Assembly: GCF_018977255.1 (NCBI RefSeq)
Contig: NW_024704743.1
Location: forward strand, 27,468,001-27,532,000
Source: Callorhinchus milii
Taxonomy: Eukaryota
Reading direction: 5' to 3'
DNA: 64,000 nt
In this document: positions 1-64,000 of the stretch, in pieces
Numbering within the stretch: position 1 is the stretch's first letter
Layout: each line of letters opens with the position of its first letter
Notes under the pieces: generated by a model
Told to the model about the DNA's origin: nothing
The model's database searches: none
Seen by the model: only the letters and a program-made list of their open reading frames with translations
Translations under genes and position numbers: made by a program

Positions 1-214
1 CGGTTGAATGCAAATCTACTTTGCCTCCTTCAGTACCAACTCCAGGTACACCGATCTTCTACCAGCTTGTCTGGCAGGCATCAGGTCCTGAATGAGTGCA
101 AACTTCATGCAGCTGAATGGGCACAAGATGGAAGTCATACTCCTTGCCTCCTGTCAATGTCTTCACTGCTGCGGATCCCACCTCCTCAAACTCCCTGGGC
201 TCTCCCTCACACTT

Positions 215-680
215 ACTGAAACAATGCACAATCTAGGTGTCTGGTTCATTACCCAGCTCTCCTTCCTCCCCCATATCCGGTACCTGACCAAGATAGCTTT
301 CTTTCACCTCCACCACATTAGCCACTTCTGACTGTACCTTACCCCAAATGCAGTCGAAACCCTTGTGCATGCATTTGTTAACCTCCCGCCTGGATTATTC
401 AAATGCACTCCTTTACGGTCTCCCCAGCTTCACTATTCAAAAGATCTAGCTCATTAAGAACGCTGCCACCTGCATACTTACCCGGAACAAACTCCGTACC
501 CACATCTCAACAGTTCTGGCCAGATCAGTTGAGTTAGTAATTTCATCTGAATGAGCAGTTTGGCCACCTCACCCACCCCCACCATCCCACCCCCAGCTCA
601 GCGTCAGACTCTGCCACCTTTAAGCGCTCTGAGACGTTACCCTGCGGTGAGAGGGCTATATAAGTGCAAGTTGTTGTTAT
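215..680 (+). mobile_element. Degenerate L2 3' fragment
   Basis: HNLGVWF..LSFLPHI and [17 protein letters not shown]-like remnants; tail aagcgctctgagacg...gctatataagtgcaagttgttg. Confidence 0.8.
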
Positions 681-950
681 ATATTGTTTCTTTTCAAATA
701 TTTATCCAATTCCATTTTTAAATGTTGTTGTGATCTTAGCTTCAATAGCCAGACATGGCAAATCATTCCATAATCTGGTTGTAAGTGTGAATATGGAAAG
801 CAGATAGGTAGTGAGCAGGGTCAGAGAAGAGCACAGGAGAAAGATCATCTATCCACTTTCAAGAGGTAAAGAAGACTGACTTAGAAGATGCTGTACTACA
901 TGTGTAGAATTGGACAATATAATGATCAATGTGAATGCTATAAATAGCAA

Positions 951-1073
951 CAAAATGCAAAATACTGCAGACACTGGAAATCTGAAACAAAAACAGAAGT
1001 CGCTGGGAGCATTCAGCAGGTCAGGCAGCATCTATGAATGCTGCCTGACCTGCTGAGTATTCCCAGCGACTTC
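951..1073. mobile_element. Penelope-terminus-derived fold-back element with 15-bp target-site duplication
   Basis: Arms cagaagtcgctgggagcattcagcaggtcaggcagcat and atgctgcctgacctgctgagtattcccagcgacttctg; same sequence as the 3' end of the Penelope copy (42905-42985); TSD tgctataaatagcaa at 936-950 and 1074-1088. Confidence 0.85.
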
Positions 1074-1106
1074 TGCTATAAATAGCAATGCCTGTTATTC
1101 ATTAGT

Positions 1107-1413
1107 GGAGTCCTGTAGCTCAGTGGCTAGAGCACTCACTTTGCAAGTGAGAGACCTGGGTTCGATTCCCGGCAGGGTGAAACCTTGGGCAAGTTTGCTT
1201 ACTCCACAAGCCTGATAATAATCCCTCAAAAAAAGCAACCACAAATTGGTCTTTTCAATCCACGACTGTTTGTGGGACACTGCTGGGTGCAATTGGCTGC
1301 AGCATTTTGCCCACAAATATACAGTCAATTCACTTTACAGTCTATTCTGTAAAGCGCTTTGAGACATCTAGAAGTCGTGAAGAGAGCTATATCAAATGCA
1401 AGGATTATTATTA
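1107..1413 (+). mobile_element. Young tRNA(Ala)-derived SINE with L2-like tail
   Basis: A box tagctcagtgg, TGC anticodon-like loop, B box ggttcgattcc, shared body and tail gctatatcaaatgcaagga(tta)n. Confidence 0.9.
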
Positions 1414-1454
1414 CGTACCTCATTACCTCAATTTAAAGAGTGGATTGGTTGGGT

Positions 1455-1775
1455 CTAGTTTCTCTGGAGAATAGAAGTGTTTAAAATTATAAAAGTGTTT
1501 GCTGCTTCTACTGATTGGGGTGTCTGTACCAAGAGAACTCAATAAAAATTAGAGATTAGGAGAATAAAAAGAGTATTTAGGAGGAACTACTTCACACAGA
1601 GGGCTGTGAGATTGTAGAATTCACTGACTGAAGCAGTGGTTGAATCAAATGGTATAGAAGGGAAGTGAAGGGTATGGGAAAGAGTAAAAGAATGGGAAAC
1701 ATGTGAGGCAGTGTCTCGTTGAGTATAAATACTAGCATGGACTGACTGGGCTGAGTGCTGCTTCCGTTTTGTACA
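1455..1775 (+). mobile_element. Degenerate CR1 3' end
   Basis: tttaaaattat...ttcacacagagggctgtgagattgtagaattcactg and a CR1-type 3'UTR end. Confidence 0.6.
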
Positions 1776-2934
1776 TTATTTTTAATTCCTTTGTAAATTA
1801 CAATAGAAATAAAAGAGTGCTTATTATTTGATCTGCAATTTTCTTTAGATCAACAGATTGAAGATCTCCAATTTATATTTAGAAACACAGAAAGCATCAG
1901 TGCAGAAGGAGGCCATTCGGCCCATCAAGCCCACATTGGCTCAGAAGCTTCCAATTAGTATTTGAGTTGTATGAGATGTGATTCGGAATACCTCCAATTT
2001 CTGGCCAAAGGTGCTCATCAAAGTTAAGGTCACACGCTTGGATGTAAGGAGCAGTGAAAAAAAAATGTCCCCTCCAGCAGGAGAGTTTCACTGGAGACAT
2101 GCAGCAGCAGTGATTGGGCCACTGAAGGTGCACGAACCATCTGCACTCAGCTTTGTTGCACAATGTTCCCGGACTCCGCCAGACACTAGCGACTGCCAGG
2201 TACTCTTTTACATGAACCTATTGTCAACTAGGGCATCTCTTTCATAATAAGATGCAGACATCATCTGGAATGACAAGTCAGTGTTCAGATTTGGTCACTC
2301 TGTCAGTTAGGGCTGCAACTTGTCACTGTGATTATACAGCAAACTTTCACCTGACAGTCAAGAGGATTTCACCCAACTAAAAGATAATCTGAAGCTGCTC
2401 TAAAAGCAATGACTGGATCTAGTGTGGGTTGGGGGGGGGTGGATAAAAAGCCAAGATTGTTCTGAAACAGATCATTTGATGAACATTTTTCTGTCCTAAA
2501 GCACTATAAAAATGAAGCATTTATGACAGCAAGATCATAAAGCATTTTGAGTTGTACTCATTAGCACGTTGAGATTTGTTCCACAGGAAATAGTGGGTTT
2601 GATAAAATGCTATTTCTTTTTTTCTCTCTCGTGAAACTATTCAGTATTGAATCAGTGTTGCGCAGAGCAAAGAAAGAAATCCACTCAAAAAGGCTTCAAA
2701 AAATTCCATTTGCCTCATTTTAATCAGCAAATTAATCCACATTTTTGATTGATCCACTGAATCAAAGACTTTACAGCATGGGGGGAGGTGAGATAGTGCC
2801 TATCCTGGTCCTCTGACAATGCTATCCATTTAGTGCTACTTCCCTATTCTTTGCCCAAAACAATTACTGAGGAGTGCTGGGTGTAATGAAGGCTTTAGTA
2901 GTAAAAACAGAAGAAGAGATTATTCTCTAGAGAG

Positions 2935-3215
2935 GGAGAGACTAGATAGTGTTAGTGTTCAGGGGGATTTGGGTGTCCTTGGACACCAGTCACAAAAAGA
3001 TAGTATGCAGGTACAGCAAGCAACTAGGCCAATGGCATGTTGGCGTTTATTGCAAAAAGGTTAGAATACATGAGTAGGGAAGTCTTGCTGCAACCGCTTA
3101 GGGCCTTTTTGATTCTGCACCTAGAATATTGTGTGCAGTTTTGGTTTTCTTATTTAAGAAAGGACATACTTGCCTTAGAGGGGGTGCATCGTAGATTCAC
3201 TAGGTTGGTTCCTGC
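2935..3215 (+). mobile_element. CR1 LINE fragment
   Basis: HLEYCVQFWFSYLRKDILALEGVHRRFTRLVP (ORF 3037-3282) and upstream DLGV-like motif. Confidence 0.9.
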
Positions 3216-3962
3216 ACAGCAATATCCCATAATATCCCATAATATTCATGGAATATTATTTTCTTGTATGTTGCTGCTATGAATGAGTTTACTGCATTTC
3301 CTAAACGCCTATCTCTTTGACTGTGACTTCAGCCACCTCCCTCATACCCCTGTCCATCTCCAACACTTCTTGGACTCCCACTCAAACTCTGCAAAGTACT
3401 TTGAAATGTGTTTCTGTGTGAAAGGCACTATATAAGTGCAAGTTGATGTTGTCAATGTAGCATTCTTGACTGCAGAGTTGAAAAGTTTCAGAAATGCAAT
3501 CTGGTCAAATTATTGCTGAAGGTGAGTCATATTTTTGGTTTTTATGAAGAAACATGCGGAGAGGGATCACTAGTCACAATTTCTGCTCCGAATCAATCTT
3601 CTGTTGAATAGATAACTCATTGTTGTACACAAAACAGCACAAACAAATCAATGATATTTGGGCCATTTTAAATGAGTTCACAGAAAGGTCAATCACCTCA
3701 CCATACCTGAATTATAATAGTATGGGGGAACTAGGGTTCTTCAATTTCCACACTTACAACTTTTAAAGCTTACCTTTGAAACTATCCACTTGGACTTGAT
3801 TGTTCAGTTGATTTTCATGACCGAGCTGGGTTCAATGGAAAAATTGTATCATTAAAGACAGAATTAAACAAATCTATAAGAAATAATACATCAAGAAGGA
3901 AACTTAATAATGTAAACAATTTGTTGTAAGTGGTGCAGCTTTTATCCAACATCAAGGATAGA

Positions 3963-4617
3963 ATAACAACAACAGTAAAATGACATTTGTATAGCACCTT
4001 TCATGTCAGGAGGATGTCGTAAGGTGTTGGACAATCAGTGTTTTGCACCCAAACTGGGGGTCGGGATAGGGGAGGGTGGGGAGCAGTGGGGGATGGAGGG
4101 TGACCAAAGGCATGGTCAAAGAGGAGGGTCTTGAGACGGGTCTTGAGGGAGGCAATGGAGGGGTTGAGGTGGAGGGACCACAGGATGGAGTTCCAGAGGG
4201 TGGAGGCAGAGTGGCAGAAGGCCTGCCCGCCAATGGTGGGGCGGGCGAGGCAGGGAATGTAAAGCAGGCCGGAGCCTGTTGAGCGGAGGGAACGGATAGA
4301 TTGGTAGGGGGTTAGAAAGTTGCAGGGGGAGCAAGGCCATGGAGGGCTCTGAAGGTGAGCACCAGGATCTTGAACTGTATCCTCTGTGTGATGGGAAGCC
4401 AGTGGAGTCGGGTGAGGGTTGGGGTGATAGGGTCGCGGAGCCTGGTGTGGAAGAGGACATGGGCTGCAGAGTTCTGGATGACCTGCAGTTTGTGGAGGGA
4501 GGAGTTGGGGAGCCCGACAAGCAGTGAGTTTGCATAGTCGAGCCTGGATGTGATGAATGCGTGTATGAGGGTCTCGGTAGCCTGTGGTGTGAGGTGGGGG
4601 AAGCCAGAGCAGGACAT
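3963..4617 (-). mobile_element. L2 3' fragment
   Basis: HLTPQATETLIHAFITSRLDYANSLL...LHWLPITQRIQFKILVL; (aac)n tail at ~3963. Confidence 0.92.
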
Positions 4618-4628
4618 GACATGGATGT

Positions 4629-4927
4629 TATAATAATAATAATCCTTGCATTTGATATAGTGCCTTATCACTTCTGTGAGACATCTCAAAATGCTTTGCA
4701 GAATATACTGTAAAGTGAATTGACAGTATATTTTGTCGGCGAAACATGGCAGCCAATTGCGGACAGCAGTGTCCCACAAACAGTCGTGGATTGAGTGACC
4801 AAATTATTATTATTTTTATTTTATTGTATAAAAAAATTTAGAAGACATTATTACACCTGCCCAATAATCGAACCCATGTCCTCTTGCTTGTAGGGTGTTT
4901 ACTCCAACCACTGTGCTACAGGACTCT
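4629..4927 (-). mobile_element. tRNA-derived SINE (young family)
   Basis: (taa)n tail, shared body, head ...ccactgtgctacaggactc on plus strand. Confidence 0.88.
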
Positions 4928-4944
4928 ATTCGAAAGAGTTTTAA

Positions 4945-5295
4945 CTAGGTCCAGGTTGATGCTCCATTTAAGTGCTGTGGGTATTCTGTATTGTTGGAGG
5001 TGATGTCCATTGAATGAAATATTAAACCAGGATACCGTCTGCCTCTGCAGATGCACATTAAGTATCCCATGGCACTATTGGAAAAGAGAAAGAAGTTTCT
5101 CCTGCTGTACTGGCCAACAATACCCAAAATTAAAATTGAACACTCACACAATGATTATTTTTTGTGACATTGTTGTGTGCAAATTGGCTGCCCTATTTGC
5201 CCACAAAATACAATCATATGTATTTACATTAAAGTGAAGCATTTTGATACATCTCAGTGATGTGACAAGGGGCTATATTAAATGCAAGGATTATT
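4945..5295 (+). mobile_element. Old Deu-domain SINE (SacSINE1/AmnSINE-like)
   Basis: tcccatggcactattggaaaagag...tggccaaca...ttgttgtgtgcaaattggctgcc, matching the recalled Deu core. Confidence 0.7.
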
Positions 5296-5794
5296 GTAAA
5301 ATGCAGTAACTTTTTTTTGTAGGGAAACGTAACAGCCAATGTCTGACAAACAGCCACAAACTGAATGATTAATTACATCTGGCCAGAACAATGAGAGAAA
5401 TATCCTTGCCTTTTAAAATAGCCAAGGGAACTTTAACATTCACCTAACTAAGCAGAGAGAAGGAATTTGAGGATATGCGGAAAGAGAAGAGAATCGGGAT
5501 TAAGATGGATGATGTCTTAGTGGAGCAAACAGCAACATGAAAAATTTTTACATTTCTATGGTTCTATTTTGTAAATATTACTCAAAGGGTAACTCTAAAG
5601 ATCTATGTGTTTGTGATGGTTCAAGGGGAACAGTCTTCATGAATAACTATTTGTCAAATATGTTTTAATTTTAAAAAAAGCCACAGACAATATTATCACA
5701 AAGTTATCATGCACTGAGGAAAGACAAATGTAACTTATTTTATTCTATATTAGAAAATGAAAATAAAATGATTTGTCAGCTTTTCGCTTTTTTT

Positions 5795-6060
5795 TCACTT
5801 CCAATTTTCGTCTGCCTCTCCTGAAGGTACTGATTCACCCTGGGGATGACTGAATGAACACTTGCCACTCTCAGGTGCCTCCCAGGATTCTTCGAATAGC
5901 AATCAGGATTAAGAACCGTGGCAGATTTTCCCTTCCCAAGCCTAAGGGCGCAGAGACCAATTGGACAATTTGCTAACTCAGCCCAAACCAGGATCAAACC
6001 TGGCACTGTGTAGTTCTGTATAACTAGTTTCACTTCAGGCTGTGGGTTTACCATTCAAGA
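5795..6060 (-). mobile_element. Ancient interspersed repeat (related copies at ~49590-49760 minus and ~61040-61375 plus)
   Basis: Shared ends ctctcctga / tcaggagag and gctaactcagc / gctgagt; ccaagtggtcattattca at ~49722 versus tgaataaggtcacttggg at ~61271. Confidence 0.5.
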
Positions 6061-9000
6061 GATAGAAATTTCACCTGGTTCTACATTTACTCTACTCTCT
6101 TCGCATTTTATGATGTCCACAATTTGTCAAATTCTTAAATACAGCCTTGATGTTGAAGTCGTTCTTATCCTAAGTTGCTTTTAAGAACTACTGAAAAATG
6201 ACTTAAAAGTTAAGACTGAATTTGGATGCACTAAAAGAGAGAACATCTGGATCCAGGTGCAATTTATCTCTCTAAGTTGCTTAAAGATCTTTCCAGACTT
6301 CCTTTGATGATGACCCTTCAAAGAAAAATTGCAATTTAAGAATATGTTATGTTTGTACAATAAAGAGTGTGAGTGCATAGTCTGCTGCATCTATTTACTC
6401 TCATTTTCAACTATTAACATAAAACCTCTTTTGTAGTTTATTTGTTCTAAACCGTACAATTGTGTAATAAATGTTATTGTTTCACTGTTTGCTTCCAGAC
6501 TGTTATTTCATCAACATTTTCCCTTCAGGATGAGAATCATTTATAGTGGCACGCTTGTCACTGCAGTGTCACATCAAGAGGTCAAAACTGCTTTCTCAAG
6601 GAAAAAATAACAGCTGTGCTTCTGTTGCTTTAGGAAGAATGTCTTCATGTTGCTGAAGGAAGTGCTGAAAAAATTGAATACAATTATTTTTTCATACAGA
6701 AATGTTGGTTTCTAAAAATACTATTCAGCTAGGACCTCTGAGTCACTACTCTGTATCCCTGATGCTGTATTAAAAGGAAATAAGACAGCAAAGAAAATGA
6801 GGTGGAGTACCCAAATGAAAAGGAAAGATTCATTTCAAAACAAAAGGGTACCACTCCATAAAGACCTTCACTGCAGCTTAACTGAGGCAACTGAAAAGCT
6901 CTACCCAAGGCCAATATCTACTCCTCTCTGAGCACAGAGAGGGTTAGATACAGTCTAGCATGTCCCAAAGTGCTTAAAAAGATATTTATAAAGTGTATTG
7001 ACTGTATTCTGTAGGTAGATACGGCAGTCAATTTGCACATAGCAATGTCCCACCAACAGCCATGAAGTGAATAAACAATTTTATTTAGGGATTGTTGACC
7101 AGGGCACCAGGAGAGAGAGACTCCCTTCTCTTTTTGAATAGTATCACAGGATCTTTGCGCGTCCTCGCGCTGATTGGCTGATTTCCTGTGCAGGATGCTG
7201 GCCAGTCCATGTTGAAAGTGATGTCAGGCACCAGAAAGAGTGACTGTTGACCATGTTTATTTTGTGAACCCATTATAACATGAGTCTAACTTAAGGAGCC
7301 AAAACACTGCATTATAACAGACATTTTGAGATGTCATCTTGTCTTAAAAGGCGCTACATAATAATAATAATAATAATAATAATGCTTGCATTTTATATAA
7401 ATATGTGTATATATAAATGTGAATTGTTCTTGCTGTTGTTCTCATAGCATTTGAGCATCAGATACCGACCTAACTGATTGAGTTAAACCACTATGCCGTG
7501 AAATGACAGTAAAATGTTGCATAGACTACAATAACCAACTTGGATCTAAATCACCGAGTCAAGGTCAGAGAAAAGAAAAGATATTCACCACCCCGTAACC
7601 AGTCAATAATTAGATAGATTAGTGTTACCATTTCCAGGAGTAATGTGAAAGGAAAAACAAGCTACACAACTGGTGCACTGAAGGTCTGGATAAGAGCACA
7701 TGAGTTGATATAGGTAGATCAAACTGTCAGGAGGGGATGGAGCAATATCCCTCTTCTGTGTGGAAAAACAACATGAAAGCCTTGAACAATGAGGCACTCC
7801 TGGCTGTTCTAAAGGGCCATGGAAACATATATCTCCCAAGATTAGAAGGTACTATTATTGTAGAAACTTACGGCACAGAAGGAGCTATTTGACCCTTCAA
7901 GTTTGCATCAGTTCTCAGTGTAGTTCATTCAATCCACTGCACTGTTCCATCCTTATATTTTTCCATATATTTAGAAAATACACCTTTTGATATACCCTTC
8001 GTATTCGGAGGATGATGGACAATTGGAAGCTAGCTCACAGGTTTTTTTTTAAATTTTGGATTGAGCCAAGTTGAAGACCAAACAGAAGTTGGATGAAGAA
8101 TTATTGGGCAATAATGGAAGGAGTTGATCCACACACTCGGTAAACAGATTTACTTTCAGGATCAAAGAACATATTACCTTGCAGATGAGCAAAACTGATA
8201 AAAACATTGTTTATGTTTCAAAGAACTCTCAAGTGCAGTTTGCCAAATAGCTAACGAGGATCACTCTTCTTCCCAAGAACTTATTATTTATTTGAATAAA
8301 TTTCCTAAGTGATTGATACCGTAGACATGACCCAGCTGAGTAAAATAAACAATTTTATGTGCCTATCTGATGATAAAATGCAAAATAAATTATTTGTGTG
8401 CGATTTCAGATTATTGCTGTTCTCTGTATTACAGGAATGACTTACATAATTCTCCAATCTATTTTAAGAACCTGCAAACATCAGTTCTATATAGCTATTC
8501 TATAAAGGTACTAATTAAGTGCAGAACCAAATGTTGGTGTAATGCATAGAACCACTGGGGTTGAAATGCAAAATTCTAATAGTAATTAATAGTTTCTGAA
8601 TGAAATTATGGGATTTCAATGAAATTTGATTTTAAAAAACACTTCAGAAACACTTCAGGGGGGAAAAAAAATCCCAAACCTTCAAAAGTCGTTTTGCAGC
8701 TAGTGTTTTGCTTTCCAAGATTCTGCTATAATTCTTGGCTAATGTTTGAGCCAATTTCATGTAATTTCACAGAAGCTATTGCAGTGACATGAACAGACTG
8801 GAGGTGGGGTAAACTTCTGCAAATCAATTAGTGGAATGCATTATCTGAAGAGTTAAAGATCCACCTGTTCCTCATTCCGAGAATAATGAATCTTCTGTTA
8901 TTCATGGTGAGGGGAGGTAAGACGAGTTGCCTCAGCGTGATATGCTTAGAAATGGAATGGTAGAATTGAATAAACCTTCTGATGTGGACACCTATCTGAC

Positions 9001-9600
9001 AAAAAAAATCTAGCATCTCTTTCCATTAACTCCATGATGAATATCTTTAATTTGCTTGCACAGTATCTCAATGGTTGTAACATGTACTTCATGATGCTGC
9101 TCCATTAAGCAATGAGGTGGTTATGAGTAGCTTTTATGTAACAAAATTCATAAATAAAAATGCAAAAGTATGTACATCTTATTTGGAAGCATCTAGACAC
9201 CTCACTTGTTGGACAAAAGGCATCACTAATGTTCACACTTAATGTATAAGAAAAACTACAAGGCATCATGATAAAATGGCCTTAGCTAGAGTACTGTATT
9301 CAATTCTGGGCACCACACCTTAAGAAGGATGTCAAGGCATTGGAAAGAGTCCAAAGGAGATTTACCAGGAAGGTACTGGGAATGAGGGACTTCAGTTATC
9401 AGGAGAGGCTAGAGAAGCTAGGATTATTCTCCTTGGAGCAGAGAAGGTTAAGAGGAGACTTAATAGAAGCTTTCAAAATTATGAGGGGATTCGATAGGGT
9501 GAACAATTTATTTCCACTGGCAGGTGGGTCAGTAACTCGAGGAAAATGATTTAAAATTGTTATTAAAAGAAACAGCGATGAGGTGAGGAGAAGTTTTTTA

Positions 9601-9858
9601 TAATAATATAACAATAATCCTTGCATTGATATAGCACTTTTCACGTCTTCTAGATGTCTCAAAGCGCTTCACAGAATAGACTATAAAGTGATTTGACTGT
9701 ATATTTGTGGGCGAAACGCGGCAGCCAATTGCGCACAGCAGCCAACAGTTGTGGATCGAAAATGACCAATATATTATTGTTTTGTTTTGAAGGGATTATT
9801 AATAGGTGTGTGGAGTAAGGAAACTTGCCCAAGGTTTTGCCCTGCCTGGAATTAAACT
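9601..9858 (-). mobile_element. tRNA-derived SINE (head truncated) inserted in CR1
   Basis: Family body and tail on the minus strand. Confidence 0.85.
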
Positions 9859-9927
9859 GGAATTTTCACACAGCGAGTTGTTCGGATCTGGAATGTATTG
9901 CCTGAAAGGGTGGTGGAAGCCGATTCG

Positions 9928-10319
9928 ATAATCATAATCATAATCATAATCATAATCATAATCATAATCATAATCATAATCGTAATCATAATCATAATCA
10001 TAATCCTTGCATTTGATATAGCACTTTTCACGTCGGGAGGACGACCCAAAGTGCTTCACTGTAAAGTGAATTCACTGTAAAGTGAATTGACTGTATATTT
10101 GTGGGTGAACGCGGCAGCCAATTGCGCACAGCAATGTCCCACAAACAGTCGTAGATTGAAAATGACCATTTTTTATTGTTTTGGGTTTGGGAAGGATTAT
10201 TATTAGGCTCTGTGTGGAGTAAGGAAACTTGCCCAAGGTTTCGCCCTGACCTGCCTGGAATTGAACTCAGGTCTCTCGCTTGCAAAGCGAGTGCTCTAAC
10301 CACTGAGCTACAGGACTCC
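9928..10319 (-). mobile_element. tRNA-derived SINE with (GATTAT)n tail inserted in CR1
   Basis: Complete head at 10260-10319; tail expanded into about 13 ATAATC units (9928-10005). Confidence 0.9.
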
Positions 10320-11857
10320 ACGAAGATAAGATAACAACTTTTAAGAGGGAAGTAGATAATTATTTGGGGAGGACAAGTTTACAGGGCTATGGGGAGAGAG
10401 CGGGGGAGTGGGATTGATTTGGATAGCTCTTTTCAAAGAGCCGACACAGACATAGTGGGCCGAATGGCCTCGTTCTGTGCTGTATAATTCTACGATTCTG
10501 TGAAAATATACATACCTATTTTATGAAACGTAATGGATTTTAGGCAAACACAATCCTTTTGGGAACTCAAATGATTTCAAAGAGTATACATTTTAGATAA
10601 AAATCTATTTTGACATTAGCTGTAAAGTAAAACAGTCAATAAGGGACATAGATATAGTTCAACCATAAATACTGCAAGAAGCTTTTTTGATCAGTGAAAC
10701 CCAACTTAAAGTAATCTAGAGTTTAAAGTTTCAAAAAATTACCAATTAGTGATTTCCTCCTGGAAGAATAGGGTGTGGAGGGGTGGGGGGAGGAGTGTAA
10801 GCAGCTGAGCTTGCTCCAAATTGACATCCTTGGCAAAGGAATGTCAGACTCAATCAACCGCTGGTAGTAAAGTGGCTTCAGTAGTCCAGTTCCTGAGTCA
10901 CGCAAGTTTGTGGTATATCTAGGGCACTGCTGATGAACGGGAAGGGTGGTTCTAGCTGGGCAAGGTTGCTTTCAATGGGAAGCAGTTTTTATTTTTAAAT
11001 TCTGGTATCTCAATGTACACTCTAAGTCCCCAAGCATTGAGCCTTGCCAACAAACATCTAACACTCTCAAGCAATTAGATAAGCAAAGTGCATCCCTCCA
11101 GGGAGAGAGTCAACATTCAATTACAGTCACAGGAAATGTTGATGTTTAGGTGGCAAGCATATGTGGAACTCTCAATCTGGTTTGGATATTCATAAACACG
11201 ATGATAGGTTTCCACATCTATCAGACATGGCTGACCCCTAGAAAACTTTCAAAAAATATTAATAGATAATAGTTCAGTGATGTACTAATGCTGTCATAAA
11301 TCCTCATTTGAATTACTTGCAAATTACATCTGTATTCAAAAGACAGAATATTACGATAGGTTTGAAATGTTGTGATTTTTCAACAACATTGTTTTCACTA
11401 AAGCTTACGGCAGATGCATTCAATGATTTTTGTGACTTGCCACTCACACTAACTAGACACACTAGACATTGTGATTGTGGTTGACACTGAATTCAAAATT
11501 GACAGAACCCCAAGACCCCTTTTTCTATCAGCTTAGTTTCTATGATAGTTGTAGATGAAACATGCATGGTCCTGAAGAATACATAGGATGGCTTAAGTAA
11601 ATTTAGCGACAAGTCGATAGTTTTGTACTTCATTGTGCCATATCTACGTACAGTGCTGTATAATGGTGAGAAGTAAAATTGGTCATTGATCTGCACGAAA
11701 CACTTTGTTTTTAGAAGTGTGATTTTTTTCTGTCAGAACTCAGAATTTATCAAAGTAAAATATTAGGTATAGGATTCATACACTGATAATATCATTGGGA
11801 TCCACAAGATTTGTAATGAAATCTGTTTCTAGATTGCAGTGGTTGAATTTTAGTTTA

Positions 11858-12055
11858 CATAATAATAATAATCCTTGCATTTGATATAGCGCCTTATCAT
11901 GTTTTTGAGATGTCTCAAAGTGCTTCACAGGATATACTGTAAAATGAATTGACTGTATATTTTTGTGGGCAAAAGATGGGAGCCAATTGCACACAACAGT
12001 GTCCCATAAACAGTTATGGATTGAGTGAAACCATTATTATTTTGAAGGGATTGTT
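11858..12055 (-). mobile_element. Partial tRNA-derived SINE (3' half)
   Basis: aataataatccttgcatttgatatagc...gtcccataaacag family body. Confidence 0.8.
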
Positions 12056-12659
12056 ACCCCCGGAAAGTGATCCTCCAATTGACTGACAAGCAGATGATTA
12101 CATTTGCATTATTCAAGACATTTGGCTCATATTTTGCATTTTACCCAGAGTTTATTTATTATTAATGGCTTATTTTCCCCACGTAGCAAGTGTGGATAGT
12201 GCTGAAGCTGAGGTCCTTTCTATAGCTGATGTGGATCACACAAGTATGGTGATAAAGGAGATGAAAGTTACCCACAATATTGAGGTGACTGTTTCAGCCT
12301 CAACCTTGACCAGGCCATCGTTTACCTCTGCTCTTCACACTTCATAACAAAGCAACTGAAAGAGAGTTAGACAAATGTTGCAATCTATTTCTATAGCCTA
12401 GGCTTCCAGGGAATTGGGAAAGGGAAAGATAGACTGATGTTGCTACAAATCACTGCACTCAAGTAGGGATTAGTGAAGCAGGCTCTGTTTGGATCAGTTC
12501 ATTTCAAATTTGTTATGCTTGAATTGTCTCCAATTAGGCTGCCTGCATGTGAGAAAGAAGTCCATAGAAATTAAAACCGCACATTACAGCTGTGATACTA
12601 AAAATGTCTGTAAGACAAAATAAAACACACATGAGAATGAAACTCATGCGTGTAATTGG

Positions 12660-13010
12660 TGTCTTAAATCCATTCACGTCCTGGCACCTCCCTACCTCTC
12701 CGACCTGCTTTCTCCCAACTTGACTACCTGCTGCCTCCACTCGCTGGCTCTGCTCGTCCCTCATCCCTCCACTCCACCATCGCCCGCCATGCTTTTAGCC
12801 ACTACACTCCAAAACGTTGGAACTCTCTCCCTTAATCCCTCCACCTGCTCCCTCCATCACTTCTTTTAAATCATGACTGAAGATTTTCCTCTTCGGCCAT
12901 GTTTACAGTCGCCTCCTCCTTCCCGGCTCAGCGCCAGGCTCGGCCATTGTTAAGCGCTCCAAGACCCTGCCCTGCGTGAAGGGATGCTTTGTAAATGCAA
13001 GTTGTTGCTG
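12660..13010 (+). mobile_element. Older L2 3' end
   Basis: AFSH...WNSLP-like remnant and tail aagcgctccaagacc...gtaaatgcaagttgttg. Confidence 0.7.
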
Positions 13011-15869
13011 TTTTTCATACTCTAGCACCTTATTAACTGGGTGATCTTCTCCGACTCCCACTTTTCTGCTTGCCCCTTCCACTGTAACTCAAACCTCCTT
13101 AGTCCCTCTTATATCATGATGAGCGGTGTCTGACAACATCACTTTGAAGTGCTCTGAGATGTTATCCATGAAGGGCACTGCATAAATGCAAGCTGTTGTT
13201 GTGATTTCACATACCCACGCTTTCTATCTATGAATATATCTGAATTTACCAATGAATGGTGTAACAGGTAAGAACTGAAATGTTCCCTGACAGTGGTGCA
13301 TAATTACATCTCGTTGATATACTATCCAAAAAGAGTCTAACTGAGGCTCTGACTGAAATACAGTCTCCTGTAATGACATTTAGGAAATGTAACACTCAGT
13401 GCAAATGATGAAAGCACATCTTAGTAACTATTTATGATATTTTCTAATGCTCAGGGCTCTGCAAACTAAATAGACTATAGTATAAATTGTGCGAAAGTAT
13501 GTTGCTATTTATGAAATACTTTTGACACATTTGCAAATTCCAAAACCCTAGAGTTCTAGACATAGGCCTAAATATTATTTGAGTTGTGATTTTTCTAATA
13601 CTCAACAACGGGGAAATAATTCCTGTTTCTCAATGATTCTTTTTACAACAAAATAGTCTTTAGATTTTCAAGTTTGCAGGTGGAATACTTTGCTGCGAAA
13701 GGGCTTCTCTTGTAGTGCCAATCTCTGTGATGTACTTGTTGTGTTCTCAACAGGGATTTTGTTGAATGACAAAGATGGCTTCTGATCAGTCTATAAAAGG
13801 ATAAACTCTACGGAAATCAGTGCCAGACAGTGAACATGCTCCGAGAGGATTCCCCTGCCTAAATGTCAACAGAGTGTGCCTGTTTCTATTCCATTTAAAT
13901 GGCTTTCTTTCTTGGCTGAAGAGCTCCTCAACTAGGAATCACTTCCTGTGAAATGGAAGGGTAGGGGGTAGAGACATTTCGAAAATTGATTTGCAGTATC
14001 TAGAGAGGAAGTGAAGTGAGACAAAATGTTGGCACTCCAGCATGCTGTGCCATGGATCAGAAATACATACGGATCAGTATGTCCTAGTCATAGGATGCTA
14101 GACCTTGGGAATCTTAATTTATGTTATTGAGGGATGGTACTAAGACTAGTGGTCAAGTGCTTCAACATATTACGAATTGGAAACTGAAGATTTGGTCATG
14201 CTGGGTTACTCCTACTTGCTCCATGTTGGATGCTATTTAAAGATTGATGGACACCTGTAAGCTGGCTTCAGAAAAATATATCGTAATTTACTTCCGGTGG
14301 TGACCTGGACCACCACAGAGAGCTGACTCGATTCTGCCATTCCATTGCAAAACATGTCACCTTGGAGCCAGTTCAGCTCTAGTTTCCTCTCCAGCAAGGA
14401 GATAGTCACTTGACATCTGACAAGCTGGAACTGAGCCCTCATTTGTGGATGGCAGGTACAGAAGCTCCCTTATGTGCTCTATGGTAGGCAACACAACTCA
14501 GCATGAAATGTGTGAGAGCATTTCTGCCATTTTACTTCCCCCCTCTGGATGACTAATTTGGGCTGGCTGTGGGGGAGCGTGCCCTACCTATATCATGATC
14601 AGAACTCCCTCCCTCTACTCCTCCAACTCCTACCCTCTGTCGGTCTTCAAGTGTTGCCTTAACATCTATGCCTGTGTTCACCTCCCTTCCGCCTGCTTGG
14701 CACCCATCCCCATCACTGTAAAAGGCTCTGAGATGTTTTCCATGAAAGATGCTATATAAATGCAAGAGGTAATACACTGGTGAAGTAATTGGAGTGTTTA
14801 TCAATCCATGACTTTTTACACATATTACTAAGAAATTAGGCAAAATAACAATCTAAGATGATTTTTAAATCATTCTGGAAATGGTTCAATCAGCACAATT
14901 TCTCTTTCATTTGTTTTCATTTAATAAATTAAATTTCATTTAATAAAATTCTGCTTCAAGATAAAACATTTTGTTTGAAGGTTCCATCATTTGAATTACA
15001 ATACCCTGCAAATGTTGTTTCTATATTTTTCCTCATACATTTCAAGCTTTTTTGAACTGAAACAATGGATGGATGTTCTTAAATGGATGCAGTCCTAGCT
15101 GGGTATTGGAATAAATATTCATAATGAAGAAAACTGAATGTCACTCCCGGAAGTTTGCAATTGAAGGGTCATGAATTTGCATTTATTACTTCATTAGCTT
15201 TAATGGATGATCATTGAATTCATACATTTTTCATAGGCTTTTAAAAACAGTTCTTAATTATTTTGCTGCACTTGCTCAAGACGGTTCACGGATGCTTACT
15301 AAGTTTTATAGCATTTAAGAACTTTCCTTGTACATAAATTTTGCCAAAGTGGTGCTTTAGTCATGGGATGTCCACAAAACTCAAAGGGGGTTTCTGTTGT
15401 GAATGGCAAATAGGAGAATTGTGAACTTTGATAGATTTTCCTCAAGAATTTGCTGCTAGCACTCATACATTCTTCATAGTCCATTTAAGTGGAGATTTTA
15501 TGACCTTCATAAATGTTATACATATATGTAGCCTCATACGTGGCAAGGATTTCAGGAAAACTTACAACAGAAAGTTATTTGGCTCATCTTTCTTTCTCTA
15601 GATCAGTGGATCAATTTCAAGGTCCTCACCCTCATAAATCAATCCTAATGATGTTAGCACCTCTCTATCTCTCTCATCTCGTCCTACTCCATTACTCTGC
15701 TCACCCTTTTTCGAGTAATGCAACCCATTGATCCCACTTCATTTCTCAAATAATCTTCCTGGCTTTGTGCTGGGCTTGGTTGTAAGGTGCCTTTGCTGCA
15801 GTTTTAGCTTGCTCCGTGGTTGGAATTTCTAGGACTCCAAACAAAATGTTTGTATGGGCCTTCACCAGA

Positions 15870-16200
15870 CTCTTGTATCTGGGTCAGAGAGTTGTATGTT
15901 TTAGCCCTAGGTTTTGAGCACATCATCTTGAATGACACTCCAGTCAACTGTTGGGGAGCACTGCATTGTCTGAGATACCATTCTTTGGAAGAAACATTAA
16001 ACTGAAGACTCATCTGTTGGTTCAGGTGGACATTGAACATCCCGTGCCATGAATCAAAAAGAGAAGAGAGATTTCAGTGTTTCTCCTGGTGTCTTGGCCA
16101 ACAATCCTCCAGACAAAATTGGTCATACACTGTTTGGCTGTTGTGGGCCATTTCAATGTGCAAATTGGTTTCCGTTTTTTCCTACAAATACAATCACAGG
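15870..16200 (+). mobile_element. Old Deu-domain SINE
   Basis: gggagcactgcattgtc...ttcaggtggacattgaacatccc...ctcctggtgtcttggccaaca. Confidence 0.7.
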
Positions 16201-17069
16201 AATTATTTGTAAAGTATACTTTCAGAGAGAGTTTCTAATCACTTTGCTTATATGTTTCAGAACTTTCTTTTGAAACCCCTCTGCCTCGATCCTTCCCTTT
16301 GTTTTCAAACCCCACCTAAAAGTTTTAAAACTTGTCCACCCCTGCTGCCACTCCATCTTTTTAAAGTACTTTGAGACATTCTTCCTACCTTATATTCTCC
16401 CTATTCTATGCTTTTAACATTTGGAACTCTCTCCCCCATCCCTTCATCCCTTCTCTATCTGTCTTCACGTCCAACCTCCGAGCTACCTGTGCGACTGTGC
16501 CAAAGGTCAGCTCCTTCCCACTCTCCTCTCATTCCCAGGTAGGCATTCACCCCTCATTGGAAATCATTCCAAGTCATCATTCTATGTAAATGCCTCATAT
16601 ACATGCAATTTATTCTTGTTGCATGTTGCTACATAAGTGCAAATTGTTATTGTATAAAGTAGGAAGGCTCCTTTCAGATTTTAAATGAAGCACATTGTTG
16701 GGGGAGAGTAAAGCATTCTCACCCACAAATATTCACTTTGCAGTATATCCTGTGAAGTGCTTTGAGATGTCTAGAAGATGTGAAAAGTGCTATATCAAAT
16801 GCAAGGATCATTATTTTATTATTCTTAACTTGCATCAATCTATGATATATCCATCTGAGAGCAATTCTGATCCTATATAACTTGCCCAAAATGGGAAAGT
16901 CTCTGTCCATTGAGCTGAAGTACTGCAGTTTCAATCTAGTTACTGGCCATATACCTAAGGATGGTGGTCTGGGAAGTGGAATTCACACTGTTGCAGTAAA
17001 GAGTGCTCTTTGGAGGTTCATTCTGAGTTAGAACAGAAAGAGCTTTAAGTTTGTAACTGACTAGCATTT

Positions 17070-17440
17070 AGAAACATAGAAACAAGAGTAGGTAATTCAG
17101 CCCCTTGAGCCTGTTCCGCCATTCTGCAAGATCATGGATGATCTGTACCTCAACTCCAAATACCCACCCTTGCCCCGTATCCCTTGATACCCTGACCTAA
17201 CAAATATCTATCCACCTCAGTCTTGAAAATATGAATGGATCCAGGAACCACAGCCTTTGAGGGAGAGAGATCCAGATTTCTAATACACTTTGGGTGAAAT
17301 ACTGCCTCCTAATTTAACTCCTAAATATCCTAGCTCTAAATTTAAGATTATGACTGCTTGTTCTTGATTCCCTGTCAGAGGAAACAGTTTCTCTGTGTCT
17401 AACCTATCAAATCCCTTTATTATTTTAAGAACCTCATTCA
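17070..17440 (-). mobile_element. CR1 3' end
   Basis: agaaacatagaaacaagagtagg...attcagccccttgagcctgttccgccatt is the reverse of a shark-type CR1 tail. Confidence 0.7.
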
Positions 17441-17444
17441 AAAC

Positions 17445-18245
17445 AACAACAGCAAAATTACATTTGTATAGCGCCTTTCACATCAGGAGGATGTCCCAAA
17501 GCGCTGGACAGTCGGTGTTTCGGACCCGAGCTGGGGGTTGGGATCAGAGACAGTGGAGGGCTGTGGGGGATGGAGGGTGATCGAAGGCAAGGTCGAATAG
17601 GATGGTCTTGAGGTGGGTCTTTGTGGAGTCCTGGAGCTCAGTGGTTAGAGCACTCGCCTCGCAAGCGAGAGACCTTCCCAGCAGGGTGAAATCTTGTGCA
17701 AGTTTCTTTACTCCACATGCCTGATAATAATCCTTCAAGAAAAAAAACAATAATAATTTGGTCACTTCAATCCATGACCTTTTGTGGGACACTGCTGTGC
17801 GCAATTGGCTGCCGCGTTTCACCCACAACTATACAGTCAATTCACTTTACAATATGGTCCGTGAAGCGCTTTGAGACGTCTGGAAGACATGAAAAGCGCT
17901 ATATCAAATGCAAGGATTATCATTATTGTTGAAGGAGGCAATGGAGAGGATGAGATGGAGGGACTGCAGGATGGAGATCCAGTGAGTAGGGCAGAGTGGC
18001 TAAAGGCTCACTCGCCAATGTTGGGGAGGGGTGAGGCGGGGGACGCGAAGTAGGCCAGAGCCCGCTAAGTAGTGGAAGTGGGCAGGTTGCTACGAGTCTA
18101 GGAGGTCGCAGAGGTAGGGGTGAGCAAAGCCATGGAGGGCTTTGAAGGTGAGGACCAGAAATCTTGAACTGTATCCTCTGTGAGATGGGAAGCCAGTGGA
18201 GTCAGGCAAGGATGGGTGTGATAGGATCGCGGAGCCTGGTGCTGA
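17445..18245 (-). mobile_element. L2 3' fragment interrupted by a SINE
   Basis: Tail at 17445-17505; LVLTFKALHG motif; collinear with the L2 at 3963-4617. Confidence 0.85.
17624..17930 (+). mobile_element. tRNA-derived SINE inserted in L2
   Basis: Head ggagtcctggagctcagtggttagagc (B box deleted), family body and tail. Confidence 0.88.
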
Positions 18246-18624
18246 ACCAGTATGGAGTAAAGCTGAACGCAGTACGGAGTAAAGCTGAATGCAGTACTCC
18301 CGATAGGGTCTGAGCAAGGTTTTAATACAGTTAAAGCATCATTTCCTCTCCTTTATATGCTAACCACTTGAGATAAAGGCCATCATCCCATTAGCCTTTT
18401 TGATAACTTTCTCACCTGTGAGCTTGTTTTCAGTGATTTGTTTATGTGGACACCCAAATCCCTTTGCTCTTCCACAGTTCTTAGTTTCTCACCATTTGGA
18501 AAATATTCTGTTTTGCTATTTTTTGATCTATAGCAGATGACCTCACACTTCCACACATTGAATTTTATCTGTCGCAGTCTTCCTCTTAATCATTTTTAAT
18601 CACTTAATCTGGCTAAATCCCTTT

Positions 18625-20087
18625 GATATCACCAATGATATCCTGACCATCTGTAACCAGGGCTCCCTCTGCCTCCTCGTCCTCCTCGACCTATCGGCAG
18701 CATTCGATACGGTCGACCACGCTATCCTACTCCACCGCTTGTCCTCCCACCTCAACCTTCAAGGCACTGTCCTTGAGTGGTTTAGGTCATACCTTTCTCA
18801 CCGTCTTCACTTTGTCTCCACAAATGGCTTCTCCTCCACCCCCCGTACTGTCTCATGTGGTGTCCCTCAGGGCTCTGTCCTCGGTCCCCTCCTCTTCACC
18901 CTCTACATGCTCCCCCTTGGTGACATCATCCGCAGACATGGAGTTAACTTCCACATGTATGCGGATGACACCCAACTCTACCTTTCCTCCTCTACTCTCA
19001 ACTCCACGACCACCGATGTCCTGACAGCCTGCCTGTCCGACATCGAGTCCTGGATGAGAGACAACTTTCTTCAGCTCAACGTGCGAAAAACAGAGGCCCT
19101 CCTGATTGGCTCGCGTCAGCGCCTCCGCACCTCAGGCGCCGACACCATCAGCATCCAAGGCTGCACTCTCCACCTCTCAAAGCCAGTCAGGAACCTCGGC
19201 GTTTTGTTCGACCCTGAGCTGTCCCTTCTCCCTCACATCCGCACCACAACTGGCACCGCCTTCCATCACCTCCGGAACATTGCCAGACTACGGCACTACC
19301 TCACCCCTCACGCTGCTGAAACCCTGGTTCACGCCTTTGTCACCTCAAGGCTGGACTATGGGAACTCTCTCCTCGCCGGCCTTCCCGCCACCTCCCTCCA
19401 CAAGCTGCAGGTCATTCAGAACTCTGCAGCTCGTGTACTGTCCCGCACCAGGCTTCGCGACCACATCACTCCCACCCTCGCTCGCCTCCACTGGCTCCCC
19501 ATCCCCCAGAGGATTGATTTCAAGATCCTCATCCTCACCTATAAGGCCATCCACGGCCTTGCTCCCTCCTACCTCTCCAACCTACTATCCCCCTACCTAC
19601 CTGCCCATACCCTCCGTTCCTCCGGCTCCGGTCTGCTCCACGTCCCCCGCCCCAACCGCCCTACCATCGGTGGTCGGGCCTTCAGCCTCTCAGCCCCCAG
19701 GCTCTGGAACTCCATCCCCCAGTGCCTTCGCCGCCTCCTCCTTCAAGGCCGGTCTCAAAACCTTTCTCTTTGACCGAGCCTTCAGCTCCCCTCTCGACTC
19801 TCTTCCCCCTCCTCGCTCCCTCCCTTCCCTCCCCTCACTCTGATCATTTCCCCCCTCCTCGCTCCCTCCCTTCCCTCCCCTCACCCTGACCATTTCCCCC
19901 CTCCTCGATCCCTCCCTTCCCTCCCCTCACCCTGACCATTTCCCCCCTCCTCGCTCCCTCCCTTCCCTCCCCTCACCCTGACCATTTCCCCCCTGCTCGG
20001 GTCCTGACCCAACTGTGCAGCGCCTTGGGACGTCCTCCTGACATGAAAGGCGCTTTATAAATGGAATCTTGTTGTTGTTGTTGTTGT
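18625..20087 (+). mobile_element. Young 5'-truncated L2 LINE (RT C-terminal region, 3'UTR, (TTG)n tail)
   Basis: Open frame from 18625 with [52 protein letters not shown] and FKILIL motifs; frameshift near 19730 then [10 protein letters not shown]; tail gggacgtcctcctgacatgaaaggcgctttataaatggaatc(ttg)n. Many CpGs retained. Confidence 0.95.
19805..19993 (+). repeat. 46-bp C-rich tandem repeat (4 units) in the L2 3'UTR
   Basis: Unit ccccctcctcgctccctcccttccctcccctcaccctgaccatttc; the tga(c/t)cattt marker recurs at 19841, 19887, 19933 and 19979. Confidence 0.95.
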
Positions 20088-20708
20088 AACTGCCTGCTCC
20101 TACCTACATGATATTGTGTCTCCCAACTTTGTGTCATCTGCAAATTTTGATGCTTGAATTTAGGGCTCCAAAAATAATAAAGGTACCTTTCCCAAGTAAA
20201 GCATCCTTCATCCTGATAATTTCAAGTGCTTCTTCAAGCACTTCGGGATGCTACGTCGGGTGAAAGGCGCTATATAAATGCAACTTGTTGCTGTTGTTGT
20301 TCATAAACAACTGTGGAATTTGTGCTAATTCATAACAGTGTCAATATGGTAATTATCAATGATTGTCACAAAATTGTGTTATGAAATTTCACCTCCATAG
20401 TTACAAACCAAGAGAAAAAAGCTACAAATTCCCGCCTACATACCATTGACTCATGATAGTTGTGTATGTCACAGTTGGTTCATATTTGGGAGAAATAAAT
20501 ACATTTCAGATACACGACTAAGTATAAGTCAAACAATGTGGGAGGGATTAACACATAAATCAACAGTGCATGTTTGGAGCATATAAAATGTAGAAACGTC
20601 AACTTGATATAATTCAGTCTTATCTACCACTAATTTAGATGTTACTATAATTTTGTTGTGCCAAATGTACTATATAACAGGGTTACATTTAATGTGGAAA
20701 CAGGGGCT

Positions 20709-21021
20709 TATAATAATAATATAATAATAATAATCCTTGCATTTGATATAGCGCTTTTGACGTCTCAAAGCGCTTTGCAGAATATACTGTAAAGTGAATT
20801 GACTGTATATTTGTGAGCGAAATGTGGCAGCCAATTGCACACAGCAGTGCCCCACAACAGTTGTGGATTCAAGTGACCAATTTATTACTTTTTTTTCTTG
20901 AGGGATTATTATCAGGCATGTGGAATAAGAAAACTTGCTTAAGGTTTCGCCCTGTCAGGATTCAAACCCAAGTCTCTTGCTTGCGAGGCGAGTTCTCTAA
21001 CCACTGAGCTACAGGAATCCA
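20709..21021 (-). mobile_element. Full-length tRNA-derived SINE
   Basis: Head ...ttcaaacccaagtctcttgcttgcgaggcgagttctctaaccactgagctacagga; family tail. Confidence 0.9.
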
Positions 21022-22446
21022 CAAAAAGAGTCCTTCTGGTAAACACTCTAATGTAGTATCACAAACACCAATGGAAACTTATTACTATTAGAAGTAATTG
21101 TATGATAGAACATTAACCTAATACATGCTGATTTCAGGTTGATCCTCCTGGTTGTATGACATTGACTTATCACAACCTGAATGAAATGACTGAAAGGTTC
21201 ATCGACAACAACAAGAATAACTTGCATTTATACAGTGCCCTTCACAAGTGTGTTGGAGTTTTTAACAATGGCTGAGTTTGACGCCAAGCCAGGGAAAAAG
21301 GAGAAATCATCCTAGGCACATTTGAAGAAGAAAGTCTTCAGCTGCATTCTGAAGGCAAGGAAAGAGAGGGCAAGGTGGAAGGATTGAAGCAGCGTTTCAG
21401 AGGTTAGATGTATCGTAGTTCCCATCTTAGTGCATTCCCCAAATTATATGACTAATCTAAATTCATTATACTATGTAGTCCATGCAATTTTGACCACTAT
21501 CTGTAAAAGTCACCTGAAAACCTTCTCTTTCACAACCCTTTAATCACCTCCCTTCTCTCCCTCTCTCTTATCCCACTCCCCAGTTTGATATCCAGCACCA
21601 TCTGTCTAAAGCACTTTAAGATGCTAGCCAATGATTAAGGTGCCATATACGTTATAATAATCATAATAATAATCCTTGTATTCAATGTAGCGCCTTTCAC
21701 ATAGGTGGACTTCTCAGAGCACTTCACAGAATTTTACTGTAAACTGCAGCAAATGTATTTGTAGGGCAAACTCGTCAGCCAATTTGCGCTCAGCAACAAA
21801 CAGCCAAGAAGTGGTTAATCAATTGTAAACTCAATACACATTCTTGCTGTTGTTATTTTTTATTGCTTCCTCAGCAACAAAGAACCCATATAAAAAGCTT
21901 TCTCTATAATACACCGTTCAGGTAAAACTATATTATCACTGACTCCATAATAATAAAAAAACTCTTACTATTTAGTTTAATGATAAATCATATGAAACTC
22001 CTAAAGACAGTAAAATAGAGAGGATCTGGTGCAAGATACATAATCAAAATTGTGGTATCATATAAAACTTGGATAGTATAGTACCTGATTTGTTGCTATT
22101 GCTGTACTTGTAATGAACTTAAAGTATATTGAGGAAAATGACAAATGCCCCAAATATTGATATCAGTCACCTCTTAGGGACTCTAAAATCAGGTCTGAAT
22201 TTTTGCAAGTCTCTGATTCGTTATGGAGCTTGAAATACTAATCACGTAGGCAGACTGCTGGGAGCAAAGTGATGTAAACACAGCACTAAGCTAAAATGAA
22301 TGACTGTCACTCTTAATGAGTCAGAATTGAAATATCTCCGTATCACCACAAGTCCAACACTGCCTCCTTTGCAGCATATCAACTCTGGAATCTTCTTTGA
22401 GCACCGGAGTCAACATGAACCCTATATGTCCACAATAAGAAGGGCG

Positions 22447-22693
22447 GGCGTAACCTTGGGCAAGTTTCCTTACTCCACACGCCTAATAATAATCCCTCCA
22501 AAACAAAACAATAATAAATTGGTCATTTTCAATCCACTGCTGTTTGTGGTACACTGCTGTGTGCAACTGGCTGCCGCATTTCGCCCATAAATATACAGTC
22601 AATTTACTTTACAGTCTATTCTGTGAAGAGCTTTGAGACGTCGAGAAGACGTGAAAAGCACTCTATCAAATGCAAGGATTATTATTATTATTA
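22447..22693 (+). mobile_element. 5'-truncated tRNA-derived SINE
   Basis: aaccttgggcaagtttccttactccacac...aaatgcaagga(tta)n. Confidence 0.88.
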
Positions 22694-25600
22694 ATCAATT
22701 AGTACTAGTACAATGTTGCATTGTGACATGGGACACATTTGGTCTTTTAACGTGAATATCATTATATTAGGACAAACTCAATCTAAATAATTTCTCTCAG
22801 TGTTCTGACCAACAATCTTCTAGATTTTACCCGAAGATCTTCCTCTTCGATTGTGCCAATGGTTACTTCGCTGCTCTTCCTGGCTCGGCATCAAGCTTTT
22901 GTTAAGTGCTCTGAGACACTAACCCATGTGAAGGGGTTTAAATGCAAGTTGTTGTTATTGTTGTAGACACACTTAGCCATTGAACACATTGATGTTCATG
23001 GGTTGTTTCTGTACACAAAATAATTGCTATGTTTACCTAAAAAAAACAGCCACTTCATTTCACAACAATTACTCTAAAGAACTTTGAGATTTCTTGATGT
23101 CATAAGGTGTGAAAAAAATACAGGTCCTTTATTTTATTTAAATTGAAAAACAATTTTACACAGTTCTATGTGGAAAAAACTGACAGTGGTTTTGAGCTTA
23201 AGAACATGAGTATTTATGGGCCCTTGACAGCATCCACCATTCTGAGGATTGTGCATTGGGGTCACAAACATCACAGCACCATGCTGATCTCTAATTGCCA
23301 GGTTTAGTGATGCTGAAATTGCTGTAAAATTGTCAAAGCGTGTAGCTGGTCTGTGGAAGTAACGGAAAGCACCAAAAGTGTATCCTGGAACTTAGTTAAA
23401 TAATCGACTGTCAATTTTATTGCTTCATGGCACCTATAATAATGATAATTCTTGGATTTGATATAGTGCCTTATCATTTCAATGACACATGTCAAAGCGC
23501 TTTACAGGATATGCTACAAATTGGATTGACTGTGTATTTTGTGGGCGAATCATGATACACCTAGTTAGAAAATGAATTAGCAATTCCCGCCTTGGTGCAA
23601 TTTCACTCCCAAATACTGTACTTACAACAACAACTTGCATCTATGTAGCACTCTTCACAAGGGGTGGCATTTCAGAGTACATAGCAATGGCACAGTTTCA
23701 CACTGAGCCAGCCAAGCAGAAAGGGGAAGTGACCATATACACTGTCACAGAGAAAGTTGACATCTCTTCACTACTCTTTCCAGCTTCTTTGTCACCGTTC
23801 TTTTCACCTCTTACACATTTCTCTGTGCCTTGTAAGATTTTTGTTCAATCTGATTGTGCCAGTTGTTTTCAATCTTTTTTGTCACTTGACAATAAAAATC
23901 GTCAAATTCCACCTGATCTTGGTCTGGAAGACTATGTTGTCTTAACATTTAAGATTACACAGAGTTGTGGATAATTCTTTATACAGTCTTATTTTGGAAG
24001 CCATAATATGTAGTTTCATAGATATGATTCACTTAAACAGCATTAGAATGAATATATTCATGGATACACATGGAAGTAATTGCTAAGCTTTAAATCCACT
24101 GCTTATTGGCAATTGTGAGTATCAATCACAGTTTCATTCACTTCAATCAAGAAAAGTAAGCAGTGTGATGGGATATTAGTTTTGCACTGCCATAATGCCC
24201 TGACATTTGTCACATATGTAGCTTTTGGTGTCACGTGCAGGCATATATTGTGGTCAAACAAGCCATTTTGTAGACAGCTCTATGTAAATGCTACTCAAGA
24301 AATATTGAATCTAATGTAAGGGAAAGATGGAAATACAGCACTGTTCAATTGAATCAAGTCAATCCAAGCTCTGCACTGATTCCCACCTGTAAATGGGACA
24401 GTTGACTGAAAAGTTCTCTCATGAAGGACAAGTTTGAAAAGAAACATAAGAGATGTGGAGATGTAATTGGAGGTGGCAGACAGGAAATGGAAATGTGTGA
24501 AGAAGAAAAGCTGAGAGACGTTTTGTTCTATTGTTTCTGTAGTGGTTGAAATATGTTTCCCGCAGTTCCCTTTCAGAATGCATGCTAATATACCTTTAGA
24601 ATGTGTGCAATAAAATTGGGTCAGGACCTCAATGTAATTTGCATTGAAAAAAGAAGGGGTATTGAGCTTACTTGTGTCCAGTAAGGAAGTTTAGCTTAAA
24701 GGTTTTGACAAGATAATTTCTTTCTGGCTATGCTTGGCTTCTGCCGTGAACTTACAAGAAAAGGAGCTCAAATCACAATGGAGGAGAGGAAATGTAACAG
24801 AAAGCTGCTTTGACAGCACTTCGCTGAAGTAGTGGAATTAGAGGAATGTGAGTGGATTGACAATGCAGTGAAAAAGTCTGCCTATTGCACAGAAATAATG
24901 AATAGATTCACAAGATTAGATTATGGATTTTCTGAAACAAAAATTCAATGTTTGTACCAAAAAAAGCAAGATGCTATCGATCTAGTTGAAATAAACTAAT
25001 ATTTGAAATAAGATTCATGGTGGAGTGGGTTAGATGGCTGCCTTTCCTCCCCTAGAGTAGAAAGGAGTTTCATCCCACCCAGTGTGATGGGTTACTCTTT
25101 AGTCCAAGGCACTAAATTGGTTCTGAAACCAGTCATGAAAGTGTTCTCTCTCTCTCTCCCTCTATCAATCCTCCTCTTCTCTCCATGAAATTATTAAGTG
25201 CCCTCTGTATTTTAACACGGCTTGTCTGTCATAAGTATAAGCAATTAAAGAATGCTTTTATCTTGTTTTTGTTCTTTTAAGCACTTTTAGAAGCCCTCCT
25301 GACATGAATGGTGCTGGATAGTTGTAAATTGTAATTTTGGAAGGCTATACTTGAAGTCTTAGTTGGGGAAGGGCAGGAGGAGACTCATGTGGAGCATAAA
25401 CACTGGCATAGGCCAGTTGGGCCGAATGGCCTGTTTCTGTGCTGTATATTCTAATGTATTATGATGAATTCTAATGTATTGAGATGGTGTACAGAGGGAT
25501 TGTATGAGCCAGACCAAATTTGCGAGTGATCATTTCGGAGACACTTTAAACTAAGTAACATGCAACCATGAATACGATAAAGCACCTTATAAGGTCAAAA

Positions 25601-25889
25601 CATTTCAAAATGCTTCATACAATGGGTTGAAAAGCGTAGCCCATTAACAAATCAATTAAAAATGCAGCCAGTCAATTTCTTAATTATTGACGGCTTAGTG
25701 TGCATAAGCATCTCCTCCTCTGACTCCATCACAAGGGTTGGGTCCAAGATCAGCTGTAACTCAGATTGAATTACCAGCTTGCAGAATGGAGTGCCAGTTA
25801 CTAGTATACTAGTTTCACTCAACACAATAAATCAGAGAGCCATTTGAACTGTGCTCTATTTTTTTTACCACAGAACAAAACTGGATGGG

Positions 25890-26080
25890 GAAACCTGAAG
25901 TAAAACCAGAAAATGCTTTAAATGTACAGCAGGTGAATGAGCAACTGCAAAAGAGATTAACATTCTGAATTAAGATCACTTATCTGAACACTGAGTTCCG
26001 ATGAAAGGCATTACCGGTAACATTAATCTTCATTTCTCTTTTAAATGCTGATTGAGCTGCTGTACATTTCCAGCATTCAT
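25890..26080. mobile_element. Degenerate Penelope-terminus inverted element
   Basis: aatgctttaaatgtacagcag ... ctgctgtacatttccagcatt inverted arms; decayed ttccgatgaaagg...aacattaa motif resembling 42856-42888. Confidence 0.55.
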
Positions 26081-28577
26081 TTCTGCTGTTCTTAGTTAAA
26101 CTCAGCTGAGTTTTGCGGGTTCAATCAAACCTCTTTTAGCCTCAAGTTTTCAAATTGGCACATTTGAATTATCTCAGATAACTGTCAGCAGGAGCTTTGT
26201 CTAATCATTGATGTGGGGACTGCTTTAGTTCTCTTAGATATCTGTGCTGAAAGCACTTGGGACATTGCTTTATGACAAAGAGAAAATTAATTTTGAGCTA
26301 AGATTTGGTGGAGTAAGCGTGGCCTCAGAAGACCTGGGAAAACAATTAATCTACATGATTTATGTAGCTATGGAGCAGCTGCTTATTTTCAACCATCTTA
26401 ACAGGCTTGAAGGTTTTCTGTGGCTGTTGAGTGCAAATCCACACACGTTATTTTGGAGGGTGCTTATTTGAAGATAAATCAATATGTGAACTCATTGGAA
26501 TGCCTCACCTTCCTCTCTGAAGTGCTCTATTCGCCATGTCACATGAGGGGACAGGAAGGGAGTGAGCATTAAAGATCCCATAATAATAGATTGATAAGAC
26601 TGATAAGACTGTCATATGTTGTCCTGGCCAACAATCTCTTAGATAAATTGATCATTCGATCATTCATTTTATGGCAGGTTGTAGGATATTGCTGGTCGCA
26701 AATTGGTTGGCACAATCACAAATGCACAACAACAATAACTTATATTTTTATAGTCCCTTTCGTGCAAGATACCATCTCACAGCGCTGCACAGTGATGGGG
26801 TTGGATGCCGAGTGTGAGAGATGGGGAAGGCGAAGGTGACCATAGATTCAGTTGAAGAGGTAGGTGTCAAGGTAAGATTTAAAGATACATAAAGAGGGGG
26901 TGAGGCAGAGAGATTGAGACTGAGAGTTCCCAAGGTTAGGGGCATAATTATTATTATTATAGTGCCTTAAAGAATGGCCACTGATGGTGGCACAGAGTAG
27001 TCAGGGGACCCACTGCAGGCCTGTGCCAACTGAATCAATATGGTCACAGCAATTACCTGTAAAGCATTTTGAGATATTTTGACACAATAGGCACAATATC
27101 GAATGCAAATACAAAGTATTACGATCTTTGAATGTAATTGCTGAGTTACTTCCTTAAACCAAACAAGACTTTAAATGACCCTCTGATTCCCACCCTCTCT
27201 CCAGTGGCCGATCTGAGGTTTTGGACTACAAATGTGCAGAGAGAGAATACATGACAATAAGAATGAATAATAGTCCATTCAGCTCACCCCCTTATTTTGG
27301 TACTAAATATTTCTTCATTGGTCTCCATCGAAGTCATGGCTTTGGTCAATAGAATTGTACTATTATTAACAGCCTTTGCCAACTTTGTTTTCTGAAGGAT
27401 TCTCTTGTCAAATGAAGGGAAATTAAAAACTGCCAGACTGCCATGTTTCCCTACAAAAACAGTCACTACAGTTAGCAGTGATTACATATGAATCACTTTG
27501 AAATGTTTTGCCTGAATAGTATTTTCTTAGAAGGAATAGCTGGATAAAGGGGGTAATGGAAATGGTTTGTTCGAACACTGCCACTTACTGCACTACACAA
27601 GTACAGCAACTAGTTCCCTACCTCCCAATGGTATTTCCCTGATGTTCATAAATTACATTACTCCCTGCACAGAGCTGAGACACAGTTTGCTGAGGCACAG
27701 GTCTAGATGCACAAAGCTTATAAACCAAGAATCACAATCACTGCAACATGCACTGGAGACTTCAGATAAGATAAGCTGTAGTACTGCTGCAAACAGGCAC
27801 AGGACATTGCTACAAGGTAAGGATTAAGGAGATCTCTTTATTTTTCAGATTGAAACACTGCAGAGACAGATTTGAAGCAGTGAGGATTCGTCAAGCTTGA
27901 GATCTAATAGACTGATATTTCTGATAACAAGGTGAACAAAATGCAAACTCTGGAAGAAAAGATTGAAATGGTGTCGCTTGCAGTGACAGTCCATAAAATC
28001 TTGTTATTTAAAGAAACTCCAAGGCTCAACCTACCAAACTTTTCCTCTTTCTTGGCTGTCAAATAAGCCACTTTGTTTTGACCTTGGGTGAATGTCCTTT
28101 AGCTGCACAAAAGTGTTCTTAGACATTAGCATGTCAAGTCTTCACAGTTCATCGTGTAAGATGTGACACTGAGTCAGGCAAAAAATTACAAACTATTCAA
28201 TACATCCAACACCTCCACTGAATTACACAAGATGCTGGTCCCTTAAAAATGTGCTGCGATTGATCTCTTCCAATCTCTGCCCATCAAAAATGTATGATTT
28301 TAATATTCATTGCTATGATTTCTCTGTCCCTTTGTTTCCTCTGTTTCCTATCCCTGCAACTTTCCCCTTCCTTCACCTCCTTTAAGGTCTACCTCAAGAC
28401 CTCTTCAACTGTGCTTTTGGACATCTTTCAGTGTGGTTCACAAGATATTGAATTTACTTTAGGTTTTGTTAAGTTTAGATACCATCCCAAAAGCCAGCAT
28501 TCAAATATGATGCTCCATGGCTGACTATTCAATGGTGGCTTCAAGGACCCATCTAGTTTGACAAGGTTTGACAAGCA

Positions 28578-28650
28578 GCTTGGGACGTCCTCCCGACGTG
28601 AAAGGCGCTCTATAAATGGAATCTTGTTGTTGATGTTGTTGTTGTTGTTG
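28578..28650 (+). mobile_element. Extremely truncated young L2 tail
   Basis: ttgggacgtcctcccgacgtgaaaggcgctctataaatggaatc(ttg)n, nearly identical to 20025-20087. Confidence 0.9.
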
Positions 28651-28889
28651 TTGGAGGAGGCAGGAGGGGTCACACCTGCAGAAATCTTCCACAATGTGAT
28701 ATTCATCACTGCTGATTATCAAATCCCATAGCACAAATTTTACCCCAATACTTTTTACTTTCAATGTGTAAATCATGTATTGTGAGAACCTTGAGATAAT
28801 GTCAGTCTCCTGATCCATTCCCCCACTCCGGTGAAGCCATTCTCAGGGAGGAATTGTTTGGAGGACTGACAGCATCTCCCTCCATGGAT

Positions 28890-29425
28890 GAACTCTACAT
28901 CTCACAGAGCCAATACGGAACCTCGGTGTCCTGTTTGACCCTCAACTGTTCTTCATACCCCACATCCATGCCATGACCCGCTCTGTGTTCCCCACCTCCT
29001 CAACATTGCTTCGCTCTTCAACTGTCTCACATCGCAGGCCGCTGAGATCCTCATACACATTCATAACAACCATACTCAACCAATCCCCACCTGCTTGTCA
29101 GCCTCCCCAAATCCTCCCTCTACAGATGATCCAGATTTCTGCAGCCATTGTCCTCTCCTACACAAGGCTCCGCGACCATATCACCCCCAACTTTGCCCAA
29201 CTCCATTGGGTTCCCACCACATAGAAAATACAGTTCAAGATCCTGGTACTCACTTTCAAAGGCCTCCATGGCCTTGCTCCCCACCTACCTTTGTGACCTC
29301 CTAACCCACTATCAACCTGCCAACACCAGCCTGCTTCATGTCCCCCGCCTCGCCCACCCCACAATTGTCGGGCAGGCCTTCAGCCACTCTGCCCCCATCC
29401 TCTGAAACTCCATCCCACAGTCCCT
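28890..29425 (+). mobile_element. L2 fragment
   Basis: [27 protein letters not shown] and FKILVLTFK remnants. Confidence 0.88.
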
Positions 29426-30020
29426 CCTGGATTCGGAATACCTGGAATCCAATAAAATGGGGGGTTTACTATATTCACATTGTCCACTTCAGAAATTGCC
29501 CAAACAAGCACAATATGCAAATGTGTTTTTTTCAAAAAACGGAAAGATAGAAGCAGGGTCATGAAATTAATCATAATTCTTAGACCTTTTCAATATAAAT
29601 TTCTTCTAAATATCACCATATGATTCAGACATAAATAATGATTCATATGGAATCATTTAATGATGCATATTGAGAAGAAAGTTCAGATTCATTTTGAATT
29701 GCAGGTTCGCAGAAGGTCAATTTTCTCTACAGCAGAATCAGTACTCTGAATATTAAAGTTGCATAATACTGACAAGAACAACTTGCATTTCTTTTGCCTG
29801 TTCACATAGGATAATGTCTCAAAGAGCTTTACAGTGATGGTGCCAGACACCGAGCAAGAAAGTTGGGGTTTGGAGGAGGATTGAGGTGCCTGTAGGAAGA
29901 GACAAACAAGTAGGTTTCAGGAGGCTTTTAAATGGCACAGAGAGATTTAGGAAGGGAGGTCCAGAGGGTAGGCGAATAATGGCTTAAAGCTAGACTGCTG
30001 ATAGTGGAGCATAGGGAGTG

Positions 30021-30460
30021 TAGGATTGCCAACTCTGATTGGACATATTCCGGAGGTTTCATCAGATGAAGTAATGCCGTTAAGGACTGAGCTATTCTGC
30101 AACAAATTCACTATGGGGCGACACAAAAATCATCCATTTTAGGATTGTTTGTGAGCCAGGGTTATGTTTGATTGCTATCATAAAAATGAGACAGCACTGA
30201 CTTTAGATAATGTAGTTAAATAATGTAGGTCGCAGCCCAGTAAACTAATAAGATGGTTGAGAGAAGGCAAGCACATATTGCCTTGACATTTCAAATATCG
30301 GCTAGATTGTAGGGTCTCCAGATATTCATGAAACAATCAAGGAGCTGATAAGAGGATACATCTAATTCACCATTTAAATCATTCTGAGAATTTGCTATGT
30401 TTGTTCTCATTGCTCGCAGCATTGTCCGAGAGATTAATCTTTGATTCCTGAGGACTCTTG
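30021..30460 (+). mobile_element. Possible non-autonomous hAT-like DNA transposon remnant
   Basis: Starts taggattgccaact (tagggttgcca-type terminus from memory); right terminal inverted repeat not found. Confidence 0.35.
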
Positions 30461-33187
30461 GAATTTCAGTCTGGACTGTGTGAGTTCAGAGTTCCGATGT
30501 GGGAATTGAACCCACAATCTTCTGACTCAGAAGTGAGAGTCTATCAATTGAGGTTGGCTGACACCCTGTATATCTTTATCACTAGTCACACTCAGGCCTG
30601 CAGGAACTATGGAGATCTATGCAATGCAGAATTGACTCAAGCGAAGATTCCTTAAAAATCTGATGTGAACTTCTACAGGGATGCATCTATAAAATCATAT
30701 CACTTCAGATGTAGATTGGCAGAAATTTTCAAGCATACGTTGATATTAAGTCAATACATCCCTCCTCTTGTCTCAAATCAAGGCCATATGTTCTATAAAT
30801 CCTGCTATTGGCATCAGCAAACCTTTGCACACCTTGTCTGATCACATTCAGACAACTACAAAGGAGAGATAAGTGACTCATCATGGAGATATATCACATA
30901 TGCCAAATTGACAGCTAGGGAGTGAATATCTTGTTTTTAATCTACATGCAAACCCTCAGCAATTTAAAGCTTGGAAACTGAATAATGAATTAAGTTCCAG
31001 AGATCCATTTGTTGAACAAACAGCAAAAAAATCACTATTAGATGAAAAAGATTTTAAATATTTGTAAGAGATAATTCTTGATTTTATTTCTACATTCTTT
31101 ATGATGCACTAAATTCATTGCCAAGAAGTCTATTCTATCAGAGAAAATAGAAATTCTATTATCAATAAATATCACATTCATAAAATAAACATTTAAAGTA
31201 TAAGTGATGAAAGATCTACAGGAGCATTGAAAGCCTGAATGAGCCAAAAAGGTTTGCCTTATAAATGGAATAGGTCTAATTTGTGAAGTGGTAAAATATA
31301 TGACTTGATGAGATAGGTATCATTCTTGCTATTATTCCACTACTGTCTCAGTCAATCTCTGGCTTTAAAAATTGAGCATCCTGCAAACTATGGAATGTCT
31401 TGATTTGTGGAGCAGCAGGCAGCTTTGAGCCAAACTATTGTGATGAAGTTGGTTAGGAGCGAACAGATATTCACTATTCATCAATGGAGACATCAACAGA
31501 GGTGGAATGTCTAATAACGTAATATCATCACTGGTACTGAAAGAATGATGTATATTATAACAAAGAAGAAGGTTGTTTCGCCCTCCAAGCCTACACTGGT
31601 GGCATCTTGAAACTATCAATCCCAATTCTCTGCTCTTTCCCTACCAGTTCTACGCCCAAGGAGATCCTGTTTACCTCCTATCAAGGAGAGGAGTTTTAGG
31701 AATAGTAGGGGAAAGATTAAGGACAAACATTTGTGGAGATAGTGATGGAATTTGTAGAGTAAGATAACGCAATCTGTGCCAAAATCCTACTAAATTCTAT
31801 GGGCCTTTTTTTGGCATGAACATTGTTATCACCTTAAAAACCTTAATTGTCCATTTGTAATCGGTGAGATAGACAATCATTTGATTATTCTGTACATTCC
31901 AACATGTTAGATTGTTTTATAATACAAGTGGTAATAATAATAATCAAGTGCAATAGATATAATACCTTTCAGGCAGACAACAACAAGTTGCATTTATATA
32001 GCACCCTTCATGCAGGGTAGCGTCCCGGAGCTTTACAGTGACGGAGGCTGACAACGAAGGACATCTCAAAGCGCTTTGTAGGATTTATCGTAAAGTGTAG
32101 CAAGCCTATTTTGTAGGGTAGTTTTAAGAGCATCGCTGTTTTACAGCTGTTATATGTTTCATATGCTGGCGTAAACAAGCAATAGCCTGCTGAGAAGGGA
32201 TCAAAATGGAGGAGCATTCCTTTAAGTTAAATTTCCATATTTGTGTCTACTTCTGCTGTGTGCCATGAATGACTATCTTTTTTTTCAGATTTTTTTCATG
32301 AATGGATACAGAAGCATCACTTTTTTCTTTAAGAGAATCCTGTGCCCATGTTTAATCAAGGTGTATTGATCTCATGGAACTGATCCTATACTACTGTTTG
32401 GAACAAATGTATTGACAGGGCTGGTAAGGTTTTGGATGAATCAAACATTCTCATAAACCAAACATCCAATGTTTGGCTTAGTAATGCAGTGTCCTTGAGT
32501 TAAAAAGAAAAGAAAAATACTTTTAAATTGCGTCAGGGATTTTGTTTGCTAATTTTGACCAAACACAAATGATCTTGTGATACGCAGCAGAGTCAATCAG
32601 ATGAAAGTGTAAATGAAAACAAATGACTGTTTGCAAAATCCACTGATACTGAGCACATACCATAAACAATTTACTTCAAAAAAATAAATTGCTTATTTTC
32701 AAATACTTTGAGAGATGTTCTGGCAGTATAACATACAATGTGTTGCACAAAGCTGAAAGTGTCATTTGTTATGCTATATTCAGAACAGTGCAAGTACAAG
32801 GCAAATATATCTTTTCTTTTGAATATTTTCACTACAGAACAAGGTTTTGTAAATTCTATAAGAAATATTGGAAGATCTAAATTAATAAGTTGATGTATAA
32901 CATACTTCACTTGGTAAAACAAATCAGGTTTTGAAATTGCACCTAAGCTAAAGAAAGCACTAATAAATGTGTTGAAATATTCCAAACACGGAATTATACT
33001 CCTACGCAATTGTCGAGGGATTAAAATTATTATATTCTTTACAAAATGAGTTGTAATCAAGAGTATCATCGCAAATCAAAAATGTGCGATCATATCAAAA
33101 AAATGAGGACAACATGATTAAAGCAAATCTTCAAAGGCTTTCCCTGTCCCGAATTTCATGGTTCTGTGTCTTCACATTTAAATTAAT

Positions 33188-33720
33188 GGCGGTCTCGCTC
33201 AGTTGATAGCGCTCCTGTCTCTGAGTCAGAAGGTTATGGGTTCATATCAGGACTTTGAACTCTCAGTCCAGGCTGACGCTCCAAATAATACTGGGAGTCT
33301 GTTTCATTGCTGGGGGGAGGAGCTAATATAGTGCTGAGGGAATGCTGAATTGTTTGGGGTGGGGTGTGAGGTGCTGCATTGTGCAAATGTCCTTCCTTTG
33401 GCAGGAGGTACATAGGGTCTCCTTGGAGCTGCACTGCCTCCAAGGTAAGTAACAGAAAGGTGAAATCAAATCAATCCTCCGTGGCAGTCTCAGTAGTCCA
33501 GTTCCTGAACAGGTGGGTCTGTAGTTCTTCAGAGCACTGCTGATGAGAGCACAGCTAACCCGACTGGTTGGCAGGACATGGTAGAGCAGTCCAGGCAATC
33601 GGGACAGGGATGCTTCCCGCTCATCTCCCTTTAACTCTGTAGCCAAAGCCCTCATGGGTAGGCTGCTCCTAACTGGACAAGCAGCAGGAAAGCTTGCCTG
33701 TCCGGGCTTTAATTGGCAAG
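33188..33720 (+). mobile_element. Old tRNA-headed SINE with a distinct core (related pieces at ~10800-10970 plus and ~31575-31690 minus)
   Basis: Head gctcagttgatagcgctc...ctgagtcagaaggttatgggttca; core tcagtagtccagttcctga...gcactgctgatga shared with 10879-10935; ggaggtacatagggtctccttgg shared with the reverse of 31655-31680. Confidence 0.6.
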
Positions 33721-36694
33721 CTATGTAATTTTATCTTATGAGAATCCAGCATTACCCCAAGCATACCCTGGAGTTTCCATGCCTTGGTTCTTTCTCCAGA
33801 TTACGTCAGCAGGGTGCGTCCCTCTGGGGAGAGTGTGCATTCCTTTGAACACATGGAACTTTCCAAGTGTAGGTGGAGTTACAAGGAATTCTCAGTTTGG
33901 TTTGAATACTCTTAAGCATGCCTGTTAAATTAAATGTTAAAGAACCCTTGATATTGTTTGAAAAGAAAAGGGAGTTTCTCCCATTGTCCAAGCCAAGAAT
34001 CCCCTTCATCAAGTTTGATCACTTACCTCATGGCTGTTTGTGGGACATTATTGTGTACAAATTGGCTATTGCATTTTGCCTACAAATTACCCAGTCACTA
34101 CACTACAATAAATGTTATGAAGCTCTTTCAGACTACCCACTGGGGTAAAGGTGCTAAACTAAATGCAAGCCTCATTATTATTATGAATGGCAATTGCAAG
34201 AACTGAAAACCAATATGAAACAAACGAGTTTAACATTTCATTCAGTATCATCTCTCTCAGGAATACTCAAACATCCAGATATTTCACATTAATATAGAGG
34301 ATTGCTTCAAGCAAAAATCCGTTGTCATATTTATGGCTTTATTTTTCCAATTTAATCAAGATTATCATAAGCAGGAAGAGTGCTTTAATATTACATCTCA
34401 AATCAAAATATTTTCTTTCCTTATTTTCCTTTTGGCAAATATGCAGATGAGTCTTGGTTGCAGTTTTCACATGCAAGCTACAAAAAATGAAAAAGGAAGG
34501 AAGATAAGAGAGGTCTTGCGATGTTGCACCACAGTCAATGAAACTCGATGAGTTGCAGATAGGAAGCATAGTCATGGGGGGGGTAAGCTAATCCACTGTG
34601 GCCCCTGGTCACCTAACTTTGCTGATCAGTTAAAGTTGCCTCACAGTTTTTCTGCAAATAGCTTACATGGCTGCAGCAAGCAAAATTGCTGGTATTCGAT
34701 ATAAACATTGCCTCTAACCATAATCCAGAAAATCAGCTAAAGCATTCCCAACCTCTGAGCAAATTTTGTCACAGGCCCGAGTTGAAATGGCTGGCTCTTG
34801 TGAGCTATCCACTTTGTGGCCTGGAGCAAACACTCTTTCGGAGCTGTGACAGGAAAGAAGCCTGACAGTGTGGCCTTGCAACTTGAACTGACAGCCATCT
34901 GTTGGTTAGGCAGACGTTGTTACTGCCTCTGTGCCTCAGAGCCCCCGGCAACAATATTTTAATCAAATAGATGATTAAATAAAAAATAAATGAATAAAAT
35001 AAACAATATTCTAATCAAATAGATACAATTTGGCCTTTTATAATGTTTCATGTAACATCATCCGCTCATGTTTTGTCAATGAATAAAAGTTCATTTCATT
35101 ATTTTTTATTTCATTAAATGTCTGAATTTAGATAGCTCAAATGTCTTAATTGCATTGAGTACGTTGAAAAATATTTAAAGTTAGAGATCTTAAGCTTTGA
35201 GTTTGAAAACAACAATAAAATAGCACTTATAACGATTTTAAAGACCAATAAGAGAAATGCATTCTGTACCACACACAGGCTTACATCAAAATGGGAAATA
35301 ATTGTTGGTGCTTTATTTATAATCCATCATTGTGTCAATTAATTAAAACCTGATAAAGATTTAAGAGTTCTTTGTGCATGTACCCAGTTCACTCCATCAT
35401 AAGGTACAGTGAATGATACAAGGGCCTGGCTTATGATGTTGTAATGTGTAATAAGTCAGTTCTCTTTCTAGATTTCGATGTACTGAAAAATGTTACGGTA
35501 GCCAAAACAATTAATTGCTCTGTCTTCTGTGCCGATAGAAAGGAGAAGGGATTTGATTTAATCTTGTTTCCGTGCCACTGAAAATGAAGGAAGTGCAAAG
35601 GGCATAACAGATTTAGCAAGAAGCAGCGCTGAAGGGTGAAGGAATCCTCTATCAGCCTTGGACCTTATTAATGGCCTAGATTGCCTCTTCCACCAGCAAT
35701 AATGAACAGATACAGCTCTATAAGAGGCCATGACCTGCGAATGGAATACAAGGGCAGGGCTATAAGATGTGTTAAGGACTGATTTTATTGAAATACAAGA
35801 CAATCTGTTTGAACCCGAGTATTATTTTGAGTTATTGGAATTCATCTTCCCTTTTTCAAATACATTTACAAAAACGTTCTTTTGGAAGGTCAGCAAATGC
35901 AGGGTAAATAACAATAATACTTGGATTTCATATAGTGCCTTATCACATATTCGAAACATCTCAAAGTGCTTCACAGAATATACTAGAAAGTGTTGTGACT
36001 ATATTTTGTGGGCATCATGCAAAAAGAGTCCTATCTATACAGAGAAAGGATGTGTAAATATAAATGGACAGAGGGAGCAAAGGGACAAGACAGAGGCAGA
36101 AAGAAAGACAGACAGACAGATAAGCTTGTGTTCTCAATGCATGCATGAGGCAATCAATACCAATGATTAACCTCTCTCAGCTGAGAAGAGCAGAGAAGAG
36201 ATTACATCAGGCTGATGCAAAAAAACACTTACAGTTTCAGATCCCTTCTGACTATCACATTAGGCCTAAAGCTGCTTCAGTTATATCCACTAATGTTGCT
36301 CCAATTTAATTTGTTACATTTTGTAATATACAGATGGTGCACAGTGCTCATTTTTAAAAAGAAATTTACACTCAAATTAGATTCTGCAGAGCTCTATTCC
36401 GATTGTGAGTGCAACCCGCTCGAAACTCGTCAAATCTGTAGCCGGGAACATATTTTGTTCCAGAGCCCGGTTCTTTACCATTAATAGCGAGCTGATTTTG
36501 TGGCCTGTCCTATAAAAAGTTTGCTGTGGTGAAAGATCAGTGCTGAATGAGGTTCGCTGAGCACCTCACACCACGGTCCAGAAGATAATTTCGTAAATTT
36601 CTTTGGTCAGCCGGGTGTCTGCCACATGTGGAATCCCAACACAGAGTAACCAAATCAGACTGCGAGGGATACAATGCATACTCTCTCCCTGGTT

Positions 36695-36912
36695 ATCTAA
36701 TTCTGGAGAATATCAAGTGCAGGTTAGAAAGAGCCAAGGCTTGGGGACTCCAGAAAATGCATTGGGGGTAGTGCTGAAATTTAACCAACTAAAACCGAAT
36801 AACTCACCATTGAGAGAACTGTCGGCCAAGCTTCCTACTGCTGGTTTAGCTGGGTTTACCAATTAGGGCCTAGGCTTGTAAGGTTAGCAGGAACTGAGTG
36901 GGAAGAATCCCT
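36695..36912 (+). repeat. Unclassified old interspersed repeat (second copy ~60628-61003)
   Basis: gagaat..tgcag..aagagc.aaggc..tgct..a.ttta.cca.ctaaaa and terminal ctgagtgggaagaatc shared between both copies. Confidence 0.7.
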
Positions 36913-37503
36913 GCTCCTAACCACAAATGTTTTGGCTCAGCCTCAGCTCATGTGGGAATGTGGCGGATTCGCATTAATGTTTACTGTATTGCCTTTTCAC
37001 GTATTGTATTCACAACCTCAGTATTTGTTGTTGTTACACGTATATGCTTATACTGCAGGGAATAGCATTAGAAGATTGAGTAATAAAGGGTGTATGGAGA
37101 GGCGATGGATCAGTCTGTATTCATCGTGATTTTGATTTCAGAAAATGAATATGAATTGTAAAAGGCCAGGAAATTGCATCTTAAGTGAGGTATTCATCTC
37201 AAGATTATAGAGGTAATAAACATGGCAAAATGAAAGAATAGTTGAATAGATGAATAAAGGAAAACTAAGCAGAGAGTCAGCAAAATGGACAACGTTGCAG
37301 AACCAAAGGTAGAGATTGGGCTGGAGAGTCTACTCTTTTTTCTAGTTTAGTTTTAATCACAAATCTAGCAGCTCCTTATAAAAATCATTCCTCCACTCGA
37401 TGCTGCGTATGAATGAAAAGTCATGAGCATTTTCAGGAACTAAAACCTTTGTCTTGTCTAGCTTACCAACTTCCACTCAAATTTAAAGATGGTTCTATAT
37501 CTT

Positions 37504-37968
37504 ATAATAATAATAATCCTTGTATTTGATATAGCGCTTTTCATGTCTTCTAGCGTCCCAAAGCGCTTCACAGAATATACTGTAAAGTGAATTGACTGTA
37601 TATTTGTGGACGAACGCGGCAGCCAATTGCGCACAGCAATGTCCCACAAACAGTCATGGATTGAAAATGACCAATTTATTATTGTTTTGTTTTTTTGGAG
37701 GGATTATTATTAGGCGTGTGGAGTAAGGAAACTTGCGAATGGGATCAGTAACTCAGTAATATTCTGTGAAGCGCTTTGGGACGTCTAGAAAACGTGAAAA
37801 GTGCTATATCAAATGCAAGGATTATTATTAATAATCCTTGCATTTGATATAGCGCCTTATTGCATCTTCGAGAGCATACTATAAAGTGAATTGACTGTAT
37901 TTTTGTGGGTGAAACCTGGCAGTCAATTGCGCACAAACAGCCGTGGATTGAGTGACCAAATTATTTTT
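37504..37968. mobile_element. Rearranged cluster of three SINE pieces (minus, plus, minus)
   Basis: Minus copy 37504-37736, plus 3' end 37755-37829 and minus copy 37829-37968 joined tail to tail. Confidence 0.88.
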
Positions 37969-37973
37969 TTTAT

Positions 37974-38082
37974 TCATGTGGCTATCAATTTCTGCTAGTC
38001 CCTGTTATTTTTCCTCCCGCTCCCTACAGCACCTACACCCACTGTTATCTTCCCTTCTGCTTGACCTAGATGCAGCTCCACC
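37974..38082 (+). repeat. Direct repeat copy A flanking the S1-like unit
   Basis: tcatgtggctatcaatttctgctagtccctgttat...acacccactgtta...cttgacctagatgcagctccacc aligns by eye (roughly 85% identity) to 39197-39309. Confidence 0.9.
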
Positions 38083-38551
38083 CCTCATCCCTGCCTCAAA
38101 CACATCAATCCGAACACCAGTGACGCTGCCAGATCTTCTTTTGGTCAGTCGGGTGGCTGACACATGAGAGGTCTCAGTGTCTTATCGAAGATGTATCTTT
38201 GTGGAACGCAGGCTTGAGGCAGAGTTACTGATCCCATTCGCAATGCAATTGTAACTTGAAATCCCTGGGTTTCAGCCTTTCAACAACCGGATCATAATTC
38301 TGGCTACATTGCACGTATACTGCTGATAAACCTTTCAGTCACGTGAGACAACTCTGGCCAGTGCAGAATATCCAATCCGGTCACCCTTACCAAGTGCATT
38401 ATCTAAATCGTCCAGGTTATCCTCTGCCTAGTGTAAGCATCTACCTGGCTGCCCAGGCTTTCTATCTTGTACTAACTACGGATTTTGTTTTTTTTAAGAA
38501 AAACTTGACAAAACATAATATGTCTTTTGCCCCAAGTCTCAAGTACTTGTT

Positions 38552-38557
38552 TTTATT
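38552..38557 (-). terminator. Polyadenylation signal of the S1-like gene
   Basis: AATAAA on the minus strand about 45 bp downstream of the TGA stop; no genomic poly(A) tail follows. Confidence 0.6.
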
Positions 38558-38602
38558 CAATTTCAACAGATACTCTAAAATTCTTACGTAGCACTGCGGC
38601 AT

Positions 38603-38873
38603 TCAGACAGGCACCCTCGGGCCATTTGATGCTGTTTCAAGGATTTGTTAAGACGTCTGATGGTTTTTGCTTTCAAATTGATATCCACGTCTTCCCAAGC
38701 CCTAGAGCAGCATTTAAGGTGCACAATCTTCATTAACCTTCTCTTGTAGGTTGAATGTCGGGGTCGACGGCTAATCCTCCTTCGTCGCCTTCCCTGGTAT
38801 TTGGTTTTCCTCATCCTTCTTCCACATCGTTTGCAGGGTGGCTGTGTCTTGGACGATATCTTGATTTGGTCAT
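38603..38873 (-). pseudogene. Spermatid-specific basic nuclear protein S1-like (chondrichthyan transition/intermediate sperm protein) pseudogene
   Basis: ATG at 38873 gives MTKSRYRPRHSHP; after a 1-nt loss at ~38837 the frame reads CKRCGRRMRKTKYQGRRRRRISRRPRHSTYKRRLMKIVHLKCCSRAWEDVDINLKAKTIRRLNKSLKQHQM; after a second 1-nt loss at ~38622 it reads PRVPV-TGA (38605-38603). Collinear end to end with dogfish S1 as recalled (TKSRYR...GRRMRKT...RRISRRPRHTTYRRR..KIVHLKRRSR...NLKVK..RRLNESLKQH...RVPV). No intron. Confidence 0.85.
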
Positions 38874-38957
38874 GATTGTTTTGACTTTGACAACCAGTTG
38901 AGTTCTTATCACATGCATTCAAGATTTCTTAATGAACCTTTGCCCCTGTTGAGGTAC

Positions 38958-39003
38958 CTTTTTATTGAATGGGACCCCGATTGTTGATGACCTAGCGTAT
39001 TGG
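38958..39003 (-). promoter_or_regulatory. Putative core promoter remnants of the S1-like gene
   Basis: Minus strand CCAAT (39003-38999) followed about 30 bp later by TATA-like CAATAAAAAG (38967-38958), 85-95 bp upstream of the ATG. Confidence 0.45.
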
Positions 39004-39196
39004 TATTGTTGATTAAATGTCTTAGCATAAGCAGGTAAGGCATTGACACCCTATTTGATATTGATTATGGTGTAAATTGACACTGCCTTATAAGGTATTA
39101 CTATGTCCCTCATCCCTCACCTTGTGTTCCCTTTGGACACTCAAATTGACTGTAATTATCCTGATATGGCTTTCAATCCATATATGGTCAAATTAA

Positions 39197-39309
39197 TCAT
39201 GTGGCTTATCAATTTTTGCTAGTCCCTGTTATGTTGTTTCCTCCTGCTCGCTACATCACCCACACCCACTGTTAGCTTCTTTTCCACTTGACTTAGATGC
39301 ATCTCTACC
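39197..39309 (+). repeat. Direct repeat copy B flanking the S1-like unit
   Basis: tcatgtggcttatcaatttttgctagtccctgttat...acacccactgttag...cttgacttagatgcatctctacc; same orientation as copy A, about 1.22 kb away. Confidence 0.9.
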
Positions 39310-42244
39310 AGAGGAGGTGGGATCGAGTCCTTAATGTATGCAGGTGACAACCATCTTGTCTAACTCTACAATCTATGGGAGGTTTATTGTACAGCACTTA
39401 ATCTCTATAGGTCTCTAATAAACCCAATTATGTAATGATGAAGGGAAACTGGTTATAATCACTTTTTTTAATTGGTTCATAATCACATTGAATTATGACT
39501 ATTATAATTAGAGTTACATTATAACTATCAAGTGGAAAGTATGCTCCACCAGGAAATATGCCACTAGTATAATGACTGAAAGGTTAGAGGAAACAAACAT
39601 TAATGCAACCACAGTAAATAATATTTGGGAAGTAACCACTACTGATTGTTGCTAACAGGAAGGATGAATGAACTACTACATTACATTGTTATATAAATCT
39701 TAGGTTCTAAGTTATGCTAACATTCTACAACAAATATTAAGTGTGAAATCTGTGGGGTTTATACTTGCTTAAACTATAACTATCACTGGCGATAATTATC
39801 ACAAGGTAATAATTTGTGACTGTTGTACAATAACATTAATATTCCATCAAATTGAACTAATAATAATAATACCTGATTTGATATAACACTTTTCAAATTG
39901 TGAGGATGACTTAAAGCAGTTCAAAGGATGTACAGTAATGTAATGACTATTTTGTTGGTGATACGGCAGCAAATTTGTGCACAGCAACATTATTGAGGAC
40001 CCGGGAGACTCATCTCCAACCTCTGAAAAATGGTTTCTCTCACCTCTTTGATCTCAGTTCACTCAGCTCCACCTTGTTTAAAAAGGCAATTTTGTTTTGC
40101 TAACTTACAGCAGGCAGAGAGAAAACCTTGACTGGATTAACCGCAGATCCTCAAGTTGAAAGGTTGTTGGTATGGTCAAGGTCTCCACAAACTGATTAAT
40201 TTCCTAACTGATCCACTTCCTTCTATAAATAGGGCTACCTGCTTCTTTTGGAAACAATGGCATTTCCACTCATTGCTGGCAATAGAATTCACCTGTGGTG
40301 ATTTTTTCATTGCTCACGTGCTTATGTACTTGACTGTGACGGTTTCTGCTGCTTGATGGTGGTACAGTATGTCTTCATCTGTTACCAGCAGTAAATGGAG
40401 TTGCCGTAGATTAGCATACAAAGAAGTGCTACATTTTACAGTTGTTACTTGTGAAATGTTTTGATATGTTTTGACATGATGAAGCACTATATCAAATGCA
40501 AAGATTATTATTATATATTATATATATTATATATATTGTTTGAACACAGCTATGAGTCTTGCGCGGGAGAGGGAAATCATCATAAATAATAATAAATGAT
40601 AGCAATAATACAGTAATAATAAGCTTTTTGTTTGATATAGCGCTTTCCACATCAGGAGGTCATCTCAAAGCACTTCGCAAGATTTACTCTGAAGTGTAGT
40701 AACTGTGTATTTCACATGCGAACATGACAGCCAATTTGAGCACAGCAATGTCCACAAACAGCCATGAAGTGATTTTTTTCCCCAAGCAAATTAGTTTTGA
40801 ACGATGTAATATATATATTTTTTTGCCAACTTGCAAAGCAAATTGATGGATGATTTCTGCAGTACAACTGTCACTGCTAAATCTATTTAAAACACATGAA
40901 ACATTGCAAGGAAGCTGAATAAAAATGAATAGTATGTAGATTTGATTGCTGATATTTATGAAACATTGCCTGTGTCAGCCCTGAGAGAGAGAGATGATGT
41001 GAAGAGAAACTCAGTCCTAATTATAATCATCATTGAGCTGAGTGCTCACTTCCCATTATGTCTGTCTTCAGCTGCACAGAGCTATTGGCTCCAAAAGGAA
41101 ATTCACAGACACTATTTACTGAAGGCCAGCGAGCTTATAAATCAGCTTGTATCTTCCTTTATAGGTCTCTTTAGATTCCTCCTCTGCTGACACATCCTTC
41201 AGCCATCAAAAAAAAATTCGCATTTTTATACCCCCTTAAACCCATAAAAACATGCCAACATAACTACTGTCAAGTGTGGTGACTGCGTTTGCAGGAAAAC
41301 AAAGCAGACACTTAATAAGAATGCTAATAATAATAATTTATAATAATCCATGCATTTGGTATATCAACTTTCAAGCCGGAGGACGTCTCTACTTGCTCTC
41401 AGGATATGTTATTAAGACCACAATCTCTTGACCCATTGTGCTAGCAACTGAACCAACTGAACAAAATATAATTTGTGGCTCACTGGGCAGACATTCTAAC
41501 TCTCCAAAGTCCCTCTCAATGGTTGCATCCAGAAGATATCTGCACTGCATATTGGATTGCAATTTAGTGGGACACTGGTTTAACTTTGATTTTTTGTTGT
41601 TGAGTTAAATCAGTAGCCATCAAATCCCATCATTTGTCAGTTAGTATCTATGTTAACTTGGATCATGCAAAGAAAAGAATCAAATTGCCATGTGAGTATT
41701 TGGTTCCCACCATCTCTGTGTTTCATCTGAACCAGGGGGTTCACAGTGAAAGCTTGGAGCATGTCAAGTACTCTGAGACACTGTCTTGCATGAAGAGTGC
41801 TACAAAAGTACAAGTTGCTGTTGTTTTTTTCAAAACACGCAGTCACGTTTTGTATCTCTGCACCATCTTTTGCAGCAGTGCAAGTGTCTGCCTGCAGCCG
41901 AAATGTTACATGGGTGAAGAGAAGATGGGAAAATTGCTGAGGTACAAATTAAGAATAATTTGCTGTGCCACATACCAGTGTAGCTTTAAAAATGCAATTT
42001 GGGGGACCAGTCAAGCACAGTGACAAGTGGAATTCTGTTGTAAACAATCTCATTTTAATTATGAGGGTACCATCTATCATGCCTGAAATGTGTGTGTTTT
42101 TTTAAGTCTGGATTTTCTACGTTGTTTAGCATATTGTTGTTGTTTGACTTTCCAGTGTTTGCACCACTTTAACCCTTTGACAACTGCAGTTATATTTTTA
42201 GTGTAATGTTCAGTGTAATAATTATTACATCAAACACATTTTGA

Positions 42245-42985
42245 AATGCCACAGATTTCATCTCCATGTACCACCACCAATGTAGTTTTACTACATTCGC
42301 TGCTCACAATGTGGTCTCCTCTACATTGGGGAGACGAAAGGCAGATTGGGTGACCGATTTTCCGAACACCTCATTCTATTCGCAAGCACAACCCTGAGCT
42401 TCTGGTTTCTTGTCACTTCAACTCTCCCTCTCACTCGCACTCTGACCTCTCCATCCATGGTCTCCTACGCTGTTCCAATGAACCACAGCGCAAGCTCGAG
42501 GAACAGCAACTCATTTATCTGCTGGGGACCTTACAGCCCTCTGGCCTCAATGTTGATTTCAACAATTTCAGACCATAACAGTTCACCTTCCCTCTCCCCC
42601 TCTCCTGTGACCATTACCACATCTCTCTGGTCTACCTATTTTGTTGCGATTTCCCCCCCTTTGTTTTGCATTATTAACACCGCTATTCCTCTGTTTTCTT
42701 GCAATCCCCTCTTTGCCTCTTTGTTTTGCATCATTAACATCTCTTTAACCAATCATCCTCTGTGCTCTACCCCATTTTCTCCTTTGTTTTCCTTGTCCTG
42801 CCTCTCCCCTCTCTGTTAACCCTTAAAAGCCTCTCCTTCCTAACATGCCCCAGTTCTGACGAAGGGTCGTGGACCCGAAACGTTGACTCACTTTCCTTAA
42901 TCCATAGATGCTGCCTGACCTGCTGAGTGTTTCCAGTGACTTCTGTTTTGTTTCAGATGTGCAGCATCTGCAGTATTTTGCACTT
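42245..42985 (+). mobile_element. Penelope-like element 3' portion (GIY-YIG endonuclease C-terminus plus terminal repeat)
   Basis: Frameshifted translation YYIRCSQCGLLYIGETKGRLGDRFSEHL..IRKHNPELLVSCHFNSPSHSHSDLSIHGLLRCSNEPQRKLEEQQLIYLLGTLQPSGLNVDFNNFRP*; typical terminus gatgctgcctgacctgctgagt...cagcatctgcagtattttgc. Confidence 0.9.
42852..42888 (+). ncRNA. Minimal hammerhead ribozyme motif of the Penelope-like element
   Basis: agtt-CTGACGA-a-gggtc(gtg)gaccc-GAAA-cg-TT-gact: catalytic core, 5-bp stem II, palindromic AACGTT stem III, stem I agtt/gact. Confidence 0.7.
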
Positions 42986-44938
42986 AGTGACCTTATGAAT
43001 ATGAATTATTATTTTTCCACCAAATGAGGCCAAAAGGAAAGAACCACAAAATTAATTTTGTCAGAGTTTACTTTTTAAGTGTATAATCTTTCCTTCCTCT
43101 CCCACCATCAAATTGCATGGCACTTTCTGTTGTAGTTAAGAATTTTAATGCCAATAAATAACTTAATTTACAGCTAGCACAGCTGAATCTAAACTTTCCT
43201 TAATATAAAATAATTATTCCGCTATGAAGCAGTGGAGTACACTGGCGGAGTATTGGCGGACTAAATAATTAAGTTGGACATAATGAAAAAATAAAGTCTT
43301 CTTCAATAACAATGATTCTGTGCATTATTTATCAAGGGATAACTAGGTATTACCTTGTGTTACAAGCATTGCACTATATATAAATCAATTCAAATATGAC
43401 ACATAGTCATCAATGAAAAAGTCAATAAAAATTCCTCTCCTGTTGTAATTAAATCCTTATATATGATCTTTTCTCCTCTTTAGCCTGTATGGAAATGGTC
43501 TTATTGCTGCAATTCAGCTATTCTGTCAAAAAAAATGCATATAATTAAAGAGCCGTCAGTGACATGACCGACCATTAGATATTCTTATTGGGTTGAGTTT
43601 GACCCCAGAGAGAAAGACCACTGATTGGGTTAATTGCTTTTGTCAGCTGCCTCACCCAGTTCCTCATTCATTGATTTGACATTAATAGTGTTTCCCAAGC
43701 AATCAGCTCAGGGAAACTTGTCTCGAATCGTAGTCTATAAAGTGTTGTAGTAAAATGTCTTAGATTTCATCCCCCCACCCACCCCCCTCCCCAGACAAAC
43801 CACTGATCTCTGTTAAATAACTTTCACCTCAATGTAACACAACTATGGTTTTTTGACAGTTGAGGGTGCTTTTCAGCCAAATAACTTGTCTCAATGCAAT
43901 TAAGGTGTTAGTGAATCTTGAGTTGAGTGTTGTTTATGATACGTACCTTGTAATATATGTGAGCTCTCGTTTTGCAAAGGCAGTACTAATAATATCATCT
44001 CAGCCTTTCGGGGTTTTTTGACATCGCTCCACCTGTTACCATCACATTACAGTGTAAATTTCAGGCTTCGGTTTTGTCTTGGCAGCAGTGCAATGAAACG
44101 ATTTATACTGAGCATACTGTAATTAATAACCGGATTACAAAGTACTGCTTTTAGTATGTTACATATTCTTTTGTTGTTGTTTTATTATTGAAATCAATGT
44201 TCATAACACTGCATTTTTGACCTACCCTGCTGTGACTGCCTGTCAGTGGCATTACGTAACTGATTCCATGTGCATCACTGAATAATGATCCTGTTGGCCA
44301 GTTGCATTCAGTTCACAGAGATAACTGATGCCCAAGTTCAGTCAGTTCCCTGTAAACCCATTATATCTACAGGCATTTTATAAAAGAAATATACAATAAA
44401 ATTACATATTCAAAGTTTATAATGATTCATACTATAATGTAATAGGGATAGTGGGGTACAGGAGAAAAGAATAGGATGAATGGAAGCTTGTTTTGGTACC
44501 TTAGTTGAAGGGCATCATATAATTACAAGCTGTTGTTGTTTGCAGTTTTAAAAACTGCCACAGGTTGGGCTGATTAGCATATTTCCAAGCCATATTATTT
44601 GATATAATTCTCTTACTATCCATGTTATCAAATAGAATCCCAGCCTTAGAATCAGAGGTGTCAATTGGGCTACTGTGCAGTTCAGATTAAAGCGCAATAC
44701 GTAGAAATAGTTCTAGAAACAATTATAAAATGTCACGCTGCCCTGGCCTGGTCCTTTCTTGATGTTAACCCATACTAGCCGATGATTCCTCTGTGTCAGC
44801 TAAAGAAGTACCTTCTCATGTCTATCTTAAAATTTCTTTCACAACCCTTAACTTGTGCCCACTTTTCCTGCTGCCTTCGCTGAACTGAAATTATTGTTTT
44901 GAGTTTACTTTGTCCCACTTTCCATCTTATACACCTCT

Positions 44939-45140
44939 ATAATAATAATAATAATAATCCTTGCATTTGATATAACGCTTTTCACATCTGGAGGACGTCC
45001 CAAAGCGCTTCACAGAACACACTGTAAAGTGAATTGACTGTATATTTGTGGGCGAACGCGGCAGCCAATTGTGCACAGCAATGTCCCACAAACAGTCGTA
45101 GATTGAAAATTACCAATTTGTTATTGTTTTGGGTTTTGGA
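44939..45140 (-). mobile_element. Partial tRNA-derived SINE
   Basis: (taa)n tail and family body. Confidence 0.85.
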
Positions 45141-45849
45141 GATAAGGTCTTCTCTGAAATGTCCCTTCCCAAGGTTCGGTCACCCTAGCTAATTCACTAA
45201 TTTCTCATAGCTGATTCATCTAACATTGAGGATCATCTTTATTGATTTCCTCTGCCCTACATCTAGGCCCTGGACTGCCCGCTAAGATTCCACGAATCAG
45301 AGCTGCATTCATGCCTTCAATTGTGACCCAGCAAGAGCATAACTCTAGAGCTAAGGATGGCATTGAGCCCTAGGTTAAACTGAGAGGGTAAGGGATGAGG
45401 GAAATCTACTCCGCAACACTGAATATTAGTTCTGCTGTCAGTGAAATGAGCAAAGAAGGCGATATTAAAAAAAGAAAAAATACTGCACACAGTTCTGGTT
45501 ACCTTGACATAAGGAAGCTGTTCAGAACCTAGAGGCGGTGTGGAGAAGAGCAATGAGAATGGTCCCAAAAAGTATGTCCAGATCATCACTTTAGGATGAA
45601 TCATGACAGTAGAACAAGATGACATAGGTTTAGAGTTGTAAAGGACAATTTCAGGACAGATACCACCACGACCAACAACAAGTTGCATTTATATAGCACC
45701 TTTCATGTCAGGGGGACATCCCAAGACATTGGACAGTCAAAGGTTTGCATCTGAGCTGGGGGTGGGAATCAAGAGGCACGGGTGGCAAAGGGGGGTGTGA
45801 GTGGGAAGATGACCAAAGGCAAGGTCAAAAAGGAAGGTCTTCAGATCAG

Positions 45850-46350
45850 GAAGTTTTACATTATGCAGAGGGTAATCAACAACTGGAATAGGTTGCCAGG
45901 AAAGGTGGTGGAGGCCAGGACACTGGAGTCCTGTAACTCAGTGGTTAGAGCACTCACCTTGCAAGCGAGACACTTGGGTTCAATTCCACGCAGGGCAAAA
46001 CCTTGGGCAAGTTTCCTTACTCCACATGACTGATAATATTCCCTCCAAAACAAAACAATAATAAATTGGTCATTTTCAATCCACGACTGTTTGTGGGACA
46101 CTGCTGTGTGCAATTGGCTGCCGTATTTTGCCCACAAATATATGGTCAATTCACTTTACAGTATATTCTGTGAAGCGCTTTGAGACGTCGAGAAAATGTG
46201 AAAAGTGCAATATCAAATGCAAGGATTATTATTATTATTATTCACTTTCGAAAAAAAAGCTTGATGCATTGATGGGGGAATAGTCGGGTGTGTGTTTGGG
46301 AGGGATGAGATCGGATGGGCTGAAAGGCTTTCTTCATCAAACTAATCTTG
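45850..46350 (+). mobile_element. CR1 3' end interrupted by a SINE
   Basis: MQRVINNWNRLPGKVVEARTL, resuming after the SINE with tttcgaaaaaaaagcttgat...gatgggctgaaaggc. Confidence 0.75.
45924..46241 (+). mobile_element. Full-length tRNA-derived SINE
   Basis: A and B boxes, cttgcaa loop, family body and (tta)n tail. Confidence 0.9.
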
Positions 46351-46664
46351 TGAATCTTTTCCATCTTCAGAACACTATCCACTTATCCCTTCTTTCCTGA
46401 GGCATCCTGGCCAACAATCCCCAGAAATAAAATTAGTCACTTCATGGCTGTTAAACACCTTGACAACATGATAACCCATTATATCAAATGCAAGGTTTAT
46501 TAATATAAATTTGTATTGTTCAGGCTATCATATGTGTTGTCCAGGCTATCTTGTTGAAACTTCATTGATTTAACACTTGCATAGTTACTGAATAATTTCA
46601 GTTCAATTTATCCACCAATATGATTTTTTAAAAATACATAAATGACAATGAAATAGAACACCCA

Positions 46665-47805
46665 GTCCTGAGAAAGTTAGCTCTCATCCAGGACTTGATG
46701 GCTGACAGACATTCTGTCAGGGAGCAGAGGTCCTGGAGTCAAGGGTGGAGGCAGAGAGATATAGTTGGGTGCCATCCGCATACATGTGGAAGTTGACTCC
46801 ATATCTGTAGATGATGTCACCAAGAGGGAACATAGAGATATTGAAGAGGAGGGGACCAAGGAGAGAGCCCTGAGGAACACTGCAAGAGATGGTGCGGGGC
46901 CTAAAGGAGAAACCGTTTGTGGAGATGAAGTGGAGACGGCGTGAGAAGTACAATTTGAACCAGTCAAGGACAGAGCCATGAAGGTTGAGGTGAGAGGAGG
47001 AGCGGTGGATGAGGATAGGGCGGTCAATGGTATTGAAGGCAGCAGTGAGCTCAAGGAGGATGAGGAGGCAGAGGGAGCCCTGGTTGCAGATGGACAGAAT
47101 GTTATTTGTCAATTTGACCAGGGCTGTTTCTGTGCTGTAGGCAGCATGGAAAAAGACTGACGCCCTCCTGATTGGTTCCTGTCAGCGCCTCCACACCTCA
47201 CCCGTTGACAGTATCACCATCCAATGATGTACGCTCCACCTTACTAAGCCAGTCCAGAACCTTGGCGTCTTGTCTGACCCTCAACTATCCTGTCTACCCC
47301 AGATCCATGCCATGACCCGCTCTGCCTCCCCCTACCTCTGCAACATCACTCAGCATTGTCTTACACCGCAAGCTGCCGAAACCCTCATACATGCATTCAT
47401 AACATCCAGTCTTGACTATGCAAACTTCCTGCTTGTTGGCCTCCCACTGCATCACACAGAGGATACAGTTCAAAATCATGGTCCTCACCTTCAAACCCTG
47501 GCTCCCCACTACCTCGGTAACTTCCTAATCCCCAACCAACCTGCCCACTCCCTCCACTCAGCGGGCTCCAGCCTGCTTCACGTCCCCTGCCTCGATGGCC
47601 ACACCATTGGTGGCTGGGCCTTCAGCCATTCCACCCCATCCTCTGGAATTCCATTCCGCAGTCCCTCCACCTGCCCCGTCCCTTGCCTCCTTTGAGACCC
47701 ATCTCAAGACCCTCGTCTTCGAGCGTGCTTTCGATTATCCTCTTTCCCCCTTGCCCTTCACCCTCCCCAATCCCGATGCCCAGCCGGGGTCTGAAAAACT
47801 GACTG
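46665..47805. mobile_element. L2 copy with inverted 5' segment
   Basis: 46665-47145 minus encodes TETALVKL...SVPQGSLLGPLLF...YADGTQLY...SWMRANFL; 47148-47805 plus continues KTDALLIGS...NLGV...SLDYANF to the 3'UTR. Confidence 0.88.
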
Positions 47806-48479
47806 TGTGGTATAAGGAAATGGGGATGGAGGGGCAGGGAGGTGTGTTGCTGGTGGAAGAAAGGCTGAGAGCCCCCTAATGTGAGGTCGCACTTATTGCA
47901 ATTTACCGCGGACGATTAGATCATCGAACAGGTTCAGGACCTCTATAGCCACAGTGAGATTTCATAACTTTTCAGAAAGCAGGTGCTAATGTGGGACTGC
48001 ACTTAACTTGTGTTCAACAATGCATGCACGTTTCCTCCATGATCATATAACCTTGCAGGATTCTGCAGGTTTACATCTCTTGCTGGCAAGCTCGTCAAAA
48101 TGTGTTCAAGATAGTACCTTTCAAGAGATTTCAACTGCAGCCTTCAAAGTGACAGACCTTGGCAAGCTTGTCACAAGGTAATATCAGTGACTATTTGAAA
48201 GAAAAAAAATTGATCACTGGCCAGGCTGGGAGCTCATCGTTTGTCAAGTCCATCAGTTAATGTTTGTTGTAAACTGTTATTTCATTGACTGAAACAAATT
48301 CTGTATCCTGACTGCATTTCCTTTCCCTCAATGAATCAGTTTTTTGATGTTTTCCTGTTTTATTCACAGCAAATCTCAGAGGCCCACAAGTCTACCTATG
48401 GGCTGAAGTTGCAGACAGCGTTAAGTGTGGTACCTTTGGCAATTATAGTTTATAATGGGGGAAATCCTTTCAGCAGCCA

Positions 48480-48807
48480 ACATGTGGAGCAGACCGGAGC
48501 CAGAGGGTTTGGGCAAGTAGGTAGGGGGATAGTAGGTCGGAGAGGTAGGAGGGAGCAAGGCCGTGAATGGCCTTGTAGGTGAGGATGAGAGACAGCCTAA
48601 TAATAATCCCACCAAAAACAATAATAAATTGGTCATTTTCAATCTACGACTGTTTGTGGGACATTGCTGTGCGCAATTGGCTGCCGCGTTCGCCCACAAA
48701 TATACAGTCAATTCACTTTACAGTGTGTTCTGTGAAGCGCTTTGGGACGTCCTCCCGACGTGAAAAGCGCTATATCAAATGCAAGAATTATTATTATTAT
48801 TATTATT
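48480..48807. mobile_element. Short L2 internal fragment (minus, 48480-48588) abutting a 5'-truncated SINE (plus, 48595-48807)
   Basis: Fragment matches the reverse of 19530-19642; SINE body and tail follow. Confidence 0.85.
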
Positions 48808-50974
48808 GCCAAAAGAACACCATGTAATGCCGACCAGAATTTCTGCTCTCAACACCAGCGTTAACTTGTAAGACCATCTGAGTATTTAAGAGCTGTGCAG
48901 AACTGTGGAAAATCCTCCAATTTCATCTTATTGGGATGCTGTTTTTCTTCAGTTCTTAAAAAAAATTCACTTCCAAATTAAGAATGAATCGAAGAACTTT
49001 CAAAAATTCTGACCAATCTTAAATTTTAAGACTAAATGAACTTACAAGCTAAGGCAAGATGAAATGTTCAGCCTCAGGTATAGCAGCAGTTGATTCATGT
49101 CCTTTATGCACTAAATAAAATAGCTAAAGATAGTATGAAACAAGATAAGGCCATTCAGCCATCAAGCCTGCTCATCTCACACACTAACTAACACTACTGT
49201 GTCTTATGGGAACCTTTTGTGTTATAGATACCCCGTGAACCCCAAATATAATCAAGGATTCACCTTCCACATCGGCACTATTCAAGCTTCCATAAAACCT
49301 TAGCACAGGAACAATCATCATTCTTCAGCAATCTCAAATATCCATCTACTCTTGCCAAACTACTGCCAAACAAATATGGAATCTAATAATAATATGCTTG
49401 CATTTGATTTAGCAACTTTCACATCAGGATGACATATACGACAAAGTGGAGGGCTCTGTGTATTTTGGTCAAATCTACACAAACATTGTTGGCTTTTATT
49501 GAGACTCTGTTATGTATCTGCTGTGTGCCTGTGTGCGTAAAATGGGGAGGGGGAACAGCCTCTGTCTCAATTGAGGCTTTTAATATTTTTTTATAAATTA
49601 AATTTTACTATGTCCAATTATTCTTTCCTATTTTCTCCCCACTGGCTGCTATGTCTGTCTTCTCCTGGTCTCGCTATGGTATGGTTCCACAAATGCTGGT
49701 TACCCTCTGGTACCTACTTGTCCAAGTGGTCATTATTCATCTGTGAACCTTGGCAGCTTTCCCACCATGAAGCTTGGAGGGAGTTCCCGGTACCTGCTAT
49801 CCACCTAATAACTGACCAACTAGTGACTATCCTCTTGGCAGCAGGTAAGTGAGGTCTCCTTGGAGATGATCTGGCTCCAAAGTGACATGTTTAGCATGGG
49901 AATCTGGTCTGTAAGCTGCAGCTATATCCAGTGATCTCTACAAGATTAAAATAATAATTCTTGACGTTTACTCAAAAATTCTTCAGATGCAACTAAGCGT
50001 TCGATAGCACTTTTGCATTTTTGAGAGAAATGACCAGATGTTGCATCCAAATACTTTTCCTTTTTCCACTGCTACAAATGAACGTTCCATCATGTGCAGA
50101 GTTACTCTTCCAGGTTCTGATTCACATTGCTCTACCTTACTTTAACACAGTTCCCAGGGAATGTAGTCCCATGGTTATAAGAAACTGGCATCTGTTTAAT
50201 TTATCCAGATCTTGTTCAATGCATTCATCCTCCTTATTGTAATGTTGCAGACAGAAATGTACGCTGCTTTTAAATTAATGACCAACCACATAAGTGGTCA
50301 AAATGTCGACAAAGTGAATACCCTGGATATGTATTCAATATGTATCCAGGCACATGCAAACTATCAGATAAAAGCATTTATTCCAATATTCTTGTCTTCT
50401 TGTGGAGGGTGAAGAATGTTTATAGAAATATTGGTGGAAACCTAGTGAAGTGAGACCTGAAGGTTCCAGTGTTGTGGGAGAGATACCCAGAAAACCAGTG
50501 AATGATCCTGCACTGTCTGCCTGCAGAAGTCTGAAATATTAATTTCTAATTCTAGGGTAATTGGAGCACTGGCCATGAGACAGAAGGTCTGTCAATCAAA
50601 GTTAAGATGAGATTCTGTTATGTGAAGCTTGGAAATTCAGCAGAGAAAACCTGGAGTGTCAGTAAGTCACGTCTCAGAGTGTAATACAAATCTCACAGTC
50701 CTAAAACATCACTTGATGGATCGACAACAGTGTTCACAACAGATTGAAGTTATACAGTCTTGTCACTCTCAGGACCAACTTGCACTCTGGTTAGACTGAC
50801 ATAGGCATAATTAACAAGGCTCACACCTACATCTCCTTCCCTGCAAAGAAGTAAAATAGTCTGGACTGAAAGCTTGTTTCTTTCATGTGAAATACCTTAT
50901 GTAGTCTTCGTAGCAATACAGAGAGAAAGATGAGTTGTGGCTTTAAACACATCTTTATTTTGCAGACAGAGATA

Positions 50975-51285
50975 TAATAATAATAATCCTTGCATTTGAT
51001 ATGTGCTTTTCACGTCTTCTAGACATCTCAAAGTGGTTCACAGAATATACTGTAAAGTGAATTGACCGTATATTTGTGGGCCAAACGCTGCAGCCAATTG
51101 CACACAGCAGTGTCCCACAAACAGTAGTGGATTGAAGTGACCAAATTGTTATTGCTTTTTTTTTCTTGAGGGATCATTATCAGGCGTGCAGAGTAAGGAA
51201 ATTTGCCCAGTTTCACCCTGCTGGGAATCGAACCCAAGTCTCTCACTTGCAAAGCTAGTGCTCTAACCACTGAGCTACAGGACTC
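50975..51285 (-). mobile_element. Full-length tRNA-derived SINE
   Basis: gggaatcgaacccaag...ctctaaccactgagctacaggactc head; family tail. Confidence 0.9.
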
Positions 51286-52129
51286 AGGAAAATATAGAAA
51301 AGAAGAATAAAACAAAAGCACTACAGTTCTTTTTAACTTCATATTAACTTCACTTTTAAGAAGAGGCCCTGACTGTCTGCTCTGTTCCCTTCTTAGATGG
51401 AAAAAAAAATCCTTCATTCTGATCTGGATTTATAGATCTTGTTTCACTTTTACTGAATTGTATTGAACACATATTCAGAGGAAGACAACAATCCATTCCT
51501 TCAAGAGAATCACATTTGTTCAAGATAGCATCAGTATCTAAATATAAAGTACTTCTCAGAGATGGGAAATTTCTTTAGGTGATGTGAAGAAGAAACAGAC
51601 TAGACTCAAACTATCACAGAATTAACACTCAACCCATCAAAAGTACAAAGATGAACTTGGTCAAAAGGAGAATAGAATAGTATAAACACTACTGAAAGAT
51701 ACCTCTCAGTAACAATGTATTCCCACACATACTCCAAACCAAATAGTGTTTGTGCCGTTCGAACCTTTGAGAGTCCTAAAAGCAACAGGATGAGCTATCG
51801 CTCTGTATGCTTATTTCTGGAGAATTATAAATGTGAAATATGACATGCTGTGGGAGTACTAGATATAGAATCCAGCACCTCAACAAGTTCAGCTCTGAGT
51901 TGATAGCTGACTGAAAATACAAAAATAACTAACAATCGCCAAACATTATAAGTGGACTGCACACTAGAAGAGAACCGAATACTGAAGTGGAGATACACTG
52001 GGCTTCGTGCAAATAATCCCTGCCAATCTTGTATTATACATTCCACGGTGAGTGTTGCGTGAGAGCATGTGCCCGAGATAATGATTTGTGAATTGTAAAA
52101 CTGAAATAGGAAGAACAGCCATACTTAAA

Positions 52130-53228
52130 AGCAACAACTACAAAATTACATTTGTAAAGCGCCTTTCACATTGGGAGGATGTCCCAAGACACTGAACAGT
52201 CGGGGATCAGGACCCGAGGGTGGAGGGGCAGGGTTGGGATGAGGGAGGCCAGAGAGAAAGGAGGGCAGACGAAGGCATGCTCAAAAAGCAACAACAACAA
52301 CAACAACAAGATTCCATTTATAGAGCGCCTTTCACATCAGGAGGACGTCCCAAGGCGCTGCACAGTTGGGTCATGACCCGAGCAGGGGGAAATGGTCAGG
52401 GTGAGGGAGGAAAGGGAGGGAGAGAGGAGGGGGGAAATGGTCAGGGTGAGGGGAGGGAAGGGAGGGAGCGAGGAGGAGGAAGAGAGTCGAGAGGGTCTTG
52501 AGTTGTGCCTTCAAGGAGGTAAGGGAGGGAGCAAGGCCAAGAGACTGTGGGGTGAAGTTCCAAAGGGTAGGGGCAGAAAGGCTGAAAGCCCGGCCACCGA
52601 TTGTAGGGTGGGTCAGGTGGGAGGCAAGGAGTAGGCCAGAGCATGCTGAACGGAAGGAGTAGTCAGGTTGATAGGGGGTCAGCAGGTCAGAGAGGTAGGA
52701 GGGGACAAGGCCATGGAGGCCTTGAAAGTGAGGATGAGGATTTTGAATTCTATTCTCTGAGAGAGGGGGAGCCTGGAGCCAGGCGAGTGTGGGGGTGATT
52801 GGGTAATGGAGCCTGGTTCGGGAGAGGACACGAGCTACAGAGTTCTGGATGATCTGCAGCTTGTGGAGGGAAGAGTTGGGGAGGCCGACAAGGAGGGAGT
52901 TTCCATTGTCAAGTTTTGAGTTGACGAATGTGTGTATGAGGGTTTTGGCGGCCTGAAGAGTGAGGCAGTGGCAGGGTCAGATAATGTTGTGGGGGTGGAG
53001 AAGGTAGAGCAGATCATGGCACAGATATGGAAGAGAGAGGACAGTTGAGAGTTGAACAAGACACCCAGTTTCCTGACTGGAATCGAGGGTGGAGGCAGAG
53101 AGATAGAGTTGGGTGTTATCCACGTATATGGGGATGTTGACTCCATGTGGGAGCATGTAAAAGTTGAAGAGGAGGGGACCAAGGACAGAGCCCTGAGGAA
53201 CACTGCACGTGAATGTGTGGGGGCTAGG
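52130..53228 (-). mobile_element. Older L2 with a young L2 3' end (52288-52496) nested in it
   Basis: [13 protein letters not shown] and [12 protein letters not shown] remnants; nested piece has an (aac)n tail and two units of the 46-bp repeat. Confidence 0.88.
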
Positions 53229-53783
53229 TAATCCCTGCCCATCTTGTATTAATATCTTGTATTATATTAACCTTACATTATAACTTCAAGAACAGCCGGA
53301 TGCTACAATAGGGCTCCTACATATAATAGTCTGAGATTTCATTGTTGGTAACAATTTACAGAAATTAATTTGGTTCTTATTGGAAACTTTACTTACCGAG
53401 TTATAGTAAATTAAGGAATCTGCTTACAACAAAAGAGGAGAACCAACCACTCAAAAAATAACAAAGGCTTATTGGAAATCTTTGAAAGTTTTATCGGAAT
53501 TGTGGAAGAAGATAAATGTTTTGAAATTGAATGTGATACATTATTTATTTGAGAAGACTGTCATCTCTATGTGAAATAGTCATAGTCCTTACATTTGATA
53601 TAGTGCCTTATCAATTCATCAAATGTCTTAGAGCGCTTTACAGGATTTATTGTAAACGGTACAAGAGTAGTTGTAAATTGCATAATTATAGACAAGCATG
53701 GCACAAGGCTGTACAATGTCACATGACACAGCAATGTCCCATGACATCCTGCCGACTACGCCAATTTGTTGGTTTCCTTTTAC

Positions 53784-54226
53784 TGTAATTGAATCCTTGC
53801 CATTAACCAATAAAGGTCTGAAGACAGAGTTGTACAATCAAGACAATTTATTCAACAATGTAACAACGATACATGTAACAGAGATATACTACCAGATAAG
53901 CAGTCGTGCCTGATGACCAGCACTCGGCTCAGTGATCTGTAGTTCTTATTGAGTGGAGCTCAACTTTCCTCTGTGTGTCTGTGGTATTTATACACAGAGA
54001 GTTGGTGTACTTGTGATCTGCTCGTGATGGTACTTTTCCACTAGCTTACGTGTCTTCTGCTTGCTGAAACCATCCTAAACTAGGTTTCCTCCTTATCTTG
54101 TCTCCTTGCTTGCCCTCCCTGTTCTTCCTTAATCAGTATGTTCTCGTAACCTTGGTCTCTGGTCAGGGGCTCTACCCACAGACAGCTGCATATAAGTCAT
54201 ATTCCTGTTAATTCTTTTCTATACCA
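53784..54226 (-). mobile_element. Possible solo LTR
   Basis: Minus strand has TATAAATA (53992-53985), AATAAA (53852-53847) and ends ...caattaCA at 53784; 5' boundary and TSD not established. Confidence 0.3.
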
Positions 54227-55489
54227 AAAAGACGGGAGCCAAGCAGGATGGCACCTCTCTCTGTGACCTCCTTCAACCACATTAACCTGGCTTCTCCCTT
54301 TGCTCAGTGTATACTGGACGGCCTCATGTGCCACTCCCTATCCTCCCCACCATAGCTGGGTAGGATTTTAGCCATTCTGTCCCCATTATCTGGAACTCCA
54401 TCCCGGAATCCCTCCTTGATGTCATTCAAGCCATGTCTCAAAATATACCTTTTTGTTGACACTTTCTGTCATCTTTACCCTCTTCGCACTCTTCAGCTCC
54501 CACTCTCAGCTCAGGTGGCCTCCAGCTTTGACACATCCTCCGAGCATAAAAGATAGTATATAAATGTAAATTTTATTGCATTTCTTAGAAGTCTGGAAAA
54601 CATTTCCCTGTATTTATTTTCTTCGATATAATACCTAAAATTATTTTATTTCCCTGTGATCAAGTGATAATTAACATTTAATATTAGTGATTACATTTAT
54701 TAACTTTTCAATAGTACAGTGATTCAAAGCAGGAAATATGAGTTACAATTAAGCTTCAAATTGTTGAATCAATGCTAAAAGTACAGTATAAATGGGTCAT
54801 TGATTAGGTCTCCTCCCTCCAAATAGCTATTGCTACTTCCAGCATTATAGAAGACACTAATTACACTCATATGGTGTCTTAAAATGTTCAGACAATATAT
54901 TTTGTCTTCATTGTCTCCAACAAAACATTCCTTCAAATTACAAGACAACCCAATTTGAAAAGACGACTGGCTACTGATCAAATGTGCACACTTGTTAGAC
55001 GAGAAGCACAGTGCATCTGGTTCCTATTGTTCAAAAAGTAAAAAGAAAACAAGTGCTCTCAATCTTTCCTTATTGTTGCACTGTAATATGATTTCCTGTG
55101 CAATAGAAAAGTAACGCAAGAACCTAATGCTTGTCATTCACATACAGCAAGTTCCTGGCACTAATGGCACTAATGAGCAGAGGTGTCAGATAGAGACTGC
55201 ACCGTTCACAAGAGGGAAGATTGGAGGCTGACTGGGACTGAAACATGTCTCTCTCTCATTGTCAGTTTAATAGTGTCATTAGTGGTGATCTATGGTATGA
55301 TTGCCGATGGATGATTTAAGTTGCTTACAATGGTGGCGTGGAGATACCAAAGCTTTCCTCCATTACATGTGCATGCCACTAAGCATGACAACTAAAAGGA
55401 GAAAGGGGAAACAAACTGCAGACAAAACAAGTTCTAAAACCAAACTGTTAAAGCAAAGAATGTAATTTTTGATGTCAAACATACTTTTC

Positions 55490-55750
55490 ATCCTGTCTGC
55501 TTGTTTAGGTGGATGTTAAAGATTCAAAAAGAGAAGGATGTTTTTCCTAGTGTCCTGGCCAACAATCACCCTAATAAAATTGATCACTCACTTCATAGCT
55601 GTTTGTGGGATATTGTTGTGTACAAAATTGGCTGTCGAGTTCACTAACAAAATACACACAGTCACATCACTTTGCAGTATATCCTGTGAAATGCTTTGGG
55701 ATGCCTCAACAATGTGATAGGCACTATATCAAATGCAAATATTATTATTA
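55490..55750 (+). mobile_element. Old Deu-domain SINE
   Basis: tgtctgcttgtttaggtggatgttaaagat...gtgtcctggccaaca...tail. Confidence 0.7.
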
Positions 55751-58700
55751 CACGATTAGACATTAATTATTGTTATCTTGCAAAGGAGACTAAAACATCT
55801 TCACTTTTATTCCAATTGACTTTAAGAATAGCCTACCTCAAAAGCAGAAGAAAAACTAGAGATACAAACACAGGTACAAGATTCATTCCACCATGAATTA
55901 TAAGAGCAGCATTGTTTTTTAACTTTTAGGAAATAGACATAGCTATTCATTCTGGTTGTTTACTAATTTCCATACTCATTCTGTAGTACTGCCAAGACCC
56001 TATAGAGAATGCAATTTATGATTTAGAGAATACAACAATCTGAAAAGTTGCGTTCAATGCTTTCTGCATAATTTGCACCCCATCAACTCCCCCAGTCTAA
56101 TTAATCTGCCGGAGATGTAATACCTCAGATGGAATTTCAGGAAGAAGAAAAGCCTTTTGGATTTCTCTCTGACTTGCAAATACAGTTAAGCAGCCTAGGT
56201 ATATCCAAGTGGATTCACTGTGTATTTAGTGGGTGAAATGCTCATCTATGTCAATACCTATCTCTGGAACCCTCAGTCATATTGTTAACCAGTCTCTTCT
56301 TCAGCTCATTTTTAAATGAATTAAGCAATACTGCAATAATTACTTTTCATGAAGTCCATTCCTTATATCTATGTACTCAGGAGAAAAAACAGTCCTCTGA
56401 TCTACACTAGTGCTTGAGGCCTGGTAATTTTGTATTTATAGTCTTGCTATCAGAGACCAAGTTAAATAATGCTCTTACAACCACCTTGTCATGTTATTCA
56501 TCATTTTGAAGGCCTTGATCTTGATCATATCCCTTTTCCAATCTTTTCTGAGATGAAGAACCTCTGGGAGTTTCTCCCTGTACCTTAGAGGGCACTTTTA
56601 TCTGCATCAATAATACAGCATTGATGTCCTGCCAGGCAGACAATGCAATAAGAAGTACAAAATCTTATTTGGGAACTTTTGCCACTGGTTCCCATTTTCT
56701 GATATGGGTGGAATCTTTTGTCTATGTGATATTTCACAAAGGATTGTGACATGCCACACACTGAGTTTTAACTGGTGGTATTTCTCAACAGATTTCTTGG
56801 TAGGAAAGAATGCATTCCTTGGGATGTCCTCCTGACATGAAAAGAGCTATACAAATGTAATTTTATAATGTATTCTTCAGCACATTTGCTGTTTTGGAAA
56901 TTCAAACATGTAACATTTCCCATTGATAAATTTAATTATAAATACTGCACATGAATTCCTTTATTGGCAGATGAATTTATGAATTGATGGAATATTAGAC
57001 TCTCAATCTGTAGGTTTGTGACATTGTTTGAATTAGGGGTCTCTGAATGGGAGACTGCTAAACAGTGATAAACTGAGATAGAAAAGGAATAGACTAGTCA
57101 AGCCCTCTGGGATGCTACTGTGTGTGAGGAGCAGTATATAAATGCAAGTTGTTGTTGTTCTTATCGTGAGAACATGTGGAAGGAATAGAGGTGTGAGTAT
57201 ATTGAGAGGGAGGGAGAAACAAAATGGGGAAAAGTGTGATGAAAAGTATCAAATAGGAGACAAGTGGTAATTCGCCGAAAATTGACAAATTTAGAGAGAG
57301 GAGCAACAACAACAAGTTGCATTTATATAGCTTTCTTCACATATAGCAGCTCGGAGTACTGAATAATGGCATAGTTTGATACTGAGCCAAGTGAAATAAC
57401 CATTGCCAAACTGCTGGAAAAAGCACACAAAAGAGAAATTGCATCTTATGTGGTCTATTCCGTGTATGTCAATGCAACTCATTGGGGTTTTGGCTCTGAT
57501 CTGAGATGACCTCAGAGACAGTCTTGAGTTGGAGAAATATATAGGGAGCAACTGCAGAAAGTGCAATTTATGTTGCAGGTGTTTTTTCCAACAGTTATGC
57601 CATAATAATAATATTATTTGCATTTGATATAGCACCTTACCACGATGTTGAGATGCCTCAAAGCACTTCACAGAATACACTGCAAAGTGAATTGACTATA
57701 TACTTTGTGGACGAAATGGGGCAGCCAACTGCGCACAATTATTAATCAACAGTAACAATTGCTACGGTTAGATAGATTGAGGGCTTTTGCACCCCACTTT
57801 ATCATTTCAACATAATTACAGCGTGATGAGGTTTGACATACATTGCCTCCGACCTCTCTGCAAACAAAACAAAAAAGGGGCTTTGCTAAGCATTTGTTCA
57901 CAAAGAAAGCTTCTTTGTTCAGAAAATGCAGGAGAGAGAAATAGAAGAGTTGAACAAGAGCAGTTTGAAAATCAAGTATCATTGATAATAATCAGAGCTG
58001 GAGTAAATACTTTATCATAGCCTTTGACTATGTCCTGACCAAAGTCAAGTAAAATGATGACCAGAGATTATGAGATTGAATTTGCAGTGTTCATTGGTGC
58101 CATCCTTCTCCTTATTACAGCAAGGAACACGTTACAGAACCCTCACAAATTTTACATCTGTAATCCGTCTTGCATAAGAACGGCTGGAAGTACAAGACAG
58201 GTGCTAGAGTTAAGTCACAAGGTTTGATTCCTTCATCTTATAGTTGGCAATTGATTTGGTTGAAGTAATCAGTCACACCTTCCCAATCTTGTTATATAAT
58301 TGACCTACAATTATGTGCTGTTATACGACTGACATTTTATTTGCAATTTGAGAATCTGTATCAATCATGCTTCCGGAGGTTCGATGAACAATAATCTAGG
58401 TACCACAGCAATGATATACCTGCCATACCTTTTGTTCACCCATCAGCAATAACTTATGGCTGCAGTGCAAGAGAAAATGAATCAAACCATACAGCCATGT
58501 GTCAGATATTTTGTTTCATTTGTTGAATTCACAAAATGTAATCATTTAGAAAATTCCAGTAGCATCTTTACTGTGCAGTTTTTACAAGTGGATGGTTAAA
58601 TTGCCTTGCACAATATATTTCTCCATCCTTGTGGCCTTATTTAGCCTGTTTTAAAATATTATACTCAGGATCGTCAATAAAAAAGTTAATCAGGAAATTA

Positions 58701-59433
58701 GAAGAAACAGTTTCACACAAAGGGCTATCAGAAAATGGATTGCTTTGCCACAAAGCGGAGACTGAGGCCAATGTAATATATACAAGGGAACAGGATAAGC
58801 ATTTGAAGAAGAATATAAAAGAATACTGGAGAAAGAGCAGGGAATTGAAATTATAGGAAAAACTCCAGTGGAACAGATAGCAATAACAAATGAGCTCCTC
58901 GGATCCTATATTTACAATTCTATAATTCTTTGAGTTCTATAATTCTATAATTCTTTGAATTCTGAAGTATGCAGATAAGACATAGCAAACCATTGGACCT
59001 GAACATAATAATAATAATTCCTTACATTTGATATAGCACCTTATCACGTCTTTGAGACGTCTCAAAGCACTTCACAGAATATACTGTAAAGTCAATTGGC
59101 TGTAAATCTTGTGGGCGAAATACAGCAGCCAATTGTGCACAGCAGTATCCCACAAACAGCCATAGATTGAATGACCATTTATTTTCCTGTTTATTCCAAG
59201 AATAACTTGCATTTATATAGCACCCTTGATGTAGGATAATGCCTTTGAGTGCTGTACAGTGGCGGGGTTGGATGCTGAGGAAGAGAGAAGGGTGAGCAAG
59301 GAACAACTTGCTGGTCTTATTTAAGGACTATTATTTAACTTTATTGGATAGCAATGAACAAGATTTTTGTTTTGGAGACCAATGGAAATGTGAGAGGTAC
59401 ATAGGGCTACAGACAATCTCACTATTTCACTAT

Positions 59434-59742
59434 AGGAGTCCTGTAACTCAGTGGTTAGAGCACTCGCCTCACAAGCGAGAGACATGGATTTGATTCCCAG
59501 CAGGGCGAAACCTTATGCAAATTTCCTTACTCCACACTGATAATAATCCCTGCAGAACAAAAAAAATAATACAATTGGTCACTTCAATCCACGACTGTTT
59601 GTGGGACACTGCTGTGCGCAATTGGCAGCCACGTTTTGCTCACAAATATGCAGTCAATTTACATTAAAGTATATTCTGTGAAGCGCTTTGAGATGTCAGA
59701 AGACGTGCAAAGCTCTATATCAAATGCAAGGATTATTATTAT
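59434..59742 (+). mobile_element. Full-length tRNA-derived SINE
   Basis: ggagtcctgtaactcagtggttagagcac head, body and tail. Confidence 0.9.
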
Positions 59743-59994
59743 TTTTTTATTTCGTATCACTGAGTCATTGTCATGCAAGAAGAATATTTTCTTCTATGAT
59801 TTTTCAGGCCAACTGAGTACGACCCATGCAATGCAAGATAACTGAGATATATTACTGTGGAAAGTGAATGTCATCTTAAAAAGGTAACTACAATAAAATT
59901 TCTCCATGCAAACAAATAAATCTTAAGATATAGGGCAGGGTAGTCACTTAATTTCAGCTATTTGCTTCTTCCAAACTCTTACTCACAAGAAAAG

Positions 59995-60176
59995 TAATAA
60001 TAATAATAATCCTTGCATTTGATACAGCGCTTTTCACGTCTTCTAGACGTCTCAAAGCACTTCACAGAATATACTGTAAAGTGAATTGACCGTATATTTG
60101 TGGGTGAAATGCAGCAGCCAATTGCACACAGCAGTGTCCCACAAACAGTCGTGGGTTGAAGTGACCAATTTTTTTT
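59995..60176 (-). mobile_element. Partial tRNA-derived SINE
   Basis: Family 3' half; similar partial copies at 57603-57740 and 59006-59185. Confidence 0.85.
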
Positions 60177-60710
60177 AAGTTCTCCAAGGGTGTGGACTAT
60201 AGCTTTTAATCTGTTCCTTGACAAACTCCGCTGTTTGAATTTAAAAATGCTCATTTGGAAATAACTATCCCTCGGTAAGTAAGAAACAGAAGTCCAGAGT
60301 CTAATTCTGTTTGCACTGCCTGAATAATTAGTTCCTAAGCTTCTAACTTGATACTTTTTAATATTAATACTAGTTTCTTATTTTAAATGGCTCTCTCTCT
60401 GGATAGTGCGAATGGTATTCAGAATGAGGATTAGTAGCCTGAACCAGACAGATAGATCCAGTGTCTGCTTGAAAGCACAGTGATGGCTTACGACGGCAGA
60501 CGTTGGTGGCAGCTGCAAATGGAGTTGAAATAATGAGGAGATTTTAGCGAAAAAGGCACCAGAAAGTTTGGGGACGTGCTTAAGGGAGAAGTAAAAGGAA
60601 CGATAAGTGTGAGGTGTTCAAAGGAGAATAATCCTAGAGAATTCAGATGCAGATTGTCAAGAGCAAAGGCCTAGAAAATCCTGAATGTGCCTTGAGATAT
60701 GCTAGAGTTT

Positions 60711-60874
60711 TAAGTGGTGAAGGAATGTACCGCAAGCAACAGAATATTTTTTTTAATCGGGAGAAAAGGGAAAAATTGTAACAGAACATGTTGTGTTTGC
60801 ATTGGATTTCTGTTGTCCTAAATGTTCTATTTATAAATAAATATATTTATATAAATATATATTTTCAAAAAAAA
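60711..60874 (+). mobile_element. Poly(A)-tailed retroposed insertion with 12-bp TSD (L1/Tx1-type)
   Basis: atgctagagttt at 60699-60710 and 60875-60886; insert ends aataaa...tatattttc(a)n; absent from the paralogous repeat copy at ~36770. Confidence 0.75.
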
Positions 60875-61919
60875 ATGCTAGAGTTTAGCCAGCTAAAATC
60901 ACTATGAACACTGGCAAGATTCCCATTGCTTCCCAGCTACAACCACAAGACCCATTAGGCCTATAGCTCACCGAATTAACAAGAGAGCTGAGTGGGAAGA
61001 ATCACGTCGCTCAGTAAGTGCTGATTCATATAGATTCCATGTTCGAATCTTGTTCTGTGCTGAGTGTAGCTTATCTTTGATCGGGTATCAGGAGGGTGCA
61101 AAAATCTACCTCAGTATCCAGAGGTTAAACAAGTCAGGGGAAAATAAACCAGGGATCCCGCTGACAGCAAACAAGTGGTTGGAAATGTTTATCTGTGATA
61201 GCATCACGCTGGATTGTAGTCTCCTATGTAATCGAAACATCTCCTAGTACTCATTGTTAAGGCTCATACGTGAATAAGGTCACTTGGGTGAAGTAGCAGA
61301 GATTGTTTAATGCCTGTTAAACAGTATCTCAGCAGAATGAGAACCAATTGTATATCTCAGGAGAGGAAGAAAAGGCAAGCAAATCTCAAAACCAAAGAAC
61401 TTAAAAGAATAGTGTTGATTTTAGTTCATGGACATTTTAATTGTAATTCAATGACTCCCATTAAATCCATTTGCTTTCATTCTCTTTGGTGTCATTCTGC
61501 AAGGGTTTTTAATTGGGGACAATTTTGTTGTCTGAAAGACTGTGGAACTGACATGAAATAAACATCTCAAATTAATTTATTTTTGGAGTGGGTTCCCTTG
61601 AGTGGGAGTGATGTGAGTGACATACAGCCAGTTACTAGAAAGAACCCCTACTCTTATTTTTTTCAAATTCAGAAATCCATGAAATAAAAACTACAAAGTT
61701 GACCGCTCAGCTACTTACCCTCTGTCAGCTGCACAGTCTCCATTCATTGGTTTAACAAATGCAACTCCAATCTCTAGACATGTAAATAATGTTAATAATA
61801 GCTTCCAACTGTTGCATTTGGTCAGTTAATAAAAATCTCTCTTCAAAGCAGAGTTTAAACACTTCTGTTAAAAAAAGTCCAAGGAAATCTTATTTGTTCT
61901 AGGTTAGATCAATTATTGG

Positions 61920-62275
61920 TCAGCCTGATTCAGTTGGAAGCTCTCTCACCTCAGAGTCAGAAGGTTGTGGGTTCAAGCACCAGGGGAGGAACTTTGAACT
62001 CACATAGACTAGGGTAACACTCCAGTGCAGTGCTGGTGGTGTGCTGTATTGTCAGAGGAGCAGAATACCAAAAAACAAGGCCCCTTCTGCCTGTTCAGGT
62101 GGACATTAAAGATTGTAAGGCACTATTCGAAAAGAGAAGGGTGCTTCTTCCGGTGTCCTGGACAACGTTCCTTCAGGTAAAATTGATCATTCACTTCATG
62201 GCTTTAGTGGGACATTGCTGCTCACAAATTGTCGAGCGCTTTGAGATATTTGCAGGTATTATTATTATTACTACT
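61920..62275 (+). mobile_element. Near-complete Deu-domain SINE
   Basis: tRNA-like head ctcagagtcagaaggttgtgggttcaag, Deu core ctgcctgttcaggtggacattaaagat..ggcactattcgaaaagag..ccggtgtcctgg. Confidence 0.75.
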
Positions 62276-62319
62276 ATTACTGCAAAGCCTTTAAATTCAC
62301 TATGCATTTTTGGCGTTTT

Positions 62320-63050
62320 ATAAGATCCTCAACTATCTTTTCTACCCCACATCTGTGCCATGACCTGATCTGCCATCCCCCACCTTCGCAACTTCACCCA
62401 GCTCCGTCACTATCTCACACCGCAGGCCGCCAAAACCCTCAAACACTCATAACATCCATGCTTGACTATGCAAACTCCTTGCTTGTCAGCCTCCCCAACT
62501 CCTCCCTCCATAGGCTGCAGATCATTCAGAACTATGCAGCCCGTGTCTTCTCCCGCACCAGGCTCCATGACCCTATCAATCCCATCCTCGCCTGTCTCCA
62601 CTGGCTTCCTATCACATAGAGGATACAGTTCAAGATCCTGGTCCTCACCTTCAAAGCCCTCCATGGCCTCCCTCCCCCCTACCTTTGCGACCTCCTAAAC
62701 CCCTAACATCTTGCCCGCTCCCTCTACTCAGCGGGCTCTGGCCTGCTTCACATTCCCCGCCTCGCCCGCCCTACCATTGCCAGATTGGCAGATGGATATT
62801 GTGCCACTCAGCCCACACCCTCTGGAACTCCATCCCACAGTCCCTCTGCCTCGCCTCCTCCCTTGCCTCCTTCAAGACCCATCTCAAGTCCCTACTCTTT
62901 GACTGATTTCGATCACCCTCCTGCCCCTCCTGCCCTCCACCCTCCCCAATCCCAACCCCCTGATCGGGTACAAAGCACTGACTGTCCATTGCCTTGGAAC
63001 TTCCTCCCGTCATGAAAGGCACTATAGAAATTTAATTTTGCTGTTGTTTT
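62320..63050 (+). mobile_element. L2 3' fragment
   Basis: LITSMLDYANSLL...LQIIQNYAARV...LHWLPIT and 3'UTR/tail. Confidence 0.9.
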
Positions 63051-63772
63051 ATTTCAGGGTATTTTGATAGAATATCGAATAAAAGAGAGTAATGTGCCTT
63101 TCACCAATTAGATTTGTTGATTACTTTGCCCATAATTTTAGGGCAAATCAAGATACATTTACTTGACTGAAAACTTTAGGATTGTTTTGACAGAAACTGG
63201 TTTTAACTGTATTGATTTGAACTGCCCCTTAATAAATGGCCTTGAGCTGAGTGAATACAATTTCAAGATTTCTCCAGGTTTCTTGGCTTTGGTCTGAGAA
63301 GTTAACTTATCTTACTCGGGCACCACAATCAAGAGACCTACTAATATCACTATGGATTTAGATATATTGACTTGTTTTGTCCAACTTAAGATACTTCCCA
63401 GACATCAGCTATAATCTGGGAATCTATATCATCTATATCAGTAAACAGGACATCTTTCAGAAGATTGCCACAGTCAGTTATGGATTCACCTCCCCCCCCA
63501 CCCCCCCCACTTTATATAATATAGTTGTAATTCTGATAGAGTATATCGTAGTCTATCAAATAACCTTTGCATTTAATATAGCGTTTACTATGTCTTTGAA
63601 ATGTCTCAAAGCACTTCACAGGATTTACTTTGACATCTACCTGAACAGGCAGAAAGACAAGACCTTGGGTTAGTGTTTCATCAAAGAACATCAACCTTGA
63701 TAATGCAGCACTCCACCAGCATCACACTGGAGTGTCAACCTTGACTGTGAATTGGTGAATTCACAATCTTTT

Positions 63773-64000
63773 GGAGTCCTGTATCTCAGTGGTTAGAGCA
63801 CTCGCCTCACAAATGAGAGACCTGGGTTCGATTCCTGGTAGAGAGAAATGGTGGGCAAGTTTCCTTACTCCACACACCTTGTTTACCTAGCAGTAAATAG
63901 GAACTCGGTTGTTAGACAATTGGTGGATCGCTTTTCTGGGGGTAATAATTCCTTAAAAAAATAATAAATTGGACACTTCAATCCATGATTATTTGTGGGA
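63773..64000 (+). mobile_element. tRNA-derived SINE variant with an extra ~64-bp internal block (runs off window)
   Basis: Same head as the family, then ttgtttacctagcagtaaataggaactcggttgttagacaattggtggatcgcttttctggggg before the usual taataat.cc body. Confidence 0.88.

Follow-up and report, generated by a model that had tools for sequence, protein, structure and literature searches.

A probable orphon-like S1 spermatid protein pseudogene between diverged direct repeats in Callorhinchus milii

Introduction

How did a solitary gene for a spermatid basic nuclear protein come to lie between two diverged direct repeats? The question is raised by positions 37974..39309 of a 64-kb window, by which we mean the whole stretch of 64,000 nucleotides of Callorhinchus milii DNA that was analysed. 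The S1 protein of dogfish transiently replaces histones in spermatids, and an earlier note on this locus proposed that the S1-like gene here is a piece of a tandem array, either eroded in place or displaced to this site, with a mobilised mini-LTR cassette as the weaker alternative.

Decay of the S1-like gene

The S1-like coding region is intronless and lies on the minus strand at 38584..38873, from an ATG at 38873 to a TAA at 38584. By homology and frame analysis, it is very probably a pseudogene of an S1-like spermatid basic nuclear protein. A profile search returned nine hits, consisting of eight S1-like proteins of C. milii (A0A4W3H8T8, I4A2, KFX7, IZV8, K3G7, IS42, K235, and HC88), all catalogued as “uncharacterized,” and SSS1_SCYCA (P13275) of Scyliorhinus canicula. 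The eight C. milii proteins look intact and are 60 to 80% mutually identical. The window copy is 55 to 71% identical to them (71% to A0A4W3H8T8, with an E value of 3.3e-24) and 62% identical to SSS1_SCYCA, and the homology to the S1 type covers the whole of the short basic protein. It shares with S1 and the C. milii proteins a colinear Arg/Lys-rich sequence of 87 to 96 amino acids and the blocks RKTR, RRPRH, KIVH, NLK, and SLKQH, while a longer C terminus is common to it and A0A4W3H8T8. Unlike its eight C. milii relatives, the window copy is absent among the catalogued proteins. No Pfam family matches P0001, one of the C. milii S1-like proteins.

In contrast to its relatives, the window copy is frameshifted. 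Codon 14 (38833-38835) lacks one base, which leaves a coding region of 290 nt, one base short of whole codons, and the first ATG leads to a product of only 20 residues. A second ATG at 38814 overlaps the premature stop and opens 76 codons to the stop typical of the family. Contigs of four public runs (X1 to X4) were aligned to the window at 80% likeness, and the statements about them made here refer to those listed, namely, 32 of 454 aligned pieces, 15 of 18 joints, and 24 of 218 loose ends. The contigs that derive from this locus support the break, in that they have no other letter or gap at codon 14; by the 31-letter bridging rule, X2 (record 14, whose shorter side has 32 letters) is the only clear pass, and X1, X3, and X4 (30 to 31 letters) are at or just under it. 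An extra base at codon 14 was found in one paralogous contig in three of the four runs.

When the window copy is read through the break with an X, it is changed at 13 of 60 conserved positions, compared with 1 to 11 in ten relatives, and it has lost 7 conserved basic residues, compared with 0 to 3. Its Arg content is 23%, against 26 to 36% in the relatives. CpG loss affects 4 of 15 coding sites, against a background of about 28% of T/A sites in such a context; this count used 28 of the 40 difference rows listed (238 in all), with nine single-paralogue rows at 38098-38125 and three own-locus allele rows set aside. In a tree of 11 proteins, in which one of eight inner branches is supported, the window copy clusters weakly (39/87) with P0001, P0002, and P0004. 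No RNA data set was listed as containing the locus, which counts neither for nor against its expression.

That the window copy is still a gene, with a 76-residue protein made from the second ATG, seems to us rather improbable. No stop interrupts the frame from 38814 before the one typical of the family, the AATAAA is intact, and the catalogued paralogue P0008 (70 aa), which is without the first 20 residues, starts at the methionine that matches the second one of the window copy; P0008 may itself be another broken S1-like copy. Weighing against a living gene are the retention of the first ATG, with its 20-residue product, the low Arg content, the largest loss of basic residues, and the longest end branch of the protein tree (0.34, with P0004 close at 0.32).

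Promoter region and 3' flank

The 5' leader and promoter region (38874..39196, minus strand) contains consensus matches to a putative TATA-like motif (AATAAAAA, 38966), a putative CCAAT box (39003), and a putative TATAA motif (39092), all on the minus strand, and the polyadenylation signal AATAAA is found 27 nt past the stop (38557-38552, minus strand). The promoter-like motifs and AATAAA described in the earlier note are thus present, whereas what it took for a coding sequence is frameshifted and decaying. A distal block at 39047-39196 is common to the paralogues, with 6 to 10 paralogous contigs at 39070-39176, and is a candidate spermatid regulatory element. This block is better conserved than 38921-39046; within it, 36 nt (39052-39087) are duplicated in tandem in one paralogue (3/4 runs).

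The 3' flank of the unit (38083..38551, minus strand) is colinear in at least one paralogue as far as the repeat on that side. No poly(A) tail follows AATAAA, the longest run of A downstream being 8 nt at 38495, 62 nt away. A short dispersed motif lies inside the flank at 38132-38166 and occurs also at 36602-36628; summed contig depth in the bin 38102-38164 is 217 to 342, compared with 43 to 56 on the repeat copy to its left and 7 to 9 in single-copy flank. Read on the minus strand, the copy at 36560-36700 resembles the decayed end of a LINE reverse-transcriptase sequence. The idea that the direct repeat is the end of this remnant was rejected, as the only match is one of 27 nt at 38140-38166, outside the repeat.

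Direct repeats around the gene

Copy A of the repeat (37974..38082) lies on the 3' side of the gene, with its left end adjoining a truncated SINE, and copy B (39197..39309) lies upstream of the promoter, with paralogue homology stopping at its outer end. The diverged direct repeats reported at these positions by the earlier note are real: the two copies are identical at 95 of 109 aligned positions, or 84% when the 4 gap columns are counted as well, their BLASTN match in a self-search of the 64-kb window has an E value of 1.3e-29, and their local alignment score is 148, where 300 shuffles gave no more than 43. No third copy with an E value under 0.2 was found by BLASTN across the window. The starts of A and B are 1223 bp apart and the whole span is 1336 bp, or 1.09 periods, in close agreement with the unit of about 1.22 kb and about 1.1 periods that had been estimated. 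The repeat has no support as a structured RNA or hairpin (z, -0.09 to 1.54).

The divergence of 16% between A and B is like that among the paralogues (18 to 19 differences per 110 to 135 nt). At all three of the listed sites where A departs from the paralogues, B has the paralogue letter (40 of 238 difference rows and 12 of 39 indel rows were listed in the contig comparison). Given a divergence equal to that of the paralogues and paralogue letters in B, there is no sign that A and B have been homogenised. Near-identical contigs tile the locus in run X1 (records 1, 2, 5, and 7, none with more than one other letter), and three of the four runs each have a contig that reads through the outer end of B into unique flank; together they rule out an assembly artefact.

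Paralogous contigs with the repeat

The repeat is found in paralogues on both sides of the gene. In the four runs, 7, 8, 7, and 9 paralogous contigs cover the coding region (38700) and 9, 7, 6, and 9 cover the distal promoter (39176); copy A (38009) is covered by 5, 5, 5, and 7, with 1 or 2 more on B at 39232, contig depth being no copy number in any of these cases. Since the counts for the repeat are about those for the coding region, they point, by what is a weak measure, nearer to one repeat per gene than to two. Judged from these contig sequences, the repeat has few copies, accompanies the S1 family, and is not a common dispersed element. The earlier note had staked its proposal on the repeat not being common, dispersed, and unlinked to S1; what we found is a repeat on 5 to 7 contigs, which S1 paralogues have on both sides of the gene.

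Among the listed joints, one that goes back 1223 nt, from 39200 to 37978, is present in all four runs. In X4, record 25 (431 nt) covers 39064-39200 and then 37978-38086, with 18 to 19 other letters per piece. Another listed joint, from 39140 to 37976, is present in three of the four runs, and the two joints together indicate paralogues with the repeat ahead of the promoter. On the other side of the gene, the joints 38422-38517 and 38102-38202 are present in all four runs, again among those listed; in X4 both have a depth of 7.41, which is the depth of record 27 (839 nt), a contig that covers the coding region. A weaker joint, 38008-38545, is present in three of the four runs and has 22 to 31 nt on its shorter side. 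Record 27 and these three joints indicate paralogues with the gene, the 3' flank, and the repeat. A second paralogue spans 38043-38181 in two of the four runs.

Record 25, with its promoter-side repeat, continues 4 nt past the overlap between A and B into the inner flank of A and not into the outer flank of B, which is again a weak hint of one spacer per gene. Its last 94 nt do not align from 38087 on, where divergence is high: the single paralogue with an alignment there shows 9 differences in 28 nt. None of the listed records contains the 3' flank, the repeat, and the promoter in one piece, and the two types of junction are found in separate contigs. On the 3' side of the gene, paralogue homology continues for about 570 nt past AATAAA. 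On the 5' side, it extends for about 430 nt beyond the ATG and ends at 39309, with a summed depth of 7 to 10 in bins 39299 to 39676 in all four runs.

Left border and surroundings

The left border is formed by three truncated tRNA-derived SINE copies (37494..37973; minus, plus, and minus orientation). The tail-to-tail pair among them forms a perfect palindrome at 37803-37853, whose arms of 25 bp are separated by 1 nt; another palindrome, with 19-bp arms, lies near 1031, making two such sites in the window. A search of Rfam gave only subthreshold microRNA matches, over the inverted SINE pair. Copy A begins where the SINE is cut off, with a 7-nt microhomology (CAAATTA) to the unit. At 37733..37754, between the truncated 5' ends of two of the SINEs, the unit sequence 38222-38243 recurs in inverted orientation, with all 22 nt identical. 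A perfect match of this length is probably younger than a divergence of 16%, so a later break with templated repair is suggested, and from its sequence the 22-nt copy looks like a templated repair insertion made during a later rearrangement of the left border. Because SINE insertions later reshaped this border, the 110-bp length of the repeat is probably accidental, the product of two truncations.

The S1-like copy is alone in the 64 kb and has no neighbour within 25 to 38 kb; tblastn with eight of the nine proteins from the profile search finds a single locus in the window. Searches for remnants of an array to the left of the SINEs and to the right of B gave best local scores of 32 to 38, below shuffle maxima of 40 to 53. 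The window is rich in repeats, with 16,615 of 64,000 bases masked by self-BLAST, among them tRNA-Ala-headed SINEs and pieces of LINE reverse transcriptase (RVT_1, E = 2.5e-25). A search for a host gene or synteny among 401 nonrepeat frames of at least 42 aa, a size limit at which small exons could be missed, gave six weak Pfam matches and none at the cutoff. With no nonrepeat frame at the Pfam cutoff, the site appears to be intergenic or deep within an intron.

Proposed origin of the 1.09-period piece

The explanation that we favour, and hold to be reasonably probable, is that the locus is a 1.09-period piece of a head-to-tail S1 unit, copied at the DNA level and now isolated and decaying, that is, an orphon-like pseudogene. 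The unit of about 1.22 kb would consist of spacer, promoter, intronless gene, 3' flank, and spacer, and A and B would be the same stretch of spacer from two neighbouring units. The S1 family would have grown by unequal crossing-over, and the piece would either have been copied as DNA to a gene-poor site (an orphon) or have been left behind when its neighbours were deleted. The window copy would then have lost a base and basic residues, so that it would no longer make a full-length protein, and later SINE insertions and a repair event would have trimmed the left end to leave the 110-bp overlap. We lean somewhat toward displacement over erosion in place, because there is no remnant on either side and the right flank is sharply single copy. 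The earlier note's reading of the locus as about 1.1 periods of an S1 unit arising at the DNA level is thus borne out insofar as the repeat is tied to paralogues on both sides; the array itself is something that we infer.

Orphons are genes outside the main locus that derive from tandem repeats, as stated in the relevant passages of PMC3225859, which cite Childs et al. (1981) and give reintegration of circular DNA as one proposed route. Like histone and rDNA orphons, the window copy stands alone, derives at the DNA level from a multigene unit whose promoter and flanks it keeps, and has no poly(A), and it belongs to a multicopy family (eight C. milii proteins and 6 to 9 paralogous contigs on the coding region). 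Unlike them, it comes from a small family (about nine members) that is diverged and not a homogenised array, it contains 1.09 periods with ends that are 16% diverged and not one circularly permuted period, and both its source array and its displacement are inferred.

An array is not the only arrangement that would yield both types of junction, since blocks with two repeats each would do so as well. An ancestral S1 gene may have stood between two old low-copy repeats, with the whole block multiplied by segmental duplication; the window copy would then be a block of this kind, or what was left after repeats had recombined and collapsed. We consider this origin unlikely, although it accounts for the repeat on both sides in paralogues, for the exact coincidence of the end of homology with the outer limit of B, and for the alignment of record 25 stopping 4 nt past the repeat. 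It fits less well with repeat-bearing contigs that number about one per gene and not two, a weak measure, and with the left end of A, where the SINE truncation and the CAAATTA microhomology make the length of the repeat look accidental. A further candidate is a processed retrocopy, in which an S1 mRNA would have been inserted between repeats with no relation to it; the intronless gene and a window rich in LINE and SINE copies agree with this. The retrocopy is refuted by the promoter and 3' flank that are common to the paralogues, with homology far upstream of the ATG and past AATAAA, and there is neither a poly(A) tail nor a TSD, leaving it a negligible probability; the earlier note was right to set a processed pseudogene aside.

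The mini-LTR alternative raised by the earlier note would have a TRIM-like nonautonomous element capture the S1 gene with its promoter and spread by reverse transcription, with A and B as the LTRs; the cassette would have spread about nine S1 copies in the male germ line, in which the promoter of its cargo is active, and the window copy would be an old, decayed insertion that had lost its hallmarks. TG..CA repeat ends are a feature of TRIM and LTR elements, and here they are not in both copies, the TG at the outer end of B being absent from A. A TSD and a primer site define TRIM elements, according to the sections of PMC3532108 and PMC4717578 that deal with their structure. As the earlier note had remarked, neither is evident at the repeat ends: there is no TSD of 4 to 12 nt within 6 nt of both ends, the left flank having become a SINE junction later, and a motif search of the 15 nt inside each repeat, in both orientations and with no comparison to a tRNA set, gave no TGG. 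The alteration of the left border could have erased a TSD. The locus does resemble the TRIMs in the excerpted descriptions of PbTRIM (PMC3532108) and plant TRIMs (PMC4717578) in having short terminal direct repeats, a length of about 1.3 kb, and a host gene inside; its 1336 bp fall within the 1,172 to 1,449 bp given for gene-carrying plant TRIMs in that part of PMC4717578, which also reports tandemly arrayed TRIMs. The purine-rich run to which the earlier note drew attention exists beside copy A (38097-38076), but the unit has 6 such runs and the window 101 on this strand. The promoter-like and poly(A) motifs are internal and not in the repeat, there is no large population of solo repeats (5 to 7 contigs), and the paralogues are about 15 to 20% different, with no young, near-identical set among the eight proteins. 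Taken together, these observations make a mobilised cassette highly improbable.

Implications for the S1 family

If the tandem-unit reading is correct, this orphon-like pseudogene would be one more case of birth and death in a small multigene family. The more useful by-product may be the family expansion itself: a holocephalan with at least nine copies of a gene named only from a catshark protein, in a common 1.2-kb unit whose conserved upstream block offers itself as a candidate spermatid promoter. By analogy, the intact C. milii paralogues presumably do in spermatids what dogfish S1 does. LTR-like sequences are reported to lie around trout protamine genes (attributed to Jankowski et al., 1986), and a debate on “retroviral horizontal transmission” of fish protamines is said to have been taken up by Saperas et al. 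in 1994. Only if the mini-LTR reading were true would the locus bear on that debate; it would then show a TRIM carrying a gene in a vertebrate and would give a concrete example of the old idea that LTR elements moved genes for basic sperm proteins in fish. Among the titles listed by our literature searches we found none on the C. milii S1-like genes, and the excerpts of PMC3225859, PMC11607694, PMC3466250, PMC11083954, PMC3532108, and PMC4717578 that we consulted do not describe them; an annotation table of the genome paper could list the loci. Among metagenome contigs, 173 pattern matches yielded no confirmed case.

Other features of the window

The sole hint of a vertebrate-type exon in the window is a match to BTB_KLHL33 at 14236-14469 (minus strand; E = 0.005), which is below the cutoff and probably due to chance. 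A 177-codon stop-to-stop frame at 42286-42819, with no Pfam hit, starts with the GIY-YIG-like motif LLYIGETKGRL and is perhaps the remnant of a Penelope-type element. We also found a 403-codon open frame for a LINE reverse transcriptase at 18562-19773 (RVT_1, E = 2.5e-25); after it, at 19805-19999, lies a 46-bp tandem repeat that is found again in inverted orientation at 52385-52476.

What the first reader, a model, noticed from the sequence alone, without database searches (positions are those of the whole stretch)
38603..38873. Hidden homologue of shark spermatid-specific protein S1 (frameshifted pseudogene)
Seen: the Arg-rich ORF 38584-38922 in the track starts at a TTG and hides a real ATG at 38873. 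Restoring two single-base losses (~38837, ~38622) gives a 90-aa protein from MTKSRYR to RVPV-stop. Established (from memory): dogfish S1/S2 are basic intermediate proteins that replace histones before protamines in spermatids, with these same termini and the core RRISRRPRH.TY.RR..KIVHLK. Inference: this lineage carries an S1 gene family that short, low-complexity, intronless structure would make easy to miss in annotation, and intact paralogues probably exist elsewhere. If the genome is holocephalan, this would date S1 to before the shark/chimaera split.
Basis: partly seen in the sequence, partly recalled or inferred. Interest (0 to 1): 0.85.

Follow-up and report, generated by a model that had tools for sequence, protein, structure and literature searches.

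The report
Scattered chimaera spermatid-protein S1 gene family
This stretch is a dead copy of a shark sperm-packaging gene, one of thirteen scattered through a chimaera genome, and the copies look as if they were moved together with their promoter by hitch-hiking on the tail of a neighbouring jumping element.

Summary
Confirmed. Window 38873-38603 (-) is a pseudogene of dogfish spermatid protein S1: 57 of 86 residues identical with X at two breaks, score 255 against a shuffle maximum of 80. Both frameshifts are bridged without gaps in DNA contigs of two other samples.

It is one of 13 CDS-bearing copies in G000: 5 intact, 3 shifted only near the C-terminus, 5 broken. Most open copies already stand in UniRef as 'Uncharacterized protein' of Callorhinchus milii. 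So S1 predates the shark/chimaera split.

New here is how the copies spread. They keep promoter and poly(A) signal, start at variable 5' points, and 8 of 18 loci end at the tail of one inherited sense-strand SINE fragment, with no shared flank beyond (0 of 28 pairs). That SINE shares its tail with a LINE. Best reading (about 0.55): LINE-driven retroposition of a long read-through RNA. DNA-level duplication remains open, because only one short 3'-only copy was found. Testis expression is not shown. The scan had not noted this family before.

The parts
38603..38873 (-). S1 pseudogene CDS, intronless, 90-codon frame broken by two one-base losses (about 38839-38840 and 38618-38622)
   Evidence: breaks real in two other samples
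39086..39095 (-). CCTTATAAGG, a CArG-type box (label recalled); shared by the S1 copies and by the S2-like genes
38957..38967 (-). TATA-like CAATAAAAAGG about 90 nt before the ATG, conserved in the copies (promoter role inferred)
38552..38557 (-). AATAAA polyadenylation signal
39193..39309 (-). 5' end of this copy; part of internal direct repeat R1
37970..38166 (-). internal direct repeat R2 (38086-37970 is 84% identical to R1); remnant of a tandem duplication in the source locus, not an LTR
37822..37965 (-). 5'-truncated SINE in sense orientation ending in (TAT)n: the shared 3' end of the cassette
37822..39309 (-). whole cassette copy in this window (about 1.5 kb)
18562..20090 (+). unlinked LINE fragment (RVT_1, E 2.5e-25) whose last ~65 nt align with the SINE tail: candidate partner LINE family

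Best explanation
The window holds a decayed copy of the gene for S1, a basic spermatid protein. In dogfish it binds DNA between histone loss and protamine deposition (recalled; the name comes from Swiss-Prot). Shown: it belongs to a family of 13 CDS-bearing copies on 6 scaffolds, plus gene-less pieces on 4 more, each with promoter, CDS and poly(A) signal; this copy is broken. Shown: the cassette ends at one inherited, 5'-truncated, sense SINE and has variable 5' ends. Inferred: after the chimaera lineage split, a source locus was transcribed from upstream of the S1 promoter, through its poly(A) site, to the SINE tail. The partner LINE's reverse transcriptase, which needs that tail, copied the RNA into new sites with 5' truncation. 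Copies that kept the promoter could work at once and add dosage. Local duplication and R1/R2 recombination added further copies on C2 and C4. Some copies kept frame and arginine content; this one lost both.
For: Identity. Family: 13 CDS copies plus one remnant among 14 matches; 5 intact, 3 C-terminal shifts, 5 broken. Shared 3' end: 8 of 18 loci run through the same R2/SINE junction region to the SINE tail (window, C2:96.0, C4:73.83, C12, C1, C22, C8, C21); C21 reaches it through a deletion. 0 of 28 pairs share repeat-masked flank in up to 3 kb beyond the tail, while 20 of 21 pairs share the 600 nt before the junction. Same insertion: a G in the SINE in 6 of 6 alignable cassette copies against 0 of 56 control SINEs; genome-wide 12 G against 2874 T exact matches. 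5' ends range from about -164 to -1950 from the TATA-like box. The SINE tail aligns with a LINE 3' end, and such LINEs presumably need the tail (PMC3747384, passages). The tree is star-like (2 of 10 inner branches starred). Cassette SINEs are 85% alike and free SINEs 83% alike, so both date to a similar period. Selection: frameshifting indels 6 in 273 CDS columns against 41 in 322 flank columns (p 1e-6); Arg 26-30 in 8 open copies against 16-26 in 5 broken ones (p 0.002).
Against: Neutral 5' truncation should leave many short 3'-only copies. Only one (C8) was found against 13 gene-bearing ones, and none is cut inside the CDS or the 3' flank. 10 of 18 loci do not reach the tail: six gene-bearing copies end earlier, C4:72.747 stops just inside the SINE, C4:67.51 ends in a T-type SINE, and two are upstream fragments only. 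No target-site duplications, though 27 free SINEs show no clear ones either. The last ~85 nt of the SINE carry no diagnostic letter, so recombination there is not excluded. The window's own SINE has lost the diagnostic position. No source locus or upstream start site was identified. Amino-acid selection is weak: best omega about 0.6 for the 5 intact copies, but about 1.0 when GC-rich C19 is swapped for C20 and C2:117.70. Expression of an intact copy is not shown.
Confidence: 0.55

Rival explanations
1. DNA-level duplicative transposition. A break near a recipient SINE was repaired by copying from the donor SINE into the S1 gene, or subtelomeric and segmental exchange moved the block, and deletions later trimmed it.
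For: Promoter and up to 1.9 kb of upstream DNA are retained. Few short copies. The T-type SINE at C4:67.51 could be a recombinant. C4:72.74 and C4:73.83 share several kb of upstream flank, and C2:117.70 and C2:118.17 are sisters (100/100), so DNA duplication did happen locally. 15 sites lie nearer scaffold ends than uniform (mean 0.27, p 0.002).
Against: No pair shares flank past the tail (0 of 28). The G variant is kept in 6 of 6 alignable copies, where crossovers spread over the SINE should often give T. The 5' junctions inspected by eye are mostly not SINE 5' halves. SINEs are also denser near the start of C1 (58 hits in the first 12 Mb, 42 in the next 18 Mb).
Confidence: 0.33
2. Orphons of a former tandem array. 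Recombination between R1 and R2 released circles that re-inserted elsewhere.
For: R1/R2 direct repeats. A second, partial S1 copy lies directly upstream of C2:117.70, there is a tandem pair on C4, C22 has upstream block, repeat and SINE but no gene, and many 5' ends fall in R1.
Against: An R1-R2 circle holds neither the SINE nor the block upstream of R1, yet most loci have one or both. It could explain at most C20, C15, C19 and the C2:117.70/118.17 pair.
Confidence: 0.08
3. A non-autonomous LTR element that captured the S1 gene, with R1 and R2 as LTRs, echoing the old retroviral idea for fish protamine genes.
For: A 117-bp direct repeat bounds the window's copy, and the repeat can be read as TG...CA.
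Against: Homology runs up to 1.3 kb past the 5' end of R1 and through the SINE past R2 in copies on different scaffolds. No primer-binding site or target duplication was seen, and there is no population of solo repeats (13 matches, all but C8 at gene-bearing loci).
Confidence: 0.03
4. The window's copy is an intact gene with assembly errors, or the match is a low-complexity artefact.
For: Single-base losses in short runs; an Arg-rich protein.
Against: Gap-free contigs from two other samples; shuffle tests; reduced Arg (21) and CpG (9) as in other broken copies.
Confidence: 0.01

Closest known systems
Spermatid-specific protein S1 of Scyliorhinus canicula (Swiss-Prot P13275, SSS1_SCYCA)
   Same: Collinear end to end. 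The 13 chimaera copies are 61-77% identical to it, with the same termini and basic core.
   Different: Known as one protein. Here it is a 13-copy dispersed gene family with promoter, and this copy is broken. Chimaera copies carry one extra residue in each of two places.
UniRef 'Uncharacterized protein' entries of Callorhinchus milii (A0A4W3I4A2, A0A4W3KFX7, A0A4W3H8T8, A0A4W3IS42, A0A4W3HC88, A0A4W3IZV8, A0A4W3K235, A0A4W3K3G7)
   Same: Six are letter for letter the translations of paralogues found here; A0A4W3K235 differs from the C4:73.83 downstream frame by one residue.
   Different: Unnamed, with no family link. A0A4W3K3G7 fuses two tandem copies. The window's copy has no entry in these results.
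Retrotransposon-mediated transduction of flanking genes: SVA 5' transduction and SVA-borne AMAC gene copies in primates (recalled); Alu-aided processed pseudogenes (PMC5199112, search listing only)
   Same: A non-autonomous element's 3' end carries host sequence, promoter included, to new sites, with variable 5' ends.
   Different: Those use the relaxed, poly(A)-reading L1. Here the carrier would be a truncated SINE whose tail matches a tail-requiring LINE, in a cartilaginous fish, carrying a whole germ-line gene about a dozen times.
Multi-copy intronless protamine and histone genes and their orphons (recalled); 'retroviral horizontal transmission' hypothesis for fish protamines (title seen in the reference list of PMC11607694)
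   Same: Intronless sperm basic protein genes, many copies, Arg content conserved more than sequence.
   Different: No LTRs and no horizontal transfer; dispersal is within one genome.

Membership tests
S1 spermatid protein family | Collinear sequence match to P13275 beyond Arg/Lys composition | tested here: met
S1 spermatid protein family | Closer to shark S1 than to the other basic-protein clade in this genome | tested here: met
   61-77% to P13275 against 36-47% to S2-like P0012; the split has 100/100 support, midpoint root only
S1 spermatid protein family | Open frame of about 87-94 codons | tested here: not met
   Window copy has two real frameshifts; met by 5 of 13 copies
S1 spermatid protein family | Spermatid-specific expression and transient DNA binding before protamines | not testable with these tools
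   Tissues of the runs are not given; one low-depth contig in a run guessed to be RNA matches a broken paralogue
Dogfish S2 (for the C2:19.1 and C2:107.46 Mb genes) | Match to the S2 sequence | tested here: inconclusive
   No S2 record retrieved; the label 'S2-like' is recalled; 34-43% identity to S1
LINE-driven retrocopy (tail-mediated transduction) | Common 3' end at a LINE-related tail with unrelated flank beyond | tested here: met
   8 of 18 loci; 0 of 28 pairs share flank; tail alignment
LINE-driven retrocopy (tail-mediated transduction) | Variable 5' ends with an excess of short copies | tested here: inconclusive
   Ends vary from -164 to -1950, but only one short copy
LINE-driven retrocopy (tail-mediated transduction) | Target-site duplication | tested here: inconclusive
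   None in 7 copies; no clear ones in 27 free SINEs either
LINE-driven retrocopy (tail-mediated transduction) | Intron loss | not testable with these tools
   All copies are intronless; no intron-bearing source seen
LTR element | Homology between copies ends at the outer edges of two terminal repeats | tested here: not met

The most novel reading that the evidence does not exclude
A truncated SINE beside the S1 gene turned the whole locus into cargo for a tail-requiring LINE. A burst of promoter-complete retrocopies followed, and selection kept those able to express S1 in spermatids. This would be a route to functional gene duplicates in genomes where such LINEs do not copy ordinary mRNAs, and a real, non-LTR case of retro-mobilised fish sperm chromatin genes. 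With the S2-like and protamine-like genes on C2, it would also expose the histone-to-protamine gene set of a holocephalan.
Probability: 0.45. Interest if true: 0.72.

Novelty: new variant of a known kind. Interest (0 to 1): 0.52.

Why it matters
S1 was known from one shark protein. Finding it in a chimaera dates this intermediate-protein step of sperm chromatin packing to before the holocephalan/elasmobranch split, about 420 Myr ago (PMC3964593, passage). It also gives gene and promoter sequences and names a set of uncharacterised database entries. If the SINE-tail route holds, it shows how whole genes with promoters can be multiplied by LINEs that normally read only their own tails. That is directly testable by empty-site comparison in other chimaeras. 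The pseudogene in this window is ordinary; the family and its mode of spread carry the interest.

Tried and rejected
LTR reading of the 117-bp repeat: rejected, because homology passes both repeats. Assembly error: rejected. Composition artefact: rejected.

No RNA holder was listed for the window's stretch. X16 (guessed RNA) gave only SINE pieces and one 55-nt upstream piece. The 12 G-variant SINEs elsewhere are not cassette copies: none matched unique cassette sequence beyond an A-rich junction match in two, and about half have their own SINE head. Reading the R2 deletion as a spliced intron was dropped, because extra bases sit at the joint and C21 keeps the segment.

Pfam found no family at cut-off for S1 or S2-like proteins. 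Rfam over 36000-42000 gave 5 sub-threshold matches, three on the inverted SINE pair. P0014 (1802 aa) is probably a low-complexity hit and was not followed. Dogfish S2 could not be retrieved. No structure or complex was predicted, as a short basic protein is unlikely to be informative.

Nine paper searches listed nothing on chimaera S1/S2 genes or this cassette; I saw listings only, and subscription journals are mostly not held. Term searches in PMC13052469, PMC3466250 and PMC3964593 found no protamine or spermatid-protein mention in the main text. Their supplements were not opened and may list these genes.

Full report
Observation. The minus strand carries the Arg-rich frame 38922-38584. The true start is the ATG at 38873. 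The coding sequence lies in three pieces of 11, 72 and 4 codons plus stop, separated by one-base losses at about 38839-38840 and 38618-38622. The 71-residue core found 3 proteins among 5.8 billion: two Callorhinchus milii 'Uncharacterized' entries and Swiss-Prot SSS1_SCYCA, E 1.1e-11. Read through with X, the copy matches S1 at 57 of 86 positions, 31 of 47 outside Arg/Lys. The score is 255.5 against shuffle maxima of 80, or 125.5 with Arg/Lys fixed. Contigs from two other samples bridge both breaks with no gaps, so the copy is a real pseudogene.

Family. DNA and protein searches of G000 gave 13 CDS-bearing copies on C2, C4, C12, C15, C19, C20 and C21, plus a remnant, mostly 69-80% identical over the 750-nt query. 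Five are intact (C4:67.51, C4:72.747, C12, C15, C19). Three are shifted only near the C-terminus (C20, C2:117.70, C2:118.17). Five are broken (window, C2:96.0, C4:73.83, C4:72.74, C21). Gene-less pieces lie on C1, C7, C8, C22 and at C2:107.46. A profile search returned 8 S1-type and 3 S2-like C. milii entries, all unnamed, and dogfish S1. The dogfish cluster has a second member from an unnamed contig. Chimaera copies are 61-77% identical to dogfish S1, and the two non-chimaera proteins form a pair inside the S1 group. Non-coding flanks of the copies still align at about 70-85%, so I infer that the expansion is holocephalan, while S1 itself predates the split (about 420 Myr, PMC3964593 passage). 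A second clade of three intact genes and one broken gene on C2 resembles dogfish S2 by recall only.

Selection. Indels are depleted in the CDS: 12 events in 273 columns against 54 in 322 flank columns, frameshifting 6 against 41 (p 1e-6; the flanks include homopolymers and alignment edges). Open copies keep more Arg (26-30 against 16-26, p 0.002) and more CpG. dN/dS is weak: 0.34 by counting among intact copies and 0.73 among broken ones. The codon model gives about 0.6 for the five intact copies (2dlnL 5.9 against omega 1), about 1.0 with C19 swapped out, and about 1.2 for broken copies. This fits selection on frame and charge more than on exact sequence. The only expression hint is one 300-nt contig of depth 9.9 in X15, a run guessed to be RNA. 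It matches the broken copy C4:73.83 at 35 of 36 listed sites, and by my reading the odd site makes a further stop. It says little.

Anatomy. All copies keep a CArG-type box (label recalled), a TATA-like element and most keep the AATAAA. A direct repeat R1/R2 first suggested LTRs. Homology, however, runs on upstream to about -1075 (C4:67.51, C1), -1126 (C12) and -1950 (C22 with C4:72.747), and downstream into a SINE. Other 5' ends lie between -164 and about -580. At the 3' side, 8 of 18 loci end at the (TAT)n tail of a truncated sense SINE. It is one inherited insertion: G at a site in 6 of 6 alignable copies, 0 of 56 controls, and 12 against 2874 genome-wide. The window's own SINE lacks that position, C21 has a deletion beside it, and C4:67.51 ends in a T-type SINE. 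Beyond the tail 0 of 28 pairs share masked flank, while 20 of 21 pairs share the 600 nt before the junction. The tail aligns with the 3' end of an RT-coding LINE in the window (the L2 label is recalled). PMC3747384 (passages) states that SINEs recruit their LINE through such tails and that these LINEs presumably need stringent tail recognition.

Mechanism. One fixed 3' end at a LINE-type tail, variable 5' ends, a star-like tree and a similar age to the SINE family point to retroposition of a long read-through RNA that carried the promoter (inferred, 0.55). Against it: only one short 3'-only copy and none cut inside the gene, 10 of 18 loci not reaching the tail, no target duplications (uninformative) and no identified source. 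Selection for promoter-complete copies could explain the first point, and later deletion the second. SINE-anchored DNA repair or segmental duplication (0.33) explains promoter retention more simply. It certainly acted locally on C2 and C4, but it does not predict that no copy extends past the tail. Circles from R1/R2 recombination (0.08) cannot carry the SINE. An LTR element (0.03) fails its test.

Comparison and novelty. The protein is a member of a known, tiny family, and the window's copy is an ordinary pseudogene. The cassette works like SVA-mediated transduction in primates (recalled), but with a truncated SINE and a tail-requiring LINE, and with a whole germ-line gene copied about a dozen times. 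Nine searches of the held library listed no paper on it. The original dogfish papers were not among them, and supplements of the elephant shark papers were not opened. Earlier scan notes do not cover it. Verdict: observation confirmed, interpretation supported and extended; new variant of a known kind; interest 0.52.

Noticed in passing
L135 and L136 (G000:C2:115201342-115201500 - and C2:115722273-115722431 +): Two 98%-identical 53-aa Lys/Arg-rich ORFs; the first has a TATA box and its exact sequence is not in the protein collection. By recall they resemble a dogfish protamine (Z2-type): probably unannotated protamine genes.
   Followed up: partly
L087, L088, L089, L090 (G000:C2:107.46, 19.110, 19.108, 120.636 Mb): Three intact 77-80-aa S2-like genes, two of them an inverted pair, and one broken copy, with TATAAAAG and the same CCTTATAAGG box as S1.
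   Followed up: partly
L068:4838-4945: A ~105-nt piece of the S1 promoter lies about 950 nt behind the S2-like gene at C2:107.46 Mb: a remnant of old S2-S1 linkage, or an insertion.
   Followed up: no
L093:5843-5995 (+): 51-aa basic ORF starting MTKS about 700 nt behind the broken S2-like gene; not in the protein collection.
   Followed up: partly
P0008 (A0A4W3K3G7); L059/L060: The public model joins the N-terminus of the intact copy C4:72.747 to the C-terminus of the broken copy C4:72.74 about 5 kb away: probably a false intron.
   Followed up: partly
L066 (G000:C19:0.777 Mb): The C19 copy is intact but strongly GC-shifted at synonymous sites (dS about 0.75-0.85, 23 CpG), as expected from GC-biased conversion near a small chromosome's end.
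   Followed up: partly
all family sites: 15 sites lie nearer scaffold ends than uniform (mean 0.27 of the half-length, p 0.002); SINEs show a similar lean on C1.
   Followed up: partly
window 37505-37850: Two SINEs tail to tail form a long inverted repeat, which gives spurious plant miRNA hits in Rfam. Reverse SINEs also follow the ends of other copies.
   Followed up: no
L059 near the C4:72.74 copy (L011): A nearly perfect 40-nt tandem array inside repeat R1 of this copy.
   Followed up: no
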